A program made the translations under genes and the position numbers. DNA of 32,000 nt from Geotalea daltonii FRC-32 (GTDB taxonomy: Bacteria; Desulfobacterota; Desulfuromonadia; Geobacterales; Geobacteraceae): the NCBI RefSeq assembly GCF_000022265.1, contig NC_011979.1, positions 2,400,001 to 2,432,000 of the forward strand, written 5' to 3'. The notes under the pieces were generated by a model, which saw only the letters and a program-made list of their open reading frames with translations, was not told the origin of the DNA and did no database searches. Of this stretch, positions 1 through 32,000 are shown piece after piece (the stretch's first letter is position 1; each line of letters starts with the position of its first letter).

Positions 1-1928
1 ATCCCCTCGATCAGACACTGGATAGCCTTTTTCTGGCCCTGGGGGATACCAGCTGGCGGGTCCGCAAAGAGGCTGTTGACATAATTGTGATGGCCGCAGA
101 AGGAGAAAGCGCCGGCAATCTTCAGGAAGAACTCGTCAACATGCTCAGGTCCCAGGATAATGCCGGGTTACGCAATTCAGCCGTGGAATCACTGGAAAAA
201 CTGGGGAAAAAGGCTTCCAAGGTCCTGTGTCTTCATATTGCCGACGAAGACCATGATGTGCGTAAATTCATCATCGACATTATGGGCAATATCGGTGATC
301 CTGCTTTCGTCCCTGCACTGATCAATGCTTTGGACGATCCGGATGCCAATGCCCGTGCTGCCGCTGCCGAAAATCTTGGGAAAATTCAGGATGCGCGCGC
401 CTTGCCTGAGCTTCTTGAGGCTTTGGCAAAGAGTGATGTGTTGCTCAAATACACGATTCTCGAAGCTGTGGGCAAGATCGGGCAGTCGGTTCCTGTGTCT
501 GCCATTGCTCCTCTTGCCAACGACAACCTCCTCAAAAAAGCCGTCTATGACTGTCTTGGTGCGATAGGCGATCTCGATGCAATTCCGCTGTTGGTTGAAG
601 GATTGAAGGACAGGCAGAAAAAGGCCCGCGAAGCTGCCGCAACTGGTCTTGTCGCCCTGAGGAAGCGCCTCTCTTCTTCGTCGGGTGCAGAGATAATGGA
701 TAATAAACTGGAGCAGCTGAAGGGGACATCCCATGTGGATGATCTGATCGACTCCTTCAATAATGCTGAAAACAGCTTGAAAGAGGCTTTTGCCATTCTT
801 CTCGGTGTCATCGGCGATGCAAGAGCGGCCAAACCTCTTCTTTTAGGCTGCAATGATGACAGGCTCAGAAGGCTGTGTTTGCAAGCATTGAGAAAGATTG
901 GGAACGCAGCAGCAGCTTCGCTGCTTGAAGTTTTCCCCTCTGCAGAAGACGATCAGCGTTGTTTCATCGTCTATCTCTGTGGTGAACTCGGCTGCAAGGA
1001 ATCGGTATCGCTTCTGACGGAAGGGATGCTGGACCTGAATCCTCAGCTGCGGCTTGCTTCGGTCAAAGCTGCCGGAAAGACCGGTCTCACTGTTTTTGTT
1101 AATGAGGTGGCCCATCTTCTTGAAGATAACGAAAAGGAAGTCAGAAACGGGGCCATAGAAGCTCTCTACAGGCTAGCCGAAACAGACAGATTCTCAGTGG
1201 CAAGGATTGCCGGCAAGCTGGCTTCTTCGGACCTGGCTGAAAAGAGACGCAATGCGGCCGTGCTCTGCACAGCCCTGGCTGATACGGAGAGGCTTTCGCT
1301 TCTGGTTAAGGATGAGGATGCAACGGTGCGGAAGGCTGCAGTAAGTTCACTGGCCAGCCTTAAATCAGTTGCCAGTGCCGGTCATCTGGTCATGGCTCTG
1401 GTCGATGAGGATCCGGATGTCCGTATCGCTGCAGCTGGAGCTTTGGGGGATGTGGGAAGTGAGGAAGTCGTCGGGCCACTGCTGCTGGCTTTGCAGGATG
1501 ACGACCCCTGGGTTCAGTGTGCGGTGTTGAAAAGCCTGGGCAACCTGAAAAACGAGGCAGCGTTGCCTGCCATAGTCCAGCTGTTCGAACGCGCCGATGG
1601 GCTTGTGCTTATAACTGCACTGGATGCTGTAGCAAAGATCGGAGGGGAGGCGGCAAGGGCACTTGTTGAGAAAGCGCTGGACAATTCCGATGAAGAGGTG
1701 GTTAAGGCTGCAATCGACATATTAACCCAGGAAAACGACGCATGGGTGCATACGCACCGCGATAAACTTTTAAACCACCCCCACTGGGATGTGAGAAGCA
1801 CCTTCATAAAAGCCATGGTTTCACGGTTGGGAGAAAAGTCGTTTCCTTATCTGCGACAGGCTCTTCAAACCGAAACCGATGAATTGGTCAAGGGGCAGAT
1901 CATCGAGTTGATGGATCGGGTTCTTTAA
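1..1928 (+). CDS. HEAT-repeat (PBS-lyase HEAT-like) protein, 5' end outside the window
   Basis: The frame of ORF 87..1928 stays open back to nt 3 (PLDQTLDSLFLALGDTSWRVRKEAVDII...), so the GTG/ATG at 87/90 is internal. The translation is a chain of about 30-aa units such as DEDHDVRKFIIDIMGNIGD, DDPDANARAAAAENLGKIQD, DEDPDVRIAAAGALGDVG and DDDPWVQCAVLKSLGNL. The stop overlaps the cheR start (TAATG at 1926-1930). Confidence 0.8.
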   Translation, partial: PLDQTLDSLFLALGDTSWRVRKEAVDIIVMAAEGESAGNLQEELVNMLRSQDNAGLRNSAVESLEKLGKKASKVLCLHIADEDHDVRKFIIDIMGNIGDPAFVPALINALDDPDANARAAAAENLGKIQDARALPELLEALAKSDVLLKYTILEAVGKIGQSVPVSAIAPLANDNLLKKAVYDCLGAIGDLDAIPLLVEGLKDRQKKAREAAATGLVALRKRLSSSSGAEIMDNKLEQLKGTSHVDDLIDSFNNAENSLKEAFAILLGVIGDARAAKPLLLGCNDDRLRRLCLQALRKIGNAAAASLLEVFPSAEDDQRCFIVYLCGELGCKESVSLLTEGMLDLNPQLRLASVKAAGKTGLTVFVNEVAHLLEDNEKEVRNGAIEALYRLAETDRFSVARIAGKLASSDLAEKRRNAAVLCTALADTERLSLLVKDEDATVRKAAVSSLASLKSVASAGHLVMALVDEDPDVRIAAAGALGDVGSEEVVGPLLLALQDDDPWVQCAVLKSLGNLKNEAALPAIVQLFERADGLVLITALDAVAKIGGEAARALVEKALDNSDEEVVKAAIDILTQENDAWVHTHRDKLLNHPHWDVRSTFIKAMVSRLGEKSFPYLRQALQTETDELVKGQIIELMDRVL

Positions 1929-2803
1929 TGTTCTACTCAGACCCTGAAGTACAAATGACCGATGAAGAGTTCCGCCTGATACGGGACCTTATCTATACCC
2001 ATTGTGGTCTCTATTTTGATAACGATTCCAAGTATCTTCTTGAAAAACGGCTGGGCCGCAGATTGTCACAGCATCAGATCAAGGAGTTCAGGGATTATTA
2101 TCATTTATTGAAATACGACAGGAACAGGGATCAGGAATTGTCAGATATCATGGATGTTCTGACTACCAATGAAACCTACTTTTTCCGCGAAGCTTTTCAG
2201 CTTAAGGCCTTTACCAGTGAAATTGTCCCTGAACTGATGGCCGCGAAAGAGAAAAAAGGGGATCGCTCCTTGCGGATTTGGAGTGCCGGCTGTTCCACGG
2301 GGGAAGAACCATATACCATTGCCATGCTTTTGCTTGAACTGGGGGTGCTCAAGGACTGGCGTGTCGAGATTGTCGGTACCGATATCAGCCAGAGAGTTTT
2401 GCATCAGGCGAGAAAAGCTACCTATGGCAAGACCTCTTTCCGTTCAACCGATGAAACCTATATCAACCGCTTTTTCCAGGAACAGGATGGTCTTTGCAAG
2501 ATCAACGATGAAGTCAGGGAGCTGGTTACCATCAGCCACCTCAATCTCTTTGACCATAATCGTCTGGCTCTCCTGGGCAAAATGGATGTCATCTTCTGCC
2601 GTAACGTCATCATTTATTTTGATCAGATTGCCAAGAAAAAGGTTGTCGAATCTTTTTATAAGGTCCTCCGGGACGGAGGCTACCTGCTTTTAGGTCATTC
2701 CGAATCCTTGATGAACATTTCCACTGCCTTTGCCCTGAAGCACCTGAAAAACGATATGGTGTACCAGAAGCCACCAACTGCCGGAACTGGAGTTTTTGCA
2801 TGA
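1928..2803 (+). CDS. cheR: Chemotaxis protein methyltransferase CheR
   Basis: 291 aa. Has the N-terminal CheR helical region ([23 protein letters not shown]) and a SAM-binding motif ([21 protein letters not shown] ... [11 protein letters not shown]). The start overlaps the upstream stop and the stop overlaps the cheB start (ATGA at 2800-2803). Confidence 0.95.
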
Positions 2804-3861
2804 AGAAAGTTAGAATCGTTGTCATAGATGATTCTGCATACAATAGACGCACCATAACAAAGATGCTTGAGGAAATTCCCGAGGTCGAGGTGGTAGGCTA
2901 TGCAGTTAACGGCGAGGAGGGGATCAGGCGGGTGATAGATCTCACCCCCGACCTGGTTACCCTGGACCTTGAGATGCCGAAGATGGACGGCTTCACCACG
3001 CTGCGCATCATCATGAACAGTTGCCCGACTCCGGTGATCGTCATCAGTGCCGGAAGTGACGATGAAAAGGTTTTCAAGGCGCTGGAACTGGGAGCTGTCG
3101 ATTTCATAGCAAAACCGACCCGAACCATTTCCGATGAGCTCCTCAAGATCCAGGATGACCTGCAGAAGAAGGTTCGAAGCGTCTTCAACCTCAACATGGC
3201 CGGCATCAAGCGGAGGGAAGCTCTTTTCAGTCAGGATGCAGCGAAGAGACCCCTAGCCATAGCTCCGACTAAAAAATCACAAATAGACATCATCGCTATT
3301 GGAGCTTCTACCGGTGGTCCGCCAGCACTGCAGAGTATCTTTTCCGCTTTTGACACGCCTCTGCCTGTGGCCATAGTGGTTTCGCAGCACATGCCACCCG
3401 GTTTTACCAAGGCTTTTGCGGAAAGATTGAACAGAACATCCGGCTTTGAGATTAAAGAAGCCAAAGACGGTGACACCGTAAGCCCAGGCCGCGTCCTTAT
3501 CGCTCCAGGTGGCCGGAACCTGATATTCAACAGGTTGGATGGAGTGGTCATTGCACGGGTGGTCGACCCGTTGCCTGAAGATAAATATGTACCTTCTGTG
3601 GATGCCATGTTTGCTTCCTGTGCCAAAATCTATGGTTCAAGGATGCTTGCAGTGGTGCTGACTGGGATGGGCAATGACGGGAGCCGTGGCGTCAGGGCGG
3701 CCAAAGCTGCAGGGGGCGGTGTTTTTGCGGAATCCGACGAGTCGGCGGTGGTTTTCGGAATGCCCAGAGAGGCCATAGCAACAGGTCTTGTGGACAGGAT
3801 CACCACCATCGATAAAATGTCATGCGAAATTTTATCCTATTGCGGAATTCAGCGTAGATAG
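2800..3861 (+). CDS. cheB: Protein-glutamate methylesterase/response regulator CheB
   Basis: 353 aa. N-terminal receiver domain (VRIVVIDDS ... [13 protein letters not shown] ... FIAKP) plus a methylesterase domain with [19 protein letters not shown] and LTGMGNDG motifs. Confidence 0.95.
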
Positions 3862-3888
3862 AAACAACCAAAAAGTCAGAGGTGACAT

Positions 3889-4710
3889 ATGTCAAGGGAA
3901 GATGATAAGGGCATGCACGGCAGAGCGGAAGAATTCCTGCAGGTCTTCAAAAAGGGGGCAGAATTCACCCAGGACTTGATGCGTGAGAATGAAAGGCTTC
4001 GCTACCGGATCCTTGAGCTGGAGGAGTCATTGCCCAACAAGGACGGGGTATCCTCGACCGATGATCATAGCAAGTTATCACAGCGGATTGATGAGCTGGA
4101 ACGCGAAAAAGAAGAAATACTCAACCGTATCAAGCAAGTTGAAGCGGAAAATCAGAATTTCGCTGCAAGATATATTGAAATAGAAGAGGAGAACAACAAC
4201 CTGGCGAATCTTTATATTGCCAGCTATCAACTCCATTCCACTCTGGATTTCAAAGAGGTTCTGCAGATAATTACCGAGATAATCATAAACCTCATCGGCG
4301 CCGAAGAATTTTCAATCATGCTCCTTGATGAAAAGACCAATGAAATACAAGCTGTGGCCTGCGAGGGTATCCAGCGGGAAAATATACCCCATGTGAAATT
4401 AGGCCGGGGTGTTATTGGCGAGGTGGCCAAGACCGGGGAGAATCATTTTGTCGAGGATGTAAACGGTTATGTGCAGGATCTGGAAAACCCGATGGTGTGT
4501 ATCCCGCTTAAAATAAAAGAACACGTAATCGGTGTTCTGGTCATTTACAAGCTGCTCATGCAGAAGTCCAGCTTCGCAGCAGTGGATTACGAGCTCTTTA
4601 CCCTGCTTGCCGGACATGCTGCGACAGCGATATTCAGTTCGAGACTTTATAGCGATTCCGAAAGAAAGCTTTCGACAATCCAGGGATTCATAGATCTTCT
4701 GACCAAATGA
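3889..4710 (+). CDS. Coiled-coil plus GAF-domain protein of the che-like cluster
   Basis: 273 aa. The N-terminal 110 aa are heptad-like and charged (ENERLRYRILELEESL, IDELEREKEEILNRIKQVEAENQNFAARYIEIEEENNNL). The C-terminal half looks like GAF (LDFKEVLQIITEIIINLIGAEEFSIMLLD...GRGVIGEVAKTGE...PLKIKEHVIGVLVIY). RBS is AGAGGTGA before the ATG. Confidence 0.75.
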   Translation: MSREDDKGMHGRAEEFLQVFKKGAEFTQDLMRENERLRYRILELEESLPNKDGVSSTDDHSKLSQRIDELEREKEEILNRIKQVEAENQNFAARYIEIEEENNNLANLYIASYQLHSTLDFKEVLQIITEIIINLIGAEEFSIMLLDEKTNEIQAVACEGIQRENIPHVKLGRGVIGEVAKTGENHFVEDVNGYVQDLENPMVCIPLKIKEHVIGVLVIYKLLMQKSSFAAVDYELFTLLAGHAATAIFSSRLYSDSERKLSTIQGFIDLLTK

Positions 4711-4810
4711 CAGCAATAAATTTCAACCTTCCAGCAGGTACAGTCGGGCTTGATGATGCTGCAAGTTCAGATCATCGAGTGACAAATGGAATAAGCAGGA
4801 GGAGAGTGCT

Positions 4811-5188
4811 ATGCCACCATATAATATTTTGATCGTTGAAGACTCCCCAACCATGAGGCAACTTATATCTTTTGCTCTCAAAAGATTGAGAGTCGTGAGA
4901 ATAGTTGAAGCCAACGACGGGGTCGATGGTTTGAAAAAGCTCTCTGCGGAGAAATTCGACCTGATCTTCACGGATATTAACATGCCGATAATGGACGGTC
5001 TCAAGCTTGTGAGTCTGGTACGGACCGATTCCAATTACAAGGCAACGCCCATTGTCGTCATCACTACGGAGGGGGCGCAAGAGGACCGGGAACGGGCACT
5101 GGCTCTTGGCGCCAATGCCTACATTACCAAGCCGATACAACCCAACAACATACTGGATGTTGCCAAAAGGCTGCTGAAAATAGTATAG
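4811..5188 (+). CDS. cheY: Single-domain CheY-like response regulator
   Basis: 125 aa. Has the receiver signature (ILIVEDS, LIFTDINMPIMDG, VVITT, YITKP). RBS is AGGAGG at about 4797-4802. Confidence 0.85.
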   Translation: MPPYNILIVEDSPTMRQLISFALKRLRVVRIVEANDGVDGLKKLSAEKFDLIFTDINMPIMDGLKLVSLVRTDSNYKATPIVVITTEGAQEDRERALALGANAYITKPIQPNNILDVAKRLLKIV

Positions 5189-5211
5189 AGTCAGCGGTTG
5201 GACTTCCTCCG

Positions 5212-7398
5212 ATGTCAAATAAGCAACCCAGAGGTCAATTAGTGAAACGCTTTCTGCTGCCGTTGCCATTCCTGCTTTTTATTCCCGTGCTTCTCTTTGC
5301 CATGGATTTTCAGATGGTTACTTTCAAGACTGAGAATGCCGGCAAGGTAATTTTTGATCACGATCTTCACTTGAAAAAGCTGGGCAGCAACTGCACCGTT
5401 TGTCATAAATCCATATTTCCCATAACAACAGATGTGCCGCCGGTGACAATGGCCGAGATGGAGCAAGGGAAATCCTGCGGTGCCTGTCATAACAAAACCA
5501 AGGCATTCGGTCTTAATGAATGCGTCAAATGCCACTTGGTCAAGGAAGTACCGATTCAGATCCCCCAGTTCGGCACCATCGTTTTCAGTCACAACTTCCA
5601 TCTCGGCATGTATGGTTGTGGCGATTGTCACAACAAGCTTTTTAAGCCGGCACCAGGCAACCCGCATATTTCCATGCGCCAAATGGAGCAAGGGGCGTCG
5701 TGCGGAGCCTGCCACGATGGGAATACTGCCTTCACAGTCAAGGAAAATTGCACCAAATGCCACGCAGTTAAGGATATTGCCTTTACTGCCGATGCCCTTT
5801 TCAGCCATAAATTCCATCTGGAAATGTACAAATGCGCCGATTGCCACAGCAAACTTTTTGTTGCCGGTCCTGAAAGCAAGCGCCATTCCATGCGTGACAT
5901 GGAACAGGGAAACTCCTGTGGCGGCTGCCATGAAGGCAGTACCGCTTTCAGCGTCAAAGGGGATTGCGGCAAATGCCATACGGCCACAAAGGACATCCCG
6001 TTCAAGGCGACCGACGCACTTTTCAGCCACAAGTTCCATCTGGGTATCTATCGCTGCAACGACTGTCATAGCGGTTTATTTGTCGGCGGCGCCGGCAGCA
6101 AGCGGTATACCATGGCGGACATGGCCAAGCTGAAATCATGCGGCGCCTGCCATGAGGGAGATGTGGCATTTACCGTCAACGCCAACTGCGGCAGGTGTCA
6201 TAAAAGCACAAAAGATATAACCTTCGACATACCGGACATAGGTTCAGTTGCTTTCAGTCATGAAATACATCTGGGCATGTATAAATGCGACGACTGCCAT
6301 AACCAGGTTTTTGCCACCGGGGTGTCACGTAAAAGCTTCATCATGGCAGAGATGGAAAAAGGCAAATCATGTGGGGCTTGCCATGACGGGAAGAGTGCTT
6401 TTACTGCCTCGGCTAACTGCGGGAAATGCCATCCGGTCAAAGACATTACCTTTACCGACGACGCCCGTTTCAGCCACACAAAGCACCTGGATATGTACAA
6501 ATGCGCCGACTGCCATAGCAAATTGTTTGTTGCCGGACCTGACAACAAGCGGCGGTCCATGGCAGATATGGAAAAGGGGCTATCTTGCGGGGCCTGCCAT
6601 GAAGGGAATACCGGTTTCTCCGTCAAGGGAGATTGCGATAAGTGCCATAAATCCACCATGGAAATCGCCTTCAATGTGCCGGCAACCGGGGTAACCTATT
6701 TCAGCCACGCATTCCATACCGGCATGTACAAGTGTGCCGATTGTCATAACGGCATTTTTACTACCGGTGCTTCTGCCAAGCGATATACCATGGGCGATAT
6801 GGAGCAGGGTAAGTCCTGCGGCAGCTGCCATGACTCAAAAACCGCCTTTTCGGTCAAGGACGCTTGCCAGAAGTGCCACCCGGTAAAGGAGATCCAGTTC
6901 AAAGAATCAGGTGCGTCGTTCAGTCACAAGTTCCATCTGGGTCTGTATCCGTGTAATGACTGCCACACCAAGCTCTTTATTCCGGGCAAGGGCAACAGGC
7001 GAGTCAGCATGCCTGAAATGGAAAAAGGGAAATCATGCGGTGCCTGTCACGATTCCAGCACGGCCTTTACCGTTACCGGCAGTTGCAATAAATGTCATAA
7101 TGTTACCAAGGCAGTTAAATACGAGCTGCCGGAAAAGACCGGTAGCGTCTTGTTCAGTCATAAGCTGCATCTTTCCAAAGGGTACAATTGCGGCGATTGC
7201 CACAATGGGATTATTCTGGCAGGTGTCGGACGCAAGCCTTTGAAGATGAAGGATATGGAAGAGGGGAAATCTTGCGGCGCTTGCCATGGTGCAGCCATGG
7301 CCTTCAGCGTCAAGGATGCTGCCAGTTGCGGCAGGTGCCACGGCGGGAGAACCGGCGATATCCCTTCATTCCAGGAGGGTAATGCCCCTCAATTTTAA
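5212..7398 (+). CDS. 27-heme cytochrome c built from nine c7-type triheme domains (secreted)
   Basis: 728 aa with 27 CXXCH motifs, counted by hand. Has an N-terminal hydrophobic signal (KRFLLPLPFLLFIPVLLFA). The start could instead be the GTG at 5242, which follows AGAGG. This is the same architecture as the Geobacter sulfurreducens c7-polymer cytochromes (the 27-heme member is GSU2210, as I recall). Confidence 0.95.
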   Translation: MSNKQPRGQLVKRFLLPLPFLLFIPVLLFAMDFQMVTFKTENAGKVIFDHDLHLKKLGSNCTVCHKSIFPITTDVPPVTMAEMEQGKSCGACHNKTKAFGLNECVKCHLVKEVPIQIPQFGTIVFSHNFHLGMYGCGDCHNKLFKPAPGNPHISMRQMEQGASCGACHDGNTAFTVKENCTKCHAVKDIAFTADALFSHKFHLEMYKCADCHSKLFVAGPESKRHSMRDMEQGNSCGGCHEGSTAFSVKGDCGKCHTATKDIPFKATDALFSHKFHLGIYRCNDCHSGLFVGGAGSKRYTMADMAKLKSCGACHEGDVAFTVNANCGRCHKSTKDITFDIPDIGSVAFSHEIHLGMYKCDDCHNQVFATGVSRKSFIMAEMEKGKSCGACHDGKSAFTASANCGKCHPVKDITFTDDARFSHTKHLDMYKCADCHSKLFVAGPDNKRRSMADMEKGLSCGACHEGNTGFSVKGDCDKCHKSTMEIAFNVPATGVTYFSHAFHTGMYKCADCHNGIFTTGASAKRYTMGDMEQGKSCGSCHDSKTAFSVKDACQKCHPVKEIQFKESGASFSHKFHLGLYPCNDCHTKLFIPGKGNRRVSMPEMEKGKSCGACHDSSTAFTVTGSCNKCHNVTKAVKYELPEKTGSVLFSHKLHLSKGYNCGDCHNGIILAGVGRKPLKMKDMEEGKSCGACHGAAMAFSVKDAASCGRCHGGRTGDIPSFQEGNAPQF
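5341..7341 (+). repeat. Nine tandem coding repeats (72-78 codons each) = c7-type triheme modules
   Basis: The first Cys of each CXXCH falls at residues 61/89/104, 136/164/180, 208/236/252, 282/310/326, 359/387/403, 431/459/475, 508/536/552, 581/609/625 and 660/688/706. The unit is F-x-H-x2-H ... CxxCH ... M-x2-ME-x-G-x-SCGxCH ... CxxCH. Modules 3 and 6 share long near-identical DNA: atgtacaaatgcgccgattgccacagcaaactttttgttgccgg at 5824 versus atgtacaaatgcgccgactgccatagcaaattgtttgttgccgg at 6493. Confidence 0.9.
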
Positions 7399-7429
7399 GG
7401 CAAGAACCAATAATCAAAACTGGCCATGG

Positions 7430-7454
7430 AGGCAGGGCGCCCTGTCTTATTTTC
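7430..7454 (+). terminator. Rho-independent terminator after the cytochrome gene
   Basis: GC-rich palindrome GGCAGGGCGCCCTGTC followed by TTATTTT, 32 nt after the stop codon. It is the first terminator-like structure since the start of the window. Confidence 0.6.
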
Positions 7455-7539
7455 CGTGAGAGCAGGATTGCGGGATGATGAGAAAGGGTGCTGCGTTTCC
7501 GTGGCAAAATTTTGTCCCGGATACGGGCAGGAGGTTGTA

Positions 7540-10014
7540 GTGGAAGAGAAATACGTTCCCGCAAGGGTTGAAGAGAAGTGGCAGAAGCTTTGGGACAGTA
7601 ATAAGAGCTTTAAGGCTGAAAAGGTCGAAGGTAAATCCAAATATTACCTGTTGGAGATGTTTCCCTATCCGTCAGGCCGTATTCATATGGGACATGTGCG
7701 CAACTATTCCATTGGTGATGTCATTGCCCGCTTCAAGAGGATGAAAGGATTCAATGTTCTTCACCCCATGGGATGGGATGCCTTCGGCATGCCGGCCGAA
7801 AATGCGGCCATTCAGCATAAAAGCCATCCTGCCAAGTGGACCTATGAAAACATCGACTACATGCGCGGCCAGCTGAAAAAAATGGGCTTTTCCTATGATT
7901 GGGACAGGGAATTGGCCACCTGCAATGTGGAATACTACAAATGGGAACAGCTGATCTTCCTGCAGATGCTTGAGAAAGGACTTGCCTACAAGAAGAAATC
8001 CTCCGTCAATTGGTGCCCCAGATGCGAGACTGTGCTTGCCAATGAGCAGGTTGAGGATGGCAGCTGCTGGCGATGCGACAGCTTGGTGGAGCAAAAGGAG
8101 CTGGAGCAGTGGTCATTCAGGATCACAGATTACGCAGAGGAACTCCTTGAAGATACCTACAAGCTGCCGGGCTGGCCGGAGCGGGTGCTGACTATGCAGC
8201 GCAACTGGATCGGCAGGAGCACCGGCTGCGAGATTGACTTTTCCATAGAAGGCAGAAAAGATGCCATCAAGGTTTTTACTACCCGCCAGGATACACTTTT
8301 CGGCGCCACTTTCATGTCGCTGGCGCCTGAGCACCCACTGGCCCTGCAGTTGACAACGGCTGAAAATATGATTGTTGTCAATGCCTTTTTGGACAAAGTG
8401 AAAAAAACCGACAAGATCAAGCGCACGGCCGAAGACTTCGAAAAAGAAGGTGTCTTTACCGGTTCCTACTGTATCAATCCGGTCACCAATCGGCGCATGC
8501 CGATCTACCTGGCAAACTTTGTCCTGACCGATTATGGCACCGGCGCGGTTATGGCTGTGCCGACCCATGATCAGCGCGACTTTGAATTTGCCCGCAAATA
8601 TGCTATCGCCATGGAAGTGGTGATCCAGCCTGAGGGTGGATCACTTGATGTCGCCACCATGACCGAGGCCTATACCGCCGAAGGGATCATGGTTAATTCG
8701 GGCCGCTTCGACGGCCTGAACAGTGCAGTGGCCAAGGAACAGATCGCCGATTTTCTGGAGCAGGAAGGACTGGGTAAAAAGACTGTCAACTTCCGCCTGC
8801 GAGATTGGGGCATTTCCAGGCAGCGCTACTGGGGAAACCCGATTCCAGTTATTTACTGCGATGATTGTGGCGCCGTACCTGTGCCCGCAAAGGACTTACC
8901 GGTTGTACTTCCCATGGACGCAACGTTCACCGGTGAAGGTGGCAACCCGCTGTCCAAGATCGATTCCTTCATCAAAACCACTTGCCCGCTATGCGGCAAG
9001 GATGCGCGTCGCGAGACCGATACCATGGATACCTTTGTGGAATCTTCATGGTATTTCCTCCGCTACTGCTGCCCGGATTTTGCCTGTGGTCCTCTCGACA
9101 AGGGAAAGACCGAATACTGGATGTCCGTTGACCAGTATATCGGCGGCATTGAACATGCGGTCATGCATCTGCTCTATGCCCGCTTTTTTACCAAGGTCCT
9201 GCGCGACCTGGGATACTGCGACATCAACGAACCTTTCACCAACCTTTTGACCCAGGGCATGGTCATCAAGGATGGTTCGAAGATGAGCAAATCCAAAGGC
9301 AATGTTGTCGATCCCAATGCGCTCATAGAAAAATACGGCGCTGATACGGCACGGCTTTTCTCATTATTTGCCGCCCCCCCCGAAAAAGATCTCGACTGGA
9401 GCGACCAGGGAGTCGACGGCAGTTATCGGTTCCTGAACCGGGTATGGAAACTTGTCTACGAATGCCTGCCATTGATATCCGCCACAGGTCCTCTCGATGC
9501 TGCAGCCCTTACAGATGAGGGTAAAACATTGCGCCGTCTGGTGCATAAGACCATCCGCAAGGTTTCCGATGACATCGAGGACCGATTCCATTTCAACACG
9601 GCCATCGCTGCCATAATGGAGATGGTCAACGCCATTCAGGCATTTGAGCCCAAAAACCAGCCCCGCAATGTGCCGGTGCTGAAAGAGGCCGTTGAATCGG
9701 TGGTATTGCTATTGGCACCATTTGTACCTCATTTTGCCGAGGAACTGTGGGAGAGTCTCGGCCATGAAGATAATCTCAATGAGGCCGCCTGGCCTGCCTT
9801 TGATGCTGCCGCTGCAGTTGATGAAGAGCTGCTGGTGGTGGTTCAGGTCAACGGCAAGCTCCGCGGCAAAGTAACCGTAGCAGCAAGCGCGACCGATGAA
9901 GACATAAAAGGAGCTGTCCTTGCCGACGAAAAGATCAGGCAGCTCATTGACGGCATGAACATAAAAAAGATTGTCTACGTTCCCGGCAAGCTGGTTAACA
10001 TCGTTGTCGGATAA
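7540..10014 (+). CDS. leuS: Leucyl-tRNA synthetase
   Basis: HIGH-type motif ([11 protein letters not shown]) and KMSKS motif ([10 protein letters not shown]). I place the start at the GTG at 7540, 5 nt after AGGAGG (7529-7534). This gives [19 protein letters not shown], which matches the usual LeuS N-terminus. The track start at 7426 adds 38 unconserved residues. Confidence 0.97.
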
Positions 10015-10024
10015 AGGTGGACTT

Positions 10025-10537
10025 TTGCGAAAATTAATATTTTTCATTCTGCTGTACGTGACAGGAATTCTTTCCGGATGCGGGTACCACCATCTTGGGG
10101 GGATCGGTAGTTCGAATGATGGGCTGGACGGCGTTCATATCAGGATCTTTGCCAACAAGAGTTATCGGGCCGGTCTTGAAACGGTGGCGACCCAGAGTAT
10201 CATTGACGAGTTTGCCCGGCACAGCGGCGGCAACTCCGTGAATGAAACAACTGCCCGTCTTGTACTGAGCGGTGCCGTGCTTTCCTATGCCGTTGCTCCG
10301 GTTTCCTACACGGCAGCCGACCGCATTGCAGGGTATCGATCGACGGTAAAACTTGCTGCGAGCCTTGTCGAGCGACAAACGGGTAAAATCGTCTGGAGAG
10401 GTGAGGTTGCCGAAAGTCAGGATTATCCCGCCCAAGTTGACATTTCCTTGCAGCAAAATAGTGAGACTGCCGCCATAGCCGAAATATGCATTCGCCTGGC
10501 GGAACAGCTGCATGAAAAGATGCAGGAAGATTTCTAG
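10025..10537 (+). CDS. lptE: LPS-assembly lipoprotein LptE (RlpB family)
   Basis: Sits in the conserved leuS-lptE-holA order. Has a lipoprotein signal with a lipobox (ILSGC). The likely start is the TTG at 10025, 5 nt after AAGGTGG. The track start at 9971 would overlap leuS by 44 nt. Confidence 0.7.
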   Translation: MRKLIFFILLYVTGILSGCGYHHLGGIGSSNDGLDGVHIRIFANKSYRAGLETVATQSIIDEFARHSGGNSVNETTARLVLSGAVLSYAVAPVSYTAADRIAGYRSTVKLAASLVERQTGKIVWRGEVAESQDYPAQVDISLQQNSETAAIAEICIRLAEQLHEKMQEDF

Positions 10538-10546
10538 GTCCAAAAT

Positions 10547-11539
10547 ATGAAACCTGATGAATTTACCCGGGCGGTGGATAAAGGGAGCATCGCTCCCTTT
10601 TACTATCTTTACGGCGACGAGCCCTATCTGATAGAAAAGGGTGTAAAACGGCTGCTTGACAGGATCGTTTCCGCCGATTTCCGCGATTTCAATTTCAATA
10701 TTTTTTACGGCAACGAGTGCAAGGGGGAAGAGATCTTCAGTGCGGCCCAGACCCTGCCAATGTTTGCCGACCGGCGCGCCATTCTGGTCAAGAAAAGCCA
10801 GGATCTTTCAGCCGCCGCCCTTGATGTACTACTGACCTACCTGCAGAATCCTTCCCCTACTACCTGCCTGATTTTTCAGGGAGAAAAAATAGATCAGCGC
10901 AAAAAATTTTTTGCGGAAATAAAGAAGTCTGACTGTCTGGTGGAATTCAAGCGCCCCTACGAAAATCAGCTGGGGGCATTCATCCGTGAAGAGATAAAGG
11001 CCTGTGGCAAGCGCATCGATCCGGCAGCTGCCGACCTTTTGGCTTATATGGTGGGGAATAACCTCCAGGAACTGGCGTCGCAGATTGAGAAAGTGGTTAC
11101 CTATTGTGGCGGCAGAGACAGCATTCTTATGGATGACATAAAAGCTGTGGTCTCGGACACCAAGGTGGACACGGTGTTTGAACTGGCAGATGCGGTCGGC
11201 GAAAAAGATCCGACCAAAGCCATGCGTACCCTTTACACTATTCTGCGTGATGGGGAGGCACCCTTGATGCTTCTGGCCATGCTGGCACGTCATTTCAGGC
11301 AGCTCTGGCGAGTGCGTGAACTGATGGATCGCAGAGTGTCCAGCGCCGAAATCGGCAAGTCTGCCGGCATAAACCCATATTTTCTGAAAAAGGTCATGGA
11401 TCAGGCGCGAAACTACCGGACCGCTGAACTGAAGGTTATTTTTGAACGTCTGCTTGAACTGGATTCGGCGTTGAAAACAAGTGGCGGGAAACCGGCAGCT
11501 TTGCTGGAGCGGTTCACCATGGAGGTGTGCGGAAAGTAA
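10547..11539 (+). CDS. holA: DNA polymerase III delta subunit
   Basis: 330 aa. The N-terminus (APFYYLYGDEPYLIEKG...) and overall length are typical of HolA, and its position after lptE fits. Confidence 0.85.
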   Translation: MKPDEFTRAVDKGSIAPFYYLYGDEPYLIEKGVKRLLDRIVSADFRDFNFNIFYGNECKGEEIFSAAQTLPMFADRRAILVKKSQDLSAAALDVLLTYLQNPSPTTCLIFQGEKIDQRKKFFAEIKKSDCLVEFKRPYENQLGAFIREEIKACGKRIDPAAADLLAYMVGNNLQELASQIEKVVTYCGGRDSILMDDIKAVVSDTKVDTVFELADAVGEKDPTKAMRTLYTILRDGEAPLMLLAMLARHFRQLWRVRELMDRRVSSAEIGKSAGINPYFLKKVMDQARNYRTAELKVIFERLLELDSALKTSGGKPAALLERFTMEVCGK

Positions 11540-11563
11540 CCGTGTAGGGCAGGTGCTGATATT

Positions 11564-11596
11564 AAAAAAGGGATCCCTGCTTGGAATCCCTTTTAA
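11564..11596. terminator. Bidirectional rho-independent terminator between convergent holA and rpsT
   Basis: AAAAAGGGATCC-ctgctt-GGAATCCCTTTTAA. The stem is flanked by an A-run on one side and a T-run on the other, so it can terminate both strands. Confidence 0.6.
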
Positions 11597-11615
11597 CATG
11601 CTGTCTTATGATTCG

Positions 11616-11879
11616 TTAGCTCAGTGTATTAACCAGTTTGGTAAGGCGCGAGACGCTGCGTGAGGCATTGGAGGAGTGTATGACCCCTTTGGATGCGGCT
11701 CCGTCGATTACGGGGATTGCTGCAGCCAGCGCTTCTTTGGCAAGGTTGGCGTCTTTTGCTGCTACTGCTTCACGAACACGCTTTATGAAAGTCCGCAGGG
11801 TTGAACGGACATGACGATTTCTTTCTGTTCTTTTTTCTGTTTGCTTGATTCTCTTAAGGGCTGACTTGTGATTTGCCAA
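11616..11879 (-). CDS. rpsT: 30S ribosomal protein S20
   Basis: 87 aa. [35 protein letters not shown] is the canonical S20 N-terminus. Confidence 0.95.
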
Positions 11880-11929
11880 ACTGCACCTCCATTTATTTAA
11901 AAAAGCCGTTTAAATTTTCGAAAGTTAGA

Positions 11930-11959
11930 TTTATAGCACTTGCTCCAGGATTGTGTCAA
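11930..11959 (-). promoter_or_regulatory. Sigma-70-type promoter of rpsT
   Basis: The minus strand reads TTGACA (11959-11954), an 18-nt spacer, then TATAAA (11935-11930), about 50 nt upstream of the rpsT ATG. Confidence 0.5.
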
Positions 11960-11983
11960 GAAGAATATCTTAGTATAAGGCGT

Positions 11984-12012
11984 AAAAAAGAGGCGGCCTT
12001 ACGACCGCCCCC
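11984..12012 (-). terminator. Rho-independent terminator after the octaheme cytochrome gene
   Basis: The minus strand reads GGCGGTC-GTAA-GGCCGCC followed by TCTTTTTT, 20 nt after the stop at 12032. Confidence 0.7.
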
Positions 12013-12031
12013 GAAATTTAAGAGCCTTCCT

Positions 12032-13399
12032 CTACCAGTCTTCCTTCTGCTTTTTCAGTACGTTTTCCAGGTAAATTTCAGGACTGGTCAGTCTTAAAAT
12101 TTCCTTGTCCGTGTAGCCCAGGTCCTTGAAATTCAGGACTCCATTGGGCGCGTGGCAGTTGGCACAGAAAAGGGCCTTGCCTTTTGTCACCAGATGATTG
12201 CTGCCGAAGTAAATGGTCTGCCAGCCAGGAACTGGAGTGTAGTTCTTGATGCCGAGAGTCTTTGCTGCCGAGGCTACTCCTGCCAGAGTATCACCGGTTG
12301 CCATCGGGGGGGCGAAATCCATGGAAAGCAGCTGCCCTGTCTTCTTATCGAAGAAAGCCTTGCCCTGAAATATTTTGAACGGATAAATCTTGCTGCTCTT
12401 GTCTTTTCGGCTGCCCTTCGGCCCGATAAAGGTTGGGGTGTTCTTCACGGTTTTGTTGTACCAGGCATAAACCGGTACCGTCTCATTGGCTTCTTTCCTC
12501 AGGGTAGTCGGCTCGTAAAATTTGTCCGATCCCTGTTCCCACTTGGTGAAATCCTTGGCGAAAGCACCCCCGGTTCTGGGAATATGGCAGGTCTGGCAGG
12601 CGATGCGGGTCGTGTGTCTATTCAGAGCTGCATCCTTGTGTGGGCTGTTACCATGGCAGGCAGTGTCCGCGCAGGATACGCGCACGCCGTCATTGGCCCA
12701 GTTGTTGGGGTCGAAGCCCGTTGGAATTTTGTGGTTTTTTGTTTTATGGCAGTCGACGCAGACCATTCCCTTTGCCGCATGGGCATCTGTTTCCTTGTTA
12801 AATGCAAATCCTCTTTTTACCAGGACTCCACCGCCTGCAGCTTCATGACAGACCATACAGTTCTTCACCGTCGGCTTGCCGATGGCGAGGGCTGCCTTAG
12901 TGCTCCTGTCCTGCCCCATGACGACTTCGCCTTTTTCATTCTTGAAGGGCTTTCTCTGGCGGAAATCGTAGTCGGTCGAATGGCATACCAAGCAGTCTAT
13001 GGCGCCTTCAGCATCTGCGCCGGTGCTTCCCACGTCACTCAAATGATTGCCCGGATGGCAGGTATTACAGCCGGTGAATTTTGTTTTTCCCGTTTCAGGA
13101 CTTTTGGGAATCTCCTTGAGGTTGTTGACGATATCGTTGCCGTTGCACATGGTGTAGATGCGGTTTTTCATGCCGTACTCTTTTTTCGGGTCAAGCCCTT
13201 CAACATTGTTTACCTTTGAGGCATGTTTCCAATGTACCGATTGAAGGAACCCTTTGGTTGTACCGGGATGGCATTCTTCGCAGGTTTCAGGACCCTTATA
13301 GCCGTTTTTCTCAATGCTTTCCTTGCCTGGATGATCAGCGGCCATGACTTGAACCACACCGAGCAACAGGCATAGAACCGTCGCAAAAAAATTCTTCAT
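12032..13399 (-). CDS. Secreted multiheme cytochrome c (7 CXXCH plus one CX4CH, so about 8 hemes)
   Basis: 455 aa with an SPI-type signal (LLLGVVQVMA/ADHP). Heme motifs are CEECH, CNTCH, CLVCH, CMVCH, CVDCH, CQTCH and CANCH, plus CADTACH. RBS is AAGGAG, 6 nt before the ATG. Confidence 0.9.
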   Translation of the reverse strand: MKNFFATVLCLLLGVVQVMAADHPGKESIEKNGYKGPETCEECHPGTTKGFLQSVHWKHASKVNNVEGLDPKKEYGMKNRIYTMCNGNDIVNNLKEIPKSPETGKTKFTGCNTCHPGNHLSDVGSTGADAEGAIDCLVCHSTDYDFRQRKPFKNEKGEVVMGQDRSTKAALAIGKPTVKNCMVCHEAAGGGVLVKRGFAFNKETDAHAAKGMVCVDCHKTKNHKIPTGFDPNNWANDGVRVSCADTACHGNSPHKDAALNRHTTRIACQTCHIPRTGGAFAKDFTKWEQGSDKFYEPTTLRKEANETVPVYAWYNKTVKNTPTFIGPKGSRKDKSSKIYPFKIFQGKAFFDKKTGQLLSMDFAPPMATGDTLAGVASAAKTLGIKNYTPVPGWQTIYFGSNHLVTKGKALFCANCHAPNGVLNFKDLGYTDKEILRLTSPEIYLENVLKKQKEDW

Positions 13400-13461
13400 G
13401 ACTGACTCCTTGTAAATATGAATTGATATATCATATATATTAATATTGCAATTTGCATTCT

Positions 13462-13494
13462 AAAGAAAAACGCTGCAATCTGATAACTACAGCG
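13462..13494 (-). terminator. Weak terminator or attenuator hairpin after the small secreted-protein gene
   Basis: The minus strand reads CGCTGTA-loop-TGCAGCG (5-6 bp stem, long loop) followed by TTTTTCTTT. Confidence 0.35.
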
Positions 13495-13523
13495 ATTGAA
13501 GAGAAAATCAATTGTTGATCAAA

Positions 13524-13850
13524 TCAGCATCCTGCAGTTTTCCTGAAAAGCTTGCTGACATTTTTGCCATTGACAACCTCATATTTGCAGCGAATCTCAT
13601 CACCATCTACAATGCGGTGATCTTTGAATTTATCCAGGGTAAGGTCATCATTTACTGTGATTTCGATCAGGTCGCCACTCTTGTTGTCCTTTAAAGTGGC
13701 AGTGGCTGTTTTGGCGTCCTTGCCGGCTATGTCGATCTTTGTGATGACACCGACCATCTTGATTTCTTCGGCACTGGCCGTAGAGGTGAAAGACAGACAG
13801 GTAATGCTGAAGATGGCGAACAAGATCATTAGTGAAACCAGCTTTTTCAT
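13524..13850 (-). CDS. Small secreted protein of unknown function
   Basis: 108 aa with a clear signal peptide (MKKLVSLMILFAIFSITCLSFTSTASA/EE). The mature part is about 80 aa, rich in K, D, I and V, and ends in Cys. RBS is AAAGGAG. I do not recognise the family. Confidence 0.6.
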   Translation of the reverse strand: MKKLVSLMILFAIFSITCLSFTSTASAEEIKMVGVITKIDIAGKDAKTATATLKDNKSGDLIEITVNDDLTLDKFKDHRIVDGDEIRCKYEVVNGKNVSKLFRKTAGC

Positions 13851-13925
13851 TTTGTTGCTCCTTTTTACGTTGAACTTTCGTTCTGTTTTATATCCGGCAC
13901 CAAGCCGAAAAACTTTGCTTCGTGA

Positions 13926-13950
13926 GAAAGCGAGGGGGTCAACCCCTCGC
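13926..13950 (-). terminator. Strong hairpin after the outer-membrane barrel gene
   Basis: GCGAGGGG-gtcaa-CCCCTCGC (8-bp GC-rich stem), 18 nt after the stop at 13968. The minus-strand U-run is poor (CTTTCTC), so termination may be partial. Confidence 0.45.
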
Positions 13951-13967
13951 TTCTTTTGTACATCATA

Positions 13968-15440
13968 TTAAAATTTGACCTCAAAGGTGGCATAGATATT
14001 CTGAGCAGACTTCAGAGGTGCAAACATTTGCGCATTCATGGGGCTGGCGGTCAGATCTGCAATTTTAACCGGAGCACCCACCCAGTTGTTGCTGCCGGTG
14101 TATTCGAAGTCGTAGTACTGATAGCCGAGCCGGAAGAAGACCTTGCTCAGGTATGAGGAAATGGGCTGCAGCTTCAGTTCCTGAATTATATAAGCTTCAT
14201 AGACATTGCCGCGAGTACCCAGCTTGCTGGTCCACATATCATCAGCTGCCGGATCGAAAGGCATCCAGTATTTGGAACCATAGTTGTATTCAGCGCCGAG
14301 CTTGGTGCCGGTAGGCAGATCATAGCGGAGACCGACATAGGCGGAGTAGCCGGTGTTATCCTTCACATCGGTGCCGTTCATAAGCAGTCCTGCGCCGGAA
14401 TCGGGTGAGCCTGCACCTGCAAGCAATGCATGATTGCCGTTGGGATGGGTGATGCTCATGCCGGTGCTGGCAAAGAGGTTCAAGTTGCCGGGGCCGACAT
14501 TCTTAAGGGTGCTGAGGGCGCCGAGACCATACCAGTCGATGTCGCCCAGCTGGTTGCCCACATTGTTGGGGTTGTCGAAGATGTTGAAACCGCGGTTCCA
14601 CTGGAAATCAAGCCGAAGGGGGTCGGTGTCAATCGGCACGATCTGAATGCCCATCATGTCCGTATCCCGCAGATTGTTCTGGCTGCTGTAGCCGGCTTCG
14701 AAGCCGCGGCCGTAGCACAACTTTGTGTAGGCACCGGGAAGCGCCTCAATGTCAGGAGCGTAACCCAGGGTCAGACCATCGAAGGCATAGTCCACCAGAA
14801 GGCCCGGAACGCCACCATTACCCGGCCTTTCACTGTTTTGCCTGACATGGGTAGGAGAACCGGCGGTTGAGGGGCGGCGGCCGACGGAGAACCAGATCGG
14901 CTGATCGGCGATGTTGCTCCAGGTTGCGAAAACCTGGTCGACGCGCAGGGTGTTGTCGCTGGGAACGTGGCCGATGGTGCCGTCGAGGATCTGGCTGCGG
15001 TCGGCAAAAAAGCCGGCATTGGTGGCATCGGCTGTGCCGTTGCCGGAGGTTTTGTACATGAGCAGCCTGGTTGTAACGGTTACGTCCTTGGTGGCCTTCG
15101 CTTTCAGGTTAAGGCCGAAACGGTTGGTCATAAGCGCATCGTTCTTCGGCTTGGACTCCGGCATCAGCACCGGCATGGCAGTTGGACCCATGAATTGATA
15201 GTAGCTGGGCACTTTGCCGCGCAGGGAATCGACCCGGAAACGGTAGTCGCCGCCGATGGTGAGCCAGCGGCCGATGGATTTCTCATCTGTTTTCTTCGTC
15301 TGCTGCTTCAGTGCTTCGACTTCCTTGGACAGGGCGTCCAACTTCTGCTGCAGGTCCTGGTCTGCCCCCATTGCAGGCATCGGCAGGGTAAATGCGAACA
15401 GCAACGAGCTTAGCAAGGTTTTCTTCAAAATGGGTTTCAT
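13968..15440 (-). CDS. Outer-membrane beta-barrel protein with an N-terminal coiled-coil segment
   Basis: 490 aa. Signal peptide (LLFAFTLPMPAMG/ADQ), then a charged helical stretch (DLQQKLDALSKEVEALKQQTKKTDEK), then alternating aromatic/Gly-rich beta-strand-like sequence. Ends with the OMP-type C-terminus YATFEVKF. Confidence 0.75.
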   Translation of the reverse strand: MKPILKKTLLSSLLFAFTLPMPAMGADQDLQQKLDALSKEVEALKQQTKKTDEKSIGRWLTIGGDYRFRVDSLRGKVPSYYQFMGPTAMPVLMPESKPKNDALMTNRFGLNLKAKATKDVTVTTRLLMYKTSGNGTADATNAGFFADRSQILDGTIGHVPSDNTLRVDQVFATWSNIADQPIWFSVGRRPSTAGSPTHVRQNSERPGNGGVPGLLVDYAFDGLTLGYAPDIEALPGAYTKLCYGRGFEAGYSSQNNLRDTDMMGIQIVPIDTDPLRLDFQWNRGFNIFDNPNNVGNQLGDIDWYGLGALSTLKNVGPGNLNLFASTGMSITHPNGNHALLAGAGSPDSGAGLLMNGTDVKDNTGYSAYVGLRYDLPTGTKLGAEYNYGSKYWMPFDPAADDMWTSKLGTRGNVYEAYIIQELKLQPISSYLSKVFFRLGYQYYDFEYTGSNNWVGAPVKIADLTASPMNAQMFAPLKSAQNIYATFEVKF

Positions 15441-15680
15441 GTCTTCTCCTTTACTTTTTTTATCCGGCGAGACCTTATTAATCTCGTCGGCAGACTTTCA
15501 ATTAACTTTAGCTTAAAATTCATTTAACCATATATTTCATTTCACCGATGCAATTCCCAGGCCCAACTATAGATACTTCTTTATATTCAAAATGTTATAT
15601 ATTTGTGGTACGGCAATGCCTGTTTTGCAAGTGGTTTAATGGCTACGCCATCCTGTCGAAAGACATGCACGGGAAATAGA

Positions 15681-15710
15681 TTGACGACTTAGCGGATAGT
15701 TGCGTAATAT
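15681..15710 (+). promoter_or_regulatory. Candidate sigma-70 promoter of miaB
   Basis: TTGACG (15681-15686), an 18-nt spacer, then TAATAT (15705-15710), 30 nt upstream of the miaB GTG. Confidence 0.4.
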
Positions 15711-15740
15711 TAACGGCAAATTAGGTGCTAAAGGATTAAC

Positions 15741-17063
15741 GTGATTAAAGAAAAACTGCTTTACCTGCAAACATTCGGCTGCCAGATGAATGTCAGTGAT
15801 TCGGAAAAAATTGCAGGCTTGCTGAAAAATATAGGTTATCGCCCCACCAATGATTCTTCCCTGGCTGATCTTATTATCCTCAATACCTGCAGTGTAAGGG
15901 CACGGGCGGAAGAGAAGGTTTATAACCACCTTGTCCAGTACAAGGGGCTGAAGCGCAAGAGGCCAAAAATACTGATTGGTGTTGGCGGTTGTGTCGCCCA
16001 GCAGGAAGGGGAACGGCTGCTGTTGAATATTCCTCATCTGGATTTTGTCTTCGGCACCCATAATCTGCATCTGCTGCCAGAGCTGGTTCTTTCTGCCGAA
16101 AAGGGGGAGCGTCAGGCAGAGACGGATTTCATCGACAATGACTCACGCCTTGATCTCTTTCCTGTAGACAACAGCACCAATGGCGTTTCACGTTTTGTCA
16201 CCGTGATGCAAGGATGTGACAATTTTTGTTCCTACTGCATCGTCCCCTATGTGCGAGGCAGGGAAATAAGCCGCCGATCAGCCGATATTCTCGAAGAGAT
16301 CTCCCAGTTGGCAGCTAAAGGGGTCAAGGAAGTAACCCTTCTGGGTCAGAACGTCAATTCCTATGGTCTGAAAAGCGATGGGGAGCTGGATTTCGTCACC
16401 CTGCTGCGTCAAGTCTCCGAAATTCCCGGCATTGAACGGCTACGCTTTACCACATCACATCCCAAGGATTTCTCACGGCAGCTCATTGACTGCTTTGCCG
16501 AAATGCCCAAATTATGTAAACACGTTCATCTCCCTGCCCAGGCAGGCAGTAATGCCGTCCTTTCGGCTATGAACAGGGGCTATAGCCGCGAAGAATATCT
16601 GTCGCTGATCGGACAGCTCAAAACCGTATCTCCGGGCATCCAGATTACCGGCGACATTATCGTCGGATTCCCCGGTGAAACAGAGACCGACTTCCAGGAA
16701 ACCCTGTCTCTTTTGGAGGAGGTTCGCTATACCGATGTTTTTTCCTTTATCTATTCGAAAAGACCGGAAACCAAGGCGGCAGGCTATACCGACCATATCA
16801 GCCAGAAGGAAAAACAGATGCGGCTCGACCGGCTGCTGGCAATGCAGCGAAAGATTACCCTGGAAAACAACAGAAGTTTTGAGGGAAGTGTGCAGGAGGT
16901 GCTCGTGGAAGGAGAAAGCCGGCGGGGAGGGCAAATCTACGGGCGGATCTCGGGCAACCGGATCGTCAATATTACGGCAGATCCAGCTCTGGTAGGACAA
17001 ATGGTAAGGGTGACGATTACCAGGGGAGAGCAGAACTCGCTGCAGGGTGAATTGTGCAACTGA
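15741..17063 (+). CDS. miaB: tRNA-2-methylthio-N6-dimethylallyladenosine synthase MiaB
   Basis: 440 aa. Has the N-terminal FGCQMN...NTCSVR...GGCVAQ cysteine triad, a radical-SAM CDNFCSYC motif and a C-terminal TRAM-like region. Confidence 0.93.
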   Translation: MIKEKLLYLQTFGCQMNVSDSEKIAGLLKNIGYRPTNDSSLADLIILNTCSVRARAEEKVYNHLVQYKGLKRKRPKILIGVGGCVAQQEGERLLLNIPHLDFVFGTHNLHLLPELVLSAEKGERQAETDFIDNDSRLDLFPVDNSTNGVSRFVTVMQGCDNFCSYCIVPYVRGREISRRSADILEEISQLAAKGVKEVTLLGQNVNSYGLKSDGELDFVTLLRQVSEIPGIERLRFTTSHPKDFSRQLIDCFAEMPKLCKHVHLPAQAGSNAVLSAMNRGYSREEYLSLIGQLKTVSPGIQITGDIIVGFPGETETDFQETLSLLEEVRYTDVFSFIYSKRPETKAAGYTDHISQKEKQMRLDRLLAMQRKITLENNRSFEGSVQEVLVEGESRRGGQIYGRISGNRIVNITADPALVGQMVRVTITRGEQNSLQGELCN

Positions 17064-17106
17064 ATTTAATGGGCAGAAATCGGTCAAAGATGTGCCAAGG
17101 AGACGC

Positions 17107-17604
17107 ATGTACTATAAAATGAAGATATACGGGTTTGCATTGGACTCCATTGCCCAGATGCCGGTAATAATTCTCAAGGACGATGCAGGGGAAAATTCGC
17201 TTCCGATCTGGATAGGCCAGCAGGAATCGGTCCCCGTTGCCCTTGAACTGATCAACCGGGACCTGATACGTGCCGGGAGTGGAGATCTGTTGACCGCGTT
17301 GATGCAGCAGCTTGAACTGAAAATTGAATCGATCGCAATCGAAAGCCTTCGTGACGGTGTCTTCAACGCATGTGTCAAGTTCAGCGGCAAAAGAAAGAAA
17401 ATCCGGGTTGAAATCAGGGTGACGGAAGCGTTGCTCACTGCACTGAAATATAAGATTCCGGTTATGGTCCACGAAGATGTGGTCAGGGAAGCGCCGCTGC
17501 TTGATCTGAAAGAAGGTAAGTTCTCAGGGGGAAATGATGCCCGACGCTTCGTCGATTTCCTGGAAAAGCTCGACCCGGCCACATTGGGAAAATATCCCAT
17601 GTAG
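17107..17604 (+). CDS. Bifunctional nuclease family (DUF151/BFN) protein
   Basis: IYGFALDSIAQMPVIILKDDAGENSLPIWIGQQESVPVALEL is the typical BFN N-terminus. I place the start at the ATG at 17107, 4 nt after AAGGAG. The track start at 17047 would overlap miaB. Confidence 0.72.
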   Translation: MYYKMKIYGFALDSIAQMPVIILKDDAGENSLPIWIGQQESVPVALELINRDLIRAGSGDLLTALMQQLELKIESIAIESLRDGVFNACVKFSGKRKKIRVEIRVTEALLTALKYKIPVMVHEDVVREAPLLDLKEGKFSGGNDARRFVDFLEKLDPATLGKYPM

Positions 17605-17613
17605 GGAAAAGCG

Positions 17614-17646
17614 GTCGGTGGTCGGCGGTCGGCGGTCGGCGGTGGT
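17614..17646. repeat. Tandem heptanucleotide repeat (GGTCGGY), about 4.7 copies
   Basis: ggtcggt ggtcggc ggtcggc ggtcggc ggtgg. It lies between the BFN stop (17604) and the M42 peptidase start (17678). Confidence 0.9.
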
Positions 17647-17677
17647 TAATTTGGCAATTAATTAATGGAGGTAGTTG

Positions 17678-18748
17678 ATGCGCGATCAATCCTTTGAATT
17701 TTTACAGAACCTTTTGGCGGCTCCCAGTCCTTCCGGTTACGAACAGCCTGCCCAGCGGGTTTTCCGCTCTTATGTCGCTCCATTCGCAGCGATCAGTACC
17801 GATGTCATGGGCAATGTCTTCGGTGCCATCGAGGGCGGCGGTGAAAATCGCCCACGGGTGATGCTGGTCGGTCATTCCGATGAAATAGGTTTCCAGATCA
17901 AGTATATGGATGACAACGGCTTCATCTATTTCGGCGCCATTGGCGGCGTCGATCCGCATCTTTCCACCGGTCAGAAGGTAAATATCCATGGCAGCAAGGG
18001 CATCATCCCCGGCGTGATCGGCAAGAAGCCCATTCATTTGATGGAGCCCAAGGACAGGGAAACAGTGGTGAAGCTGGACGCCCAGTACATAGATATCGGC
18101 GTAGCAAGCAAGAAAGAGGCGGAAGCACTCGTTCGTGTCGGTGATCCGGTGACCTTCGCCGTCAGTCTGAGCACGCTGCAGGGTGATCGTGTCACCAGTC
18201 GCGGGTTCGACGACAAGGCGGGAAGCTTTGTCGTTGCCGAAGTGCTGCGGCAGGTTTCGGAGTTGAGCGCCAAACTTCAGGTCGATCTGTATGGAGTTTC
18301 CTCGGTTCAGGAGGAGGTCGGGTTGAGGGGGGGCACCACCAGCAGTTATACAGTCAACCCTGATATCGGCATCTGCGTCGAGGTGGATTTCGCCACAGAC
18401 CAGCCTGACGTGGATAAGAAGCATAACGGCGAGGTGAAGATCGGCAAGGGGCCGATCCTGCCCCGTGGCGCCAATATCAATCCGGCTCTCTTCGATCTTT
18501 TGGCTGAAACGGCGGCTGCGGAAAACATTCCTGTCCAATTCACCGGCATTCCGCGGGCCACCGGCACCGACGCCAATGTGATGCAAATTTCCAGGGGAGG
18601 TGTCGCCACTGCCCTGGTGAAAATTCCGCTGCGCTACATGCACACACCCGTCGAGGTGCTCTCGCTCTCAGACCTGGAAAATGCGGTCAGGCTCATAGTC
18701 GCGACTCTGACCAGGATCAAGGACAAGCAGGTATTCATACCAAACTGA
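17678..18748 (+). CDS. M42 family metallopeptidase (aminopeptidase, often mis-annotated as endoglucanase)
   Basis: 356 aa. FLQNLLAAPSPSGYEQ, VMLVGHSDEIGF, SRGFDDKAG and SVQEEVGLRGG are typical of M42/FrvX-type enzymes. The ATG at 17678 lies 6 nt after GGAGG. Confidence 0.85.
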   Translation: MRDQSFEFLQNLLAAPSPSGYEQPAQRVFRSYVAPFAAISTDVMGNVFGAIEGGGENRPRVMLVGHSDEIGFQIKYMDDNGFIYFGAIGGVDPHLSTGQKVNIHGSKGIIPGVIGKKPIHLMEPKDRETVVKLDAQYIDIGVASKKEAEALVRVGDPVTFAVSLSTLQGDRVTSRGFDDKAGSFVVAEVLRQVSELSAKLQVDLYGVSSVQEEVGLRGGTTSSYTVNPDIGICVEVDFATDQPDVDKKHNGEVKIGKGPILPRGANINPALFDLLAETAAAENIPVQFTGIPRATGTDANVMQISRGGVATALVKIPLRYMHTPVEVLSLSDLENAVRLIVATLTRIKDKQVFIPN

Positions 18749-18789
18749 CCTGACAGAGTGTATACCCTCTTTAAGCCCTTTTAACTTGA

Positions 18790-20328
<1,539 letters not shown>

Positions 20329-20452
20329 GTCGGATGCGATAAAAGTCCATCTGCTGCGTTATGCTCTCCCTTCGTCGCTGCGACGTAGCGCTGCTACGCC
20401 TCACTCCTCTTGGTTCGCAAGCCTTGCATATGGAGCTTTTCTCGCATCCGAC
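20329..20452. repeat. 124-nt intergenic element bounded by 22/23-nt imperfect inverted repeats
   Basis: The left arm GTCGGATGCGATAAAAGTCCAT (20329-20350) pairs with the right arm ATGGAGCTTTTCTCGCATCCGAC (20430-20452), with one mismatch and one 1-nt bulge. Inside are two abutting 5-bp/3-nt-loop hairpins, cgtcgCTGcgacg and gtagcGCTgctac (20373-20397). Confidence 0.85.
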
Positions 20453-20499
20453 AGGTCGTCCGTCTGATTAACCTATAGCGGTTTCAAAGGAAATATTTG

Positions 20500-22062
20500 A
20501 TGAGCGTTGATATACATTCGGAAAAGATTCTCATCCTCGACTTCGGGTCCCAGTACACCCAGCTGATCGCCCGGCGGGTGCGGGAAGCCCATGTCTACTG
20601 CGAGCTCCATCCCTTCGACCTGGAGCTGGCGGCGATTCGTTCCTTTGCCCCAAGCGGCATCATCCTTTCCGGAGGTCCCAAGTCGGTTTATGAGGAGGGG
20701 GCGCCGGCTGTGGCGGAGGAGCTGTTCGAGCTGGGGGTGCCGGTGCTGGGTATCTGCTACGGCATGCAGCTCATGAGCCGCCACTTTGGCGGAGAGGTGG
20801 TGCCGGCTGGCAAGCGCGAGTTCGGCCATGCTGAGCTGTTGGCGCAGGGAACACCGGGGCCGCTGTTCGACGGGTTCTTCCTCGACGGGAAGAGTCCGGT
20901 CTGGATGAGTCATGGCGACCATGTTTCGCAAGTGCCCGAGGGGTTCCAGGTGGCGGCCGGGACCGCCAATGCGCCGGTCTGTGCCATCCAGAATCTGGCC
21001 TGCAACCTCTATGGCGTGCAGTTCCACCCCGAAGTGAACCACACCCCACGGGGAGAACAGCTGATCGATACCTTTGTCCGAAAGATCTGTGGCTGTTCCG
21101 GCAAGTGGACACCGGGCCAGATCATCGAGGATGCGGTGGCCCGCATCAAACAGCAGGTGGGCAGCGATCGGGTCATTCTCGGCCTTTCCGGCGGAGTGGA
21201 CTCGTCGGTGGCGGCCGCCCTGATCCACCGGGCAATCGGCGAACAGCTTACCTGCGTTTTTGTGGACAATGGCCTGCTCCGCCTCGGTGAAGGGGACCAG
21301 GTCATGGCAACCTTTGCCCAGAACCTGGGGGTCAAGGTGATTCGGGTGGACGCGGAGGATCGTTTCCTTTCCGCCCTGGCTGGGGTGAGCGACCCGGAAA
21401 AGAAGCGCAAGATTATCGGTGGCCTGTTCGTGGAGATCTTCGAGGAGGAGTCCAACAAGATCACTGATGCCCGCTGGCTGGCCCAGGGGACCATCTATCC
21501 GGACGTGATCGAGTCGGCCGGCGCCAAGACCGGCAAGGCCCATAACATCAAGAGCCATCACAATGTGGGGGGCCTGCCCGAGCACATGAAGCTGAAGCTC
21601 TTGGAGCCCCTCCGTGAACTGTTCAAGGACGAAGTGCGGGCAATCGGAGAAGAGCTGGGACTGCCGCACCAGATGGTCTGGCGCCATCCGTTTCCGGGGC
21701 CGGGCCTGGGGGTGAGGATTCTGGGCGAGGTGCGGAAGGATTATGCCGACATCTTGCGGCAAGCGGACGCCATCTACATAGAGGAGCTCTACGCCGCCGA
21801 CCACTATCACAAGATCAGCCAGGCCTTTGCCGTCTTCCTGCCGGTGAAGAGCGTCGGCGTCATGGGGGACGGCCGTACCTACGAATACGTGGTGGCCCTG
21901 CGCGCCGTCGAGACCAAGGATTTCATGACCGCCGGCTGGTACCCGCTTCCCTACGAGGATCTGGCCCGCATCAGCAGCCGAATCATCAATGAGGTGAAGG
22001 GCATAAACCGGGTGGTCTACGATATCAGTTCCAAGCCACCGGCAACCATCGAGTGGGAATGA
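20500..22062 (+). CDS. guaA: GMP synthase (glutamine-hydrolysing)
   Basis: GATase motif (LGICYGMQL), PP-loop ([10 protein letters not shown]) and the C-terminal dimerisation domain ending PPATIEWE. The ATG at 20500 is more likely than the TTG at 20497. Confidence 0.98.
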
Positions 22063-22065
22063 CGG

Positions 22066-22090
22066 AAGGGCGCCTCGTGCGCCCTTTTTC
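22066..22090 (+). terminator. Rho-independent terminator after guaA
   Basis: GGGCGC-ctcgt-GCGCCC followed by TTTTT, 4 nt after the stop. The HAD gene starts only 17 nt downstream, so read-through is possible. Confidence 0.6.
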
Positions 22091-22106
22091 GTGAAATGGG
22101 ACATAC

Positions 22107-22745
22107 ATGAAAAAGCTCATCATTTTTGATCTTGACGGCACTCTCTGCGATTCCCTGGAAGATCTCACCGATGCGGTCAACCACATGCGCAACGACTTCG
22201 GCTTGAAGGCGCTGACAGCCGACCAGGTGCGGCAGCTGGTTGGGGAGGGTGCGGCGAATCTTGTCAAAGGGGCTTTGCCCGGCAAGTCGCCGGCCGAGTT
22301 GCGCCGGGGCCTGGATACCTTCATTGCCTACAACACCGCCCACATTGCCGACAAGACGACACTCTATCCCGGTGTCCGCGAGACTCTCTCTATCTTGCAG
22401 GAGCAGGGGCGGCAGATGGCTGTGGTGTCAAATAAGGCTGAAAGTTTGTGCCGAAGGCTCCTGACAGCACTCCAGCTGGATCATTACTTCATCGACATTG
22501 TCGGGGGAGACACGCTTCCCTTTCGCAAGCCGTACCCCGACCCGTTGTTGAAGGTCATCAACGGTGCCGGCATTCCGGTCGGGGAGACGGTCATGGTCGG
22601 GGACAGTATCCATGACCTGAAAGCCGGAAAGGCGGCTGCCGTAACCACCATCGCCTGCCTCTATGGCTATGGGAACGATAGTGAGATCAGGTCCGCCGAT
22701 ATGTTCATCGATTCCTTTTCCCGGTTGCTGGAGCTGCCGATCTGA
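22107..22745 (+). CDS. HAD-superfamily hydrolase (phosphoglycolate phosphatase-like)
   Basis: 212 aa. Motif I is IIFDLDGTL, followed by SNK and GDSIHD motifs typical of Gph-like HAD phosphatases. Confidence 0.8.
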   Translation: MKKLIIFDLDGTLCDSLEDLTDAVNHMRNDFGLKALTADQVRQLVGEGAANLVKGALPGKSPAELRRGLDTFIAYNTAHIADKTTLYPGVRETLSILQEQGRQMAVVSNKAESLCRRLLTALQLDHYFIDIVGGDTLPFRKPYPDPLLKVINGAGIPVGETVMVGDSIHDLKAGKAAAVTTIACLYGYGNDSEIRSADMFIDSFSRLLELPI

Positions 22746-22765
22746 TTTTCAGTTCAATATTTTTC

Positions 22766-22792
22766 TAAAGTTTTATCAAATGGTGCCGAAAA
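22766..22792 (+). promoter_or_regulatory. Sigma-28 (FliA)-type promoter upstream of flgM
   Basis: TAAAGTTT-tatcaaatggt-GCCGAAAA compared with the enterobacterial consensus TAAAGTTT-N11-GCCGATAA matches 15 of 16 positions with the exact 11-nt spacer. It lies 37 nt upstream of the flgM ATG. Confidence 0.7.
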
Positions 22793-22828
22793 GGACAAGA
22801 ACAGCACTATAAACGGAGGTAATGGTTC

Positions 22829-23143
22829 ATGAAAATCGAAGATAACAGCCCATCTACTGTGGTTGATCTTCTCAAGCATCAGAAGGTTGAGCAGAACCCA
22901 TCAGGTGTCAATGGGGGGAAAGGCGCCGAGGCTGCTGCCAAAACTGACAAGGGTGGTGATAAGGTCGACATAAGCGTTGGGGCAGAGCGTGTCAACAAGA
23001 CCAGCATCTCACTGAAAGGCCCTGAAAACTTCCGTGCCGACAAGGTGGCAGAGATACAATCAAAGATCGATGCGGGTACCTACCAGGTGAGTGGCCGCGA
23101 TGTGGCTGAGAAACTGATTGCTGCCCTGTCGAAGACAAAATGA
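22829..23143 (+). CDS. flgM: Anti-sigma-28 factor FlgM
   Basis: 104 aa. The N-terminus is disordered and Gly/Lys-rich. The C-terminus (RADKVAEIQSKIDAGTYQVSGRDVAEKLIAAL) fits the FlgM family signature. A sigma-28 promoter lies immediately upstream. Confidence 0.75.
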   Translation: MKIEDNSPSTVVDLLKHQKVEQNPSGVNGGKGAEAAAKTDKGGDKVDISVGAERVNKTSISLKGPENFRADKVAEIQSKIDAGTYQVSGRDVAEKLIAALSKTK

Positions 23144-23165
23144 TTTTTGCAAGAATAGATTCAAG

Positions 23166-23193
23166 GAAAGCCCGCGCATAGCGGGCTTTTTTA
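23166..23193 (+). terminator. Rho-independent terminator after flgM
   Basis: AAAGCCCGC-gcata-GCGGGCTTT followed by TTTATT. Confidence 0.75.
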
Positions 23194-23279
23194 TTGCCGG
23201 GAAAGAGCCGAATAAATTGGAGCCTGTGATTTTGGCCAATAGGAGGGCAGAAGCAGAGGCCTTTTTCAGCAAAAACCTG

Positions 23280-23308
23280 TTGACAAAAGAGAAGCCCATA
23301 GGCTAAAT
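23280..23308 (+). promoter_or_regulatory. Sigma-70 promoter of tRNA-Gly
   Basis: TTGACA (23280-23285), a 17-nt spacer, then CTAAAT (or TAAATA), 14 nt upstream of the mature tRNA 5' end. Confidence 0.55.
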
Positions 23309-23322
23309 ATAACTTTCGTTTT

Positions 23323-23397
<75 letters not shown>

Positions 23398-23407
23398 AAG
23401 AAAACTA

Positions 23408-23440
23408 AAAGGGCTGATCTCCACGATCAGCCCTTTTTTG
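23408..23440. terminator. Bidirectional terminator between tRNA-Gly and the convergent merR-family gene
   Basis: AAAAGGGCTGATC-tccac-GATCAGCCCTTTTTT. It has A and T runs on both sides. Confidence 0.75.
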
Positions 23441-23476
23441 TGCCTCTGCCATGCCTTTGGCTACAGTGTGTGATGG

Positions 23477-23887
23477 TTACCCGTTCTGACTGCTTAGCCT
23501 GAACCGTTCAATTATCTTTAGCCGGTAATCGACGATTTCTTTTCTCAAAGAGGCAAGCTGTGCCATTTTCTCGTCAACTTTATTAATGTGCTGATCAAGA
23601 ATCTCAATCAGGCGCGGGATCATTTTGTCAGTTTGTTTCGCGTCGCCATATGCGGAATAGAGATCCTGCATTTCCCTTATGGTAAGCCCCAGCTCCTTCA
23701 ACTTCAGGATGAATTTTATTCTCCTGACGTAGTAGGGGGTAAATCCCCTGGTGGCACCATCCTGTCGCTGGACCGATTCGATTATCCCCACTTCTTCCCA
23801 ATAACGCAGGGTTCTGGTCGTCAGGCCAAATGTTTTTGCCAAGTCACCTATTGATTCTGTTTCTTCGCCTTCTTTAAGTTCGCTCAT
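23477..23887 (-). CDS. MerR-family transcriptional regulator
   Basis: 136 aa. N-terminal wHTH (IGDLAKTFGLTTRTLRYWEEVGII) followed by a coiled-coil dimerisation helix. No metal-binding Cys residues. It is divergent from an acyl-CoA dehydrogenase, an arrangement reminiscent of LiuR-type regulators. Confidence 0.88.
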   Translation of the reverse strand: MSELKEGEETESIGDLAKTFGLTTRTLRYWEEVGIIESVQRQDGATRGFTPYYVRRIKFILKLKELGLTIREMQDLYSAYGDAKQTDKMIPRLIEILDQHINKVDEKMAQLASLRKEIVDYRLKIIERFRLSSQNG

Positions 23888-23897
23888 TTATCTTACC

Positions 23898-23907
23898 TTT
23901 ACGTAAA
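23898..23907. promoter_or_regulatory. Perfect 10-bp palindrome TTTACGTAAA in the merR leader (candidate operator)
   Basis: It lies 11 nt upstream of the merR start codon. It shares the ACGTAA core with the tandem AAACGT repeats at 24016-24029. Confidence 0.4.
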
Positions 23908-24008
23908 TGCATACCTTTTAGACCATGCGTCTGAATTTGTCAACTACTGGTTGGCTGAATTGATAATAAAGATAAATTTGATATTATATAAATGTGTTTT
24001 ATTTATAG

Positions 24009-24037
24009 TTGACATAAACGTAAACGTAATATATTTT
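24009..24037 (+). promoter_or_regulatory. Candidate promoter of ACAD1 with tandem AAACGT repeats in the spacer
   Basis: TTGACA (24009-24014), a 17-nt spacer, then TATTTT (24032-24037). The spacer contains AAACGTAAACGTAA (24016-24029). MerR-type regulators characteristically bind within the -35/-10 spacer. Confidence 0.35.
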
Positions 24038-24143
24038 CGCTGCATTAGTCATCTCCCCAAGAGGTGATCTATGACGGGGGCAGGAACTTTGACTGAAAAT
24101 CGCCGCTGCCGGGGGTTGTTTCTAAGAATTTATGGAGGGCAAT

Positions 24144-25283
24144 ATGGATTTCGAGTTGAGTCAGGACCACAAAGTATTGCAGAGCGCTGTTCGTGACTTC
24201 GTCGAGAAAGAGATAAAGCCGATCGCCATGCAGATCGACGAGGAGCACATGATTCCTGAAAGCCTGGTCAGGAAGATGGGGGTGATGGGTTTTCTCGGCA
24301 GCTATCTTCCCGATGAGTACGGCGGCGCCGGCCTTGACATGCTGTCCTACTCCATCCTCGTGGAAGAGGTGTCGAAGGCCTGCGGCTCCAGCGGTGTTCT
24401 CATCTCGGCTCATACTTCTCTTGCCTGCGGCCCGATTTTTACCTTTGGTACTGAGGAGCAGAAGAAGAAATGGCTGCCGGCCTTGAATATGGGGCAGGTC
24501 ATTGGCTGTTTCCTTCTGACCGAGCCTGATGCGGGAAGCGATGCAGGCGCTATTGCCACTACCTATAAGCATGACGGGGACGACTTCGTCATCAACGGCT
24601 CAAAAATATTCATTACCAACGGGGGATACAAAGGAACCGGCGTTCTTTTTGCTACCTCGGACAAAAGCCTCAAGCACAAGGGCGTATCTGCCTTTATCAT
24701 CGATCTCCAGTCCCCAGGGGTCGAGATCCTCAAGAATGAGAAGAAGCTTGGTATCCGCGGCAGCTATACAACTGCTTTCGCTCTGGATAATGTGCGAATA
24801 CCGGCGGCGAACCTGCTCGGCCAGGAAGGGGAGGGGTTCAAGATAGCCATGGATACCCTGAATGGGGGCCGCATCGGCATTGCCTCCCAGGCACTGGGCA
24901 TTGCTGAGGGCGCCTTCGAACGGGCACTTGCCTACTCCAAGGAGCGCAAGCAGTTTGGGGCTCCCATTTCTGATCTGCAGGCAATCCAGTTCAAGCTGGC
25001 CGACATGTATGCCCGGATCGAGACGAGTAAACTGATGACTTACAAGGCTGCCTGTCTCAAAGACAAGAAGAAGAACTACACAATGGAATCTGCCATGTGC
25101 AAGATGCTCGCTTCCGAGGCAGCCACGTACGTCACCAAGGAGGCGATCCAGATCCACGGCGGCTATGGTTTCATCGTTGATTATGAGGTGGAACGGATGT
25201 ACAGGGATGCCAAGATCACCGAGATTTACGAGGGGACAAATGAGGTGCAGAGAGTGGTGATCTCAAAATTACTGCTTTCTTAG
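24144..25283 (+). CDS. Acyl-CoA dehydrogenase, short/medium-chain (butyryl-CoA dehydrogenase-like), called ACAD1 here
   Basis: 379 aa counted from the ATG at 24144, which lies 5 nt after GGAGG (the track start is 24132). Starts MDFELSQDH, with LTEPDAGSD and FITNG motifs and the catalytic-base motif ITEIYEGTNEVQR. Confidence 0.93.
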   Translation: MDFELSQDHKVLQSAVRDFVEKEIKPIAMQIDEEHMIPESLVRKMGVMGFLGSYLPDEYGGAGLDMLSYSILVEEVSKACGSSGVLISAHTSLACGPIFTFGTEEQKKKWLPALNMGQVIGCFLLTEPDAGSDAGAIATTYKHDGDDFVINGSKIFITNGGYKGTGVLFATSDKSLKHKGVSAFIIDLQSPGVEILKNEKKLGIRGSYTTAFALDNVRIPAANLLGQEGEGFKIAMDTLNGGRIGIASQALGIAEGAFERALAYSKERKQFGAPISDLQAIQFKLADMYARIETSKLMTYKAACLKDKKKNYTMESAMCKMLASEAATYVTKEAIQIHGGYGFIVDYEVERMYRDAKITEIYEGTNEVQRVVISKLLLS

Positions 25284-25372
25284 GGGGAACTTCCATAGGT
25301 GCGTAAGTGGGGACTCTGGCGGCCCACATATCTCCAATTTCATCGATTGGTCCGACTCCGGAATCTGCCGAT

Positions 25373-26068
25373 TCAGAACCAGCAGTTTCCGTCTATGCCG
25401 GCAATAATCTCTCCCGGCGAGCGTTCGACCGTAAGCTTCCTGGCAGGAACATCCAGGTAATAGGTGAGATAATATGCAAGCCTTGCGTTGCTCAAGATAG
25501 ATTCTTTGAAAACGACGATATTACTTCCCTCACATCGCGCAGATCTTGCCAGAAGGCCCGGGTGTCCCTCTTTCTGCAATCTCTTGCCAATCTGCCGGGT
25601 AAAAGCATAGTCATTGGCCAGCAGTTGCGGGTATTCTTCACATTTGCCGGTTAAGTCACACAGTACGGCGTTACACGATACCCAATATACCGCCCTTTCC
25701 CGAATAACCACCCCATCCTGACCCTCGATGGCCAGCTCCGTTTTCAACATGTGGTAAGCTGTTTCGTAAATGGTCGTTTCACTCTCCAGTGCCCCGTACC
25801 ACGTGCCATAAGTACCATCTCCGAAGCGGGAGTGCATGAATGGCTGTGTTTCGAAAGGATATCCGATCGCCGTCGAATAGGAAAACCCGCGGTTGATGAA
25901 TCCGGCAGGCAATGTTTTTTTAACATGAGCCTCAACATGAGCGGCTATGGCCGATAGCTCAGCATCTCCACCCGTCAGGTCGTCAAACAGGTCCTGGGAT
26001 TCCCGCAGAGAGACAATGTTTCTGAATATGTCCTGGGCGATTTCACGGGCCACATCAAATAGCGGCAT
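25373..26068 (-). CDS. RES-domain toxin
   Basis: 231 aa. The R/E/S signature is in HSRFGDGTYGTWYGALESETTIYE and LLARSARCEGSNIVVF. The start overlaps the antitoxin stop (ATGTAATG on the minus strand). Confidence 0.85.
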   Translation of the reverse strand: MPLFDVAREIAQDIFRNIVSLRESQDLFDDLTGGDAELSAIAAHVEAHVKKTLPAGFINRGFSYSTAIGYPFETQPFMHSRFGDGTYGTWYGALESETTIYETAYHMLKTELAIEGQDGVVIRERAVYWVSCNAVLCDLTGKCEEYPQLLANDYAFTRQIGKRLQKEGHPGLLARSARCEGSNIVVFKESILSNARLAYYLTYYLDVPARKLTVERSPGEIIAGIDGNCWF

Positions 26069-26475
26069 TACATTCCCCTGACAAGATCGAGATATCGGGA
26101 TACCTTTGCAATACCTATGATTCCTTCATCGAGCATTAGATCGAGAGGCTTCATGTTGTTGAATGCCAGGTTACGCCGTGTCACCCAGGAATACCGCAGT
26201 TCCTCATTTTGCGGGTATAGAAGGCGCAAGGCCTTGTGAATCGCCAATAACCATCCCACTCGATCCTGCACATCCCGTGAAGGAGGCAATGGCTCCCCCC
26301 TGCGGTATTTGGACAGTAATGACCTGCTTGTTTCGCTCAACCCCAAGAGGTTTAGCTGGTCGGATGTTGAGATGTCCCAGAGATCGAACAGCCGGGTGAT
26401 TAGCTTGGCCATCTTTCCCCTTGCTTCAGGAACCGATAAATCAACCCTATGGTTGTCCAGCGCAGCTTGTGGCAT
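26068..26475 (-). CDS. Xre/MbcA/ParS-type antitoxin (DUF2384 C-terminal toxin-binding domain)
   Basis: C-terminus is WVTRRNLAFNNMKPLDLMLDEGIIGIAKVSRYLDLV. I place the start at the ATG at 26475, preceded by GGGGGA. The track TTG start at 26511 falls inside the promoter/operator. Confidence 0.8.
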   Translation of the reverse strand: MPQAALDNHRVDLSVPEARGKMAKLITRLFDLWDISTSDQLNLLGLSETSRSLLSKYRRGEPLPPSRDVQDRVGWLLAIHKALRLLYPQNEELRYSWVTRRNLAFNNMKPLDLMLDEGIIGIAKVSRYLDLVRGM

Positions 26476-26500
26476 GCCGTCCCCCTTCGTCTTTTGTTTA

Positions 26501-26529
26501 AGTATAAACAAAATTTATTTATACTTCAA
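26501..26529 (-). promoter_or_regulatory. Toxin-antitoxin promoter with overlapping inverted-repeat operator
   Basis: The minus strand reads TTGAAG (26529-26524), a 17-nt spacer, then TATACT (26506-26501). A perfect 9-bp inverted repeat AAGTATAAA-N9-TTTATACTT (26500-26508 / 26518-26526) covers both hexamers. Confidence 0.65.
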
Positions 26530-26664
26530 CAAAAAGAGACGACTGCAAATTTCCATTACCCATGTGCAAGTAAAGACATCAATAAAATTGGATGAATTGC
26601 CGGATGGTCAAAAAAAGAGGGGGCCGGCGTTTAAGAGAGGATTCGTGGTTAAAAGTCTCAGGTC

Positions 26665-28311
26665 TCAGTCCATCCCCAGGCGGTTCATTTTTTTATAGAG
26701 AGCGGTGCGATGAATTCCGAGCATGCGGGCGGCGAGGGCTCGATTACCCCCGGCAGCCTGCAGGGCAGATTCAATCGCGATACGTTCAGCTTTATACAGC
26801 TGCTCTTCAAGCGTGCCAGAGACTGCTGCATTAAGCCCTTTGTGGAGGGTTGGCGGTAAATGGTGCGGCTCGATGGTCAATCCTTGAGCTTTCCAGACCA
26901 TCTGGCGCATGAGGCTGCGCAACTCCCGCACATTGCCCGGCCAGTTGTGGGACATGAGCGCGTCGGTTGCTGCCGGGGAGAGCTTCGGCGTGGGGAGACG
27001 CTCGCGGCGGGATATTTCCGCGAGAAAGTGCCTGGCTAGAAAGGGGATATCTTCGGGGCGTGACCGCAGGGGCGGGAGCTCAATGGGAAATTCGTTGATG
27101 CGGTAGTAGAGATCGCTACGGAACTTGCCGTTATTGACGTTGGTGCCCAGATCGCGGTTGGTGGCGGCTACCAGGCGGAAATCCACAGGTATCGGCGCCG
27201 TGCCCCCCAGACGGTCGATCTTGCGGTCTTCGAGCACCCGCAAAAGTTTGGCCTGGCTGTCCAGGGGGAGTTCTCCCACCTCGTCGAGGAAAAGGGTGCC
27301 GCCGTTAGCCAGTTCGAATTTCCCCGGTTTTCCTCTCTTCTTTGCCCCGCTGAAAGCCCCCTCCTCGTAACCGAACAGCTCCGATTCTATCAGGTCGCGG
27401 GGGATGGCGCCGCAGTTGATGGCAATGAAGGGGCCTTTCCTTCTGGCTGAACCTTCATGAAGTGCCTGGGCAAACAGCTCCTTGCCGGTGCCGCTCTCTC
27501 CCAGAATCAGCACCGTGGCGGAGGAATCGGCAATGCGGCGCGCCTGGTCCATCAGGGCCAGCATGGCCGGATTTTTCGTGAGGATGTTGTCGAAAGAGCA
27601 GCGGTGTCTGCGCATCTCATCCAACAGGGTCTCATAGCGTTCCACCTGCAGCTCCATGGCCCGCACCCGCCCGGCCAGTTCTTCAACCTGTTCGGTGCTT
27701 TTGAAGAGGATTCTGCCGAAGGCGCCGATCACCCGATTTTCGCGCCTGATGGGAAGGTTCACCGTCACCTTGGTCTGGCCGCGCAGATCCACCACCTGGG
27801 CCCGTTCGGGCACACCGGTGCGAGCCACGTCAGACAGGTGGCTTTTGGGAGCGATATCCGTGAGATCCAGCCCCATCCCGCTGCCGCTTTTGAGCCCCAG
27901 CCAGCGTTCATTGGATGAGCTGAGCAGCGTCACCTTCCCTGCAGTATCGACTACCGTCAGCCCCTCATAGGGGTTATCCAGCACCAGCCGGACCATTTCC
28001 TCGTTCAGGGTCGATTTGCCGTAGGGTCCAAGAATCTGGTCTGCAGCATGTACCGGTCGGATGACCAGCACCTCGACCTGTTTATTGCCCTCGGCCTGGA
28101 CGAACCATTCTTTTCCGAAAAATATCCATTCCCCCTGTTTCAGCTCGCCCAGTTCCCGGGGAAGTGGGGCACCCTCCCTGATATCCAGATCTGCAGTGTC
28201 GAAGAAATCTTTGTTCAGAGCGGCAACGTGCCCGTCTTTAGCCAAAAGGATAATGCCGCATCGGCAGTAGGCTGCCTTTCGGAGCAGTGTATGGGTGGAA
28301 ACTGTATCCAT
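26665..28311 (-). CDS. Sigma-54-dependent transcriptional activator (N-terminal sensor + PAS + AAA+ + Fis-type HTH)
   Basis: 548 aa. Walker A (GESGTGKE), a GAFTGA-type loop (EGAFSGA), Walker B (GTLFLDEVGE) and a C-terminal HTH (NRALAARMLGIHRTALYKKMNRLG). I do not recognise the first 90 aa or so. Confidence 0.93.
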   Translation of the reverse strand: MDTVSTHTLLRKAAYCRCGIILLAKDGHVAALNKDFFDTADLDIREGAPLPRELGELKQGEWIFFGKEWFVQAEGNKQVEVLVIRPVHAADQILGPYGKSTLNEEMVRLVLDNPYEGLTVVDTAGKVTLLSSSNERWLGLKSGSGMGLDLTDIAPKSHLSDVARTGVPERAQVVDLRGQTKVTVNLPIRRENRVIGAFGRILFKSTEQVEELAGRVRAMELQVERYETLLDEMRRHRCSFDNILTKNPAMLALMDQARRIADSSATVLILGESGTGKELFAQALHEGSARRKGPFIAINCGAIPRDLIESELFGYEEGAFSGAKKRGKPGKFELANGGTLFLDEVGELPLDSQAKLLRVLEDRKIDRLGGTAPIPVDFRLVAATNRDLGTNVNNGKFRSDLYYRINEFPIELPPLRSRPEDIPFLARHFLAEISRRERLPTPKLSPAATDALMSHNWPGNVRELRSLMRQMVWKAQGLTIEPHHLPPTLHKGLNAAVSGTLEEQLYKAERIAIESALQAAGGNRALAARMLGIHRTALYKKMNRLGMD

Positions 28312-28420
28312 AGATCAACATGTCTCCTTTCAGATACACCTCGCGCAGGAGTGGGTGGTGGCGTGGCGAGGTGGGGCTGTATACGTTTGTCTACATGTTT
28401 ATATTTATAGCACATGGTGT

Positions 28421-28432
28421 TATACATGTATA
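28421..28432. promoter_or_regulatory. Perfect 12-bp palindrome TATACATGTATA (candidate enhancer/UAS for the EBP)
   Basis: It lies about 60-70 bp upstream of the -24 element. A second ACATGT core at 28393-28398 is 31 bp away, roughly three helical turns. Confidence 0.35.
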
Positions 28433-28490
28433 TGACAAAATAGCATATTTATTTCAATATGTTATGCAATTATATTTTACGGGATCTGAT

Positions 28491-28506
28491 TGGCACATAC
28501 TGTGTA
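28491..28506 (+). promoter_or_regulatory. Candidate sigma-54 (-24/-12) promoter of the ACAD2 operon
   Basis: TGGCAC-atact-GTGTA compared with the consensus TGGCAC-N5-TTGCA/T. The -24 element is perfect and the spacing correct, but the -12 keeps only the G of GC. It lies 45 nt upstream of the ATG at 28551 and is divergent from a sigma-54 EBP. Confidence 0.4.
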
Positions 28507-28550
28507 ATAGAAAACTGTTATATGGATTATGAAACTAAGGAGGAACCAAG

Positions 28551-29693
28551 ATGTTTACCCATAATGAAGAGATCCGCATTGCCGCGGACACCATCCGCCA
28601 GGCGGCGCGGGAGCGAATAGCTCCCCTGGCCGCCTCCATCGACGCCACCGGTGAGCTCAACCAAGAGGTGACAACCCTGCTGTGGGACCTGGGGCTCATG
28701 ACCCTGGTTTTTCCCGCCGAACATGGGGGCGCCGAGCAGAGCCAGGGAACGCTGCTCTGTACGGCGGTGGAGGAGATCGCCCGCCACTGCGCCTCGTCGG
28801 CACTGATGTTGATTATTCAGGCCGTGGGCAGCTATCCCCTGCTCCATGGCGGCAGCAAGGAACTCCTCGACCGGGTGCTGCCGCGAATAGTTGCCGAGCG
28901 AGAACTGGCCGCCTACCTGGTTTCCGAACCCGGCGCAGGCTCTGATGTTGGGAACATCCGCACCACAGCTGTCAGGGACGGCAATCACTATGTCATTTCC
29001 GGCACCAAGTGCTTCTCCACCAACGGCCCCATTGCCTCTTTCTATACGGTGCTGGCTCGAACCTCGGAGAACGGCCGTAACGGCCTCACCTTCTTCCTGG
29101 TGGAACGGGACACCCCGGGCTTTTCCGTGGGCAAGATCGAGAAGAAACTGGGGCAGCGGGGCTCCAAGACATCCGAAATGTACCTGGACGAAGTGCGGGT
29201 GCCGGTGGGGAACCTGCTCGGCGAGGAAAACAAGGGCTTCAATCTGGCCATGAAGGACTTCGACATGTCACGTCCCGCCATCGGCGCCCAGGCCCTGGGG
29301 ATTGCCGAGGGAGCATTCGACCAGATGCTCCGCCATGCCAGGGAGAGAAAAACCTTCGGCCAGGCCCTCTGCGAGCACCAGATGATCCAGCAGATTATCG
29401 CCGACAGCGCCACGGCCATCGAGGCGGCCCGCGGGCTGGTCTACCGGTCTGCAGCTCTCTACGACCAGGGGCAGCGCAACACCAAGCTCGCCTCCATGGC
29501 CAAGCTCTTCGCCTCCGACGCCGCCATGAAGATCACCACCGACGCCATCCAGGTCTTCGGCGGCTACGGCTACATGCAGGACTACCCCGTGGAGCGGATG
29601 TTCCGGGATGCCAAGCTCACCCAGATCTTTGAGGGGGCAAACCAGATCCAGCGGCTGGTCATTGCCAGGGAAATACTGAAAGAGACCGCCTGA
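28551..29693 (+). CDS. Acyl-CoA dehydrogenase family protein, called ACAD2 here
   Basis: 380 aa. RBS is AAGGAGG. Has VSEPGAGSD and FSTNG motifs and the catalytic-base motif [13 protein letters not shown]. Confidence 0.9.
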
Positions 29694-29960
29694 AAGAATA
29701 AACGGACAGCAGAGAAAATAAGGTTCATCCGGGAATTCGATGGAAATAAAAGGCAGTCGCGACATCGTCCGTTCGCTCTGTCGCCACAGCTGCGGACCTT
29801 GTGGCGCTGCCCGCGTAATGGTGCATGATGCTTGAATTGGCGGGTTGCCTCCGTTCCACATGCGGCGGGTGTCCGCTCGCCGCTGCAGCTCGTCGCTCTC
29901 TCCCGATGCCACGACTGCCTTCCCAGGAAATATCTGAATAACTGACACAAGGAGACGACC

Positions 29961-31103
29961 ATGAAACACTTGACCGAAGAACAGAGACTAACCCTGGAAA
30001 TGGTGCGCGATGTCGCAATCCGGGAAATCGCCCCAAGGGCCCAGGAACTGGACGAGAAATCACTCTTCCCCGAACATGCCCGTGACCTTTTTGCCCAGCT
30101 CGGGCTTTTGAACCCGCTTCTGCCGGCTGCTTACGGGGGCACCGAAATGGGCATAGCCACCGTCGTCCTTATTCTGGAGGAAATCTCCCGGGTCTGCGCG
30201 TCCACCGCCCTTTTATTGATCGGCCAGTTCGACGGCATGCTCCCCATCATCCACGGGGGAAGTCCGGCCCTGAAAGAAAAATTCCTCCCCCGCTTCAGCG
30301 GCGAATCGAAGCTTTTGACCGCCCTGGGGGCAACGGAGCCAAATGCCGGCTCGGACCTGCTGAACATGAAGACCCGCGCCGAGCGTAAGGGGGACAAATA
30401 CGTCATCAACGGCCAGAAATGCTTTATCACCAACGGCTCCGTTGCCGATATCACCGTCGTCTATGCCTATACCGACCCGTCCAAGGGGGCGAAGGGGATC
30501 AGCGCCTTTGTCGTGGAGCGGGGCACACCGGGCCTCATCTATGGCCGTGACGAAGTGAAGATGGGGATGCGCGGATCCATCAACTCCGAACTCTTCTTCG
30601 AAAACATGGAAATCCCCGCCGAGAACCTGATCGGCGAAGAGGGGACCGGCTTTGCCAACCTCATGCAGACCCTTTCGGTGAACCGCATCTTCTGCGCCGC
30701 CCAGGCGGTTGGCATTGCCCAGGGTGCCCTGGAGATCGCCATGAACCATGCCCGTGAACGGGTCCAGTTCGGCAATACCATCGCCCACCTGACCCCGATC
30801 CAGTTCATGATCGCCGATATGGCCACCGCCGTGGAGGCTTCGCGGCTCTTGACGAGAAAGGCCGCCCAGCTGGTGGACGAGCACGATAAAAAGGCCGTCG
30901 TCTTCGGGGGAATGGCCAAGACCTTCGCCAGCGACACCGCCATGCAGGTAACCACCGATGCGGTCCAGGTGCTGGGGGGCTCCGGCTACATGAAGGAGAA
31001 CAACGTGGAGCGCATGATGCGCGATGCCAAGCTTACCCAGATCTACACCGGCACCAACCAGATCACCCGCATGGTCACCGGCAGGGCCTTGTTATTCCAG
31101 TAG
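29961..31103 (+). CDS. Atypical acyl-CoA dehydrogenase family protein, called ACAD3 here (no canonical catalytic Glu; Asp91). Candidate cyclohex-1-ene-1-carboxyl-CoA dehydrogenase
   Basis: 380 aa. RBS is AAGGAG. The ACAD fold is clear ([36 protein letters not shown]). The catalytic motif reads YTGTNQITR, with Thr in place of Glu, and residue 91 is Asp (GQFDGML). Confidence refers to the ACAD-family call. The specific function is inference, at about 0.45. Confidence 0.9.
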   Translation: MKHLTEEQRLTLEMVRDVAIREIAPRAQELDEKSLFPEHARDLFAQLGLLNPLLPAAYGGTEMGIATVVLILEEISRVCASTALLLIGQFDGMLPIIHGGSPALKEKFLPRFSGESKLLTALGATEPNAGSDLLNMKTRAERKGDKYVINGQKCFITNGSVADITVVYAYTDPSKGAKGISAFVVERGTPGLIYGRDEVKMGMRGSINSELFFENMEIPAENLIGEEGTGFANLMQTLSVNRIFCAAQAVGIAQGALEIAMNHARERVQFGNTIAHLTPIQFMIADMATAVEASRLLTRKAAQLVDEHDKKAVVFGGMAKTFASDTAMQVTTDAVQVLGGSGYMKENNVERMMRDAKLTQIYTGTNQITRMVTGRALLFQ

Positions 31104-31149
31104 ATTTGACAGTCATGATTTTCTTGCAATGATAAAGGAGCCGGTAGCG

Positions 31150-32000
31150 ATGCGCAGACTCTTCATATATGTTTTGGCCGCAGGGATGCTGGCAGTTCCT
31201 GCGGCGGCCCAGGAAATTCCCCGGGATGTACCCCAGACCACCTACAATTGCGATTTCGATCCGGCCTGCGAGGTGAGCCCCGGCATTTACGGCAAGATGT
31301 CTTCCCCCGTCAGCAGCAAATTCAAATTGTCCATTGGCGGCTTCGTCAAGCTGGATTACATCTACAACTCGGTCAATCTGGGGTCGGCCAATACTATCGG
31401 CACGGTTGCCACCCTGCAGCCGAACGGCATACCCAAATCCGGTTCTGCCGCAGGCAAACAGGATCAATCCCTGTTCAGCGTCCGCCAGAGCCGCCTCTGG
31501 TTCAAGGCCGACGGACCGCCTCTTTTGGGGGCCAAGACCGGCGCCCTCATCGAGACCGATTTCTTCGGCTCGGGGGGGAGCAGCGCCGAATCGGCAAATA
31601 TGCGGATTCGGCTTGCCTATGGCACCCTCGACTGGACCGATACCCAGTTTCTCTTCGGCCAGTCCTGGGATCTCTTTGCCCCGGCGGCTGCCTCGACCCT
31701 TGACTTCGGCCACGGCCAGACGGCTGGCAATCCTACCACGCCGCGGGTCCCCCAGCTTAGGGTGACCCGGAAGGTTACCCTGGACGACCGGAATTCCCTT
31801 AAGTTGATCGCAGCCCTGCAGAACCCCATTCAGAACACCAACACGGCCAACGGCACCCCCGGAGAGACCTGGGGGGCCAAGCCCAATGTTGCAGGACAGG
31901 CCATGTTCGTCAGCAAGGCTCTGGGGGTCGCCCCCGGTTTCTGGGGGCTGCCCATGAATTCATTCACCGCCGGTCTCTTCGGCCTGTACGGCAACCAGGA
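31150..32000 (+). CDS. Putative outer-membrane porin, 3' end outside the window (absent from the supplied ORF track)
   Basis: I translated this by hand from the ATG at 31150 (AAGGAG lies 9 nt upstream), giving 283 codons with no stop up to the window edge. Signal peptide is MRRLFIYVLAAGMLAVPAAA/QE. Beta-strand motifs follow (FKLSIGGFVKLDYIYN, LFSVRQSRLWFKA, MRIRLAYGTLDW, FLFGQSWDLF) and resemble DcaP/OprO-like porins. Confidence 0.65.
   Translation, partial: MRRLFIYVLAAGMLAVPAAAQEIPRDVPQTTYNCDFDPACEVSPGIYGKMSSPVSSKFKLSIGGFVKLDYIYNSVNLGSANTIGTVATLQPNGIPKSGSAAGKQDQSLFSVRQSRLWFKADGPPLLGAKTGALIETDFFGSGGSSAESANMRIRLAYGTLDWTDTQFLFGQSWDLFAPAAASTLDFGHGQTAGNPTTPRVPQLRVTRKVTLDDRNSLKLIAALQNPIQNTNTANGTPGETWGAKPNVAGQAMFVSKALGVAPGFWGLPMNSFTAGLFGLYGNQ

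What the first reader, a model, noticed from the sequence alone, without database searches (positions are those of the whole stretch)
29961..31103. ACAD3 lacks the catalytic glutamate and carries Asp91, the signature of 1,3-diene-forming cyclohex-1-ene-1-carboxyl-CoA dehydrogenase
Seen: ACAD1 (ITEIYEGTNEVQR) and ACAD2 ([13 protein letters not shown]) keep the Glu that acts as catalytic base in MCAD/SCAD-type enzymes. ACAD3 reads LTQIYTGTNQITR, with Thr at that position. The alternative base position used by isovaleryl-CoA/long-chain enzymes (here TLSVNRIF) has no Glu either. Counting from the ATG at 29961, residue 91 is Asp (GQFDGMLP), where ACAD1 has SAHTSLA and ACAD2 IQAVGSY. Known, as I recall the structural study of the G. 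metallireducens enzyme: 1,4-elimination is explained by a catalytic aspartate (D91) at C3 together with loss of the catalytic glutamate at C1. Inference: ACAD3 is such an enzyme or a relative with non-canonical regiochemistry. If its substrate differs, this would be a new member of a very small class.
Basis: partly seen in the sequence, partly recalled or inferred. Interest (0 to 1): 0.7.

Follow-up and report, generated by a model that had tools for sequence, protein, structure and literature searches.

The report
Known cyclohexene-carboxyl-CoA dehydrogenase ortholog

Summary
ORF 29961..31103 (+) encodes a 380-aa acyl-CoA dehydrogenase with Asp91, Gly92, Asn241 and Thr363, and no Glu at either known catalytic-base position. 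The two upstream paralogs keep the Glu.

The interpretation also holds. The protein is 84% identical over 379 residues, without gaps, to Gmet_3306 of Geobacter metallireducens (PDB 7P98/7P9A/7P9X). [quoted passage not shown] D91, G92, N241 and T363 sit at the same residue numbers. Eight of nine ring-lining residues and all five constriction residues are identical.

It lies in the conserved cyclohexane-carboxylate cluster: a divergent sigma-54 activator, cyclohexanecarboxyl-CoA dehydrogenase, Ch1CoA dehydrogenase, an outer-membrane-like protein and a CoA transferase.

The exact sequence is WP_012647274.1 / UniProt B9M9H3 of Geotalea daltonii FRC-32. [quoted passage not shown] The one local peculiarity is a Geotalea-specific A88G/T90F pair next to the catalytic Asp. 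Its effect is unknown.

Verdict: already known, low interest.

The parts
29961..31103 (+). [quoted passage not shown] It equals WP_012647274.1 / ACM20545.1 of Geotalea daltonii FRC-32.
   Evidence: 84% identity with 0 gaps to Gmet_3306 / PDB 7P98. Exact-sequence look-up. Pfam Acyl-CoA_dh_N/M/1.
30231..30236 (+). Codons for Asp91 (catalytic base acting at C3) and the invariant Gly92.
   Evidence: Roles are taken from PMC9293079: D91N abolishes activity.
30222..30230 (+). Codons 88-90 (Gly-Gln-Phe). G88 replaces the ring-lining A88, and F90 replaces T90 of the crystallised enzyme. The pair is specific to the Geotalea lineage.
   Evidence: only 8 sequences (the window protein and 7 hits, all at least 90% identical to it) have GQFD. 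All others have A at 88 and S, A or T (one I, one C) at 90.
30681..30683 (+). Asn241, which fills the place of the isovaleryl-CoA-dehydrogenase-type catalytic Glu.
   Evidence: PMC9293079.
31047..31049 (+). Thr363, which fills the place of the MCAD/SCAD-type catalytic Glu.
   Evidence: PMC9293079.
28551..29693 (+). It is a canonical 1,2-dehydrogenase with Glu retained and catalyses the step before ACAD3.
   Evidence: Passes the NCBIfam equivalog NF043006 (704.5 bits, cut-off 650). Named so in RefSeq and UniProt. 89% identical to the G. hydrogenophilus cluster gene.
26665..28311 (-). Divergently transcribed sigma-54-dependent activator, 548 aa. Probable regulator of the cluster.
   Evidence: Pfam Sigma54_activat, AAA_lid_14 and HTH_8. 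In the same position, at 78% and 67% identity, in G. hydrogenophilus and C. bremense.
28491..28506 (+). Candidate sigma-54 promoter TGGCAC-ATACT-GTGTA, 45 nt upstream of the ChCoA dehydrogenase start. The -12 element is degenerate.
   Evidence: 2 mismatches, and the number of such hits in the whole window is not above chance. TTGGCA(C/T) and a downstream TG are conserved among three species in an otherwise diverged spacer. This part is inferred, not shown.
31150..32000 (+). N-terminal 283 residues of a 448-aa protein with a signal-peptide-like start and no Pfam or NCBIfam match. Putative outer-membrane uptake channel. It runs off the window.
   Evidence: An ortholog at about 80% identity lies in the same cluster in G. 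hydrogenophilus, and one at 77-79% in C. bremense. The function is an inference.

Best explanation
[quoted passage not shown] Asp91 takes the pro-S proton from ring carbon C3, and FAD N5 takes a hydride from C6. This is a formal 1,4-elimination that gives cyclohexa-1,5-diene-1-carboxyl-CoA. The usual 1,2-dehydrogenation is switched off because Thr363 and Asn241 occupy the two positions where other family members place the catalytic Glu. In the cell it is the third step of anaerobic cyclohexane-carboxylate degradation. The CoA transferase encoded just downstream of the window activates the acid. ACAD2 makes the 1-ene. ACAD3 makes the 1,5-diene, which enters the benzoyl-CoA lower pathway (BamR/Q/A) encoded elsewhere in the genome. 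Electrons presumably go to ETF. Shown here: sequence, residue identities, orthology, synteny and existing annotation. Inferred from the G. metallireducens work: the chemistry and the physiological role.
For: (1) The best PDB match is 7P98/7P9A/7P9X at E=2e-212, aligned 1-379 to 1-379. BLASTP to Gmet_3306 gives 320/379 identities with 0 gaps. (2) D91, G92, N241 and T363 are identical. Ring-lining residues L84, I87, D91, T157, N241, Q248, Y362 and T363 are identical, with A88 changed to G. Constriction residues G130, L133, L238, R242 and G364 are all identical. Residue roles come from PMC9293079. (3) The signature is invariant in 122 of 122 sequences aligned at 71% identity or more, and it drops out sharply below about 52% identity. 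(4) Synteny with the Geobacter hydrogenophilus locus, whose enzyme is 98% identical to Gmet_3306: sigma-54 regulator 78%, ChCoA dehydrogenase 89%, Ch1CoA dehydrogenase 85.5%, CoA transferase 90%, 448-aa protein 80%. (5) ACAD2 passes the NCBIfam equivalog for cyclohexane-1-carbonyl-CoA dehydrogenase. [quoted passage not shown] (7) G. daltonii has and expresses benzoyl-CoA pathway genes, including bamQ and ETF bamOP (PMC11960108). The three-enzyme pathway in G. metallireducens is summarised in PMC9795900.
Against: No enzyme assay or growth test on cyclohexane carboxylate exists for G. daltonii in the searchable literature: no paper holds both 'daltonii' and 'cyclohexane'. One ring-lining residue differs (A88G), and the residue before the catalytic Asp is a bulky Phe instead of Thr. 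The published mutants show the active site is finely tuned. The enoyl-CoA-hydratase-family gene that sits between the dehydrogenase and the CoA transferase in G. hydrogenophilus is missing from the G. daltonii cluster. No NCBIfam model reaches its cut-off for ACAD3 (best 376 bits against 650), so the database name rests on similarity, not on a dedicated HMM.
Confidence: 0.9

Rival explanations
1. The chemistry is the same (Asp91-driven, no 1,2-dehydrogenation), but the Geotalea-specific G88/F90 pair reshapes the ring pocket. The preferred substrate (for example a methyl- or otherwise substituted cyclohexene-carboxyl-CoA), or the balance between C3,C6 (diene) and C3,C4 (aromatising) dehydrogenation, would then differ from the G. 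metallireducens enzyme.
For: A88 is one of the nine residues lining the ring, and residue 90 directly precedes the catalytic base. GQFD occurs only in 8 Geotalea-lineage sequences, while the other 114 aligned sequences have A at 88 and a smaller residue (S, A or T; one I, one C) at 90. Single substitutions T363V and N241D shift regioselectivity and Km markedly. The host degrades toluene and benzene as well as benzoate.
Against: The other eight ring-lining residues and all constriction residues are unchanged. The cluster partners are 78-90% identical to those of the cyclohexane-carboxylate cluster. Residue 90 is not listed among pocket residues in the structure paper. Side-chain geometry could not be examined with the tools available.
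Confidence: 0.07
2. The enzyme works mainly in the reductive direction, as in Syntrophus aciditrophicus fermentation. It would reduce cyclohexa-1,5-diene-1-carboxyl-CoA toward cyclohexane carboxylate as an electron sink.
For: The family was first described in S. aciditrophicus, where it serves fermentative cyclohexane-carboxylate formation. The reaction is reversible in principle.
Against: The host is a metal-respiring Geobacterales organism with external electron acceptors; multihaem cytochromes are encoded in the same window. The cluster carries an uptake-type outer-membrane-like protein and an activating CoA transferase under a dedicated activator, as in the catabolic G. metallireducens pathway.
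Confidence: 0.02
3. It is an ordinary 1,2-dehydrogenating short-chain acyl-CoA dehydrogenase, or an inactive paralog, and the missing Glu is incidental.
For: Overall similarity to butyryl-CoA dehydrogenases is high, at E about 1e-95.
Against: No Glu at either base position. The replacement residues are the same as in the characterised enzyme, which has less than 0.1 nmol/min/mg 1,2-dehydrogenase activity. The signature is strictly conserved over a large clade, which argues for purifying selection on a working active site.
Confidence: 0.01

Closest known systems
[quoted passage not shown]
   Same: Same length of 380 aa. 84% identity without gaps. D91, G92, N241 and T363 are identical, as are 8 of 9 ring-lining and 5 of 5 constriction residues. 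The cluster neighbours are the same: sigma-54 activator, ChCoA dehydrogenase, CoA transferase and the 448-aa protein.
   Different: A88G and T90F next to the catalytic Asp. There are 59 substitutions in all. The cluster lacks the enoyl-CoA-hydratase-family gene and instead has the 448-aa gene plus a 106-aa gene between the dehydrogenase and the CoA transferase. The G. daltonii enzyme has not been assayed.
Cyclohexanecarboxyl-CoA dehydrogenase (NCBIfam NF043006; the window's ACAD2, 28551..29693)
   Same: Same ACAD subfamily, about 45% identity, and adjacent in the same operon.
   Different: It keeps the catalytic Glu (IFEGANQ) and has Val where ACAD3 has Asp91. It performs the canonical 1,2-dehydrogenation. 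ACAD3 scores only 376 bits against this model's 650-bit cut-off.
Butyryl-CoA / short-chain acyl-CoA dehydrogenases (e.g. PDB 4L1F, 1BUC, 1JQI)
   Same: Same fold and FAD site. E about 1e-95 to 1e-80 over the full length.
   Different: They have the catalytic Glu at the position of Thr363 and a hydrophobic residue in place of Asp91.
D91/T363 acyl-CoA dehydrogenases with Ser, Ala or Gly at position 241, from MAGs labelled Syntrophaceae, Desulfomonilaceae, Desulfobacteraceae and other Thermodesulfobacteriota (loci L004-L025)
   Same: Asp91-Gly92 and loss of Glu363. Many are also preceded by a ChCoA-dehydrogenase homolog.
   Different: 52-69% identity, with no Asn241. They carry only generic database names. 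The window protein belongs to the Asn241 group, like the crystallised enzyme.

Membership tests
[quoted passage not shown] | Acyl-CoA dehydrogenase fold (N-terminal helical, middle beta and C-terminal helical domains) | tested here: met
   Pfam PF02771, PF02770 and PF00441 on the product. Full-length matches to many ACAD structures.
[quoted passage not shown] | Catalytic Asp at position 91, followed by the invariant Gly92 | tested here: met
   D91 and G92 lie in an ungapped alignment with Gmet_3306 / 7P98. Definition from PMC9293079.
[quoted passage not shown] | No Glu at the MCAD/SCAD base position (Thr363 instead) | tested here: met
   QIYTGTNQITR is identical to the crystallised enzyme.
[quoted passage not shown] | No Glu at the isovaleryl/long-chain base position (Asn241 instead) | tested here: met
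   N241 is present and invariant in 122 of 122 sequences aligned at 71% identity or more.
[quoted passage not shown] | Ring pocket (L84, I87, A88, D91, T157, N241, Q248, Y362, T363) and constriction (G130, L133, L238, R242, G364) | tested here: met
   13 of 14 residues are identical. The single change is A88G.
[quoted passage not shown] | Shortened segment before Asp91 relative to other ACADs (stated in PMC9293079) | tested here: inconclusive
   In my alignment ACAD1 has one extra residue around this loop, but ACAD2 does not. The paper's Figure S2 is not held.
[quoted passage not shown] | Orthology to a biochemically characterised member | tested here: met
   84% identity over 379 aa to Gmet_3306. 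The next-best PDB hit drops to 324 bits from 708.
[quoted passage not shown] | Genomic association with ChCoA dehydrogenase and an activating CoA transferase | tested here: met
   ACAD2 lies directly upstream and passes NF043006. A 437-aa AcetylCoA_hydro-type CoA transferase lies 1.9 kb downstream, 90% identical to the one in the G. hydrogenophilus cluster. Assigning that transferase to Gmet_3304 rests on my recollection of Kung et al. 2014, a paper that is not held.
[quoted passage not shown] | Catalyses C3,C6-dehydrogenation of Ch1CoA and no 1,2-dehydrogenation; FAD-containing homotetramer | not testable with these tools
   This needs purified protein. It is known only for the G. metallireducens and S. 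aciditrophicus enzymes.
Cyclohexane-1-carbonyl-CoA dehydrogenase (NCBIfam NF043006) | Score at or above the curated 650-bit cut-off; catalytic Glu present | tested here: not met
   ACAD3 scores 376.2 bits and has Thr at the Glu position. It is not a member of this family. ACAD2 is.

The most novel reading that the evidence does not exclude
The Geotalea-specific Gly88/Phe90 pair flanking the catalytic Asp91 retunes the pocket. The G. daltonii enzyme would then prefer a substituted cyclohexene-carboxyl-CoA, or show a different C3,C6 to C3,C4 product ratio, making it a natural selectivity variant of the 1,3-diene-forming dehydrogenase.
Probability: 0.07. Interest if true: 0.35.

Novelty: already known. 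Interest (0 to 1): 0.1.

Why it matters
It matters little beyond correct annotation. The result confirms that Geotalea daltonii FRC-32, a subsurface degrader of aromatic compounds, carries the complete upper pathway for anaerobic cyclohexane-carboxylate degradation. It also shows that the Asp91 / no-Glu signature reliably marks this unusual 1,4-dehydrogenating enzyme. For biocatalysis, the natural A88G/T90F variant and the more distant Ser241 subclade are ready-made sequence variants of an enzyme whose selectivity responds to single substitutions. That is a modest lead, not a discovery.

Tried and rejected
(1) NCBIfam scan of ACAD3: no model reaches its cut-off (best is NF043006 at 376 against 650 bits). 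The RefSeq name therefore cannot be traced to a dedicated HMM in this library. I rejected filing ACAD3 under NF043006.

(2) The two primary biochemical papers (PMC4187703, PMC3697644) are not held, and the structure paper has no stored supplement. The G. metallireducens gene-cluster figure and the Figure S2 alignment could not be read. I substituted the 98%-identical G. hydrogenophilus locus.

Its counts are lower bounds.

(4) Sigma-54 consensus search: 14 hits with up to 2 mismatches against 20 expected by chance. The promoter call therefore rests only on position and three-species conservation, and it stays tentative.

(5) A cluster look-up of four Ser241-subclade proteins, meant to see whether the characterised S. 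aciditrophicus enzyme belongs there, returned only generic or no names. This is unresolved.

(6) A search for the enoyl-CoA-hydratase gene of the Geobacter cluster in the window, L001 and L003 found no hit.

(7) Structure prediction and fold search were not run. At 84% ungapped identity to a 1.5-2.0 Å crystal structure they would add nothing, and the tools return no coordinates for inspecting the Phe90 side chain.

Full report
**1. Observation**

The ORF at 29961..31103 (+) is intact. It has an ATG start, an AAGGAG ribosome-binding site 7 nt upstream, a TAG stop, and encodes 380 aa.

Counting from that ATG:
- Residue 91 is Asp (GQFDGMLP).
- Residue 363 is Thr (QIYTGTNQITR).
- Residue 241 is Asn (TLSVNRIF).

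The two upstream paralogs keep the Glu. ACAD1 (24132..25283) reads IYEGTNEVQR and ACAD2 (28551..29693) reads [10 protein letters not shown]. In a multiple alignment they place Ser and Val opposite Asp91.

**2. Identity**

A search of all PDB chain sequences gives one outstanding match: 7P98/7P9A/7P9X at E=2e-212 and 708 bits. It aligns residues 1-379 to 1-379 without a gap. The next hit is an ordinary butyryl-CoA-type dehydrogenase at 324 bits.

BLASTP against Gmet_3306 gives 320/379 identities (84%), 93% positives and no gaps. Because there are no gaps, residue numbers are the same in both proteins. Asp91 and Thr363 of the window protein are therefore the homologs of the catalytic Asp91 and the Glu-replacing Thr363.

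**3. What the paper establishes**

- D91 is the only candidate base. It is positioned at the pro-S hydrogen of C3.
- FAD N5 faces C6.
- D91N abolishes activity.
- N241 and T363 fill the spaces of the two alternative catalytic glutamates.
- The wild-type enzyme has no 1,2-dehydrogenase activity.
- G92 is invariant.
- The ring pocket is lined by L84, I87, A88, D91, T157, N241, Q248, Y362 and T363.
- G130, L133, L238, R242 and G364 close the chamber.

In the window protein 13 of these 14 residues, and G92, are identical. The exception is A88G. In addition, T90 is Phe.

**4. The exact sequence is already public and named**

It is ACM20545.1 / WP_012647274.1 / UniProt B9M9H3 of Geotalea (formerly Geobacter) daltonii FRC-32. 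[quoted passage not shown] ACAD2 is WP_012647273.1, cyclohexane-1-carbonyl-CoA dehydrogenase.

ACAD2 passes the NCBIfam equivalog NF043006 (704.5 against 650 bits). ACAD3 passes no NCBIfam model, with a best score of 376 bits against the same model.

**5. Family-wide test of the signature**

Among the best 120 database clusters, all at least 71% identical to the query, every full-length sequence has D91-G92-N241-T363. Together with the query and 7P98 that is 122 of 122. [quoted passage not shown] They come from Geobacter, Geotalea, Desulfoprunum, Desulfocastanea, Desulforhabdus, Desulfococcus and other anaerobes.

In one-genome-per-species contigs:
- All 23 loci at 52% identity or more have Asp91, and none has Glu at 363: T363 in 20, A363 in one, two truncated.
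- Of the 57 loci at 51% identity or less, 52 have Glu363 with no aligned Asp91. Four carry an Asp at position 91 beside a kept Glu363, three of them across an alignment gap. One (L038) has Gly at 363 and Met at 91.

The signature therefore marks a clade, and the window protein sits well inside it. The class is small in assayed enzymes (two) but not in sequences.

**6. Context**

Upstream and divergent is a sigma-54-dependent activator at 26665..28311 (−). ACAD2 and ACAD3 follow. A 448-aa protein with a signal-peptide-like N-terminus and no family match starts at 31150 and runs off the window.

An identical public contig shows the continuation: a 106-aa protein, a 437-aa AcetylCoA_hydro-type CoA transferase, a CoA-transferase-GNAT fusion and a deacetylase.

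The G. hydrogenophilus locus has an enzyme 98% identical to Gmet_3306. It holds the same set: regulator (78% identical), ChCoA dehydrogenase (89%), Ch1CoA dehydrogenase (85.5%), CoA transferase (90%) and the 448-aa protein (80%).

The slot between the dehydrogenase and the transferase varies:
- An enoyl-CoA-hydratase-family gene in G. hydrogenophilus.
- A thiolase in Citrifermentans bremense.
- The 448-aa gene plus the 106-aa gene in G. daltonii.

This matches the three-enzyme pathway reported for G. metallireducens: CoA transferase, then a 1,2-dehydrogenase, then a 1,4-dehydrogenase, feeding cyclohexa-1,5-diene-1-carboxyl-CoA to BamR/Q/A (PMC9795900). G. daltonii carries and expresses bam genes and ETF elsewhere in its genome (PMC11960108).

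A possible sigma-54 promoter (TGGCAC-N5-GTGTA, 28491-28506) lies 45 nt upstream of ACAD2. Its TTGGCA(C/T) block and a downstream TG are conserved in three species, but the -12 element is degenerate. Consensus hits in the whole window are not above chance. I treat this promoter as inferred.

**7. Mechanism**

Shown here: orthology, residue identity, synteny and prior annotation.

Inferred from the G. metallireducens work: Asp91 abstracts the C3 proton while FAD takes the C6 hydride, giving the conjugated 1,5-diene. 1,2-dehydrogenation is prevented because no carboxylate reaches C1. I put this at 0.9.

The main residual doubt is quantitative, not qualitative. The Geotalea lineage alone has Gly88 and Phe90 next to the base (8 sequences, all at least 90% identical to the window protein). 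Single substitutions are known to shift regioselectivity and Km.

**8. Novelty and verdict**

The gene is nonetheless a close, already named ortholog of a crystallised enzyme, in its known operon. It is already known and of low interest (0.1).

The most novel reading still open is a lineage-specific selectivity variant. I give it a probability of about 0.07, with modest interest if true.

No publication in the searchable library connects G. daltonii with cyclohexane carboxylate. A growth test and an assay would be new data but not a new kind of thing.

Noticed in passing
L004-L025 (e.g. L011:8001-9143, L008:8001-9149): A second subclade of Asp91/Thr363 dehydrogenases, 52-69% identical to the window protein, comes from MAGs labelled Syntrophaceae, Desulfomonilaceae, Desulfobacteraceae and other Thermodesulfobacteriota. 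It has Ser, Ala or Gly instead of Asn241. The structure paper calls N241 invariant and shows that it tunes regioselectivity. These proteins carry only generic database names. Whether the characterised S. aciditrophicus enzyme is of this type was not resolved.
   Followed up: partly
L017-L025 (Desulfobacteraceae and Desulfatiglans MAGs): The most distant Asp91/no-Glu members (52-60% identity) have no ChCoA-dehydrogenase homolog next to them, unlike most closer members. They may act on a different cyclic enoyl-CoA.
   Followed up: no
L038:96-1226 (Syntrophaceae MAG): A 45%-identical ACAD has Gly at the Glu363 position (QVFGGVNQ) and Met, not Asp, at position 91. This is another ACAD without the usual base, of unknown chemistry.
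   Followed up: no
window 25373-26511 (- strand): A RES-domain toxin (231 aa) and an Xre/MbcA/ParS-type antitoxin (147 aa) form a pair wedged between ACAD1 and the sigma-54 regulator of the cyclohexane-carboxylate cluster.
   Followed up: no
window 23477-25283: ACAD1 (383 aa, Glu retained) is paired divergently with a MerR-family regulator. It reaches no NCBIfam cut-off (best is acryloyl-CoA reductase AcrC at 469 against 640 bits). Its sequence with the start at 24132 is not in the protein collection, so the public annotation probably uses the internal Met five codons downstream.
   Followed up: partly
window 31150-32000 and L001:1263-2938: A 448-aa protein with a signal-peptide-like start and no Pfam or NCBIfam match is conserved in the cluster in three genera (77-80% identity). 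It is possibly a substrate-specific outer-membrane channel. In G. daltonii a 106-aa protein with a lipoprotein-like start follows it.
   Followed up: partly
L001:4435-6285: Downstream of the cluster's CoA transferase lies a second AcetylCoA_hydro-type CoA transferase fused to a GNAT acetyltransferase domain (616 aa). A histone-deacetylase-family gene follows it.
   Followed up: no
window 5212-7398 (+): A 728-aa multihaem cytochrome is built of nine cytochrome-c7-type units. This is typical of Geobacterales and unrelated to the finding.
   Followed up: no
window 28312-28550: Besides the TTGGCAC block, the regulator-ChDH spacer keeps two short conserved stretches in the three species aligned: GTCTACA upstream, and AATAGAAAA..GTTATA downstream of the putative promoter (ATATAAAG..GTTATA in G. 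hydrogenophilus). They may be regulator-binding or leader elements.
   Followed up: no
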